Positions 1 to 64,000 of a DNA stretch of 64,000 nucleotides are shown here, piece after piece. The notes beneath the pieces were generated by a model. It saw only the letters and a program-made list of their open reading frames with translations. It was not told the origin of the DNA and did not search any database. The DNA comes from Octopus sinensis. Its lineage: Eukaryota. The stretch covers positions 3,782,001-3,846,000 of the forward strand of contig NC_043024.1 in the NCBI RefSeq assembly GCF_006345805.1, written 5' to 3'. The translations under genes and the position numbers were made by a program. The stretch's first letter is position 1. Each line of letters starts with the position of its first letter.

Positions 1-151
1 ACTAATCTCAAAAATTCCTTACCTATATTAGTCTTTACGGCCAAATTGAAAGCCGGGTTGAACCACAAAACTTTCTTGGTCCTAGTTCTTCGTGCAGCAT
101 TATTATCAGCATTAAGCTGGTTGAACTTGGGGGACAAACACAGACACACAA

Positions 152-188
<37 letters not shown>

Positions 189-674
189 ACACACACACAT
201 ACACAGACACACACGATGGGCTTCTTTCAGTTTCCATCTACCAAATCCACTCATATGGCTTAGGTTGGCCGGAGGCTATAGTAGAGGATACTTGCCCAAG
301 GTACCACATGGTGTGATTGGACCTGGAACCATGTGGTTGGGAAGCAAGCTTCTTACCACACAGCCATGTCTGTGCTTATATATATATATGTATATATATA
401 AATTTTTATTAATCCAAACAAGTGGAAGAATAGAAGAAATGAAATTGAAAATTCACAGAGAATATACTAGAATTAATTAGAATTTAATTATTTTTTAAAA
501 TACAGGAACACACTTGACCAGTTTGGCATTAAATTTTCAAAAATAGACAGTTAGTAGTGCTGCGAAAAAGGAGAGACGGTTAGCATTCCCCTTGACAAGG
601 ACGGAAGAGATCAATCGATCTTTCTAACACATATGGCCATTGCTCTCTACTTTAGAGCAACTTAATTTTTCTAT

Positions 675-1100
675 AGGTGCTGGAGTGGCTGTGTGGTAAG
701 TGGCTTGCTTACCAACCACATGGTTCCGGATTCATTCTCACTGCGTGGTACCTTGGGCAAGTGTCTTCTACTATAGTCTCAAGCCAACCAAAGCCTTGTG
801 AGTGGATTTGCTAGACGGAAACTGAAAGAAGCCTGTCGTATATATGTATATATATATATATATATAGATGTATGTGGTGTGTGTGTGTGTTTATGTGTTT
901 GTGTTTGTCCCCCCAACATCACTTGACAACCGAAGTTGGTGTGTTTACGTCCCTGTAACTTAATGGTTTGACAAAAGAGATCAATAGAATAAGTACTAGG
1001 TTTACACAGAATAAGTCCTGGGGTTGATTTGCTCAACTAAAGGCGGTGCTCCAGCATGTCTGCAGTCAAATGACTGAAACAAGTAAAAGAGTAAAAGAAT
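675..1100 (+). mobile_element. tRNA-derived SINE, family A (most abundant repeat in the window, more than 20 full or partial copies on both strands)
   Basis: Head ggagtggctgtgtggtaag...ggttccggattca (A/B-box-like), conserved body (gcaagtgtcttctactatag...gaaactgaaagaagcc), internal (TA)/(TG) run, tail gactgaaacaagtaaaagagtaaaaga. The same string recurs throughout the window. Confidence 0.8.
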
Positions 1101-1657
1101 ATATGGAGCTGTTTTGCAAACTATGCTTATTCTAGCCATTACCATACATCCGTGTGTGCATATGTATGCAAGTGTGTGTGTGTGTGTTGGTGTCTCCCTA
1201 TTGTGACAGTAAGTGGTTCTGGTAGATGAGCGTCACCATTCTTGTAATGGTGTTCTGCATTTCTGATCTTCTGTAAAAAAAATGTCCAGCCATGGGAAAC
1301 AATTACCTTGCTTGGAAAACAGGTGAGGATTGGTAACAGATTGGGCATCTGGCTGTAAAAATTTGCCTGAAATAAAGACCTTCTCATGCATGCAAGCATG
1401 GAAGAGTGGATGTCAAATAATGGTTATGGTGATGATGACAAAACAAAAACAGGAAAAATAAGTTTCTTGCTACAACAGTTGATACGTAAAGATAGGAAGA
1501 GGCTTATCTTTTCCTCTACTTCCCTTGATTTTTGTTTTGTCAAAAGAAAATGAAAAGAAAATTCTTTTGTCTTTATCAAACTGTTTCGTAAATTTTACAA
1601 GATAATTTCTACCTGAATAGACTGTTTTTCTATATGTATATACCTATAGGATGTATG

Positions 1658-1700
<43 letters not shown>

Positions 1701-2029
1701 GTTTGTAATGTGTATGTTAGAATGTATATATGTATGAGAAGAATGTAACCTTTAAGATTTTTCTGATTTATATACACATACATATATATACATATCACCG
1801 CGATCACCATGACTGACCAGGCTATCAGATGTTTCTACACATCGCTGGTCACAATGCGCTTCGCATTGTCTTTTAGCCTTCATATGATGCCACCCCGCTG
1901 GCTAAGCAAGCAGGCCAATATATACATATATACATGTATATACATACATATATATAATTATATAAATATTTGAGATTCAGTTGAATTAGTTTGAACAAGA
2001 ATCTGCACTTGAATTTTATTCTAAAGGGT

Positions 2030-2520
2030 ATTTCTGTTTTGTTAAGTTGGATTTGATGTATTTTCAGGTCAATCGCTAAAGTACAGATTTGTCTTGCCAT
2101 ACTGTACGTGGTGTTCCTTTTGATATGTGAGGGACGGTCAGAGTAGAAATTTGGATATTGATGCATGTCTGTTTTTTTGTAAAATATGTCTGTTGTGATT
2201 GTGGAGTTGTGTATTTTTATGTGGATATCCAGGAATGGTAATTCATTGCAACTGGATTTACTCATGAATTTGATAGATGGGTGAAGTGTGTTGAGTATGT
2301 CATTAGATATTAGTAGGTCCTCATTTGATCTTTCCTAAAAGATGAAATGTTTCTACTTTTTTATGATGTGTTTCTTTAAATCATTATTAAAAGTTCTATA
2401 TACCTCCTTGTAAAGCTTTTGTTCCAAGTACCCTATGACTAAGTTAGCATATGAGGGTGCAAATCTTGTCCACATAGCTGTACCTTTTAATCTGTCGATA
2501 TGTTTTATTATTGAATCATT
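2030..2520 (-). mobile_element. Penelope-like element (PLE) reverse transcriptase relic
   Basis: The minus strand reads FNNKTYRQIK / GTAMWTRFAPSYANLVIGYLEQK (frameshift), then ELPFLDIHIKIHNSTITTDIFYKKTDMHQYPNFYSDRPSHIK. These are typical PLE RT and thumb motifs. Confidence 0.8.
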
Positions 2521-2564
2521 TACACAGTTGTAAATTGTAAAACATAACTGTCACTACAAATGTA

Positions 2565-2609
2565 TGAACCTGAAGATTGTATAGTTTAATGCATGAAAGT
2601 ACTAGTTCA
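2565..2609 (+). ncRNA. Minimal type I hammerhead ribozyme motif (PLE pLTR-associated)
   Basis: UGAAC-CUGAAGA-[UUGUAU AGUUUA AUGCAU]-GAA-AG UA CU-A-GUUCA: stem I 5 bp, complete core, palindromic AGUACU stem III, CUA cleavage triplet. Abuts the PLE RT relic in inverted orientation. Confidence 0.65.
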
Positions 2610-2768
2610 ATCAGAATGAGAATTTAATATACTATAATTTCATATCATTATATTGTATTATATTATTATAAGATTGTAAATAAAACATGAAAATCAAAGT
2701 TGGATTTTCTTTGATTAATATATTCTTCTATACACACTCATACACACCCGTATATATATATGTGTGTG

Positions 2769-2799
<31 letters not shown>

Positions 2800-3113
2800 A
2801 TATATATGTATGTATATATATGTATAGGGTAAATGTGTTTCTTTGTTGTAGTTTAATTTATAATGTTAGTGTTTAATCCTTCCTAGAATTAAGATTGAAT
2901 GAATATGGTGATATCTAAGGTATATTTGTTCCCAAACAACACTTATTTTAGTGCTGTTGACACCGCCGGATTGAATGGTACTGCTCAGGTGTCGAAACCA
3001 TAATGACATCCGTGGGGCAGCTGATGATGGAGGTATGTTGGCTGTTATTGCATGTGCAGAATAGTTTTATAGCACATTCATTTGATATATATATGTACAT
3101 ACATATATATGTG

Positions 3114-3167
<54 letters not shown>

Positions 3168-4385
3168 TAAATTTTAAACAATTTTGTGTATGTATTCTAT
3201 ATAAAGGCATGTCTATGTGTCTACGTGTATGCACACACACATATATATACTGGCATGTCTGGTTGTATATATGTTTATCTTTATGTGTGTATAACTGGGT
3301 AACCTCAAATACATTTATGGACAAACATCAACACTCAGTGATATCCATCTTCCCTTTAATTGAAGCAGACGGCAATTTCCTGTTTTCTTCCGGAATTTAC
3401 TTTGGCTATTTAGGAGTCTCAAATATTTTCACTTCATTTCATAGTTATTTTCAGTACATTTCAGCATATTTTCAATACATTTTAAAGCGTATTTTCAATA
3501 CATTTAAGCATATTTGATATCATCATTGACAGCCCAGATACTCATGTATATGTGTGTGTGTGTAGGTGAGTGGACTAATGAAAGACAGAGCCATTCAACA
3601 TATTTAGTAGGAATAATATATTATTTAAAACAGTTTGATTTGGCTTTGCTCGACTTAGGGTTTCGTAGGCTTCTTATGGAGATCTAGCTTGTTGGTTTTG
3701 GTTACTCAAACTGAACCTGATGAGCTAGGTTTTCTATAAGAATCCTATGAAACTTAAATCATATGGAGCCAAATCAAACTGTTTAAAATAATATATATGT
3801 ATTTAGTGCCTTGCAGAGGTAATGACTAAAGACCAAGACCTTTGGCGATATGTTGTACTTGAGAAGGCCTGTCAAGCCAAGAGAAATCGGAGTCATGGCT
3901 GATGCTGGTGTCTTGTAACTAGCACCCCTGCTAGTGGTATGTAAAAAGCATCTTTTGAGCATTGGGCCTCATGGAGAAAAGCTCCTTTTGAGTGTTGGGC
4001 TTCATAGAGGTAATGACGAATGACCAAGATCTTTGGCATTATGTCGTGAAGAAGACCGGGAGAGCAGATTGCTGATCGTAAGATTGTCATTTCAATTCCT
4101 GGATCAGGCGACACATTGTGTTCTCGAGCAAAACACTTCATTTCATGTTGCTCCAGTCCATTCAGCTGGCAAGAATGAGTAACTCTGTGACAGATTGGTG
4201 TCCCATCCAGGTGGGGAATATATATGCCATTGAAACTGGGAAACTGGCCCTCATGAACCTGGCTTGGCTTGAGAAGGAAATATTTATTATTATTTTCTAG
4301 ATAAGTAAATGAAAGAGATCTCCTGAGGAGGCAGAGTAGCAGTATTTCTGGGTGATGGGATTGATAGAAAAATGGCTTGTGTGCA

Positions 4386-4615
4386 GCGAGCTGGCAGAAA
4401 CGTTAGCATGCCGGGTGAAATGCTTAGTGGTATTTCGTCTGCTGTTACGTTCTGAGTTCAAATTCCGCTGAGGTCGACTTTACTTTTCATCCTTTCGGGG
4501 TCGATAAATTAAGAACCATTTGTGCACTGTGGTCGATGTAATCGACTTAATCCCTTTGTCTGTCCTTGTTTGTCACCTCTATGTTTAGCCCCTTGTGGGC
4601 AATAAAAAAATAAGA
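4386..4615 (+). mobile_element. tRNA-derived SINE, family B
   Basis: gcgagctggcagaaacgttagc...ctgagttcaaattccgc (B box)...gaggtcgactt...catcctttcggggtcgataaattaag. Other copies at about 10560-10800(-), 14940-15115(-), 31310-31480, 46050-46265, 52792-53020, 56900-57020 and starting at 63985. Confidence 0.8.
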
Positions 4616-5448
4616 AAAATAGCTTGTTTGGGAGCTAAGGAGGGGACTGATTGGATAGACATCTTCCAAGTGTGGGTGACGTGTGGGGGAGAAGGAGGCA
4701 GAGGAAGGTGTAAGTCAAAAGGAAAGAAGAAGGAAGATGAGGAGGACAAGAGGAAATAGATGAGAAGGATGCGTCTGAGGTAAGCGGCTTGTTACGTCAT
4801 TCCCCTGGGCAAATAGGTGGAGTCATTGGTAATCTCGTTGTAGGGCTACACAGTAACAACAATAAACTTCAAGATCACCAACACCAGTAGCACTACTGTC
4901 ATAATCACCAATACACCACTATCACCCCCGCAACAGCCAACGCACTGGCAATGCACTGCCTTCGCTCCCACCTCCGTCAACGCTACCACCACAACCAGCA
5001 CAAACAATGAAGCCAATTTTGCTAAGAACTATTTTATTTTGTATGTGAGCAAAAATGAATGAAAGGAAAGAAATGTTGTGATCTAAATATAGAGTTGGGT
5101 CACTAGGGACATCTACTATAACAACAAGGAGGTAGTAAAGATAAGATGTAAGAAGGTGAAAGGGAAAGAGAGGGAAGAGGAAACAGGGCGGAGCAATGAT
5201 ACAAAGGATATATAAACTATGAAACATTTTGAATGTAATAAGGCGATAAATGTTCCTCCCAGCCATTCTTAAGTAGCATGGGTGTGGGCATGGTTGTGCA
5301 GTTAAGGAGTTTGCTTTGCAATCACTCGGTTTCAAGTTCAGTCCCACTACACAGCACCTTGGCCAACCAATGTGTTGTGTTGTGAGTGAATTTTGTTCAA
5401 TGGAAACTGTTTACAACCTTGTCACACATGTGCACACAAAAACACACT

Positions 5449-5489
<41 letters not shown>

Positions 5490-5833
5490 GGGCATCCAGC
5501 TGTAGAAACACTGCCAGATCTGACTGGCCTGGTGCAGCCTTCGGGCTCCCCAGACTCCAGTTGAACCGTCCAACCCATGCTAGCATGGAAAGCGGACGTT
5601 AAATGAGGATGATGATGATGATGATATATATATATATATATTGTTTGTTAGTACTCCACCTGCCTTCTTCTTTTATTTATTTTCGTAAACCTTCCCATTA
5701 TATATATATATATATATATGGTTGTGGGTTTAGTCCCACTGTGTGGCACCTTGTGCAAGCGTCTTCTACTATAGCCTTGGGCCAACCATAGCCTTGTGAG
5801 TGGATTTGGTAGATGGAAACTGAAAGAAGCCTG

Positions 5834-5871
<38 letters not shown>

Positions 5872-7694
5872 TATATATATATGTGCGTGTGTGTATATTT
5901 GTGTGTGTGTGTTTGTCCCCCCACCATCACTTGGCAACCGATGTTGGCATGTTTATGTCCTCATAACTTAGTGGTTACGGTAAAATAGACCAAGAGAATA
6001 AGTACTAGGCAGTTTGTTTGACTAAAGGTAGTGCTCCTGCATGGCTGTAGTCAAATGACTGAAACATGTAAAAGAATAAAAGTATATATATATATATACA
6101 TACATACACACAAGTATATAGTCAAATGTGCATAAAACAAAAGACAGAGACAAGTGAGGGAACAACAGGCAGGTGTATAGTTTGACACTGAGACAGAATG
6201 GAAAAGTCTTTGATGTTTTGAGCCTAAGCTCTTTGATAGAATGAAATGAAGAAGGGAAATGAACAGAGAAAAAAACTCAGAGAGAGGAAAATAGAAGCAA
6301 ACCGTGTTTGGATTAACAGTCTCACATATCAAACTGACTGGAAGTAGTTGAATGGGAGGAGAGGTGTGTATTTGAAGATGAAGTGTGTGAGTGTGTGTGT
6401 GTATGGGCAAGTGTGTGTGTATGTTGACAAGCATAAGACTATGTGAGCCTTTGTGTGTGTGTAATGCATATATGTATGTATATGTGTGTGAATGAGTTTG
6501 TCCCCCCCCCTCATTGTTTCACAACTATTATTGGTTTGTTAATGTCCCTCTACTTTAGTGCTTTAGCAAAAGAGACTGATAGAGTACATCTCAGACTTTA
6601 AAAAGTTATATATATTTTAAGGTAGGGCTTTAGTATGGCTGTAGACCAATGGCTGAAACGAATAAACGATAAATACATAACCATGGTAACGACAGAAGAA
6701 AACTAACAACAACAACAACTAATGCTGCTCCTGCTGTTTCCTGGTGCAGTTTGAGAAAATCCCTTCATTAATAAATGCAGTCAGTCTTACCAGTGTGTTC
6801 AATATACTACACGTGGTGGATTGACCAGCATGCTGGAAATAGCAGCCAAACCTCACAGAAATAAACCAATATCACCTCTACCTCATCTTACTGTCATTTT
6901 GTATATAAATTATGAAGTCCGGCGAGGGAAGGTTTGGCACACAGTTCTGGAAACGGATAAGGTGGGGAGTTGAAAGTCAAGGGCCTGATTGTTTTTGATT
7001 TAACTCTTGTTTCTGCAATAATATCCTGTACAATCCTGTACAATCTCAACCAACTTAAAATAGTAGCGAAATCTTCACACAAATTGCACACTACTGTTTA
7101 GTAGAGACAACCAACACTGGAATTGCAGGGATGGTCATGGCTTCAATATTAAATACTGTCTTGAGTTTAGGATTCATAGGACTGGTTACTTTGGTTTCTG
7201 AAATTTCTGGCCTTGTGCCAAAATTTGAAACTATTATTATTAAAATTATTATTATTGAGAGATCAGCAAGATTTGAACTCAGAGCAGGAAGCCCCCCCAT
7301 TCACAAAATACCACAAAGCAGCTTTCTTGAATGTTGTAATGACTAAAATGTCACTATTGCTATAATTTTTAATTAATTAATTAATTAATATCAATTAGCT
7401 GCAGCATTTTTCAGAAGTGAAGTGGGAGATTCCATACAGCAATTCTACTGAGTTACTGGTTGTATTATGGTAATTAAGAAAGGTTAACCATCTTGGAATT
7501 TAGAATAATTGGATATTGGCTGATTATTGATAAGGATAGGTTTAGGCACAGACCAAAAAGTGAGCAGGACTAATATCTGTAAATATTAAAGCTAATCTTT
7601 ATATTTCCTCATACATACATCAAACACATGCATTTTCTAATACATTAAACAAACTGAAAAACATCTCAGATAAGTAGTCAAAGATGTATACCTG

Positions 7695-7917
7695 CAGTAA
7701 TTTTGTCAAACACATCTGGACAGCAATTTTTGTCAAACACAACTGGACAGTAATTTTATCAAACATATCTGGACACTAAATTTGTCAGACACATCTGGAT
7801 AAAAATTTTATTGAACACAACTTGACAATAATTTTTGCCAAATATATCTCGACAGTAATCCTATCGAACACTTCTGGACAGACATTTTGCATCAGGGTAG
7901 TAATTTTATCAGACATG
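7695..7917. repeat. Degenerate 26-27 bp minisatellite, about 7.5 copies (consensus CAGTAATTTTGTCAAACACATCTGGA)
   Basis: Units can be read directly in tandem with no spacers. Confidence 0.85.
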
Positions 7918-8019
7918 ACTAAACCGCAATTTCATTGAACGCAGAATATGTAATTGATATTTTATAATATTTCTGTATTCCATATAATTTATATATTAAT
8001 AATATTAATATTTTTCTTT

Positions 8020-8610
8020 TTTCCTCTTTGTCTTCCCCCACCCTCACTTTTTCTGTTTCCTCTCTCCTATTTACTTCACTCTCTCTTTTCCTCTCTCCTT
8101 GAACCCTTTTTTGTCTCTTTTCCTCTACACTCATCTCCCTTATCTTTTCTTTCTTCCTCAACTTTACTATCTCTCTCTTTCCACACCTTAACTTCTCATA
8201 TCTCTCTCTCTCTTTCATGTCTCCCTCTTCCACCCCTTTCTCTATTCTTCTCCCCCATCACATCTCTATCTCTCCTCCTCCACCCTCTCCTCTCTCCTTC
8301 CCTCCTTCCCCATCTCATCTCTATCTTCTCTCTCCCCTCTCCTCCTCCTCCCTGTCTCCTTCCCCATCTTATCTCTATCTCTTTTCTCTCCTCTCCTCTC
8401 TTCCCCATCACTGTATTCTTTTTCTCCTATCTCATCTCTATCTCTTCACTCTCATCCCCCTTTCTCCCCCTTCTCTCCCTCTCCCTCCTTTCCCATCTTT
8501 ATTTCTTTCTCTTCCCCTCTCTTCCCTCCTCCCCCTTCCATCATTCTCTGTATTCTTCTCCCCGCATCTCATCTATATCTCTTCTCTCTCATCCTCCCCC
8601 CTCTCCCTGT
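8020..8610 (+). repeat. About 600-nt polypyrimidine (CT-rich) tract ending at the exon a acceptor
   Basis: Almost exclusively C/T on the + strand; it generates the spurious L/S/P ORFs at 7954-8826. Confidence 0.9.
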
Positions 8611-8613
8611 CAG

Positions 8614-8697
8614 TCTGCCATGGGTTACGTGTATGGTGAAACAGACAGAGACAACTATTTGTTACGGAACCACACCAATGGTAAACTGAAGAGTCAG
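8614..8697 (+). CDS. PTGS-like: COX/PTGS-like gene, internal coding exon a (84 nt, phase 0-0): SAMGYVYGETDRDNYLLRNHTNGKLKSQ
   Basis: Long pyrimidine tract plus CAG acceptor (8611-8613); GTAAGG donor at 8698. The 28 aa align without gaps to the recalled PTGS2 segment [28 protein letters not shown], also an 84-nt exon. Confidence 0.88.
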
Positions 8698-10429
8698 GTA
8701 AGGAAAGCCTCTTTGTGTACGTGTGCATGCATGTGTGTGTGTGTGTTGTGTGTGTGTGTGTGTGTGTGCGTGCATATGATGATAAAGGGATTTTTTTGGT
8801 TCCAGGACTCCTCAAAAGGTATCTAAGTCATTGTCATTCTTAGATCTGCCTTGATCACAAGTTCGATTCCTGGAGAGGGCAGTGGGTTTCTGTCCTTGAG
8901 CAGGGCTCTTCATTCCACATTGTTTCAGTCCAGTCAGCTGACAATGAATACCAGTGACATCTGGATGGTGGCGTTGGCGTTGGTGGGGATGTGATTGATG
9001 ATAGTGGGGGATGGTGGTGCTGCTGTAGTTGTTGGGGGTGTCAAAACCAGATGGTGATAATCTGCCCACCCCCACCTGTGTACAGATACAACCCTGTTCC
9101 ACCTGGCATGCTTCTGCATCGTTTCCCCTTTACCAAATCCCATGCCACCAGCCAGAGTTCAGCTTAAAGCCACAATGGAAAATATCTTCTCGTCCAAGAT
9201 TCCTTGAAGCAACATTGTGAAGTTAGCTTCTTGATCACACAAGCATGTCTGCTCCTATGGACCTCGCTAATTGCATGTAAAGGGGTGCGTTTGCGGTTTC
9301 TGTTCATCCCTAAAATGAACAGAAATAACATTAAAGACATCCCATCCATGACCATATTGCCTTTTTCCTATATGGTGTTCAGAACCATATTAATCAGCAC
9401 CCCTCTTTCTCTCTCTTTGAGGCAGCAGGGTATGCTTTGAGGGAGATTTCGTTGCTACTTATAGCAGGTCAAATGACCACATAGAGCAGCGTTTCTCAAC
9501 CATGTTTTCCCTACGGACCTTTTTGGTTTCTATTTTACTCAGAGGTGGTGCTGATGATGATGATAGTGGAAGCGTTACTGTTGTTGTTATTGGTGGTGGT
9601 GGTGTTATAGGTGTCAAGGTATTGGTCACTCTCTGACAGGTTTATGGTCAAGCCTGTAGCAGCAAAGACCACCGACATTCTCAGCCCCCCTGGATCATAT
9701 CTCTGTTCACTGCTATAGGGGTGGATATAGCTGTATGCAAATATGAGCTCTGTGAGTCCAGAGTGGTTGTTCCAGCACATCCCCCTCACCATTTTTCTGG
9801 GCAATGCCTTTTCCATTTTGTCTTTGGAACCATGAAGCCTTACTCCATATAGTTGTACATATACGTATACTCTCTCTACTCTTTTACTTGTTTCAGTCAT
9901 GTGATTTTGGCCATGCTGGAGCACTGCCTTTAGTCAAGCAAATTGACCCCAGGACTTATTCTTTGTAGGCCTAGTACTTATTCTTTTGGGGTCTTTTGCT
10001 GAACCGCTAAGTTATGGGGATGTAAACATACCAGAATTGGTTGTCAAGTGATGTTGGGAGGACAAACACAGACACACAAACACATACACACACATACATA
10101 TATATATATCATCATCATCATCATCGTTTAATGTCCGCTTTCCATGCTAGCATGGGTTGGACGATTTGACTGAGGTCTGGCGAACCAGATGGCTGCACCA
10201 GACTCCAATCTGATTGGGCAGTTTCTACAGCTGGATGCCCTTCCTAACACCAATCACTGGGTGCTTTTATGTGCCACTGGCATGAGGGCCAGTCAGGCGG
10301 TACTGGCAAAAGCCATGGTCAAATGGCTACCTGCAACAGGAACTAGTCCAGGGGCACTGGCAATGACCTCGCTCGAATGTTTTTTCATGTGCCACCAGCA
10401 CAAGTGCCAGTAAGGCGACGCAGGTAACG

Positions 10430-10489
<60 letters not shown>

Positions 10490-12239
10490 TAGTAGAAGAC
10501 ACTTGCCCAAGGTGCCACGCAGTGGGACTGAACCTGGAACCATGTAGTTTGTAAGCAAGCTACTTACCTATTTCTTTATTACCCACAAGGGGCTAAACAC
10601 AGAGGGGACAAACAAGGACAGACATAGGTATTAAGTCGATTACATCGACCCCAGTGCGTAACTGGTACTTAATTTATCGACCCCGAAAGGATGAAAGGCA
10701 AAGTCGACCTCGGCGGAATTTGAACTCATAACGTAATGGCAGACGAAATACTGCTAAGCATTTCGCCCGGCGTGCTAACGTTTCTGCCAGCTAGCCGCCT
10801 TACCACACAGCCACTCCTGCATATATATATGTATATATATATATAATTTGAAAACCAAGAGGAGGGTGAAAATTTATTCCCATCCAAAGTGTTTTTATTA
10901 AAAATGTTTCCTACAGCATATATAACAATGACCAACATATGTTTCTACTGCAGCAACTGCACATTGCTCTGTATTCAATTATGCGTCCTAGTCACTGCAA
11001 TTTCATCAAGGGTCCATCACTTATGACATTTTCAAAGTAAACTAATTCAAACAAGCTTCCTGTGTTGGTATTCAGTTGAAGGTTATAGTAAAACCAATAA
11101 AACAATAAAAAATAAGTGTTCCAATGATGCTGAAGTGAAAATATATTCAAGAACAAAGATTTAACGAAAATATTTTTTATCAGAATTTTACTCAGATGAA
11201 GCCCCACATTAAGATAGAAAATTCATTATATTTTGATAATTCAATATTATTAGGAATTGTATAAAAAGAAAAACTTTTTATGATATTTTGTGTGTTGTAT
11301 GAAGGGGTGCTGAAAGGTTCATGGCTCTCAGTAAAAGAAACTACAGAATTATCTGTTAATTATCATATTATTAAACTTGTAAAAGAACTCAGGAAGTTTT
11401 GTCTCCAACCAGGCCTTTTACAACACCCTTAAAACCAGCACATCCTTTTAGATGTATAACAAATTAACAACTACATCTTATATGAACCCCCCAAACCATG
11501 TAGATCCCCAAGGGCTTTTATGGACCCCCAAGTGGGATATGGGCCCACAAAGAGCTATATGGATCCCATTTGAGAACCACTGACAGAGAAGCTTCCTGTT
11601 GATTAGACATGAAATTGTTTTGTACATAGAGGTATGAATGTGTGTGTATGTATGTGTATGTTTGTGTGGGGGTGGGTGAACTTATGCGTGAAGAGGCATG
11701 TGTAGTTATATGTATATGTGTGTGTGTCTGTAAAAGTATGTGGGATGAAGTATATATGTGAATGTGGTTATGCAGAGAGAGATGTGAGAGCAGATATTGT
11801 GTGGGTGTACTCAGATAACTCAGGAGTAATTAGACACCCAGGCATCATATCATTTTTTAATCTCTGTGGACACTACAGTGATACCCAAACAGGTTGTATC
11901 ATCAAAAGCTGCTCAACAAGGTATGTCTACTAAATTTGTAGACTAAAATATCAAATATTTTGTTTCAAGAAATGAATCCTTCAAATTAAAACAAAAAAAA
12001 AAACCAACAAAAAAACGTGTATATATGTGAAGTTGTATTTATGTATCTATGTGTGTAAAGATACGTAGGTGTGTGTGGGTGTGGGTGTGTGATTTAATTA
12101 TGTCTGTAGTGTGGGAGTGGATTCTTGCATTGTTAAGTGAAACCACAAGAAGGGTTGTGTTTGTGTGCAAAGTGGTTTATGTTTGTCTTTGTGTGTGTGT
12201 GTGTGTATGCAAACATATACTCACTCCCCTCCCCACATG

Positions 12240-12398
12240 TATGGAGTGGCTGTGTGGTAAGAAGCTTGCTTCTTAACCACATGGTTCTGGGTCCAGTTCC
12301 ACTGCATGACACCTTGGGCAAGTATCATCTACCATAGCCTGGAGCTGACCAAAGCCTTGTGAGTGAATTTGGTAGACAGAAACTGAAAGAAGCCCGTC

Positions 12399-12430
<32 letters not shown>

Positions 12431-12651
12431 ATGTGTGTGTGTGTATGTATTTGTGTGTCTGTGTTTGTCCTCCCAGCTATCACTTGATAACCGATGTTGG
12501 TGTGTCTCCGTAACTTAGCAGTTCGCCAAAAGAGACCAATAGAACAAGTACTAGGCTTACAAAGAATAAGTCCCAAGGTCGATTTGTTCGATCAAAGGCA
12601 GTGCTCCAGCATGGCCACAGTCAGATAACTGAAACAAGTAAAAGAATAAAA

Positions 12652-12655
<4 letters not shown>
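12240..12655 (+). mobile_element. SINE family A copy
   Basis: Same head, body and tail as 675-1100. Confidence 0.8.
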
Positions 12656-12688
<33 letters not shown>

Positions 12689-12924
12689 TATATACGTGGC
12701 ACTCTGTTGGTTACAATGAAGAGGGTTCCAGTTGATCTGATCAATGGAACAGCCTGCTTGTGAAATTAATGTGCAAGTGGCTGAGCACTCCATAGACACG
12801 TGTACCCTTAACATAGTTCTTGAGGAGATTCAGTGTGACACAGAGTGTGACAAAGACCGGCCCTTTGAAATACAGGTACAACAAAAACAGGAAGTAAGAG
12901 TGAGAGAAAGTTGTGAAAGTGTTC

Positions 12925-13599
12925 AGAATTTGTCCATAGAGCAGCGGAAGAATATTATTTTCTCAGATGAGTCATCCTTTACCTTATTTCTGACCAGCAG
13001 CTGAGTATATGTTTGGAGACAGCCAAAAGAAGCATTTGACTCAGACTGCCTTCTTCCAACTGTTATTCATGGAGGAGGATCTGTGGTGATCTGGGCGGGT
13101 GCTATATCCTGGAAATCCACAGGCCCTATGGCTTCCCTTCAGGGCACAATTAATAGGCAAGACTATTTAAGCATTTTATCTGATCAAATTCATTCTATGG
13201 TTGCGGAACTGTTTCTGGAGGGAAACGTAATCTTTCAGGATGATAATGCACCAATTGACACAGCTAAAGTTGTTACTGAATGGCATGAAGAGCATTCTAA
13301 TGAAGCTGAACATCTTATCTGGCCACCACAGTCCCCAGATCTCAATATTATTGAACATTTATGGTGCATTTTAGAAAAACAAATAAGGTACCGATATCCT
13401 CTACCGTCATCACAACATGAACTAGAGACTGTTTTAGCTGAAGAATGGACAAAAATTCCTTTGGAAACAATTCAAAGTTTGTACGAGTCCATACCTCATA
13501 GAATTCAAGCTGTAATTACTGCCAAAGGCAGTCCTACCCCATATTAAAATAAATTTGCTTGAAATTTTAAGGTGTTACCATTATTTTGTCCAACCCCTG
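12925..13599 (+). mobile_element. 5'-truncated Tc1-like transposon (DD36E transposase C-terminal half plus right TIR)
   Basis: Reads IIFSDESSFTLF (stop) ...HGGGSVVIWAGAISW...FQDDNAPI...WPPQSPDLNIIEHLW...AKGSPTPY*. Right TIR aggtgttaccattattttgtccaacccctg is followed by TA (13600-13601). Confidence 0.92.
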
Positions 13600-13601
13600 T
13601 A

Positions 13602-13715
<114 letters not shown>

Positions 13716-14386
13716 GTGAATGAATAATATCATACGATGATTAGTTGTCAGCTGTTTCCTTTGTAACATTTTAATAGAAGAATGAGAACGTTCTCATTTT
13801 AATAGAAGAATGAGAACGTTCTCATTTTAATAGAAGAATGAGAATGTTCTCATTCTTCTATTAAAAGAAACAGTTATAATGAGGTGACAATTATCCATTG
13901 TTTGTTCTTCATTTGATTGTAATACACCAAGGGAATTTACGACTTGTCAAACACCCTACACTATACCAACAACATACTATTCAAGTGTGATTTGGACCAG
14001 CCCCTTAGGCACTAAAAACTTTTAGGATTGGTTTTCTCTGTGTACACAAAGGAAATATCCTGTTTGATACTCACCAGTCATAGGCCAGAATCACAGAAAT
14101 TACCCAACCCTACCCGGAACATATCTTTTCAAGTGCCTGGTTCTATCCTACTATAAAATACAGTGTACATTTAAACACGTTAAGAGGTTTCCATCATAGG
14201 ACTCCCTTATGCTAGAAGGGACAGCTAAAGTCCAAACCACCTAATTAGGGATAAATTCTCGAAGGGAACATTTACCATCTATTTCCTGGACCATGGTTTC
14301 TGACTTATTTTAGCAAATAAAATAATTTGCCAGGTGAAGTCTTTGTCAACAGGTACGCCAAGATTAAACATGTATATATATGTATA

Positions 14387-14428
<42 letters not shown>

Positions 14429-16474
14429 ATATACAGGGTATGGTGAATACATTCTTGTCTAAATTACACATAAATGAAAATAACATGGACATCTCATTTT
14501 AACAGATAAAATCGTTCTCCTTGTTTAAGATGGTGAATGCTGCTATAATCCTTGCCTTCAGTTCATCTTTGGTTTTATAAGGAGTATATAGTTGTGTACT
14601 AATGGAGCTGGTTTCTGTTGGGATGTTTCTGGATGGGATGCTAGTCCATTGTAGGATGACTCGCTTTTGTCAGCTGAGTGGACTGGAGCAATGTGAAATG
14701 AAATGTTTTGCTCAAGAACACAACACTACCTGGTCCAGGAATTGAAACCACAGTCTTCCAATTATGAATCCAACACTGTCACCACTAAGCCATGCACTTT
14801 CACCTTGTATTTGTGTGCATGTGTATTTGTGTTTTTGTGAGTCTGAGTATATCCTTATATATGTATGTAGGTGTGCAGATATACGTGTGTATGTATATAT
14901 ATATATTTTTCTACTCTATGCACAAGCCTCGAAATTTTTGGGGAGATAGGTCAGTCGATTGGAGTGACCCCAGTATGCAACTGGTACTTAATTTATCGAA
15001 CCCCGAAAGGATGAAAAGCAAAGTCGACTTCAGCGGAATTTGAACTCAAAACGTAAAGACAGATGAAATACCACTAAGCATTTTGCCCGGCATGCTAACG
15101 TTTCTGCCAGCTCAACACCTTCACTGTTTTATATATTTTTGTTTGCACAGTATGGTCAAATGGTTAAGAAACCCACTTTGCTAGTACAATGTCCTGGGTT
15201 CAATCCCAGTGCATGGCATCCTGAGCTAGTGTAGTTTTCTATAACCTTGTGAATGAAATATTGTTGATGGAAACTCTGTCGAAGCCTCTCGGGTGGATCG
15301 TATCCATAATTCAAAGCTCCACCCTTGCCACGTACTGTATCACACTGATATAACCTGAGTTTTCCTTTAAGGCTATACATGTCAGTGGAGTATGCAGTCA
15401 CTTAATTGTCAATTTAGCTAGGAGGTAATTCGATCAATAGAACATTTGAATTCTCATCGCCAAAGGATCCGTCATGTAAGAAGTCTTTCCCATGATTGTC
15501 CAATCTGCACCATTCCTGTCCCAAGAGGACAGGATGTGATTTGAGGTACATTTAGCTGGCTGCTATTTCTAGGAGACTGAATAGATCTAACAGAAATAGA
15601 TGTCCTCAAAAATGTGTAGTTTCAAATGGTGTTGCCCTGTGGTTGCCCAGTGCCACCTGACCCTCAGATACCTTGGAAAGTTTGGGAACAGGTGTTTGGT
15701 TTAAGGATAGCTTTCTCCCCTACCATTGCACCTGACTCAGAGATCTTGGGGGTCATTGCTGTACCTTCACTGACTAAATAAAATCAGTAACAAAATCTAG
15801 TGGGTCCTATTGTGTCTGTAGTTTTATTGCTTTAACAACAATAACAGCAACAACTTCTATTTAACCAATTAAAGCAGTTTCTGTCTTTTATCTTTTATTT
15901 TTTACTTGTTTCAGATATTAGATTGTGGCCTTGCTGGAGCAATGCCTTGAAGAAATTTTAGTCAAATTAATCAGCCCGTCTTTATTTTCTTTTTAAACCT
16001 GACACTTATTCTATTGGTTTCTTTTGCTGAACCACTAAGTTATGGGAAAGCAACCACATCAGTACCAGTTGTCAAGAGTTGGTGGGCAAGAAATAGATAC
16101 AAAGACACACACATGTTGGCACCCATACTGGTGGCACATAATAAGCACCATTTAAGCGTATGTCAATACCAGTGCTGCTTGACTGGCTCCCTGTGATGGT
16201 GGCATGTAAAAAGCCCCATTCAAATATGGTCAATGCCAGTTCCCCACCAACTGGCTCCTCTGCTGGTGGCACATAAAAAGCACCATTCGAACATGGCCGA
16301 TGCCAGTACTGCCTGACTGTCTCCTGTGATGGTGGCACACATAAAAAGCACCCATTACACTCTCGGAGTGGTTGGTGTTAGTAAGGTGCAGCTTCCTGGC
16401 TTCCTAGTTCCCAGTCAAACCGTCCAACCCATGCCAGCATGGAAAACAGATGTTAAACGATGATGATGATGATG

Positions 16475-16505
<31 letters not shown>

Positions 16506-19193
16506 TGACAGGCTTCTTTTAGTTTCTGTGTACAAAATCCAAGGCTTGTGTTGGCCTGAGGCTATTAATAGAAGACATTTGCTCAAGGTGTCATGAAGTG
16601 TGGTCAGGAAGCAAGCTTCTTACAACACAGCCACACCTGCGCTTACACACAATTACTTACCTCACAGCCACACCTGTGTCTATGCAATTACTGAACAGTT
16701 AAAATTAGTAGTGAAAGGGTGGAGTGTTTGATGAAAGAATAATGTGGGTTTCAAAGAGACAAAGTTATGTCAAAATAAACCATAAACCAGAGATGAATGA
16801 CGTTGTGAAAGAAGACACTTAAAAATATACTGGTGTAAAAATAGTGATAAATAAATAAAACTGATAGAATAAGTAAAGGATGAAGACTCTGTTTGGTCAT
16901 GAATGACCATGGGATTGCACCTAGGCACAAGTCTGGGCAAGGTTGTTTATGGAAGACCAGCAGTTGCCCATGCATACTGGTCTCCCCTTTCCAGGTCCCT
17001 GATGTTATCCAAGAGAAAGGCAAAGGCCATGATAAAGCTTGGCACCAGTGATGTTTCAACTCATTTCTACAACTGAGTGAACTGAAGCAACATGAAATAA
17101 AGTGTCTTGCTCAAGAACACAACATGCAGCCTGGTCCAGAAATTGAACTAGCTACTTCATGATTGTGAGCCCAACACTGTAACCACTGAGCTATGTACCT
17201 TCACATGATAGAATAAGTACTGGGCTTAAAAATAAAAGTCCTGGGGTTGATTTCTTAGGCTAAAACACTTCAAGGCAGTGCCCCAGCATGGCCACTGTCA
17301 AATGACTGAAAGAAGTAAAAGACGTGTGTCTATATAGGGGCTAGTACCTTGTTAAAAGCACCCTGTAAAGTGGTTGGTGTTGGGAAGGGCAGCAGCTGTA
17401 GAAACCAAACCAAAACAGACTATGGAACCTGGTGTGGCTCCTAGCCTTGCTAGTTCCTGTCAAGCCGTCCAACCCATGCCAGTATCAAAAACAGATAAGA
17501 GTTGATAATGATGATGTTTTTTGTTTGGCAGAAAAGATGTATATATGCCAGAATTGTTCATGTTGATGTTAACATTTTCATTCAAGGAATTTAAGATGGC
17601 ATTTTTTAATGTTAAAACATTGTTAACCCTGCATGCATAAGTGAAGCAGGGTTATTGTTGTCACTCGTCTGCTTGTGTGTTTGCAAAATTACTGGAAAAC
17701 GGCTTAACAGATTTTGACCAAATTTGGCAGAAATACTCATTGGGTTAGTGGCTTGCACTCATTAAATTTTGGTTTGATTGTCTTTTAAACTAGCAGATGC
17801 GTGAATTAAAATGTTTTTCTTTTCTTTGTTACATATGCATAGACTATAAGCAGGGGAAATAACCCTTGATGTCATTTTGTTGAAATATGAATTTGTTTGA
17901 GAATATATTTATTGAATTAAATTTTATTCTATCCTTGTGTGCACAAGGATATGCATTGCTGCTCCGTTGCCTTATTTTTTTCATTGTGTTCTTTTTTACT
18001 CATGTTCAAATGTTATTATCTTGTCATGCAATTCAACAACTATTCTCTTGTCTTCATGTTTGTGAACTAAGTTACCTTGTTCATTATTAATTTTCCTTTG
18101 TAGGTACATAGCTCATTGCCATTTTCTTGAATGTAGACAAAGTGAAAAAGAAATGTTTGTCTAAGTACATAACAAACATATTTTTCTTTCTGTAAACTTT
18201 GTATGAATAAACTCTAAACTTTCAAAAGCTATTTGTATGTCAGCAAGTTCAACAGAACATTGTTCCAAGCAGTAAAAATCCTCCGCTTCTAGGAGTGAAT
18301 AGGAAAAAAAATGTGACTAGGTCAGCAGTAAATAATAGTCTTTTATCTTACTATCGTAGAGGCACATGGCTTAGTGGTTAGGGTGTTGAACTTATGGTCG
18401 TAAGGTTGTGGTTTCTATTCCTGAACCGGATGATGCTTTATGTTCTTGAGCAAAACACTTCATTTCACGTTGCTCCAGTCCACTCAGCTGGCAAAAATGA
18501 GTAATGCTGCAACGGACCGGTGTCCCCTCCAGGTGGGGAATTCCTACACCACTGAAACCGGCCCTTATGAGCCTGGCATGGCTTGAGAAGGCACATTTAT
18601 TTTTTTTTATCTTACTATCACATCCCTTGTATATATATATATATATCTTAGATTGGGCCCTCAACTTTTGATGGAATCATAGGGATTTTGCTTGATGCAT
18701 GTTTGAACTGGAGAACAAGCTACTCACTGCGTTTTGTCATGGAGAATATATCTCGCTTGTTGACAAGTGGTGTGTATAGACCTCGTTCAGCTCACAGCAC
18801 CATTTGCTTAGACTGTGAGATACTAATGCTCCCAGTCATCGTATGGTGACTGAGTCTCTCTTAATGATTTGTCTGGCTATTCTTTGATATTTTCCATTTG
18901 TCTTTTCATCCACCCACTACACAATTCCTTAAAAAATGGTCCTTACAAGACTGCTGGATCTTGTTACATGGCCATACTGTCTCAGTTTTGTTTTCTTCAC
19001 CCCCCCCCTCCCCACCACTCATGGACTTCCATGTCATTAATTTTTCCTCTTCCCATTGCCTTTGTGTCCGACCCCCTCCTACCACCAGCACTAACCACTG
19101 TGACCAATTCTTCCTCTCAAACATCATCCTCCCTCCCACTCTTGTCTTTCCATCAGGTGTTAACTTACAAAGGCTCAAGACCACCATTAACCT

Positions 19194-19397
19194 TTTTGTT
19201 GCCGTATTTATTTTGAGATGCTCTGTGTTTCTATCAATTAATTTAAAATATAATAAAGAATTTAGTAAAATAACTTAGTTATCATTAAGCTAGTGTTAGG
19301 AACATAAATTGTTACTAAGGTTTTGGTGGAAGATTTTAATTCAAAGCTTTTGAAAACAAGTTTTTTGTACTACAGAATCAGAGGTGGTTTCAGCTAG
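19194..19397. mobile_element. TTAA-CCC-ended (piggyBac-like) MITE; a second copy at about 19440-19966 is interrupted by a SINE
   Basis: Ends are ttaaccttttt... and ...aaaagggttaa; the internal sequence is shared with 28099-28326. Confidence 0.6.
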
Positions 19398-20098
19398 TTT
19401 GGTACCAAAAGGGTTAAGAACTGTTTCTCTATATATTCTTTCATTGCCGTATTTCTGTTGAGATGTTTTGTGTTTCTATGAATTAATTTTAAATAAAACA
19501 AAGAATTTAGTAAAATAACTTGGTTATCATTAAGCTAAATTGTGACATAAGGTTTGGTGGATAGAGGCACATGGCCTAGTGATTAGAGCAGCGGACTTGT
19601 GGTCGAGGGATCATGAGTTTGAATCTCAGACCGGGTGGTGTGTGTGTTTATGAGCGAAACACCTAAGCTCCATGTGGCTCAGGCAGAAGGTAATGGTGAA
19701 CTTCTGCTGACTCTTTCACCACAACTTTCTCTCACTCTTTCCTCCTGCATCTTGCAGCTCACCTGTGATGGACCAGCATCCCGTCTAGGTGGGGAATCCT
19801 ATATGCCAAGGAAACCGGGAAACCGGCCCTTAGAGCCAGGCATGGCTCAAGAAGGAACGAACAACAAGTTTAGGTGGAAGATTTTAATTCAGAACTTATG
19901 AAAATGAGACTTTTGTACTGCAGAGTTAGAGGTGGTTTCAAGCAAGCTGGTATCAAAAGGGTTAAGGATATAAATAACACCATTCTTTGAAGGCTGTGGG
20001 TACTATGCCTTCCTCTAGATCCACCAAATAAGCCCTTCAACCACCCCCTAGATCACCGTTTCATAATCAGCTTTTCTAACCTATTCCCTATTTCACAG

Positions 20099-20345
20099 AT
20101 CATAAATGGTGAGGAGTGGCCTCCCTTTGTATTTGAAAGCCCGGTTGACATGCAATATCCTACGGGATTACCCCAAACATCCCAATTTGCTCTTGGGTAT
20201 GAATATTACAGCTTACATAGTGGTCATCTGATGTGGTCAACCCTGTGGCTCCGTCAGCACAATCTGTTCTGTGATATCCTGACTGTTGAACATCCAGACT
20301 GGACTGACGAACAGCTGCACCAAGCCGCAAGAACTGCTGTCTTAG
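20099..20345 (+). CDS. PTGS-like: COX/PTGS-like gene, coding exon b (247 nt, phase 0-1): IINGEEWPPFVFESPVDMQYPTGLP...WLRQHNLFCDILTVEHPDWTDEQLHQAARTAVL
   Basis: tttcacag acceptor and G|gtaagt donor. Gapless match to PTGS IIDGEMYPP...[33 protein letters not shown]; same length as the recalled PTGS2 exon 7. Confidence 0.95.
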
Positions 20346-21301
20346 GTAAGTTCTTCATCTTCACTTTATGTAGCATATCTAGAAATGCTCAGGATTATGA
20401 GGCTCCACTCTGTCTTAGCCTCACCACCTCCCTATAACTTTGCTCCTTCTGGAACCTGCTGGAAAAGCTATCAAAAATATCTTCTCCCTCTATCTCCTTT
20501 CTCTTTCTCTCTCACTCCTGTCTCTTTCTTTCTTTTTCCTTCTTTCATTCTTTCTCTCTCTCTTTCTCTCCCTCTCTCATTTTCTCTTTCTCTCTCTCCT
20601 CTCTTTATCTTTCTCTCTTTCTCCCGCTCAACCTCTCCCTGTTTCATTCTCTCTCCTCTCTCTACCCTCTCTTTCTCCCTCTCATTCTTTCTCTTTCCTT
20701 CTCTCTTCCTCTCCCCTCCCTATCTCTCCCTCCCCCTCTCTCGTTCTCACTCTTTCTCTATCCTCTCTCTTTTCCCTCTCCCTCCTCCTCTCTCCCTCTC
20801 CCACTCCCCTTTCTCTCATTCTCTCTCCCTTTCCCTCCCCCCTCTCCTTTTCCAGCAGTCATTAAGTAGACTATGAATACATACTGACACATGCTCACAT
20901 ATATCTTTCACCTGTTTCTGTCATTAGATGATGGCCATGCTGGGGCACTGCCTCAAAGAATTTTAGTCAGACGAATCGACCTCAGCACCTTTTTGTCTTT
21001 GAAGCATGGTATTTATTCTGTCAGTCTCTTTTGCTGGACTGCTAAGTTTACAAGGATGTAAACACTCCAGCACTGATTGTCTAATGGTGAGGGGTCAAAC
21101 ACAAAAACACACACATGGATATATATGTATAAATCTATGGAGCCCTAGTAATCCATTACAGCACTTACCTAACCTACCTAATCGTTTAGATCACCTGTGA
21201 ACTACTCCTAGTTTTTCTCCTTGGAATGTGGCAGAAGTTGTTCTCTGCACATTTTCAGTGTTTATTGCTCCTCAGCATCTGCCACATACAAAAACTATCT
21301 T

Positions 21302-21332
<31 letters not shown>

Positions 21333-21749
21333 CAGAAGATGGGTTTCTTTCAGTTTCTGCTGACCAAATCCACTCAAAGATTTGGTTGACCCAAGGCTAT
21401 TGTAGAAGGCACTTGCCCAAGGTGCCACGCTATGGGATTGAACCTGGAGCTATGTGGTTGGGAAGCAAACTTCACCACACAGCCATGCCTATATGCACTG
21501 AAAAAAAGTCTCCCCCCGAATAAATATAAAGAATCTTCTTGTTATGTGATACGTGCATAAACATTATCACATGGAATATTGGTGGAACATTCTCCGTAAA
21601 AACTGCCGAAGTGTAAACGTAGCAGACCAGATATTGTTGTTTGGGTCAGAGAGAAAAAAAGTATCTTCTGTCAAAGACGTCAGCTGCTCTGGTGGGGTGA
21701 ATATCTCTTCAGAAAATCTAAGAGAAAGAGAATAACTATGGGCAACTGG

Positions 21750-22150
21750 TGTAGGAGTGGCTGTGTGGTAAGCAGCTTGCTTACGAACCACATAGTTCTG
21801 GGTTCAGTTCCACTGCGTGGCACCTTGGGCAAGTGTCTTCTATTATAGCCTCGGGCTGACCAAAGCCTTGTGAGTGGATTTGGTAGATGGAAACTGAAAG
21901 AAGCCTGTCGTATATATGTATATATATGTGTGTGGGTGTATTTGTTTGTGTGTCTGTGTTTCTCACCCCAACATCACTTGACAATCGATGCTGGTGTGTT
22001 TATGTCCCCGTAACTTAGCGGTTCGGCAAAAGAAATTGATAGAATAAGTACTAGGCTTACAAAGAATAAGTCCTGGGGTCAATTTTCTCAACTAAAGGCA
22101 GTGCTCCAGCATGGCCACAATGAAATGACTGAAATAAGTAAAAAAGTAAC
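21750..22150 (+). mobile_element. SINE family A copy
   Basis: Same head, body and tail as 675-1100. Confidence 0.8.
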
Positions 22151-22570
22151 TGCTTTTATCAGCTTTTATTCCTAAACTAATATTTGTACTATTAATAATT
22201 GGGGTTCTTGGTTTTGTGACAATCTGCATAAGCTAGGAAAAAGAAATCAACTACATAATATGTACACTACAAATACAGTTTGTAAGCAGAAGAGTTAAAA
22301 ATATGCAAGGCTTTTTGCAAGTTCAAAATGTGGCATTGTTTTGGTAAGCTACATTCCAATGATGGAGCTTCGCATCTTTGTTAGAAAGCAGCTGCTTTTG
22401 TACTGGAAGATTTCAAATAATTAATTAAAAATTGAAGAGAACATACGTACATTTATACATACGTTGATAGGTTTTGGCCAGTATTGGCCCAGGCCATGTC
22501 TAACTTAATAACACTACCTGGCAAAGCCATTCAAATCAGGAATCGGACAACGTGGCCCACTCAAGTACTT

Positions 22571-22907
22571 AGACCCCCTTCAGTCACGACACAGACCATG
22601 GGATTGCACCTAGAAAGTTACCCTCCCAGGCACAAGTCCGGGCAAGGTTGTTTATGGAAGACCAGCAGTTGCCCATGCATACTGGCCTCCCCTCTCCACG
22701 CCACCACTGTTATCCAAGGGAAAGGCAAAGGGGCCGATACAGTTTGGCACCAGTGACGTCGCAACTCATTTCTACAGCTGAGTGAATTGGAGCAACGTGA
22801 AATAAAGTGTCTTGCTCAAGAACACAACACACAACCCGGTCCTGGATTCGAGCTCACAACCTCACAGTAGTAAGCTCAACGCTCTAACCACTGAGCTATG
22901 CGCCTTC
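22571..22907 (-). mobile_element. tRNA-derived SINE, family C
   Basis: Minus-strand head gaaggcgcatagctcagtggttagagcg...gagctcgaatcc (A and B boxes). Homologous to 45597-45936(+), 48635-48970(+) and about 16870-17210(-). Confidence 0.8.
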
Positions 22908-23085
22908 ACTAGCCCACTCAAGTAGAGAGTTACTATTTACGGAGACATATCTGGGCGTTGGAGATTTATCTGGGATTTTTTGAAGGAGTTTGTCCAAAGA
23001 CTTCTTGAACTTTATGGGGTCTGTTTCTGCTTTAATGTATTTTGGTGTAATGTTAAAGAAAGCGGGGCCAATAACATAACACAAC
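22908..23085 (-). mobile_element. LINE (CR1-like) ORF2 3' relic
   Basis: GPAFFNITPKYIKAETDPIKFKKSLDKLLQKIPDKSPTPRYVSVNSNSLLEWA resembles CR1-clade C-termini (FK..LD..L..IPD.P). Confidence 0.6.
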
Positions 23086-23552
23086 TTACATGGCTATTGA
23101 TAAGGGGTTTTCAAATCTGGTACCAGGTTTTAAAAAACTAAGTACTGGGGTTGATTCATTTGACTAAAATTCATGAAAGTGGTGCTCCAGTATGGCCACA
23201 GCCTAATGACTAAAACAAGTAAGAGAGAGAAGATAAAAGCTATATTTATGTGTGTGTGTGTTTAAGTATCAATTAGAAGCAGCTTGAGGGATATAAACAA
23301 TATCGAACACACAGACACAAGGTACATGTTTTGCTAGTTCGTGGGTGAGTTGCACTTATAGGCATGAGTGAATATATTCTCATCAAAAGGTGCTGGTGTG
23401 GCTGTGTGGTAAGAAACTTGCTTCCTAACCACACCGTTCTGGGCTCAGTCCCACTGTGTGGCATTTTGGGTATGTGTCTTCTACTATAACCTTAGGCCAA
23501 CCAAAGCCTTTTGAATGGATTTGGTAGACGGAAACTGAAAGAACGCTGTCGT

Positions 23553-23596
<44 letters not shown>

Positions 23597-23597
23597 C

Positions 23598-24005
23598 TCT
23601 TTTACTTGTTTCAGTCATTTGACTGTGGCCATGCTGGAGCACTGCCTTTAGTTGAGCAAATCGACCCAAGGACTTATTCTTTGTAAGCCTAGTACTTATT
23701 CTATCGGTCTCTTTTGCCGAACCGTTAAGTTATGGGGATGTAAACACACCAGCATCGGTTGTCAAGCGATGTTGGGGGGACAAACACAAACACAAAAGCA
23801 TATACACACACATAACATATACATATACAATGGGCTTCTTTCAGTTTCCATCTACCAAATCCACTCACAAGGCTTTGGTTGACCCAAGGCTATAGTAGAA
23901 GACACTTGCCCAAGGTGCCACACAGTGGGATTGAACCTGGAACCATGTGGTTATTAAGCAAGCTACTTACCACACAGCCACTGCTATGTCTATAGCCACT
24001 CCTAT
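23598..24005 (-). mobile_element. SINE family A copy
   Basis: Reverse complement of the family A sequence. Confidence 0.8.
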
Positions 24006-24378
24006 GCCTATATATGTATATACATTTATGTATGTGTGTCTTTGTGTCTCTGTTTGTTCCCCTACCATTGCTTGATAACCGATCTAAGTGTGTTTATGTT
24101 GCCGAAACTTAGCAGTTCGGCAAAAGAGACCAATGGAATAAGTACTAGGCCTACAAAGAATAAGTCCTGGGGTCAATTTCTTTGACTATAGGCAGTGCTC
24201 CAGCATGGCCGCAGTGAAAATGGCTGAAACATGTAAAAGTCAAAGAGTAATGTGTGTCTGGTGTTAAAACATATGTATATATGTGTATATTATTATATGT
24301 ATATATGTGTGTGTATATTTTATGTATATATGTGTGTATATTACTATATGTATATATATGTGTGTATATTATTATATG

Positions 24379-24409
<31 letters not shown>

Positions 24410-24423
24410 ATATTATTGTCCAG

Positions 24424-24710
24424 CTATGAACATAAAGATTATTGTGGAGGAATACATCGCCCACATGGCCCGTTACTACTACAATTATGTCTACACTCCG
24501 GAGGCTGTATTCCAAGATGGTGCCCAGTGCAAAGAATTCATGCTGGAAGAGTTCAAGCTGCTTTTACATTGGCACCAAATGTTACCAGACCAAATTGCCT
24601 TCAATGGAACCGCTTACGACATGAAAGACTTTCTCTTCCAGTCACAGTTTCTCATTCAATTTGGAATCGGTCCTTATGTTGAGGCCCTCATTAAACAGTC
24701 TGCAGGAAGG
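24424..24710 (+). CDS. PTGS-like: COX/PTGS-like gene, coding exon c (287 nt, phase 1-0) containing the proximal heme His: (A)MNIKIIVEEYIAHM...EEFKLLLHWHQMLPD...EALIKQSAGR
   Basis: ttgtccag acceptor and AGG|gtaagt donor. Gapless match to PTGS ETIKIVIEDYVQHL...EFNTLYHWHPLLPD...ESFTRQIAGR; same length as the recalled PTGS2 exon 8. Confidence 0.95.
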
Positions 24711-26072
24711 GTAAGTTCTTGGAACGATTTCTTTTTTATTCATTTTCACATGGCTGGTTACTGCCTATTGTTCTTTTTTTTCGTTTTTCTTTTTTCTTTC
24801 TCTTTTTACTTTCCTCCCCCTTCTTTTCTTCTTCCTTCTTTGTTTTCTTTCTCTCTTCATCTCCTGTCTCCCCACCCCCGTATACCACCTTACTGTAGAA
24901 AGATGATGTAGTGTTATTCATCCCCCTCTTTTCTTTATTTCAAGATATTTTAAAAGCTAAAAGCATTTGGGGTTCTAACTTCCAAGGCAGGACATTGCCC
25001 AGAATCAGCAGAGCACTGGACAAAACACTTCACATTATTTAGTTGTGGTCCTTTATGTTCTTGGTTCAAATCCCACCAGAGTCCAGTTTGCTTTTTTGCT
25101 TTTTTTTTATCTCTTGGGGGTAAGGGAGTGATGCTACCTCAAAATAAAGAAAGGGAGGAAGAGAAATGAGAGAGAGAGATGAAGGGAAACCTTGTATAAC
25201 ATTGCAGAATGCAAGAGAAACATGACAGAACACAGCTGAAGACATTGTAAAACATTGATGTTGGAACAACTGCAAAGGAGACCAGGACAGAAGAGAACAC
25301 ATAGGAAGAGTTTAGTGAAGAGCAGAATATGGTCATAGTAGGAGTCCGTAGAAGATTCTAGAATGTAACATAACACACCAGAATATGATGGAACATATAA
25401 GGGCACAAGGAACACATGGCAACATTGTAGGACCTGTCAGACTACAACAGAATGTATGAGAGCAGGACATACCTGAATACAAAGCATCAAATAAGAACAC
25501 AAGAATAGAAAGAACACTGTAGATAGTGGTGGTGGTGGTGGTGGCAGTGGGTGTGTGTGGCAGTAGTGATGGTGGGAGGTGATGGTGTAAGTGGTGGTGG
25601 CAATGAGGATAGTCGTGGTTATTGTGGTGGTGGTGGTGATGGTAAGTGGTTATGATAATGGGTGGTGGTAGCAGTGTTGGTGCTGGTGCTGGTGATTGTG
25701 GTAGGAATGAGGGCAAAATTATAGTGGAATTAGGAATATTTGCTGATAACTCTACCCACGAGTCAATATGGCACCATCTAGTGGATGTTTGTAAATAGGT
25801 TTGGTTTTAATTGACTAATTAGGGTTAAGCATCCCCTCATGTCTTAAATGTGAGTTCACGCACGCACACACACACACACACACGCAAATGTACATGTACA
25901 CAAGCACACACAGTCACATACACGCATACATAGACATGTACACCCACTTATAAATACATATTCACACTCACCCATGAACACTCACACACACACACACACA
26001 CATACACTCACACACACAGACACATACACCCACTTATAAATACATATTCACACACACACACACACATGAATA

Positions 26073-26120
<48 letters not shown>

Positions 26121-26319
26121 CACAGATGGTCAGGATAATTAAGATAACAAGATCCACTGACAATATTTACTTTGCTCAATTTTTTAATTTCTTGCTGCCA
26201 AATTCACAGTTCAAATCGCACAGGTGGACCAAATTCATATTTCTGATTTTGATCAATAACTAAACTAAATCACCTGTGGAGATCAATCAACTAAAAAATA
26301 AGTCACTTGTGAATTACTT

Positions 26320-26720
26320 TTGAAGAGCCACCTCAAATCCTTTGGTAACAGGATGCTTCACGGGACCATGGGTTACGATTGGTTAGATTCTCTGTCCAAC
26401 CAATGGCTCTACTCAGAAATTGAAATGCTTCCTGTTACTTGTGTGATTAGGGAGTGTCAGCTCAATCTGTTTGAACATGTTACTCAATTTTCTGAGTTGA
26501 ATTCTATGTGTTGTGTTCTCTTCTCTGAGGAACTGGTTGGAGTGGTGGCTCATATTGGTCGGCCACGTGTCAGATGGTCACAGTGGGTGACAAAATATCT
26601 TGTGGAGACAGGTGATGCCTAGGACTTTGTTCATGCTTGGCAGGGTTGTGTGGAATGGCTGGAGCAAATAGAAGCACAATAGTGAGAGCAAAGGGATTCA
26701 AATGATGATGCCCACTCTTT
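26320..26720 (+). mobile_element. RTE-clade LINE 3' relic
   Basis: LKSFGNRMLHGTMGYDWLDSLSNQWLYSEIEMLPVTCVIRECQLNLFEHV...GRPRVRW resembles the RTE C-terminal motif set (GY.W.D.VSN..L...R..QL...GHV...RPR..W); ends in a short gatgatg tail. Confidence 0.6.
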
Positions 26721-27249
26721 CTGTCTCTAGATCTTGACTAAAACTGACCAAAAATCAGTGAAAGAGCTCCTCTAAAGTAGTTTGATTTCCCTGCTAGAAA
26801 TACCAACCAAAGCTTTTCATTTGCCTGCAAATTTATTATTTGTTGTTTATATGTAAGAAGGACAGTTGTTGGTAGGTTGTGAATGATTGGTTCAGTGTCT
26901 GTAGCTGATGAGATGTAATGATGTAGAAACATGTGGCCTGCTGTTCAATGATATTATTCAGAGCCCCACATTATTTTCTCATAGACAATGTAGATCTCCC
27001 CATACATAGTCAATCAGGAGAATTTCTGTTCTGAGACAACTACAACAGTAAAAGTCTTTGCATGTTTGGGTGTTGATCAAAGGTTCTCGACTATTTTTTT
27101 CCCCCTACGAATCCCTTTTGATTTCAATTTTACTCAACTGGACCTCCATAGCCATTCACTGTATATATAAAAAGAAAACCTTACTGCATTTTTATTGTTA
27201 AATATTATTAGGAATTGTATATAAAAAAAATTTAAATTGTTGGATTTAG

Positions 27250-27622
27250 GTCAGGAGTGGCTGTGTGGTTACCAATCACATGATTCCAGGTTCAGTCCCA
27301 CTGCATGGCATGTTGGGCAAGTGTCTTCTACTATAGCCTCGGGCCGAACAAAACCTTATGAGTGGATTTGGTAGGCGGAAACTGAAAGAAGCCTGTTGTA
27401 TATATGTATATATATATGTGTGTGTTTGTCCCCCCAACATCGCTTGGCAACCGATGCTGGTGTGTTTATGTCCCCGTAATTTAGTGGTTCGGCGAAAGAG
27501 ACCGATAGAATAAGTACTAGGCTTACAAAAAATAAGTCCTGGGGTCGATTTTCTTGACTAAAGGCGGTGCTCCAGCATGGCCACAGTCAAATGACTGAAA
27601 CAAGTAAAAGAGTAAAAGAGTA
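27250..27622 (+). mobile_element. SINE family A copy
   Basis: Same head, body and tail as 675-1100. Confidence 0.8.
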
Positions 27623-28098
27623 ATTACAAATAATGGACTGCACATGAATTTTAACAGCAAGACCTTGTATGGACCCACATAAATATAAATATACACAGCT
27701 TAATTTTAATTATCACCAACCTGCTTGGCAACCATGTAGTTTTGAGTTCAGTTCTACTGCACAGCACCTTAGGCAAGTTGTCTCCAACTAATACCCGCAG
27801 GGCAACCAAGTGAATTTGGTAGATGGCAACTGTGTGTATACATACACACACAAATAATATATATACATCCTAGATGTGAATGGATTTATAATAGAAGAGT
27901 AAAGCTACTTAGTGGCTCCATCATTGATTTACATAAACAGCAGTTAAATACTGGAGTTGATTCAATCTCTTAACTAGAAAATTAAATTTCATGGTTATTC
28001 CATTTATGATATTAAATACCTAGCAAAGAATAATTTTTTTTTTCTGCAAGACACTTTGCCTCAATAAACTCCACATAGCTTGACAAAGTATAGTTCCA

Positions 28099-28326
28099 TT
28101 AATCCTTTCGTTACTGTATTTATTTTGAGATGCTCTGTGTTTCTTTCAGTTACTTTAAATATAACAAAGAATTTAGTAAAATAACTGAGTTATCATTCAG
28201 TTAGTGTTAGGAGCATAAATTGTGACTAAAGTTTGGTGGAAGATTTTAATTCAAATCTTATGAAAACAAGACATTTGTACTCAGAGCCAGAGCCAGTTTC
28301 AGCCGGGTTGGTAATGAAAGGGTCAA
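28099..28326. mobile_element. TTAA-CCC-ended MITE inserted into an older ~350-bp tandemly duplicated repeat
   Basis: TIRs ttaatcctttcgttac / gtaatgaaagggtcaa, flanked by the direct repeat atagttcca. Confidence 0.65.
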
Positions 28327-28918
28327 ATAGTTCCAAAAATGACATTACCCAACAAAAGATAGACTGATCTTTAAAACTACTTTCTACAGTTAAAGGTAAT
28401 ACAATTTTGAGTTGATATATCTGATTTCAGCAGTAAAAGGTTAATATTTCTGTAGAATATCCTAGATGTAAATGGATTTATAAAAGATTATGACTACCTA
28501 GTGGTTCCCCTTTTCAGGTTTTGTTTTCTTTATTAGCAGTATTTAAATACTGGAGTTGATTTAACTCTTTAACTGCAAAAATAAATTTTAAGGTCATTCA
28601 AGTAATGATGTTAAATATTTACCAAAATTAGAATTGGTATTTTCTGCAAGTTACATTGCCTCACTAAACTTGACATATATCAACAAAAAATAATTCCAAA
28701 CATGACATTTCTTCAACAAAAGATAGACTGGTATGCAGAACATCTTTCTGCAGTTAAGGGCAATGAAATTTTGAGTGGCTGTATCTGATTTCTAGTGCAA
28801 AAGGGTTAAGTTAATGATTCTCAAGACTGGTATAATGTTAATTAATCAAAGCTCCTCATCATTGTTGTAGTGACAGAAAGCTTGCTAATGGTCTGCTTTG
28901 ATTGTGTTGTTGCAACAG

Positions 28919-29063
28919 GTCACTCACCATAACCATGGTCCTGCAACTATACTCCATGCCAGACAAGCCCTACTCCATGCCAGGACATTACGACTCCAGT
29001 CCTACAACAATTACCTCAGGCATTTCAAGTTGAAAACTCCAAAGACGTTTATTGAGCTGACAG
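28919..29063 (+). CDS. PTGS-like: COX/PTGS-like gene, coding exon d (145 nt, phase 0-1): VTHHNHGPATILHARQALLHARTLRLQSYNNYLRHFKLKTPKTFIELT
   Basis: gcaacag acceptor and ACAG|gtaagc donor. Matches PTGS VAGGRNVPP...[27 protein letters not shown], one codon shorter, frame preserved. Confidence 0.92.
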
Positions 29064-29074
29064 GTAAGCTGGTA

Positions 29075-29500
29075 CCTCTCCTATTCCCTCTTCTCTCTCT
29101 CTCTCTCTCTTTCCATCTCTCCCATTTCCCTCTTCTCTCTTTCTCTCTTTCCATCTCTCCCATTCCCTTCTCTCTCTCTCTCTCTTTCCATCTCTTCCAC
29201 TCCCCTCTTCTCTCTCTCTCTCTCTCTTTCCATCTCTCCCATTCCCCTCTTCTCTCTCTCTCTCTTTCCATCTCTCCTATTCCCTTCTCTCTCTCTCTTT
29301 CCATCTCTCCCATTCCCCTCTTCTCTCTCTCTCTTTCCATCTCTCCCATTCCCCTCTTCTCTCTCTCTCTCTTTCCATCTCTCCTATTCCCTTCTCTCTC
29401 TCTCTTTCCATCTCTCCCATTCCCCTCTTCTCTCTCTCTCTTTCCATCTCTCCCATTCCCTTCTCTCTCTCTCTTTCCATCTCTCCTATTTCTCTCAATT
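29075..29500 (+). repeat. Pyrimidine minisatellite (about 31-34 bp unit ctttccatctctcccattcccctcttctctctct) immediately after exon d
   Basis: Roughly a dozen tandem units are visible; they extend the exon d ORF into a spurious SLSL/FPS tail. Confidence 0.9.
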
Positions 29501-29885
29501 TGTAAATTTCCTCCTATCCACCCACCCATCCATCTCTAACAAATCAAGCAATCGCATGCTGGTCCCTTCATTGGCTGTTCTTCAAGTAGCTGTTGTCTGA
29601 AGTACACTGGATGAGATCTCAGGTAAAGCAAAACAGATGGAAAAATATCAACTCAACCTCGCCCAACCGATCCAAATTGTTTTAATCCTGCAATTTTTTT
29701 CTATCCTTTCTTTCATATATCAGGTGTGGATGTGTGGTAGGAAGCTGACTTCCCAACCACATGGTTCCAGTTTCAGTCCCACCGTGTGGCACCTTCAGCA
29801 AATGTCTTCTACTATAACTTCGGTCTAACTGAACGAAGCCTTTTGAGTGGATTTGGCAGACAGAAATTAAGAGAAGGTCTTAAGT

Positions 29886-29955
<70 letters not shown>

Positions 29956-30213
29956 TATATATATATATATATATATGTATGTATATAATTGTGCATGTGT
30001 CTTTGTACCCTTATCACTGCTTGACAACTAGTGTTGGTATGTTTAAGTCCCCGTTACTTAGTGGTTCAACAAGAGATACTGATAGAAAAAGTACTAGGCT
30101 TAAAAAAAAAAAAAGGATTCTGGAGTTGATTTGTTCAACTAAAACTCCACTCCACAAGGCAGTGGTCCAGCATGGCTGCAGTCAAATGACTGAAACAAAG
30201 AAAAGAATAAAAG

Positions 30214-30244
<31 letters not shown>

Positions 30245-30272
30245 ATATATATATGTATATATATATGTATAA

Positions 30273-30547
30273 TCGTGTCCGTTGCCAGCCTCGCCTGGCC
30301 CCTGTGCCGGTGACACGTAAAAGCACCATCCGTTCGTGGCCGTTTGCCAGCTCTGTCTGGCCCCGTGTCGGTGGCACATAAAAGCACCATCCGTTCGTGT
30401 CCGTTGCCAGCCTCGCCTGGCCCCCGTGCCGGTGACACGTAAAAGCACCATCCGTTCGTGGCCGTTTGCCAGCTCTGTCTGGCCCCGTGTTGGTGGCACG
30501 TAAAAGCACCATCTGTTCGTGTCCGTTGCCAGCCTCGCCTGGCCCCC
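30273..30547. repeat. 61-bp tandem repeat with 122-bp higher-order (ABABA') structure
   Basis: Units start at 30273, 30334, 30395, 30456 and 30517, alternating two variants. The core ggtggcacgtaaaagcacc is shared with dispersed repeat family D. Confidence 0.9.
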
Positions 30548-30603
30548 ATGTATATATATATATACACACACAACACACACGCACTCTTCCTTGCTGCCAA
30601 TAT

Positions 30604-31059
30604 ATGTCATCACCTGACATGTGGTATGTCATGCACCTGTACAGGCAACATCAATTTGATGGAGAGAGCGAGCTTATGTCTACCCAAACATTTGATTACT
30701 ATAAACAGATCATCTGAGTGGTTGTTCAGTGAGAAATTGCAGAACACTCATAACGTCATCTAACAACAGGAGAATCCATGGAACACACACACACATACAC
30801 ACACTCTCTCTCTTCCTAGCTACCAATATATATATATATATACACACACACATATACATGTGTGTGTGTGTGGGAGGTGTCATGGATTCTCCTGTTGTTA
30901 GAGGACATTGTGGCGGGTTTGACAATTTCTTGCTGAACAACCAAACGGATGATTTGTTTATAGTGATCAAATGTTTGCAATGCACACAAGCTCATTCCCT
31001 CCATCAAATTGACATTACCTGTACAGGTGCATGACATACCACATGTCAGGTGATGACAT
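30604..31059. mobile_element. Fold-back element / MITE with ~175-bp imperfect inverted arms
   Basis: 30604-30780 is the reverse complement of 30881-31059 (atgtcatcacctgacatgtggtatgtcatgcacctgtacagg... / ...cctgtacaggtgcatgacataccacatgtcaggtgatgacat), with a ~100-bp microsatellite spacer. Confidence 0.75.
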
Positions 31060-31529
31060 GATTGCAGAGCAGTGTGAAATGTAGTGTTTTGCTCAGGGCC
31101 ACAATGCAACATCCAGTCCAGGAATCAAAACCACAATTGCGAGTGCAACACCCAAACCATTAAGCCATATACCTTCACAAGAAAACGGGCAGAGTGCCAG
31201 ATGACTTGACCAACCCAAATAACACTTCTTTTCATCCATAAAAATCATGTCTGAAACAGCTGTAGTGAACTGCAATCCAACTGTTATTATTTTTTATTCT
31301 TCACCTATAAGGTGGCCAGCTGGTAGAATTGTTAGCTCACTGGACAAAATGCTTAGTGGTATATCACCCATTGCTATGTTCTGAGTTCAAATTCTGCTGA
31401 GGTTGACTGCCTTTCAGCCTTTTGGGGTCGATAAAATAAGTACCAGTTGACGACTGGGGTTAATGTAATCGACTCATCCCCCTTTTCAGTTGTCGACTGT
31501 TAATTACTCTCTATTTCAAGCTTTCAACG

Positions 31530-31550
<21 letters not shown>

Positions 31551-31560
<10 letters not shown>

Positions 31561-31701
31561 TATTAGAGACAAAACCACTATTTTGCAAAACAAACAAGGA
31601 AAGACTTAATCAATACATAAAATATTTTATTTTATGTATTGATTAAGTCTTTCCTTGTTTGTTTTGCAAAATAGTGGTTTTGTCTCTAATAATATTTTAT
31701 A
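31551..31701. repeat. Perfect palindrome (about 73-bp arms, 5-nt loop) next to (TA)n
   Basis: tataaaatattattagagacaaaaccac...caatacataaaat | atttt | attttatgtattg...gtggttttgtctctaataatattttata. Confidence 0.9.
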
Positions 31702-31777
31702 ATATTTTACTATAAAATGGATTTAATCCTAAATCTGATTTTTTCCCTGTAAATTTGGATTTATTCCCTAATATTTA

Positions 31778-31827
<50 letters not shown>

Positions 31828-32595
31828 GTGTATGTGTGTGTGTAAGAATGTATCCAGCTGTAGACTTAAATAAGTCAGTCAGGGGCCATATGTAACATAT
31901 ATCAACCATAAATCACTTACATAACTTTACAGTTGTATAATATATATCACCATCAGCACCGTGACCGACCAGGCTATCAGATGTTGCTACACATCACTGG
32001 TCACAATGAACTTTGCATTGTTTTAGCCTTCAAATGACGTCACCCCGCTGGGTGTTTATGTCACCTGTAACTTACGGGTCAGTAAAAGGGATTGATAGAA
32101 TAAGTACTAGGCTTACAAAGAATAAGTCCTGGGGTCGATTTGTTCAATTAAAGGTGGTGCTCCAGCATGGCCACAGTCAAATGACTGAAACAAGGAAAAA
32201 AATAACAGAATATATATTCTTTTATTCTTTTACTCTTTTATTTATTTCAGTCATTTGACTACAACCATGCTGGAGCACTGCTTTGCGGGGTTTTAGTTGA
32301 ACAAACTGGGCCCAAGTTATTTTTGCCGAACCGCTAAGTTATGGGGACATAAACACACCAACACCAGTTGTGAAGCAGTGATGGTGGGGTGGGGGCAAAC
32401 ACAGGCACATAGACTCACATGCATGCATGCACACACACGCACACATACGACAGGCTTCTTTCAGTTTCTGTCTACCAAATCCACTCACAAGGCTTTGGTC
32501 TGAACCAAGAACAATGTTCTTGGTAAGCAAAGTACTTACCACACAGCCACTTCAGTACCTATATGTATATATATATATACATATATATATGTATG

Positions 32596-32631
<36 letters not shown>

Positions 32632-32671
32632 TGTACGTGTATGTATGTATATACATATGTATATATGTACG

Positions 32672-32739
<68 letters not shown>

Positions 32740-32761
32740 TGTTACATTTACTCAATAGTCA

Positions 32762-32824
32762 AGATAAAACTCTGAGTTTCAGATGCCGAAGTGGAAATCC
32801 ACAACACCATCTCTTCGGTTATCT
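32762..32824 (-). ncRNA. Hammerhead ribozyme motif with a core mutation (CCGAAGA), PLE 3' pLTR
   Basis: AGAUAA-CCGAAGA-stem II-GAA-ACU CAG AGU-U-UUAUCU. Lies about 700 nt downstream of the PLE endonuclease relic on the same strand; homologous to 57694-57756. Confidence 0.55.
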
Positions 32825-33510
32825 GGCCATCTGAAAAACACTATGAAAAACTACCGTTATATAAAGGGAAATTACTGTATTATAATTCTGCTCGCGAACC
32901 TGCGTGCGTACTTATACGTCACTATGAAAACGTACACATCTTCACTTGCATTTTTCACCAAATATATACGCATATATATACCTCATACACGCACACATGC
33001 GTACCGTAAAAGTTCATACATACGTCTATATACGCACAAACACAAGAAAAGCCATGGTTAAAGATTACAGAAAAAAACATAAGGAAGTATACAAAGCATA
33101 AAAATCACGTTCATATACGGACATGCCCCTATGCACTCATACACACACACGCCCATATATGTACATACCCGCACATATTTATATATGCATACATACACAC
33201 GCATATACAAAAAATGAATATACATATGTCCCCTCCCCCAAAAAAATTTTGAAAAATACTAAGTAAAAACGTCTATATATATATGTGCATTCTTATGCCC
33301 GCAAACACGCACACATCTAAAACTGCCCACTCATACATATTCACACACGTGTACAAATAATCTATATACACGTCTATATAGGCACAGGAAAAAATGCAGG
33401 ATAGAAAAGTACAGAAAAAATTATTATGTGTGAAAATATAAAAATATATGAAATAATAAAAGGTATAATGAGATAAAAAACTTTTTGGGACATAACATAG
33501 AAAGCAAGTT

Positions 33511-33712
33511 CTATCTGTTTTCTTTAGGGGACCAAAAACGTAACAAAAATTTAGTCACATGTGGGCATGATCCGAAAAGTTCTGTCCTTGAGTTTAGACA
33601 TGTAGTAGGGTCTAAGCTGCTTTTCCAGATAAGCCAGCTCTCCATGTCGCATAGACCGCACCTTCCGCTGCCTTTGGTATAGGGCTTACATTTGGCCAAA
33701 ATCTTCCAATGG
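33511..33712 (-). mobile_element. Penelope-like element GIY-YIG endonuclease C-terminal relic
   Basis: WKILAKCKPYTKGSGRCGLCDMESWLIWKSSLDPTTCLNSRTELFGSCPHVTKFLL matches the PLE pattern W.IL....PY......C.LC..E...I......LN.R.E....C.H..K.LL. Confidence 0.75.
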
Positions 33713-33976
33713 ATGTTATATATATATATACATATATATATACATATATATATGATGGACTTCTTTCAGTTTCCGTCTACCAAATCCACTCACAAGGCTT
33801 TGGTCAGTCCGAGACTATAGTAGAAGACACCTGCCCAAGGTGCCATGCAGTGGGACTGAACCTAGAACCAGGTGGTTGAAAAGTAAGCTTTTTACCACAC
33901 AACCTCGTCTATGCCTATATATGTGTATTTTCTTATTTTCCATATATATTTTTTTTCTTATTTTTCATAAATCCAG

Positions 33977-34365
33977 GTGACTGGGCCACAGCAAAGGAAC
34001 TAGAAGAATTGTATGGTGATGTGGAAGCAGTGGAGTTCATTATTGGTGTACTCTGTGCTCGCAGAGCTCCTCATGCCATGTTCAACCTGATGGTGCAAGA
34101 GGCTGGCGCACTGCTCTCCTTACAGAGCCTCCAGTCCAGTCTCTTGTACATGAAGGCCAGAGGACTGTTAGACAACTACGGCAGTATCGTTGTCAACAAC
34201 ATAGTAAGTACGGCCAGTTATGCAAACCTGATCTGCAGCAACATCAAACAGCCGTGTCCACCTGTCACTCTCTTTGTCCCTTGGTGGGATCATTATTATG
34301 AAGAGTCTTTTAATTTGGCTGAATGGGATGCTGAAGAAAAAGGCTGCGAATTGAGCGAATTCTGA
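33977..34365 (+). CDS. PTGS-like: COX/PTGS-like gene, last coding exon (phase 1, ends TGA): (G)DWATAKELEELYGDVEAVEF...EAGALLSLQSL...LICSNIKQPCP...CELSEF*
   Basis: tttttcataaatccag acceptor. Matches PTGS EKEMSAELEALYGDIDAVELY...VGAPFSLKGL...NTASIQSLICNNVKGCP; the Ser530 equivalent and the C-terminal Cys pair are retained. Confidence 0.95.
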
Positions 34366-35161
34366 AATATCTTGTTCATCACTGTTTCATATACACATGT
34401 GTATGTATGTATACATGAGTTTGTGTGTGTATGTATGTACGTATATATGTATGTATATATGTATGTATATATATGTGTGTTTGTGTGTGTGTATGTATGT
34501 ATGTATATATATACATATATATATATGTGTGTGTGTATATAAGTACGTACGTATATAAGTACGTACATGTATATGTATATAAGTACGTACACATATATGT
34601 ATTCATGCATATTTAGTAAAATAGGAAAATAGAATTCTCCAGACACAATTGTTTTTTAATAGGCTCAGGCATGAATGAGTGGTAAGAAGCTTGCTTCCCA
34701 ACCACATGGTTCTGGGTTCAATCCCACTGCATGGCACTGTAGCCTCAGGCTGACCAAAGCCTTGTGAGTGAATTTAGGAAATGAAATCTGAAAGAAGCCC
34801 ATCGTATATATGTGTGTGTGTGTGTGTGTGTCTGTTTGTCCCTCCACCATCACTTGACAACCACCACTGGTGTGTTTATGTCCCCATAAGTTAGCTGTTC
34901 GGCAAAAAGAGAACCGATAGAACATGTACCAGGCCTTCAAAGAATAGGTCCTCGGGTTGATTTGTTTGACTAAAGGCGGTGCTCCAGCATGGCTGCAGTC
35001 AAATGACTGAAACGAGTAAAAGAATAAAAGAATATATACAATTTTTAAAATAATAATCAACAGAAGTTACAATGTTGACTGTTTTGTGCATTGGCACATC
35101 AATAAACGTATACATGTATATATGTGGTGTGTTAGATGAATTTATGGAAAGGTATCCCATA

Positions 35162-35192
<31 letters not shown>

Positions 35193-35267
35193 TATTATGG
35201 TCCCGGGTTGAGTCGAGGTTAACCACAGTAAATAAGGTACTCAATACATAGCAGAGTAAATTAATTT

Positions 35268-35388
35268 TTTTATAGAAGGAGCTTCTACAGGACTAGAACT
35301 GTTTCATTCAATGAAATCATCAGGAAGCTTCCTGATGATTTCATTTGAATGAAACAGTTCTAGTCCTGTAGAAGCTCCTTCTATAAAA
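35268..35388. repeat. Near-perfect 121-bp palindrome centred on AAGCTT (one 1-nt indel between arms)
   Basis: Left arm 35268-35327 is the reverse complement of right arm 35328-35388. Confidence 0.92.
35327..35375 (+). ncRNA. Type I hammerhead ribozyme motif (mirror copy on the - strand at about 35281-35328)
   Basis: GCUUC-CUGAUGA-UUUCAUUUGAAU-GAA-ACAG UUCUAGUC CUGU-A-GAAGC: stem I 5-6 bp, full core, stem III 4 bp, GUA triplet, predicted cut after 35370. Stem II is weak. Confidence 0.7.
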
Positions 35389-35410
35389 TATATATATATA
35401 TATATATATC

Positions 35411-35444
<34 letters not shown>

Positions 35445-35738
35445 TACATACATATATATATATATGTATATATCTATATGTAATAAGGATAATGTCATTA
35501 TTTAATGAATTTATCAGTGGCCAGCATACTAAAATACCATAAAGGTTAATTTCTATTAAAATTTCGATAAGGGCATTGAATAATTTCAACACCAGTCTGC
35601 TAGAAATAGACCCCAAATGCTCCATAAACCACTAAAAATTTTTACTCCACAACAAAAAGTTTGTAAGTGAGGAAAATAGACAGGGAACATTATAAAATAT
35701 TTGTATTCAATGCCCTTATTGAAATTTTAATGCATATA

Positions 35739-35782
<44 letters not shown>

Positions 35783-36277
35783 GGTATATATATATATATA
35801 CACATTTATATAGTTATATAGATAATAGGTTATATTTGATACCATACTTGCATAATTAATATAGTGATATATATATGTACATATATGTGTGTATATATAT
35901 ATCATCACCATTTAATATCCATTTACTATGCTGGCATGGGTTATATATATGTGTGTGTGTTTGTGTATGTATGTATATATATATATAATATACATATATA
36001 TATATATATATATGTGTGTGGTGTGTGTGTATTGTTTTCTTTTATTCTTTTACTTGTTTCAGTCATTTGACTGCGGCCATACTGGAGGACGACCTTAAGG
36101 GGTGTTTTAGTTCAACAAATTGACCAAGGACTTATTCTTTGAAAGCCTTGTACTTATTCTGATTGTCTTTTTTGCAGAACCACTAAGTTATGGGGACATA
36201 AACAAACCAACATCAGTTGCCAAGCGATGGTGGGGGACAAATACAGATACAAACGCACAAAATGCATACATACTTAC

Positions 36278-36289
<12 letters not shown>

Positions 36290-36354
<65 letters not shown>

Positions 36355-36470
36355 GTTACTATAATATAAAATATTAATATATGTATATATATATATATGT
36401 ATATAATATATAGTATATATATAATAGATATTTATAATAATATATATATGTAATATATAATATATATATG

Positions 36471-36503
<33 letters not shown>

Positions 36504-36506
36504 GTA

Positions 36507-36540
<34 letters not shown>

Positions 36541-36743
36541 TATATATGTAATATATATATAATATATATATGTATATGTATATGTATATGATATATATAT
36601 ATGTATATATATGTATATTATATATATTATATATATGTATATATATAATATATATATATTATATATATGTATATATATTATATGTATATAATATATATAA
36701 TATATATATGTAGATATATATATGTAATAATATATAATATATG

Positions 36744-36774
<31 letters not shown>

Positions 36775-36931
36775 GTATATATAATATATTATATTTATAG
36801 ATATATATATGTTATATATATATAATATTATATATATATATGTATATATAATATATGTATAATATATATATATATGTATATATATATAATATATGTATAC
36901 TTATATATATATGTATATATAGTATAATATG

Positions 36932-36965
<34 letters not shown>

Positions 36966-36978
36966 TATATGTATATGA

Positions 36979-37009
<31 letters not shown>

Positions 37010-37037
37010 ATATAATATTATGTTATATATATATATT

Positions 37038-37068
<31 letters not shown>

Positions 37069-37088
37069 GTTATTATATATATATCTGT

Positions 37089-37123
<35 letters not shown>

Positions 37124-37170
37124 GTAATATATATAATATGTATATATATATATATATATATAATATATGT

Positions 37171-37204
<34 letters not shown>

Positions 37205-37379
37205 TATATATATATGTATATATATATACATATGTATATATATGTATATATATATATATGATATATATATATATATATATATATTGTAGATATATTTATA
37301 TATATATATATATATATATGTATTATAGATATAATGTATATATGATATATATATTGTATATATATATAATAATATATGT

Positions 37380-37411
<32 letters not shown>

Positions 37412-37474
37412 AATATAATATATATGTATAAGTTATATATAATGTATATATATATATATGTATATATATATATG

Positions 37475-37505
<31 letters not shown>

Positions 37506-37590
37506 GTATTATAAGGAAGTCATATATATTATATGTATATATATATATGTAGTATAGATATATATAGTATATATATATATAATATATATA

Positions 37591-37621
<31 letters not shown>

Positions 37622-38010
37622 TATATTATGTATATATATATGTAATATATATATATATATTATATATACGTTTAAAAGATATTTGTTGTGCAAGATTTTT
37701 TATGTGAAGTCGTGGTGTTGGGAAACAGATATTGTTATACTTCGGAATTGTCATATTGCCAGTTTAGCCATAAAAAACACACGCACTATATATTTGGTGT
37801 TATTTTGCTTCAGTGATATTTATTTTTTACTTTGGCCGAAATAAATAAGATTAATGTAAAAAATAAATATCACTGAAGCAAAATACACACAAATATATAG
37901 TGCGTGTGTTTTTATTGGCTAAACTGGCAATTGACCATTCGAATAATAACAATATGTAATATATATATAGATCTATATAATGTAATATATAATATATATG
38001 TATAATATAC

Positions 38011-38041
<31 letters not shown>

Positions 38042-38206
38042 ATATATATGTATATATATATATATGTAATATATATATATATATATATAATTGTATATAT
38101 ATATTATATATATGTGTATATATATATATATGTATATATATATATGTATATATCTATATATATATGTATATATATATATAATATATATATATACTAATAT
38201 ATATGC

Positions 38207-38278
<72 letters not shown>

Positions 38279-38598
38279 TATATAATGTACTATAATATAT
38301 TATATATATATTATATATATATATATGTAATATTGTTATATATATAATGTATATATATAATGTATATATATATATATATATAGATAATGTATATATATAT
38401 ATATAATGTATATATATATATATATGTATAATATATGTATATATATATATGTATATATATATATGTATATGTATATATATATATATGTATATATATATAT
38501 AGATATATAAATAATATTATATATATTATGTATATACTATATATGTATATAATATGTATATATATATTATGTATATATATATATATGTAATATATATG

Positions 38599-38629
<31 letters not shown>

Positions 38630-38699
38630 GTATATTATATATGTAATATATATATGTAATATAAAATTATGTATATGTAATTATATATATATTATATAG

Positions 38700-38734
<35 letters not shown>

Positions 38735-38797
38735 ATGTAGATATATATATATTATGTATATATAATATATATAATATATATATTATATATATATATG

Positions 38798-38828
<31 letters not shown>

Positions 38829-38969
38829 ATATATATATATATATAATATATATTATAGATATATATATATTATATAATATATATATATATATAATATATT
38901 AAATATATATATATATATATAATATATAATATATATATATAATATATTATAGCATATATATAATATATC

Positions 38970-39040
<71 letters not shown>

Positions 39041-39108
39041 CGTATAATATATATGTATATATATATATTGTATATATATATGTATATTATATAGTACCTA
39101 TATAGTTA

Positions 39109-39142
<34 letters not shown>

Positions 39143-39202
39143 TATATATATATTATATATGTATTATATATATTATATATAAATATATAGTATATATATA
39201 TA

Positions 39203-39241
<39 letters not shown>

Positions 39242-39320
39242 TGTTATATATATATATAATATGTATATGTATATGTATATTATATATATATATAGTATAT
39301 ACATATATCTATATATATAC
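36290..39320. repeat. About 3-kb degenerate (TA)n/(TATG) array with an embedded inverted repeat at 37729-37955
   Basis: Direct reading of the sequence; source of all the Y/I-rich ORFs. Confidence 0.95.
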
Positions 39321-40017
39321 ATAAACGATGATGATGATGATGATACAATGGGCCTCTTTCAGTTCCTGTCTACCAAATCCACTCACAAGTTTTTGGTTGG
39401 CCCAAGACTATAGTAGAAAAGACCAGGGTGCCACACAGTGGGTCTGAACCCAGGACTATGTGGATGGGAAGCAAGCGTCTTACCATACTGGTATGCCTGC
39501 ACTTATACACCCACACAAACATAGAGTAGTAATAGGGATTCAAAGAATCAGACAAATCTTACATTAAGCTCTCCTCAAAGTGCATGACTGTGGTTGAAAT
39601 TAGGGTCAACCTTCATATTGTTCTGAAACCCCAGAAGACACAATGGTGGAGAGAATGTGTATAAATAGAACAGATAAGAGAAGTGTGGTGAGAGAGTAGA
39701 TGTTTATTCCATGTTTACAGCTGTTTCATAAGTTATTGTTATGTTACATCAACAATTATGTACATATTAAGTGAACATATAAATATATCTGTTATCTTTC
39801 ATCTTGTTTCAGTCATTTGACTGTGGCCATGCTGGGGCACTACCTTGAGGGGTTTTAGTTGAACAAATCAACCCCAGGACTTCTTTCTTTTTTTAAGTAC
39901 TTATTCTACGTCTTATTTGCTGAACTACTAAGTTATGGACACAAACACACCAACACCAAATGTCAAATAGTAATGGGAGACAAACACAGATACAAAGAAA
40001 CGCACACATATGATACA

Positions 40018-40052
<35 letters not shown>

Positions 40053-40504
40053 TGTTTGTGAGTCTTTATGAATTTTATATTTTGGATGTTGTTGTTGTTT
40101 GAAACTAGTCAACCCTGAACAACAATGGTACAGTTGTGACCACCATATTATAATCGTTACCATGACCACCATCATCATTATTATTAAGCATTATTATTAT
40201 TATTATTATTCTTTGATGAAAACTCTCAACTTATTTTTCTGGATATTGTGGAAAGTGTTGGCTGTCCATAGCCAACAGACTATGGTGACACTCAGTGGCG
40301 CAGCAACAAAATTTGCTATGGGGGTGCAAACCCAGGTCCTAATTTTTTAATGAAAAATGTGGATTTTTCCAATGTTAACATTAAAACAAATGCGGTATAA
40401 TAATAATTTTTATTATTATAAGGGTCAACTGAAATGTTCATAATCTGAGCAAGACACTCTCAATGGAATGTGGTCAAAGGAAGTTCATATTCTAACATAG
40501 TTCC

Positions 40505-40860
40505 TCTTACTGTCCACACACTTCCATAAGTAGTTGCAGTGCTTGGATCGCACTGGTGAAGAAGCTTTTCTGTTGATCAAAATGGTCATCAACAACAGAT
40601 AAGATGTTCTCATCATAGTGATACTGGTGCTCAGCTGAGTGTTTTTCTATGTTGAGAAACAGATGATAACCAGAAGGAACTAAATTACTAACATAGGGAG
40701 GATGATCAACCAGTTCAAAGCCAGTCACACACAGCAGCCATTGAAACCAAGGACTTGTGTGCTGAAGCATTGTCCTAATGAAACAAGACCCTATTCATTA
40801 GTTTTTCTGGGTGTTTGGTCTTGATAGCCTTTCATAACTGCCTTAGGAAGTTGGCATTGA
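40505..40860 (-). mobile_element. mariner transposase C-terminal relic
   Basis: The minus strand reads ANFLRQL*KAIKTKHPEKLMNRVLFH*DNASAHKS...GFELVDHPPYVSNLVPSGYHLF...SFFTSAIQALQ, a degenerate mariner HDNA.AH / HPPYSPDLAPSDYHLF region. Confidence 0.8.
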
Positions 40861-41532
40861 AATTTTCAACTGATGGTTTGATCATTTTGAAGATAGCCAA
40901 TAAACACAATATTTTTTGCATTAATGCATAGTATATGTAATAATGTGAAGTATATTTTGCATATTAAAATGTTTAATTTTGGAAATGTATCAAGCAGTGC
41001 TAACATAATCAGTAAATATACAAATTGCAAGTATTTCAAAATGTGGGACACTACATGACAAAAACTAACAAAAAAAAAAAGAAGAAAATAGTGGTACAAT
41101 GAGAAGGCTCAGGAGAAGGATAGAGAGATGGGGTAGAGGGAAGGAAGTTAGAAGGAAAGAAAAGAATGAAAAGTGAAAAGATAAACTGGGGATCTGAAAT
41201 GAGCACTAGGTAGGAGATTGGCTCCTGTGCCGGTGGCACGTAAAAAAAGCACCTACTACACTCTCAGAGTGGTTGGCGTTAGGAAGGGCATCCAGCTGTA
41301 GAAACAGTTCCAGATCAGACTATGGACATTAAACGATGATGTATTACCTATGCACTGGTCAAGTAGAAAAACGATGAGTGATAAAAAATTGGATTGTCTT
41401 TTGGTACCAAAGTGAAGAAAGAGCATAGAAAAGGTTAGGGAAGAGCAAGTAGGAAAAAAGAGAGAGTTCGGAGAAATAAGGACTGTTTAACCCTAACCCT
41501 CTCACTACACATTCTGCATTTGTTGATTTCAG

Positions 41533-42190
41533 TAGTGTTGTTTATTCAGTGCTGCACGTATATGTGCTTCTGTCTCTGTCTTCAGGTCACTTTAATCCAT
41601 AGCCACTGGTCTTCTGTATCTGTTTTGGCATTCGTATCACTTGCAAACTAATCATACATTTTTTCTCCTTCCATGCTGTTTCTTTTTTTTGTGTTTTTTC
41701 CTCTTTAAGTTTTTCTTTCTTTACACAATTATCAATTTTGATGATGCCTGACTTCTTCACATGTTTCAGCAATGGTTCCAGGGCAATTTTTGCATACCAT
41801 CCTAAGCTGCTTTCCTTTGCTTCAACACACCCTCTCTCACCCTTTCTTCTGGACAAGTACAGCCTATTGGTATCACTCTTAAGTGGGAAGGCTCCAATGC
41901 ACTACTATCAATCATTTCTGTCTTTGTAACCATGTCATTAGTCTCTTCTTTTGCCAGTTCATGATTCCAGCTCTATACCGAAGTCATGCTATCGCCAGTC
42001 AAGTTTGAGTGCAACACTAATCTTAGTCTTCAGAAATTTCTTTCCTCTTCATTCATTCTCCTTGATTTCGTTGAACTCTAGTGTGCCAAGGTATTTATAG
42101 CCTTCCTTTTCAGTTTGTTTCATAACTTCTCTATTAATTCTATTCCTGCCAGGGACTGTACCTTGCTCCTTTTCAAGCACAGTTATCATT
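41533..42190 (-). mobile_element. RTE-clade LINE ORF2 fragment (nearly identical copy at 44082-44710)
   Basis: RLYLSRRKGERGCVEAKESSLGWYAKIALEPLL...AWKEK resembles the RTE LY.PRK.GGRGL...W..K motif. Confidence 0.65.
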
Positions 42191-42754
42191 ATTATTATTA
42201 TTATTATTGAGTGAGAGAGCAATGTATGCCATCAAAGTGACACTGGGTACAAATATATGAAGCCCAGTATACCCATCATGACTACCCATCTGATAAGGGT
42301 ACAACACCAGACACATACATCACAAACATACATGCGTAACATGGTGATATCATATCAAGATAAACAGTGCATGACCTTGCAAGTGGGGCGCAATTTGAAT
42401 TTTCTTCAGGTTGAGTAGCCCATCCCACTCAAAAGGTCCCTGAATAAGGATTGTTTAAGGATGTTGAACGAAACACCCATGTTTTCAAAGGTGAATTATC
42501 CAAACTCCAAAGAGTTCCTCCCAACACATGGCTCTGATGCTCCCCAACTGCTTCTGCTAGTGATCAGAAATACACATATTGTCAATCACCATGGGACATG
42601 CTCAACTGACAAGCAAATCTGTGATATTGAGCAGAATATTTGCTGTAGCTCATCTTTTATGCCAAGACAAAACAATGTACATGATAACACTTCCAATCAG
42701 TTAAGATCAGAAGCCATGAGAGCCACTGCTTGGTACTGCATCAGGGCATTTATA

Positions 42755-42787
<33 letters not shown>

Positions 42788-42789
42788 GT

Positions 42790-43190
42790 CTTTGCACAGC
42801 TTCTAACACTGGAGATGTACTACAGTGTTAGCTGTTCACTCCCAGTGAACTAAGGCAACACCTCTTATTTTTTGAGCACCTTCCAGAGTATTCGAGTGGT
42901 TCCAAGCAGTGCTGTTTTCTGCAAGTGCTCCACCATTATTGCAGCCCCTATTTGTTCCACGTACTTCTCAAGAATTTTACTCACTGTTCCCAGGGCTCCA
43001 ACAATTATTGGTACTACTGCTACCTTTTTCATTGACCACAACTGCTTAACTTCTCAAGCTAACTTGTCATATCTCTTGACTTTTCTTTCTTCCTTATTGC
43101 ATACCTTGTTGTCAGCTGGGCATGCTATATCTATGATCCAGCACAGTTTGTTTTCTTTCTCAATTAAGACTATGTATGGCTTCCTGTTCT
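42790..43190 (-). mobile_element. RTE-clade LINE 3' end with (AAT)n tail
   Basis: The minus strand reads AVVPIIVGALGTVSKILEKYVEQIGAAIMVEHLQKTALLGTTRIL, the typical RTE terminal VVP.V.GALG...LQK..LLGT motif, followed by (taa)n. Confidence 0.7.
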
Positions 43191-43689
43191 ATTATTATTA
43201 TTATTATTATTATTGAGTGAGAGAGCAGTTCATGCCATCAAAGTGACACTGGGGTAAAATATACGAAGCCCAATATACCCATCATGACTACCCGTCTGAT
43301 AAGGGTACACTAGGCACATGCATCACAACCATATGTGCGCGACATGGTGATCTCATATCAAAATAAACAGCACGTGACCTTGCAGGTGGGGCCCAGTTAG
43401 AATTTTCTTCAGGTCGAGTAATCCATCCTGCTCAAAAGGTCCCTGAGTAAGGGTTGTTTAAGGATGTTGAAAGAACCACCCATGTTTCCAGAGGTGAATT
43501 ATTCAAACCCCAAAGAATCCCTCTCAACACATGGCTATGATGCTCCCCTACTACTTCTGCTTGTGATCAGAGATGCACATATCATCAGCTACTAAGGGAC
43601 ATGCTCAACTGGTTAAGGTCAAACAACTGACAAGCAAATCTGTGGTATTGAGCAGAATATTTGCTGTAGCCCATCTTTTATACCAAGAC

Positions 43690-43723
<34 letters not shown>

Positions 43724-46700
43724 AGAAAGCACTTTAACTTTCTATAATTGTTGTCTGCTGTGAGTGTGTGATGTTATCTATGTATGAGGTCATGTGTATA
43801 TTTGATGAAAGTGTGGGAATGTTATGTGGGTAGTAGATTAACAAAAAAACAAAGAAGTAGTGGGCTCAAACCGGTTATTTGTGGTACACCTCAGAGATTA
43901 CCGCTAACACAGGCTTGGCTACAATGAAAGGTATTTCCTGCATTTGGTTTTAGAGAAGGAAGAGCTGGATACATGCTCTGTCGAATTTGGGTTTTTCGCT
44001 ACAAGTGTAGGCACAGCAGTGGTCTTAAGAAGCTCACTTTGTAACCATATGGTTTTGGGTTTAGTCCCACTGCACAGCACCTAGTGTTGTTTATTCAGCA
44101 CTTTGCATAGTAGTCCTTAATGCTTGTTATTGTGCTGCACGTATATGTGCTTCTGTCTCTGTCTTCAGGTCACTTTAATCCATAGCCACTGGTCTTCTGT
44201 ATCTGTTTTGGCATTCGTATCACTTGCAAACTAATCATACATTTTTTCTCCTTCCATGCTGTTTTTTTTTTTGTGTTTTTTCCTCTTTAAGTTTTTCTTT
44301 CTTTACACAATTATCAATTTTGATGATGCCTGACTTCTTCACATGTTTCAGCAATGGTTCCAGGGCAATTTTTGCATACCATCCTAAGCTGCTTTCCTTT
44401 GCTTCAACACACCCTCTCTCACCCTTTCTTCTGGACAAGTACAGCCTATTGGTATCACTCTTAAGGTGGAAGGCTCCATGCACTATCAATCATTTTCTTG
44501 TCTTTGTAACCATGTTCATTAGTTCTTTCTTTTGCCAGTTCATGATTCCAGCTCTATACCGAAGTCATGCTATCGCCAGTCAAGTTTGAGTGCAACACTA
44601 ATCTTAGTCTTCAGAAATATTCTTTCCTCTTCATTTCATTCTCCTTGATTTCGTTGAACTCTAGTGTGCCAAGGTATTTATAGCCTTCCTTTTCAGTTTG
44701 TTTCATAACTTTTAAGTCTAATGACTGAAACATGTAAAAGATGAAAGATAATGGAGAGAGTTTAATTAATTAGTATTCAAACTGGCTGCAGCCTAAGTAT
44801 TCTACCTGTTTTTTGGTCAAACTGACCAGATCAGGCCTCTCACAACTACCCTGCAATGTCACTCTAAAATAAACAAATGCATTATCAAAATCTTGAAGCT
44901 ACAAGATAATTCAAAACAATGGGAAGCATCAGATTTAGCAGAATAATCTGGATCCTGTAGGATTAAATTAAGTTAGTAAATTAAACTGGGTTGGAATAAA
45001 TAAAAATTTTATATATTAAACTAATAAATTTAGAAATATTTGTATTTGTTGTGGTACTGAGAAGGGGTAATGTAAATTTCTTTTTAGTAAAAGACAGGGG
45101 TCGAGAAAGAAGATATCCTCACACCAGAAGTATTCCCTGAAGGGACAGGTGTTGTTGGTGGTAGCAGCAGTGATGGTATTAAACTGAGTGATGGATCAAG
45201 TGTACCATTTATTTTGTGTTTAAGAGAATAACAAGGGAGGCTGTGGTGTGTTGGAGGTTGTTGGCATTGAAGTTGTTTTGGTCATCTAATGCCCAGGTAT
45301 ACTCTAATATAGCAACAGCTCTGGTCAATGGCACCTCACCTGTTACCACTTTGCTTTTTAAGGTTATCAGTCTCAAGAACCAAAGTTTTCAACCTGTCCT
45401 TCCTATATTTATATTGCTAATGTTTGATTTGAGAGGGGTTTGGTTATTATTTCTTGCAGGTTAAGTGACCATGTTGAGGCTCCTCATTGGTCATCTTTGT
45501 TGTTGATAGGAAAACCAAAATATGATCAAAGACAATCTAGCCTTAACGATCCTGTCTTTTTAGAAGTGTCCTTTCTTTTAAATTGTGGTGATGTGTGAAG
45601 GCACATGGCTCACTGGTTAGAGCTTTGAGCTTACGATTGTGAGGTTGTGAGTTCAAATCTCAGACCGGGCTGTATGTTGTGTTCTTGAGCAAGACACTTT
45701 ATTTCACGTTGCTCCAGTTCACTCAGCTGTAGAAATGAGTTGCGATGTCACAGGTGCCAAGCTGTATTGGTTCCTTTGCCTTTCCCTTAGATAACATCGG
45801 TGGTGTGGAGAAAGGAGGCTGGTATGCATGGGTAACTGCTGAATTTCCATAAACAACCTTGCCTGGACTTGTGCCTGGGAGGCTAACTTTATCGGTGCAG
45901 TCCGATAAATGTCAATCATGACCAAAGGGGGGTCTCAGCAGGTGTGATGTGCGAAACTCAGCTGCTATTTCCAGCAGGTCAAGCAACCACCTAGATTCTC
46001 CCCCATTGGCTTGTTGCTGTTTATTGTTATTATTGTTATTGTTATTAAGGTGGTGAGCTGGCAGAATCATTTGCATGCCCGGCAAAAATGCTTAGCGGTA
46101 TTTTGTCTGCCGCTATGTTCTGAGTTCAAATTCAACCAAGGTCAGCTATGCCTTCCATCCTTTCAGGGTCAATACATTAAGTACTAGTGAAACACTGGTG
46201 TCGATGTAATCGACTGGTCCCCTCCCCCAAAATTTTAGGCCTAGTGCCTTCAGTAGAAAGGATTATCATTATTATTAGTATTATTTATGTTGTTTATTGC
46301 TTATCAAACTTCATTTCAAACAAAGTGCATTTAGTTAAAATTGTCTTTATCAATAAATACATTTATCAATATGAGATGCAGTGAGACGGCAGCAAGCTGG
46401 TAGAACTGTTAACACTCAGGGCAAAATGCTTAGTGGCACTTTGTCACTCTTCAGGCTCTGAGTTCAAATTCCGCCAGGTTCGACTTTGCTTTTCATCCTT
46501 TCAAAGTTGATAAAATAGGTAACAGTTGAGTACTGGGGGGGGGGGGGGGTCAATGTAATCGAAGTGGCTCCTCCACTGAAATTGCTGGCCTTGTGCCAAA
46601 ATCTGAAGGCAATATCAGTTGCAGTGGAACTACGTCAGGGATCAGGTCGCAGTTAAAATTTTGACGCTAAGAAATAAATATTTAATTGAAGTTAACAGTG

Positions 46701-46769
46701 TTTGTGTTTTTGAATGGCTTCCATATATGTCTTTCAGCCAAGTGAAATCATAGTAACTGAGTAAAATTG

Positions 46770-47140
46770 TAGTCATGGCTGATGCCAGTGCTGTCTGACT
46801 GGTACCCACGCCGGTGGCACGTGAAAAGTACCATTCAAGCGTTGGGCCTCATAGAGGCCCAAGACCTCCATAGGTGACCTTTGGTGGTGTACTGTGCTTG
46901 TGCAGACCTGACAAACCAAGTGAGACCATAGTCGTGGCTGGTGCCAGTGTCAGATCAACGGCACCCATACTAGTGGCATGTAAAAAACACCCACTACACT
47001 CTCAGAGTGGTTGGTGTTAGGAAGGGCATCCAGTTGTGGAAACCATACCAAATCAGATTGGAACCAAGCTTACCAGTTTATAGTCAAACCATCCAACCCA
47101 TGGAAAATGAACTTTAAATGATGATGGTGATGATGATGAT
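46770..47140 (+). mobile_element. Dispersed repeat family D (internal ggtggcacgtaaaagcacc subrepeats, 3' end ...ccaacccatg...gatgatg tail)
   Basis: Homologous to about 16100-16475, 41215-41342, 10100-10420(-) and 47210-47385(-). The (GAT)n tail suggests RTE-mobilised retroposition (inference). Confidence 0.65.
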
Positions 47141-47683
47141 GAAGCCGTGATTGTTTTAGTTTCAATAAATCCCTTTCTGGCAAGTACATCTCTGAAATAT
47201 TTTTCAGTCACCATCACTTAATATCCATTTTCCATGCTGGCATGGGTTAGGCGGTTTGACAGAAGTTGGCCACGTAGAAGACTACACCAAGCTACTGTGT
47301 CTGTTTTGACATGGTTTTTACAGCTGGATGCCCTTCCTAACACCAAACCTCCTGCAGAGTAGATTGAGTGCTTTTACATCGCACCAGCAATATATATATA
47401 TATATATATACATATAATTTTTTTTTTCAGAATGAGATAAAAAAAACGATGGCTGTGAAGATTTTAGAACATTTATGAATATTCTATGGCCAACTTCTGA
47501 AAAGAAAAAAAATTTATATATACACATGCTGCTATGTTGGTCTCCTTATTCATATAATCACCACACCTGGAGCTTAACTATAGTCTTTCCATAGCATTTA
47601 CTCAGCATTACCTAACACTTTTGGGTCTTATTGACACCATTACCTCTCATAACCTCCCTCTCCCCCTCTCTCTCTCTCTTCTC

Positions 47684-47716
<33 letters not shown>

Positions 47717-48541
47717 TATATGTGTGTGTGTTTTTATTTTATTTTGTACTTCTGTGGAAACATGTCTGGCCGTGAGGGAAATATTACCTGACTTGGAAAC
47801 AAGTGAAGGTTGGTGACAGGAAGAGCATCTGGCTTGAAAATCTGCCATAACAAATTGTGACTGACTCATGCGAGCATGGAGAAATGGACATTAAATGATG
47901 ATGATGATGATATAGTGGTGCTGGTGTTGGCGATGATGAATATATCCATTCTATACATTATGTTGTGAACTGGTCTGACCAGCTTTTCCACAGTCAACAA
48001 CTTAGTCCGTTATTTACAAATGTCTTCAGCTCTCAACTTCCTGTAAAACACATGGAACTGTATTTCATTAACTAATCCTAAAACGGATATCACAGGAGTT
48101 CTACTTTGCCTGCATTCATTTTAAAGGAAGTACAAAACTTTCTAATCTAAGAAAACCACCTCTGATCTCTTCTTCTGTCACATATTTCTGTTTTTGACTC
48201 AGACAACTTCCAACAGGATATGGATATGGAATTTTAACTACTGTCATACAAGGAAGAATAAAAATAAACAAAGCCTCACTTCACAACAATAATAACATCA
48301 TTAGTTGCGACTGATTCTAATTTTCCCATTTCCTTGTTACATAGATAGGATATAACTGAACATCTTTCGCTTTCATTTTCTTCTTATTTTTTTTTGTTAT
48401 GTTTTTGCCTTATTTGCTGACGAAAGGTTGTAGCATGGGTGCAGCCAGGCTGTCACTCAATTACCGTACTCAAATTTACTAACTGTTGCCTGACTGAGTG
48501 CACGTTTATGCTTGTGTGTGTACACACACAATATGTATACT

Positions 48542-48634
<93 letters not shown>

Positions 48635-48637
<3 letters not shown>

Positions 48638-48970
48638 GGTGCATGGCTCAGTTGTTAGAGTGTCGAGCTTATGATCGTGAGGTTGTGAGTTTGAATCCCA
48701 GTCCAGGCTGCGTGTTGTGTTCTTGAGCAAGACACTTTATTTCACGTTGCGCCAGTTCACTCAGCTGTAGAAATGAGTTGCGACATCACAGGTGCCAAGC
48801 TCTATCGTCCATGCCTTTCCCTTGGATAGCACTGGTGGCATGGAGAGGGGAGGCTGGTATGCATGGGCGACTGCTGGTCTTCCATAAAAAACAACCTTGC
48901 CCAGACTTGTGCCTGGGAGGGTAACTTTCTAGATGCAATCCCATGGTCAGTCATGACCGAAGGGGGCCTC
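48635..48970 (+). mobile_element. SINE family C, full-length copy
   Basis: gaaggtgcatggctcagttgttagagtgtcgagc...gagtttgaatccc tRNA-like head; ends gaccgaagggggcctc. Confidence 0.82.
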
Positions 48971-48973
48971 AGC

Positions 48974-49007
<34 letters not shown>

Positions 49008-49214
49008 AATTCAAAAGACAGAAAGATAGAAGATGAATGTGAGGACGTACACAAGAATTATATTAGTTTGACACATGGTAAAAGGAGAGAGTTTTTAACA
49101 TTTCAAGCATGGCTCTTTGTGGGAAAAGTCCAAAGAAGAAGAAAGAAAATCGCCAACAGTCCACATGTCGTTACATTTCGAGTTTATATATATATATATA
49201 TATATATATGTTTA

Positions 49215-50464
49215 CAGGGGTTGTACAAAATAATGGAAACACCTTAAAATTTCAAGCAAATTTATTCTAATATGGGGTAGGACTACCTTTGGCAGTAATT
49301 ACAGCTTAAATTCTACAAGGTATGGACTTGTACGAAGTTTGAATTGTTTCCAAAGGAATTTTTGTCCATTCTTCAGCTAAAACAGTCTCCAGTTCTTATA
49401 GTGATGATGGTGGAGGATAAATAGAGTGGGGTAAAGACCTACAGAATTGGTCCCTAGAATAGTGGAAGAATGTTATTTTCTCAGATGAATCATCCTTTAC
49501 CTTATTTCCAATGGCCAGCCGAGTATATGCACCAAAAATTTTCAATAATATTGAGATCTGGGGACTGTGGTGGCCAGATAAGATGTTCAACTTCACTAGA
49601 ATGTTCCTTGTGCCATTCAGTAACAACTTTAGTTGTGTGAATTGGTGCGTTATCATCCTGAATGATTGGGTTTCCCTCCAGAAACAGTTCCAAAACCATA
49701 GAATGAATTTGATCAGATAAAATGCTTAAATAGTCTTGACTATTAATTCTGCCATGAAGAGAAGCCATTAGGCCAGTGGATTTCCAAGATATAGCACCCG
49801 CCCAGATCACCACAGATCCTCCTCCATGAATAACAGTTGGAAGAAGTCAGTCTGGGTCAAATGCTTCTTTTGGCTGTCACCACACATATACTCGGCTGGT
49901 CATTCTGTAGGTCTTTACTCCACTCTAAATGCTTTGCAATGTGCGTTTTTGAAAGTAGTGGTTTTATGATTGCAGCCCTCACTTGAAATCTGGCTTTGTG
50001 CAGCTCCCGAGCAGTTTTTGTGGAAACTGGATTCTCAAGGTGGTCATTAAGCTCTGCAGTAATTTTGGGAGCTGTACTTTTGTGATCCTTTCTAACAATT
50101 CGTGTAAGAGTCTGACAGTCCCTATCTGAAAGTTTCAGTTTTCTTCCAGAGTTTTGTTTCGATGAGGAGGTTTTTCCCTCTTTCTCAAAGGCTGTCATTA
50201 CTTTCAAGACAGTACTTCTTGATACACCAAACAATATGGCTGTTTTCATTATGCTAGTGCCTGCCAAATGAGCACCAACAATTTGACCTCTTTGAAAGTC
50301 CAATAGATCTGTCATTTTAATGAATTTTAATTACCTTTTTCTGATGATATCTGAAAAGAAACAGCAATTTTAGCAAAACATATTAAGCAACACTAATAAT
50401 AAATAAAAAAAAACAAGCTTGAGGCTCTGATGCTAGGTGTTTCCATTATTTTGTCCAACCCCTA
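49215..50464 (-). mobile_element. Near full-length (1250 bp) Tc1-like transposon, DD36E, defective and internally rearranged
   Basis: 30-bp TIRs caggggttgtacaaaataatggaaacacct / aggtgtttccattattttgtccaacccct(a) with TA on both flanks. The transposase starts at 50315 (MTDLLDFQRGQIVG...GRKLKLSDRD) and includes QDDNAPIH...WPPQSPDLNIIE. Confidence 0.93.
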
Positions 50465-50683
50465 TATATAAAACAAGTTAAAACTGATGTTCATTACATA
50501 TTTTTCCTTTATTGGAGCAAATTTGGCTTACGGCTGTTCCCAGTGGTCATTACTGATAGGTTTACTCAATTGGACCTGTTGAGTAAAGCTATCAGTAATG
50601 TAACCACTGGGAACAACTATAAGCCAAACTTGCTCCGATAATGGAAAAATATGTAACGACTTATTTCTAACTTGTTTTATATA
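50465..50683. mobile_element. Fold-back MITE (about 105-bp imperfect arms) abutting the Tc1 TIR
   Basis: tatataaaacaagtta...ttcccagtgg...tttactcaa / ttgagtaaa...ccactgggaa...taacttgttttatata. Confidence 0.75.
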
Positions 50684-53600
50684 TCACTCTATGTAAAACC
50701 AGTTCGTCTAGAGCCCATCCATGGATTTACAGTACAGAATGTATGTATGTATACATACATTCATACATACATACATATATCTTTAAAGTTATGCCACCCA
50801 ATGTTTCACCAAAACTACTCCATTTTATACACACACACACACGCCTATATATATATATATATATATATAGGCGCAGGAGTGGCTGTGTGGTAAGTAGTTT
50901 GCTTACCAACCACATGGTTTCAGATTCAGTCCCACTGCATGGCACCTTAGGCAAGTGTCTTCTACTATAGCTTCAGAGTGACCAAAGCCTTGTGAGTGGA
51001 TTTGGTAGACAGAAACTGAAAGAAGCCATTGTATATATATATATATATGTGTGTTTATGCTTCTATGCTGGTGTGTTTACGTCCCTGTTGGCAAAAGAGA
51101 CCGATAGAATAAGTACTAGGCTTACAAAGAATAAGTCCTGGGGTCGATTTGCTCGACCCCAGGACTGAAACAAGTAAAAGAGTAAAGAAGATATATATAT
51201 ATAGTTCAAATGTAGAAATATAAAAAGCAAAAGACGAAGACAGGTGAGGGAACAACAAATAGGTGTATTAGTTTCATGCTTGGCAAGAATGAAAAAGTCT
51301 TTGATGTTTCGAGCCTATGCTCTCTGATAAAAAGGGTTGAGGGGGAAAAAATGAAGAGAAAACGGAGAGTGAAAAAAAAATGCGTAGAGATTAACGGTTC
51401 AACATGATGAATATGTATACACATACACTTATACACAAATATATACTCACATGAATTTATATATTTACATGAACACATATACTCACCCGGTCACCCCACC
51501 TCCCCAACATACTCTATTGACCAAAAGAAATTCTTAACCCACTTTGGTGTGATTGCTATTCTGACATTCCTGTGTCTAATCATTTCCCTTTGGTTTCGTC
51601 TTAAAGTGCAAAAGTCCTTGTTTCTCCACAAAAAAGTTAGGAACACCACAAGGACAGGATGTAAGTAGGTCGTGGTAGTAGTAGTGGTGTTGGTGGTGGT
51701 AGTAGTAGTAAACAAACGTTTCTTTGAGAAAATCGTAGTTACGCTCCCACCGCCATCTCTGCGACAATGATTTGAAAGAGATTTTGGCTGCTGTTTATCA
51801 CAGGTCGGGCGGCCTGTTTGGCATTCCCCTCCCTTCATCGACATGTTACCCCCAAGCCAACAGAACGAGGATGAAAATCATTCCAGCCATGACCATCCTG
51901 CAACGAAGCAATGATCACGTTATTCACTGTTTCTCTCCTTTTCTCTTTTTCTCCCCTTCTCACTTTCTCTCTTCCGCTTTCTGTCCATCTTTCTTTCTTT
52001 TCCTCTTTCTCCTTCTTTCTTTTCCCCACTTTCTCTTTTCTTTCTTTCCCTCTATCTCCTCTCTCCCTGTAGATAACTGTAATCAGCCTGACACAGATGG
52101 GGGAGGCTCCCTGTTTCACCCCCTCAACCTCCTTAGTCACTGAGGACCGCCACCAAAATAAGTATCAAGTACATCCGAAGTACTTGTTGGCGTGGCTGTG
52201 TGGTAAGAAGCTTGCTCCCCAACCACATGGTTCCGGGTTCAGTCCCACTGCATGGCACCTTGGACAAGTGTCTTCTACCATAGCCTCGGGCTGACCAAAG
52301 CCTTGTGAGTGGATTTGGTAGACAGAAATTGAAAGAAGCCCGTGCTGGTGCCACGTAAAAAGCATTCATTCTAAAGTGGTTGGCATTTGGAAGGGCATCC
52401 AGCTCTACGAAATTAATACTTCTTAATTTGTTTTAAAACCTGGTACTTATTCTACCGGTTCTTTTGTCAAACCGCTAAGCTATAGGGACACAAACACACC
52501 AACATCGGTCATCAAGCGACGGCACACACACACAACGAACTTGTGCTACTACCACGTTAGAAGCACTGAGTCCTCTCTGTCACCGTAAAAAATCCCTGCC
52601 AAAACAGACACAGTAGCCTAGGGTAGTTTTTCTACGTGGCCGGCTCCTGTCAGCCGTCCTACCCATGCATGCATAGAAGATGGACGTTAAACGATGATGA
52701 TGTATATACGTATGTGTGTGTGTGTGTTTGTGTCTGTATTTGCCCCTCCCCACCCGCTTGACAGCTGGTGTTCGCAAAGAGACTGATAGAATGGGCGAGG
52801 TGGCAGAATCGTTAGCGCGCCGGGCGAAATGCTTAGCAGTATTTCGTCTGTCTTTACGTTCTGAGTTCAAATTCCGCCGAGGTCGACTTTGCCTTTCATC
52901 CTTTCGGGGTCGATAAATTAAGTATCAGTTACGCACTGGGGTCGATGTAATTGACTTAATCCCTTTGTCTGTCCTTGTTTTCCCCCTCTATTTGTAGCTC
53001 CTTGTGGGTAGTAAAGAATAAGAATGTCTTGAAAAGAAAATAAGTCCTGGGGTCGATTCATTTGACTAAAATATTCAAGGCGGTGCTCCAGCATGGCCAC
53101 AATCTAATGACTGAAACGAGTAAAAAAAAAGGTAAAAAGTTTAAGATGAACGGAATTGCAATAGAAAAAAGATAAATAATTCCAAATACTTTTTAAGATG
53201 TGGCAGTATATGATTCGTGTTAGATTTAACTATTGTTTCTAGCAAACTGTCTGATCTCATGTTTATTCCTGTCATTGGTTGGGAAGATTAGGAAATAACA
53301 GATCTGAAATAAACGGAATTCCTTTTGGTTGTAATCATTTAATCACCGATGCTTTATCTCTTCTGACATACCTAGAATTTGATACGTACAATCCTTTGCA
53401 GAAAAGATTTATGCTGCGGAAGTTTTTTATGTGATTGTGTGCACGTAAAATGTGTGTTACACGATGTATACATGCATGTATTACTGTATTTATGTGTTTC
53501 TGTATATATGCATTGTATTCATGAATGCTTGTATGCATTTTATATTGTGTATGTATGTATTATATAGGTGCAGTCGTGGCTGTGTGGTAAGAAGCTTGCT

Positions 53601-54190
53601 TCCCAACCACATGGTTCCGGGTTCAGTCTCACTGCGTGACACGCTGGGCAAGTATCTTCTATTATAGCCTCGAACCGACCGAAGCCTTGTGAGTGGATTT
53701 AGTAGATGGAAACTGAAAGAAGCCCATCGTAAATAAATATGAGTGTGTCTGTGTTTGTTCGTCCACATCACCGCTTCACAACGGTGTTGGCGTGTTTACG
53801 TCCCCGTAACTTAGCGGAATAAGTACTAGGCTTAAAAAATAAGTCCTGGAGTTGATTTGTTCGACTAAAATCCTTGAAGGCGGTGCTCCAGCCTGGCCGC
53901 AGCCAAATGACCGACACAAGTAAACGAATATGTATCGTTTTTATTCAGTATAATCCTTCCTAAAAGAAGCAGAAACCCCATCGTTGCCATTTTGCTAATG
54001 ACAAATGATGTATGTTATATTTTGAACTTTAGAAATGTTTTGCCTATTTTTATTGTTCCATTTACAGACTGTGTCTGTAAAATGTGTGTTACTTAATTAC
54101 TTTCTATGCCTTGAAAACCTCAGCTTTTCCAGATTGTCATTAAAACATTTACTAAGTCAACCCCTTACTAAGATAATCTCTCACTAACAT

Positions 54191-54597
54191 TGTGGGGTAT
54201 GCGGGAGATTTAAAGTAAGACACCTACCTTCTCTTCGTCGACGCAGACCTCCCCGGTGGTAACGCACCCTTCCACGTGGCCCGACCCGAACGCTAAAAAC
54301 AGTAGCTGCTTTCCCCCACCTTGTCGAAGTGCTCACACGTCTAGCACTGTCGGCTACCCCGATCGAAAAGTCCCAATTGTCCCCTGGCTGCGCGCATGTC
54401 GCTCTCGCGCCCTTCCTCTTCCGGTCAGCTGCCAAGTTCCGGTCAGCTCCCCAGCTGCTGGCGTCATCCCAAAACATAACCAAGTCGTACCATGCCCGTG
54501 GCTCAAGGGGTGTACCGGATGGCACTGCTCCGTCTCTATTCAATGGTGCACCCTCAGAATGAGAAAACACAGCTTACAAAAATCTTCCCGCAATACA
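54191..54597. mobile_element. GC/CpG-rich 407-bp insertion, putative solo LTR
   Basis: TGT...ACA termini with imperfect terminal inverted repeats (tatgcgggagattt / aaatcttcccgcaata); composition is sharply different from the flanks. No clear target-site duplication. Confidence 0.45.
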
Positions 54598-55231
54598 AAT
54601 TAGTACCCATCCAGAATATCCAATTAATTACTGATATAAATGTCAGGGTAGAGAAGGTGTCGTTTTGAAGCTGTTGTCGGTAAATATTCTCTTTCTCTCT
54701 GATTTTCGAAGAGATGGTCACATCTGGAGGACAACTAACTTCTTTGTGTTTATGGGTTTTTTGCCCCTAATCTATCTCCATGACTCTATCAGGCCCGTTG
54801 TTTACAAATAGCAGACGTTCTGATGGGAATAGTCCACCGAGGTTCCTAGTATTGACACTATGTACTCAATAACACAAATATTCCTGATATCTTTTATCTT
54901 TTGCTTGTTTCAGTCATCAGATAGCGGCCATGCTGGGGCAGTGCCTCGAAGAAATTTTAATCGAATGAATCGGCCCTAGTACTTATTTTTTTAAAAGTCT
55001 GGCACTTATTCTACTGGTTCTTTTGTCAAACCGCTAAGTTATGGGGACACAAACACACCAATACCGGTCATCAAGCGATGGCACACACACACACACACAC
55101 TCACACATACACACACACACACATACACACACGCACGCACACACACACATACACACACCACACACACACACACACACACACCACACACTCACACATACAC
55201 ACACACACACATACACACACGCACGCACACA

Positions 55232-55274
<43 letters not shown>

Positions 55275-56835
55275 AACGAATATCTTTTAGTTTCCGTTCG
55301 CCAAATCCACTTACAAAGATTTGGTCGGCCCGAGGTTGTAATAGAAGCTACTTCCACCAGGTGTCATGCAGTGGGACTGAACCGGTAACCATGTGGCTAG
55401 GATGTTCTCTATGTTTATCCCGTGCAGTCTTCTCTTTATCACATGATGTATCATTCACTATCCTCAAGATATTTAAACACAACCTTTTTTGGGAAGCGAA
55501 GTGTTTCTCTTCCAGATTTTTTTTAGGTGTGCTTTACTTGCAGTTCTGAGGTACCATGAAAGGTCATCAGAAAGGACCTCCTGATTCCTCTCAGTTGCCA
55601 CCCAGCTTAACATCACCACCTGGTCCTTGGGTACCTTCTGTGGAATCCACACTGAGAATTATTCAGGTTAGGTACCCAGTCTGGGGGTAACTTCTTTCTT
55701 CTTCTAATCACGATAGAAATGATAGGAGTCATGAACGTAGTTGCTCCTTCTCTGGCAAAGTGATAAAAAGAAAAAGTGTTTGCTTTGTTAACCAATATCT
55801 TTCTCTATCGGAAACGTCCAAGCTTTTAGAATTACAGTTTAAAACGGGACTTCTCATTTGGTGAGCTGCAAAGATTATCTGGATGCGCAATGAGGAAGCC
55901 AGAGTAATACTTTTATCTGTTTTAAAAATGTTGAACATACGGGGATGTGTTACTCAGGTCCTTACCTTGTTGGAGTTTACGTGTGGTAAAATTAAATTGG
56001 CTAATAATCGATATATTGTATTTATTATGTCATCAATAAATATTCTTTTACCTACACCTTCATTGGACATACAGCCCAGACATATATATATTTTTTACAT
56101 AATTTTCCCCAAATTCCCAATCTTCAGGTTTAAATCTTCCGTCATTCATTGTCAAAGCGGAAAACCCATGTATCACTTAATATAAACCTAGTTCCTATAA
56201 CTATCTTCTATGAGTAAGCTATGTTGATGTCATATTTACGATTCATGGAAATAGTAACAGGAGTGGTGTATTCGCAGGGCAAGAAGCTGTAATTAATATT
56301 CTCTTATAATACGTCACGTATCAGAAGGAAGATGGATAGAGTCATAAAAGGATCAAAACAAGAATTTCCACAGGAAATAAGGAAGTTAGACTAGAATGAA
56401 TTTCAAATTTCTAATGAATTACTCTGACTTAAGGTCACGAACGTAAATTACATATACTTTTTAACCTTATTGACTTCAACTGTATAACCTCTCACATTAA
56501 TTTCATTTCCGTTGCTACGACATTTTACACACGTAAGGTGACGCGCTGGCGGAATTGTCACAGCACGTCGAACAGCTCTTTATGTCCCGGGTTCAAAAAC
56601 CACCGAGGTCAACTTTGCCTTTCATTCCTTCGATAAAGTAAAGCGCCAATCAATAGCTGGAGTCAGTGTAATCGATGTGTACCTATAATAGAAATTTATT
56701 ATTATTATTATTATTATTGCCTTTCATCCTTTCGGGGTCGATAAATTAAGTACTAGTTACACACTGGGGTCGATGTAATCGACTTAATCCGTTTGTCCCC
56801 TCTGTGGTTAGCCTCTTGTGGGTAGTAAAGAAATA

Positions 56836-56898
<63 letters not shown>

Positions 56899-57553
56899 GG
56901 CGACCAGCTGGCAGAATCATTAGCACGCAGGGCAAGATGCTTAGCGGCATTTCTTCCGTCTGCATGTTCTGAGTTCAAATCCCGCCGAGGTAGACTTTGC
57001 CTTTCATCCTTTTGATATCGACAGGGCCGTCGCTAAGCCCCTGCAACCCTTGCGGTCGCAGGAGACCTCCGCGGTTGAGGGGCCCCATGTTAAGATCAAA
57101 CTACATAGATGAGCCATGTATTTACTTTGGTTAAGATGTTAACTAAAAATTTCAAGCCAGACGAAGAAAAAGATACGAGGGTGTAACGGAAATAAGTTTA
57201 AAGAAACGAAAAAAGTAAATGAAAAAAACAACTTTTCAACGAATTCCCAAGGGAGATAAAAGAAAAGCGAAAGAAATGCAAAGCAATGGAAATAATAACA
57301 ACTTCAAGAGAAAAGACGAGAAAAAGAAACAATGGTGACGAAAGGTGGGGAATGTATACTTATACATACAGACATACACACACAGGCATGCGTGCGCACA
57401 TTCATACATACATATACGCACACATATATATACAACCGGGGTTTTTATCTGTTTCCGTCCATCAAATCCATTCACAAGGCTTTAGCTAGCTCAGAGAGAG
57501 AGAGGTGTACCAAACACACGCACGTCTCTTAGTCTCTCCCTCTTTTACCCTTC

Positions 57554-57591
<38 letters not shown>

Positions 57592-57693
57592 CTGCCTCTC
57601 CCTCTCTCTCTCTCCATATATATACAATAAAAGAATGAAAGAGGCCTCGATATTATGTAAAGGAATTGATCTGTGACAATTATTCGGTAGCCA

Positions 57694-57756
57694 TGATAAA
57701 ACTCCGAGTTTCGGATGTCGTGGCGGAAACACACGCCGGCATCTCTTCAGTTATCA
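57694..57756 (-). ncRNA. Hammerhead ribozyme motif with intact core
   Basis: UGAUAA-CUGAAGA-GAUG..GGCG UGUGUUUC CGCC..CAUCC-GAA-ACU CGG AGU-U-UUAUCA; GUU triplet. Same family as 32762-32824. Confidence 0.65.
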
Positions 57757-58120
57757 GGCCATCAAAAAATGCTATGAAAATGACCGTTAAAACAAAGGGA
57801 AATTACTGTGTGATTGACCGTTATTAAGACAGAAGAGCTATTTGAATAACCGCTAAGTAAGAGGAGGGAGTAAGAATGTCCATTTTTTCTATATTTTGCC
57901 TTTAGCCCTGTTTTTTCTTGTGCATGTGCATATATAGACGTGTGTATGAACCTTTTTTTTGTGCGCGTATATAGACGGCGGGGAGATAGATAGATAGATT
58001 TGCTGCAACAATACAAGTTCAAACGGTCAATTTTGTCTTTTCTAAACACCATTGGGGATCAAATTGCGAAAAGATAAATATGTGTTTTTCATAGTATGTT
58101 TTAAAAACTGTCGCATAAGG

Positions 58121-58300
58121 CAGTGCTCCGAAAACCGGCATACCGCAACATACTGGTGTGCCACGAGACGATGCTAAGTGTGCCGCAGTGTAACCTGAAT
58201 ATAATTTTTTTCCCCTATACTTTTAATTATATTTTTAGTTCAGGTGTGCCGCCGAATTTTGAAAAGAATACTGCAAGTGAAAAGAGGTTGTGGAGCATTC
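58121..58300. mobile_element. hAT-like MITE
   Basis: Degenerate TIRs cagtgctccgaaaacc / ggttgtggagcattc, subterminal gtgtgccgc repeats, 8-bp flanks gcataagg / gcacaagc (6/8 identical). Confidence 0.55.
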
Positions 58301-58531
58301 GCACAAGCATCGCATAAATGTTATTTTTGGAAGAATAATTCTTCTGTCACTCCAACTTCTCTATCTATCTATCCTCTTATGTCGTCTTCTAAGAGAAGCT
58401 TGAACTTATATTTGTGGTAATACAATTTTTGAATTCCTCGAGTTAAGTTCTGTTACCGACATATTCATAAATACTTCAAAGTATAATATAAAAGATTCTG
58501 TTTTATTAAAAAAATTTTTTTAGTAGTTTAT

Positions 58532-58693
58532 AGGCGTAGGAGTGGCTGTGTGGTAAGTAGCTTGCTTACGAACCACATGGTTCCGGGTTCAGTCCCACTG
58601 CGTGGCACCTCGGGCTAGTGTCTTCTACTATAGCCTCGGGCCAACCAAAGCTTTTTGAGTGGATTTGGTAGACGGAAACTGAAAGAAGCCCGT

Positions 58694-58731
<38 letters not shown>

Positions 58732-58948
58732 TTTGTGTGTCTGTGTTTGTCCCCCACCATCATTGCTTGACAACTAATGCTGGTGTGTTTACGTCCCCGT
58801 AACTTAGCAGTTCGGCAAAAGAGACCAATAAAATAAGTACTAGGCTTACAAAGAATAAGTCCTGGGGTCGATTTGCTCGACTAAAGGCGGTGCTCCAGCA
58901 TGGCCCCAGTCAAATGACTGAAACAAGTAAAAGATAAAAGTAAAAGAT
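58532..58948 (+). mobile_element. SINE family A, well-preserved copy
   Basis: Complete head-body-tail, CpGs retained. Confidence 0.85.
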
Positions 58949-59003
58949 TCTATAAAAACCTTTGTTTATATTTTGAGACTATGTCCTCTGATGTATTACT
59001 ATG

Positions 59004-59258
59004 ACAATTACGAACGACAGGGATCGTCAGTTCGAATCCAGTCTTTTTGCTGATCTAACTTGCTAAGTACACAAGTTCGTACTGCAGCTTGCCATCTCAG
59101 GTCTAAGGGAATGGTAGAACGATTTTATCGACAGCTTAAAGAAGTTTTACTAGCACGTTACGATTCGGATAAGATGGTTAGAAACCCTGTCGATTGTGTT
59201 ACTAGGTTTACCTACCGCTGTTAAGGAAGACCTAGGTTACTTCCCAGCAGAGTATGGT
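59004..59258 (+). mobile_element. Gypsy-type LTR retrotransposon integrase core relic
   Basis: Frameshifted pieces TITNDRDRQFESSLF, HLRSKGMVERFYRQLK and WLETLSIVLLGLPTAVKEDLGYFPAEYG match the ITTDRG.QF / HPQSNGMVERFHRQLK / W...LP.VLLG.RTA.KEDL motifs. Confidence 0.8.
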
Positions 59259-59267
59259 TTGGCGGTG

Positions 59268-59920
59268 ACCGGTAAGCGAAAAAAATTTTCCCACGAGAGT
59301 TCCGGTTCCCAGTTATGAACTCATTTGCATCAGCCAATCAGAGCTCACCTATCAAACCAGTGTCCACCTCGTCACGGAAACACTCTGGTTGAGTTATAGC
59401 AAAATCTAACTGGTATAAATGGGTTGATAGGGATGAGAAATGTGTAATTAGTGTATAAAGAGAATGGAAAGTTGCTCACCGATGATGTCATAAGTGTTGC
59501 CAATTTGCGTAATTTACTAGAAAATGTAAATGAGTGTAGTTTCCTAATTTTTTAACTGATTTTGTACATTACTAATTTAAAATGTTGGTGTTGATCCGGA
59601 AACATCGCAATCAATATGGCGCTGTGTAGTATTGCACCCTCCTTGCATATATTAATGGGTACAAGCTGTATCACTAATCTCAGTCTGAGCATAGGGACCT
59701 AATGTTAACTCCATATAGAGATGCTGCTCGGGGAATGTGGTGCTTATGTGAGACCTGCTATGCTGCACTCACAGAGTGACATACACCATTCCAAGCCTGA
59801 CTGGCTGTACTCTAGTAGTATACAGTATGTGGATTATCAAGGCGAGCTCTGATTGACTGTATGCAAATGAGTTCATTACTGGGGTCCGGAACTCTCGTGC
59901 GAAAAAATTTCGCGACCGGT
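59268..59920. mobile_element. Non-autonomous DNA element with ~83-bp imperfect TIRs
   Basis: 59268-59350 (accggt...cacgagagttccgg...atgaactcatttgcat...caatcagagctc) is the reverse complement of 59840-59920. Confidence 0.7.
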
Positions 59921-60891
59921 AATAAAGTTACAGGAAAAAACGTCACAGTAATAAAGTCACAATTAATATATGGGATCCGGACAAACCCCCTCCTAGGACA
60001 AAACCCCATGTGACTTTTTTTTTCCTGTGACTTTTAAAAAAAAATCTAGATTCGGTTTGGCACTTGAACTGTTTGGTCAAATAAAATTGGCTGTATTCAT
60101 TGGTTACGGAATTACATGGTGGAGTTACCAACGTTAATAGCGAGACCGCAGTCGATTAACTTTCGTTCAACCCATTATCATACCTGGACTCACGTATTTG
60201 TAAGCACATTCGCAGGCAATTTATATATTATCCCGTATATTTTCGTTCAAAGATGTCTAGTAAATATATATTTGAACGAAAATGTACGTTCACTTTACTC
60301 TAAGGATATCTGTCACTTATTTCTAACGCGAAACATTTCGTTCATGATGTTATTCCCGTTTTCTATCATTAACTATCAGTAACTTCATAATAAACCATAA
60401 CTGATCCAAAATAATTTGTGTACTTATTCTTCCTTATATACAGATTCAAAATAAATTATAAAAAATTAATTTTTTTGCATGGAAATTGAAAGAAAAAAAT
60501 GTGTATGTTAGGTTAAAAGCGAAACCAAAATATGTGGCTTTGAACACTCAGGGGAGACAGGAAACTATCAATGTCGGTCGATTCAATCAGGCTTTCGTCG
60601 AGTCTCTTCCTCCACCATAACACTCCTCTTCTTTTTCTTCCACATCCAAACAATGCGTACGTAAACATAACACATTGTTCAACAAGGCGTTTCTTACCAA
60701 CGGGAACCAAAAGTGGAAGAAGAGTACATTGGCCGCTTAGGTACACTGGCACATATTTTCATTGAAAAAAAAAGTTTTCTTTTTATAGTTTCTAAGAAAT
60801 AAGAAATAGAAATGCAGAACTTTGCATTTTCTAAGAACTTTTTACTGTGGCATGGACGTTTTGTTTTTCAACAATTCTTCTTCTTCTTCTG

Positions 60892-60904
60892 ATAGATAGG
60901 TAGG

Positions 60905-60990
<86 letters not shown>

Positions 60991-61092
60991 GTAGGTAGGT
61001 AGGTAGGAATGTAGGTAGGTAGATAGATAAATAGGTAGGTAAATAGATAGCTACATACATACATACATACATACATAGGTAGGTAGATAGAC
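60892..61092. repeat. Compound (GATA)n/(GGTA)n/(CATA)n microsatellite; a similar array lies at 62033-62190
   Basis: Direct reading of the sequence. Confidence 0.95.
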
Positions 61093-62869
61093 ATGTAACG
61101 GTAGAGGTTACCAGTTGTAAGCGATGAAAGATTTGTTTTTGTAGCGATGCCTGTTTTGGTGCAACATCGGGATCGCCAGTTTGGAGCAGTTAATTCTTGG
61201 GAAGGCTGCAATTCTTTTGTTCGGGGTCAGCAATTGTAACTGTTAAGTTTTTAGTTGAAGTCGAGGGTCACCAATTGTTACGGTTAGGTTTTAATTAGTG
61301 TAGTTACCAATTGTAACGGGTAAGATTGATTAGGTCAGCAGTTATAACGATAAAAAATTTGTTGTTATAATTGCATACTTTAGGATGTGAAAGATGAACA
61401 ATGCATAAAGTTTTAAGGAAATATTTATTTACCGTTACGTTACAATACCTTGCCTCGACGGGCAGGTTATGATAAATCCAAAAGCATACGAAGGAAAGTT
61501 TGTGTTTGTGTCCTCTTCATTGTTTAGTAGTAATTACAGAGAGAGATAGAATGATGTTGTAAGAGAACAGATTTAGAGCTAGTGAGAGTTGAAGGGTTGT
61601 AGGTGTTGTCTCACAGTTGCTGACAGTGAACTTCATCTCTCCCTCTGACCAAGGTTCTAGCTGGTCATCCAGACTTCGTTCTCGCTGAGTTGTCACCGAA
61701 TGATTAACTGGTTGAGTTATCACCAGGTGACTGAACTATCATTTTGCTTGGGGTTTATGCTTTTATAACTATCCAGAAGGATAGACATATCATTGAAAAC
61801 AACAGATTTAGTTGGTGGTCTTGTTATCTCAATTCTAGCTTTTGGTGAGGTTATAAGGGTCAAGTGGTGAAGACATTATGAAGACATTTCGGCCTAGCTA
61901 AAGACAATCTGGCAGATGTAAAACTGCTGTTAGAGAAAAGCCATTGTTCCACCGTGAGAAAAATTCTGTTGAACTGTTAATTTAAATTTGGCTATGGTAG
62001 ATTGAATCCACTTGATGCATGCAAGATCTACTACAGATAGATAGATAAATGGATAGATAGATAGATGGATAGATAGATAGGTAGGTAGGTAGGTAGGTAG
62101 GTAGGTAGGTAAGTAGGTGGGTAAGTAGGTAGGTAGGTAGGTAAGTAGGTAGGTAGGTAGGTAAGTAGGTAGGTGGGTAGATAGATAGACAGATTTCTTT
62201 ATTAGCCACACGGGGTTCGACACAGAGAGGACAATACAATGTAGAGTTTTTCTTTTCGAGGTGGGGCGAAAACAAATAAAAAAGGGACAACAAAATCGTT
62301 GGGGCGTATAAAAAATCGAAATGGTAGTATAAAAAACAGAGTTCCCAAAAGTGGGGAGGTGTAACCATGGAAAGAAAAACCTACGAAAAAACCACAGTAA
62401 CCTTGGGCAATAGCGTAATACGAAAACACATTAGAATAAGTTACTATCTTTTCCCTTTCTTTTCTGGTTCATAGGATTATGCTCAAGGTGGTTCCGTCAT
62501 TCATATGCGCCATCCTTGCTACATTCACCCAGATAGATAGGTAGGTAGGTAGAGAGATAGATGGATAAGTGAATAGATATGTTTCTTTATTAGCCACACA
62601 GAGCTGCACACAGACGGGACAGATTACAAAGTAGAGCTTTTCTTTTTTGGGGAAAAAAAGGTGGGGTAGGTTGTCGATCAAAAGGGGTCGTAAAAGGGAA
62701 AAAAGAAAAAAAGGAAAAGAAACAAAAGAAAAAAAAAGCGATCAATAGGGATCGTGTATCGCGGTGTCATGATGTAAAGTGTAAAGGAAAAAGCAGATAA
62801 GGTTTATCCGTAGGACGAAAAGCCTACGGAAAAGACCACGGTAACCTCGGTCAATATTGTTACATGTTA

Positions 62870-63980
62870 CCATTATATTACCGCCTATTACTTGTCAAGC
62901 TTCAAGCATATAGGTTCCATCCGGATATTGTACGATGGGTTGGTGCTTTCCTCTCAGATCGCTCCTTCCAAGTCCAAGTTAATGGTTCGCGGTCCGACGT
63001 CTCCAGTGCGAGCAGTGGCGTGCCTCAAGGTTCAGTACTTGGGCCCTTATTGTTCTTAGTCTTCATAAATGACTTGCTCAACGACCTCACGCAACACACC
63101 CTTCTATTTGCCGACGATGTCAAACTGGTCGCTCCTCGCGGTGATATAGAGGATCTTCGTCGATGCCTCCACCAAATTTGGAGGTGGTCTAACGAATGGG
63201 ACCTGTGTCTGAACGTGTCAAAGTGCTGTCATCTGCCTGTTGGCTCTCCTCCTGCAACTCAACTTGATTTCGAGCCGGGTCGTCTGCTGCTGGAGAGGAC
63301 CGATTAGGTAAAGGACCTGGGTATCTTGGTGGATTCCTCCTTTTCGCCTTCGGCCCAGTGCGTCCATGCTGCCAACAAAGCATGCGGAATTCTGTTCTTG
63401 ATTCGACGGTCATTCGGAATGCTCACAGCAGCCATTTTCCTACCGCTCTATGTCACGCTGGTGAGACCCTTATTGGAGTACGGGATTCAAGCCTCTTCTC
63501 CTTATCTCTTCAAAGACATACAGCATCTCGAAAGAGTCCAGAAGCTGTCTTGGTTTCAAGCATTTGTCTTATGAAGAAAGGCTGAAGACGCTCGACTTTT
63601 ATTCTCTAGAAAAACGCCGACGCCGTGGTGATCTCATTCTCGCTCACAACATCATAAGCGGAAAGTGTAACCTCTCGAAAGAGCTGTTCTTCACTCCTGC
63701 TCTAGAGCGTCGGCTGCGGGGTCATTCCGAAAAGCTCTATCTGCGACGATTTCATCTCAATCGAAGGAGAGGGGCTTTCTCCGTCCGGGTTGCGGATCCG
63801 TGGAACAAGCTGCCAGACGAGATGGTGAAGATGCCGACGACCGCTTTGTTCAAAGTCTCCCTTGACCTCAAGTGGCCTGAACTCTTTACATGAACACCAC
63901 CCTGTACATAACTCCATGTCCCCCTACATGGCCTTGCTTTTTGCTTTTTGAGCCAAAAATTAACTAACTAACTAACTAAA
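62870..63980 (+). mobile_element. 5'-truncated CR1/L2-group LINE (RT domain to 3' end), defective
   Basis: SGVPQGSVLGPLLFLVFINDL, LFADDVKL, VKDLGILVD, YVTLVRPLLEY, LSYEERLKTL..YSLEKRR.RGDLI. Premature TAG at 63305-63307, deletion/frameshift near 63545-63560, (TAAC)n tail at 63961-63977. Confidence 0.93.
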
Positions 63981-64000
63981 TTAAGGCAGCGAGCTGGCAG

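What the first reader, a model, noticed from the sequence alone, without database searches (positions are those of the whole stretch)
24564..24575. Intact COX-like gene that lacks the catalytic Tyr385: candidate cyclooxygenase pseudoenzyme or allosteric subunit
Seen in sequence: exon c aligns without gaps to PTGS, and EFNTLYHWH reads EFKLLLHWH. The Tyr385 position is Leu (TTA 24564-24566) while His386, Trp387 and the proximal heme ligand His388 (CAC 24573-24575) are kept. All five exons are stop-free, in frame and have canonical splice sites, so this does not look like a decaying pseudogene. Established: the Tyr385 radical abstracts the C13 hydrogen of arachidonate, and Y385F PTGS loses cyclooxygenase activity but keeps peroxidase activity. 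PTGS works as a dimer with catalytic and allosteric halves. A-to-I editing cannot turn TTA into a Tyr codon. Inference: the protein is either a peroxidase-only lipid-hydroperoxide enzyme, an oxygenase with different chemistry, or a dedicated non-catalytic partner that regulates a canonical COX paralogue. Any of these would be an unusual branch of eicosanoid signalling. I cannot tell whether this has already been described.
Basis: partly seen in the sequence, partly recalled or inferred. Interest (0 to 1): 0.88.

Follow-up and report, generated by a model that had tools for sequence, protein, structure and literature searches.

The report
Octopus cyclooxygenase paralogue lacking catalytic tyrosine
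The window holds the last five exons of an intact, evolutionarily constrained octopus gene that is a highly diverged copy of cyclooxygenase and has lost the tyrosine (and a glycine) needed to make prostaglandins, while a normal cyclooxygenase gene exists elsewhere in the genome; what the diverged copy does is unknown.

Summary
Window 24424-24710 is exon 8 of a 10-exon gene. It aligns to COX-1/COX-2 without gaps (E 5e-17). The Tyr385 position is Leu (TTA 24564-24566), and His386, Trp387 and His388 are kept.

The five exons in the window splice into 383 aa. These are 100% identical to residues 209-591 of XP_036370478.1, "prostaglandin G/H synthase 1-like" of Octopus sinensis.

Leu385, with the same TTA codon, is also present in O. 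bimaculoides and O. vulgaris. dN/dS between O. sinensis and O. bimaculoides is 0.125, and 0.084 for the window exons (p = 5e-18 against neutrality). It is therefore neither an assembly error nor a pseudogene.

The protein is far more derived than one substitution suggests. It differs at 40 of 116 columns that are ≥95% conserved in canonical animal COX. These include Gly533Ser, Tyr504Ile, Gln203Asp, Asn144Asp, the 120-129 and 541-552 dimer-interface segments, and the C-terminal -xEL tail.

A canonical COX with every catalytic residue exists in Octopus (A0A6C0PP88, 37% identical).

Canonical cyclooxygenase chemistry is very probably lost. Whether the protein is a peroxidase, a lipid or heme binder, or a partner subunit is not resolved. 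The changed interface argues mildly against a partner role. Tyr385-less COX-like genes also occur in several arthropods and in sipunculans.

The parts
8614..8697 (+). Exon 6 (84 nt, phase 0/0), residues 209-236: SAMGYVYGETDRDNYLLRNHTNGKLKSQ
   Evidence: tblastn with COX-2 and with XP_036370478.1. Splice sites cag|TCT and CAG|gtaagg.
20099..20345 (+). Exon 7 (247 nt), residues 237-318 plus the first base of codon 319. Contains the WLRQHN helix.
24424..24710 (+). Exon 8 (287 nt), residues 319-414. Contains Tyr348 (TAC 24453-24455), Tyr355 (TAC 24474-24476) and the EFKLLLHWH motif.
   Evidence: A Patella canonical COX exon has the same size and phase.
24564..24566 (+). TTA = Leu at the position of the catalytic Tyr385 (own residue 366)
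   Evidence: The codon is identical in O. bimaculoides.
24573..24575 (+). CAC = His388, the proximal heme ligand, retained (own residue 369)
28919..29063 (+). Exon 9 (145 nt), residues 415-462 plus the first base of codon 463
33977..34365 (+). Exon 10 coding part, residues 463-591 and stop TGA at 34363-34365. The protein ends ...GCELSEF, without the -xEL tail of canonical COX.
34117..34119 (+). TCC = Ser530 (the aspirin-acetylation serine), retained
34126..34128 (+). AGC = Ser at the position of Gly533. This is a second change that is known on its own to abolish arachidonate cyclooxygenation.
   Evidence: PMC12756642.
34039..34041 (+). ATT = Ile at the position of Tyr504

Best explanation
The window carries exons 6-10 of a real, intact gene of Octopus sinensis (XP_036370478.1, 10 exons, about 70 kb). 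It is a very diverged paralogue of cyclooxygenase (prostaglandin G/H synthase).

Shown:
- It keeps the whole COX architecture: signal peptide, EGF-like domain, membrane-binding helices and heme-peroxidase-type catalytic domain.
- It keeps the COX fold and most COX intron positions.
- It keeps both heme histidines (His207, His388) and Tyr348, Tyr355, Glu524 and Ser530.
- It has Leu for the radical-forming Tyr385, Ser for Gly533, Ile for Tyr504 and Asp for Gln203.
- It has lost the Asn144 sequon, has remodelled interface segments, and lacks the -xEL ER-retrieval-like tail.
- It is under strong purifying selection between two Octopus species.
- A canonical COX is encoded elsewhere in Octopus.

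Inferred:
- It cannot start arachidonate oxygenation by the tyrosyl-radical mechanism, so it is not a prostaglandin G/H synthase.
- It most likely still binds heme and a lipid in the old channel, and acts as its own homodimer. Both sides of the 126/127 to 541/543 interface contact have changed together.
- Its role is then either a peroxidase-type or hydroperoxide-handling enzyme, or a non-catalytic lipid/heme-binding protein of the secretory pathway.

I do not favour a subunit of the canonical enzyme.
For: - Identity and structure of the gene.
- Ungapped alignment with Leu at 385.
- Leu385 and the TTA codon shared by O. sinensis and O. bimaculoides, and Leu385 in O. vulgaris.
- Selection: 53 synonymous against 27 non-synonymous differences, dS 0.157, dN 0.0196, omega 0.125. 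Omega is 0.084 for the window exons. Binomial p = 4.6e-18. Intron identity of 85-93% agrees with dS.
- Fold: AlphaFold model with pLDDT 83.5 and pTM 0.84. Best PDB matches are COX-2 and COX-1, TM 0.85/0.91, rmsd 2.4 Å. Pfam An_peroxidase E 4.9e-34.
- Intron positions: five of nine introns match a Patella canonical COX gene in position and phase, and exons 8 and 9 have the same sizes, 287 and 145 nt.
- Derived state: 40 of 116 near-invariant COX columns are changed, against a median of 1 in canonical COX and 4 in the octopus canonical paralogue.
- Canonical paralogue with Gln203, His207, Tyr385, His388, Ser530 and Gly533, ending ...SNEL.
[quoted passage not shown] G533A abolishes cyclooxygenase activity but not peroxidase activity. 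Positions 126/127 cross-link to 543/541 across the dimer.
Against: - No expression, protein or activity data were available. No transcript-derived contig of this gene turned up, whereas a probable cephalopod canonical COX (P0216) is seen in 14 transcript-sized contigs.
- Retention of the heme histidines is not statistically remarkable. About 34% of invariant positions are changed, so keeping 4 of 4 by chance has p≈0.19. Heme binding is therefore an assumption.
- Gln203Asp and the changes at positions 291 and 295 could also have removed peroxidase activity.
- The homodimer argument rests on two short segments and on a region the model predicts poorly (pLDDT <50 at residues 119-135).
- An Arg at the Arg120 position is alignment-dependent. 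BLAST pairs Arg114 with Arg120, while MAFFT pairs Lys108.
Confidence: 0.6

Rival explanations
1. Dedicated non-catalytic (allosteric, 'Eallo-like') subunit. The Tyr385-less protein would heterodimerise with the canonical octopus COX and tune its activity. This would be a natural counterpart of the engineered Y385F/Native heterodimers.
For: - A canonical paralogue co-exists in Octopus.
- Engineered Y385F/Native PGHS-2 keeps >90% of Vmax, with the Y385F subunit acting as Eallo. G533A/Native is as active as native (PMC12756642).
- The EGF domain, a major part of the dimer interface, is kept, together with Tyr355, Glu524 and Ser530 of the channel.
- Purifying selection.
Against: - Both partners of the documented cross-talk contact are replaced. 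The 126-129 SPP motif is gone, Ser541 is Met and Pro542 is Lys, and W545-G552 is rewritten.
- The protein is only 37% identical to the canonical paralogue.
- The Asn144 sequon and the -xEL tail are lost, so co-residence in the ER is not assured.
- The genes are not adjacent. There is no second COX gene within 87-90 kb.
Confidence: 0.13
2. Oxygenase with different chemistry. The protein would still oxidise fatty acids, using another radical site or direct ferryl chemistry, and would make non-prostaglandin oxylipins.
For: - The heme ligands and the hydrophobic channel framework (Tyr348, Phe381, Leu384, Trp387, Phe518, Ser530, Leu534) are retained.
- New Tyr residues appear at positions 291 and 359.
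- The protein is under selective constraint.
Against: - Among the aligned best hits of the exhaustive search, almost all of the bacterial, fungal, plant-type and animal members keep the Tyr (LYHWH or LYRWH). The few exceptions are uncharacterised COX-like sequences.
- No family member lacking the Tyr is known to me to oxygenate fatty acids.
- Tyr504, the alternative radical site of COX-2 (my knowledge), is also lost.
Confidence: 0.1
3. Non-functional relic or annotation artefact: a recently inactivated gene copy, or a sequencing error at the codon.
For: - No transcript-derived sequences of this gene were seen in the protein collection.
- A third of the family-invariant residues are lost.
Against: - The same Leu codon occurs in two independent genome assemblies, and the same residue in a third species.
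- All 10 exons are open, with canonical splice sites, in two species.
- Omega is 0.125, p = 4.6e-18.
- A last-exon orthologue with the same splice phase and tail exists in a more distant organism, 43% identical.
Confidence: 0.03

Closest known systems
Canonical cyclooxygenase / prostaglandin G/H synthase (vertebrate COX-1 and COX-2; Octopus vulgaris A0A6C0PP88; other mollusc COX)
   Same: - Same domain order and fold (TM 0.85-0.91 to COX-2 and COX-1 crystal structures).
- 35-38% identity over the full length.
- Shared intron positions and phases.
- His207, His386, Trp387, His388, Tyr348, Tyr355, Glu524 and Ser530 are kept.
- The tail motif P-x-W-x3-YEES is shared only with cephalopod canonical COX. 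This suggests a duplication within the cephalopod lineage.
   Different: - Tyr385Leu, Gly533Ser, Tyr504Ile, Gln203Asp and Asn382Lys.
- Loss of the Asn144 sequon.
- Shortened and rewritten 120-135 region, and 541-556 rewritten.
- No -xEL C-terminus.
- 40 of 116 near-invariant positions changed.
Engineered Y385F and G533A PGHS-2 subunits used in Mutant/Native heterodimers (Eallo models)
   Same: They lack the same two determinants of cyclooxygenase catalysis. Such subunits fold and bind heme, and G533A keeps peroxidase activity. They can serve as the allosteric half of a dimer (PMC12756642).
   Different: Those are single substitutions in an otherwise native protein with a native interface. The octopus protein is 63% different from its canonical paralogue and has a changed interface. 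No dimer data exist for it.
Divergent invertebrate 'COX-like' proteins in public databases: sipunculan Aspidosiphon; Macrobrachium, Timema, Ladona, Aquatica, Frankliniella
   Same: These are animal COX homologues that lack Tyr385. The residue there is Phe in Macrobrachium, His in Timema and Gln in Ladona. In Aquatica, Frankliniella and Aspidosiphon the whole motif is unrecognisable. [quoted passage not shown] 2015). That paper is cited in PMC8062024 but is not held in the library.
   Different: Most of these have also lost one or both heme histidines, for example Aspidosiphon, Timema, Aquatica and Frankliniella. The octopus protein keeps both. They are not close relatives of it (≤33% identity, separate long branches), so the losses look independent. 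None has a known function. The sipunculan Phascolosoma 'cyclooxygenase-like protein' from the same survey keeps the Tyr (MYHWH).
Fatty-acid alpha-dioxygenases and bacterial/fungal heme dioxygenases of the same superfamily
   Same: Same superfamily (PF03098), with distant fold matches (TM about 0.55).
   Different: They keep the catalytic Tyr (LYRWH). They lack the EGF and membrane-binding domains.

Membership tests
Cyclooxygenase / prostaglandin G/H synthase (EC 1.14.99.1) | Signal peptide + EGF-like domain + membrane-binding domain + heme-peroxidase-type catalytic domain, with the COX fold | tested here: met
   Full-length alignment to canonical COX. Pfam An_peroxidase E 4.9e-34; EGF is weak (E 0.007, below cut-off) but the Cys pattern is intact. 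The model matches COX-2 and COX-1 structures at TM 0.85/0.91.
Cyclooxygenase / prostaglandin G/H synthase (EC 1.14.99.1) | Catalytic Tyr385 (tyrosyl radical abstracting the 13-pro-S hydrogen) | tested here: not met
   Leu (TTA 24564-24566) in an ungapped alignment, and the same in three Octopus species.
Cyclooxygenase / prostaglandin G/H synthase (EC 1.14.99.1) | Proximal His388 and distal His207 heme residues | tested here: met
   His369 and His195 of the octopus protein align to His388 and His207. His207 is encoded upstream of the window.
Cyclooxygenase / prostaglandin G/H synthase (EC 1.14.99.1) | Distal Gln203 of the peroxidase site | tested here: not met
   Asp (LFATQADHLSHLF against FAFFAQHFTHQF) in both species.
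Cyclooxygenase / prostaglandin G/H synthase (EC 1.14.99.1) | Channel residues Arg120, Tyr355, Glu524, Ser530 and Gly533 | tested here: inconclusive
   Tyr355, Glu524 and Ser530 are kept. Gly533 is Ser. Arg120 depends on the alignment: Arg114 by BLAST, Lys108/Arg108 by MAFFT.
Cyclooxygenase / prostaglandin G/H synthase (EC 1.14.99.1) | N-glycosylation sequon at Asn144 (required for activity) and a C-terminal ER-retrieval-like -xEL | tested here: not met
   Asn144 is Asp. The only sequons are NHT at 227 and NGT at 379. The tail is ...LSEF, against -xEL in most of the canonical COX compared; the exceptions were Daphnia and its sister sequence and the flatworm Macrostomum. The requirement itself is from PMC8062024.
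Cyclooxygenase / prostaglandin G/H synthase (EC 1.14.99.1) | Gene structure shared with animal COX genes | tested here: met
   10 exons. Introns 2, 4, 7, 8 and 9 are identical in position and phase to Patella vulgata COX, and exons 8 and 9 are 287 and 145 nt in both.
Cyclooxygenase / prostaglandin G/H synthase (EC 1.14.99.1) | Conversion of arachidonate to PGG2/PGH2 | not testable with these tools
   Needs recombinant protein and an activity assay.
Pseudoenzyme / dedicated allosteric COX subunit (hypothetical class) | Physical heterodimer with a catalytic COX, with a conserved dimer cross-talk interface (120-129 loop to 541-543) | tested here: not met
   The interface segments are not conserved. 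Physical association is not testable here.

The most novel reading that the evidence does not exclude
Octopuses (and perhaps cephalopods generally) have evolved a genetically hard-wired non-catalytic COX subunit. It would pair with the canonical COX, or with itself as a lipid-sensing heme protein, to regulate eicosanoid synthesis. This would be the first natural counterpart of the engineered Eallo-Y385F/Ecat-Native heterodimer, and would show that the allosteric half of COX can be split off into a separate gene.
Probability: 0.12. Interest if true: 0.85.

Novelty: new variant of a known kind. Interest (0 to 1): 0.5.

Why it matters
Tyr385 is close to universal across the animal, plant, fungal and bacterial members of this oxygenase family that were compared. 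A copy that lost it, and Gly533 too, yet stays under strong purifying selection next to a normal COX is a natural experiment on what a COX scaffold can do without cyclooxygenase chemistry.

There is also a practical point. Automatic names ('prostaglandin G/H synthase 1-like', and 'synthase 2 isoform X2' for an isoform of the orthologous gene in O. bimaculoides) invite misuse of this protein as 'the octopus COX'. One cephalopod analgesia study judged NSAID-target conservation from cephalopod PGS alignments and did not mention the Tyr385 change (PMC9953149). Work on NSAID targets or prostaglandin synthesis in cephalopods should use the canonical paralogue (A0A6C0PP88 type).

Tried and rejected
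- The word-indexed protein search with exon 8 alone found nothing. The spliced 383 aa was needed.
- The neighbour-joining tree (578 columns, 200 bootstraps) put the octopus COX-like protein on a very long branch at the base of animal COX. This is almost certainly long-branch attraction, so the time of duplication is not resolved. The only hint of a cephalopod-specific duplication is the shared P-x-W-x3-YEES tail.
- I could not fetch the canonical octopus COX locus, because there was no exact-sequence record. There is therefore no dN/dS comparison with the paralogue and no map position.
- The residue at position 385 in the more distant orthologue could not be determined. That orthologue is P0132, run ERR3431203, organism unknown, and only its last exon lies on a 1-kb contig.
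- I considered arguing that retention of the heme histidines shows selection for heme binding. I rejected this as not significant, given that 34% of invariant sites are lost.
- I searched for an alternative, mutually exclusive exon 8 encoding Tyr. There is none.
- Seven full-text searches found no description of this octopus paralogue or of a natural Tyr385-less COX subunit. Havird et al. 2015 is not held, so prior mention there cannot be excluded.

Full report
**1. What is in the window**

The window is eukaryotic DNA with long introns. It is identical to part of Octopus sinensis chromosome record CM016886.1 (assembly GCA_006345805.1). Window position equals position in locus L002 minus 45368.

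| Exon | Window coordinates | Length |
|---|---|---|
| 6 | 8614-8697 | 84 nt |
| 7 | 20099-20345 | 247 nt |
| 8 | 24424-24710 | 287 nt |
| 9 | 28919-29063 | 145 nt |
| 10 | 33977-34365 | includes stop TGA at 34363-34365 |

- All internal boundaries are AG...GT and the phases fit.
- The spliced 383 aa are 100% identical to residues 209-591 of XP_036370478.1, 'prostaglandin G/H synthase 1-like [Octopus sinensis]', 591 aa.
- The first five exons (208 aa) lie upstream of the window.
- The whole gene has 10 exons of 76, 120, 141, 129, 158, 84, 247, 287, 145 and 389 nt, spread over about 70 kb.

**2. The observation**

- Exon 8 aligns to COX-2 and COX-1 crystal-structure sequences over 94 residues without a gap (E 5.4e-17). 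EFKLLLHWH lies opposite EFNTLYHWH.
- The codon at the Tyr385 position is TTA at 24564-24566. His388 is CAC at 24573-24575.
- There is no second, Tyr-encoding copy of this exon in the window or in the 87-90 kb loci of O. sinensis and O. bimaculoides.

**3. Not an error and not a pseudogene**

- The O. bimaculoides orthologue (XP_014768111.1, 96% identical) and an O. vulgaris fragment (CAI9741821.1) have the same motif.
- In O. bimaculoides the nine codons of the motif are identical at the nucleotide level, TTA included.
- I rebuilt both coding sequences from genomic DNA. Both translate exactly to the annotated proteins.
- Nei-Gojobori counts are 53 synonymous and 27 non-synonymous differences. 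This gives dS 0.157, dN 0.0196 and omega 0.125.
- Omega is 0.084 for the exons in the window and 0.246 for the N-terminal exons.
- A binomial test against neutral expectation gives p = 4.6e-18.
- Intron identity of 85-93% agrees with the dS value.

**4. How far it has diverged**

It is 35-38% identical to every canonical COX, including the one from Octopus.

In an alignment with 46 canonical animal COX proteins, 116 columns are ≥95% identical. The octopus protein differs at 40 of them. The canonical median is 1, and the octopus canonical paralogue differs at 4. In ovine COX-1 numbering, the residues compare as follows:

| Group | Kept | Changed or lost |
|---|---|---|
| Heme site | His207, His386, Trp387, His388 | Gln203Asp, Asn382Lys, Phe at 291→Tyr, Val295His, Val447His |
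| Cyclooxygenase site | Tyr348, Phe381, Leu384, Tyr355, Glu524, Gly526, Ala527, Ser530, Leu534 | Tyr385Leu, Gly533Ser, Tyr504Ile, Phe205Leu, Leu334Thr, residue 523 Gln, residue 359 Tyr |
| Other features | – | Asn144 sequon lost; 120-135 region shortened with the SPP motif gone; Ser541Met, Pro542Lys, Trp545-Gly552 rewritten; C-terminus ...LSEF instead of -xEL |

- The residue equivalent to Arg120 is alignment-dependent.
- The AlphaFold model is confident (pLDDT 83.5, pTM 0.84), except at residues 119-135 and 200-207.
- The model superposes on COX-2 and COX-1 structures with TM 0.85/0.91.

**5. Gene-family context**

- An exhaustive HMMER search of 1.84 billion representatives found no relative above 50% identity outside the protein's own cluster.
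- I aligned the best hits from that search to the motif. Almost all carry the Tyr, as LYHWH in animals and LYRWH in microbial and plant-type dioxygenases.
- Other exceptions are COX-like proteins of Macrobrachium (Phe), Timema (His), Ladona (Gln), Aquatica, Frankliniella and the sipunculan Aspidosiphon. Most of these have also lost one or both heme histidines.
- A search with a canonical mollusc COX found a canonical Octopus vulgaris COX (A0A6C0PP88, 612 aa). It has Gln203, His207, Tyr385, His388, Ser530, Gly533 and an -NEL end.
- So a Tyr385 paralogue co-exists. It is not within 87-90 kb of this gene.
- The tail motif P-x-W-x3-YEES is shared only by the COX-like protein, the Octopus canonical COX and a probable second cephalopod canonical COX (P0216). 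This hints at a duplication inside the cephalopod lineage.
- The NJ tree is dominated by the long branch and does not resolve the duplication.
- A last-exon fragment from sequencing run ERR3431203 is 43% identical. It has the same splice phase and the same VPWW..YEESF..AEE..F tail. This shows an orthologue in a more distant organism.
- That orthologue still has the canonical WWRPSTFGG segment. The rewriting of residues 541-552 is therefore later than the duplication.
- Five of the nine introns match a Patella vulgata canonical COX gene exactly in position and phase. Intron 6 is shifted: 84+247 nt in octopus against 189+142 nt in Patella, with the same sum.

**6. Mechanism**

Established biochemistry, from the 2025 JBC review PMC12756642:
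- Tyr385 abstracts the 13-pro-S hydrogen, and Y385F/Y385F PGHS-2 has no cyclooxygenase activity.
- G533A abolishes cyclooxygenase activity but not peroxidase activity.
- Y385F/Native and G533A/Native heterodimers are nearly as active as native enzyme, with the mutant subunit acting as the allosteric half.
- Cross-talk runs through the 120-129 loop. Residues 126/127 face 543/541 of the partner subunit.

What follows for the octopus protein:
- It carries two changes that are each inactivating on their own. I conclude, by inference, that it does not make PGG2/PGH2 by the known mechanism.
- Whether it keeps peroxidase activity is open. The two histidines are there, but Gln203 and residues at peroxidase-site positions 291 and 295 have changed.
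- Keeping four residues when a third of invariant sites have changed is not statistically telling.
- However, both sides of the interface contact have changed in this protein. In a heterodimer both contacts would be mismatched, whereas in a homodimer the two changes face each other.
- The lost -xEL tail and the lost Asn144 sequon also separate it from the canonical enzyme's biology. PMC8062024 describes both as conserved or required.
- I therefore prefer a self-associating heme/lipid-binding protein, peroxidase-type or non-catalytic, at modest confidence. The heterodimer model stays as the main rival.

**7. Novelty**

- The gene is machine-annotated in three Octopus genomes under names that imply an active COX.
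- Seven full-text searches found no description of the missing Tyr.
- One cephalopod analgesia paper compares cephalopod PGS sequences with vertebrate COX. It reports conserved channel residues and does not note the change (PMC9953149).
- Divergent 'COX-like' homologues of invertebrates are a known category (Havird et al. 2015, cited in PMC8062024; the paper itself is not held).
- I rate this a new variant of a known kind. It is interesting mainly because it keeps the heme ligands, is strongly constrained, and sits beside a canonical paralogue.

**8. Limits**

- There are no expression or activity data.
- The taxonomic breadth of Leu385 beyond the genus Octopus is unknown.
- The timing of the duplication is unresolved.
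All its anchor residues checked out, and every conclusion was re-derived with database sequences.

Noticed in passing
window 8033-8632, 20483-20882, 29083-29532: In the 89.7-kb O. sinensis locus only three tracts are ≥85% C+T over ≥200 nt on the coding strand. All three lie within 140 nt of an exon of this gene: before exon 6, after exon 7 and after exon 9. The third contains a 69/107-nt tandem repeat at 29093-29490. The tract before exon 6 is also pyrimidine-rich in O. bimaculoides. The rough chance of this placement is about 1e-4. It may be splicing-related or a repeat insertion bias.
   Followed up: partly
window 36278-39323: An (AT)n microsatellite of about 3 kb (about 1570 copies, G+C 0.14-0.17) begins 1.9 kb downstream of the stop codon.
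   Followed up: no
window 13083-13547 (+), 49857-50315 (-), 62864-63307 (+): Transposable-element remnants. There is a Tc1/mariner-type DDE_3 transposase fragment inside intron 6, and an HTH_Tnp_Tc3_2 transposase N-terminus and an RVT_1 reverse-transcriptase fragment downstream of the gene. No ORF of 130 aa or more in the window matched any other cellular protein family.
   Followed up: partly
L008 (Patella vulgata COX gene) versus L002: Intron 6 of the COX gene sits at a different place in Patella (exons 189+142 nt) than in the octopus COX-like gene (84+247 nt), with the same sum. This is a case of intron sliding, or of loss and gain. From memory, 84+247 is also the vertebrate arrangement.
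   Followed up: partly
Database proteins P0021, P0025, P0026, P0031, P0079, P0007: Independent Tyr385-less COX-like proteins exist in Macrobrachium (Phe), Timema (His), Ladona (Gln), Aquatica, Frankliniella and sipunculans. Most have also lost a heme histidine. Loss of the catalytic Tyr in animal COX homologues is therefore recurrent.
   Followed up: partly
L003 (Logan ERR3431203 contig, 113-544): A last-exon orthologue of the COX-like gene from an unidentified organism. It is 43% identical and has the same acceptor phase and tail, but it keeps the canonical WWRPSTFGG segment that Octopus has rewritten.
   Followed up: partly
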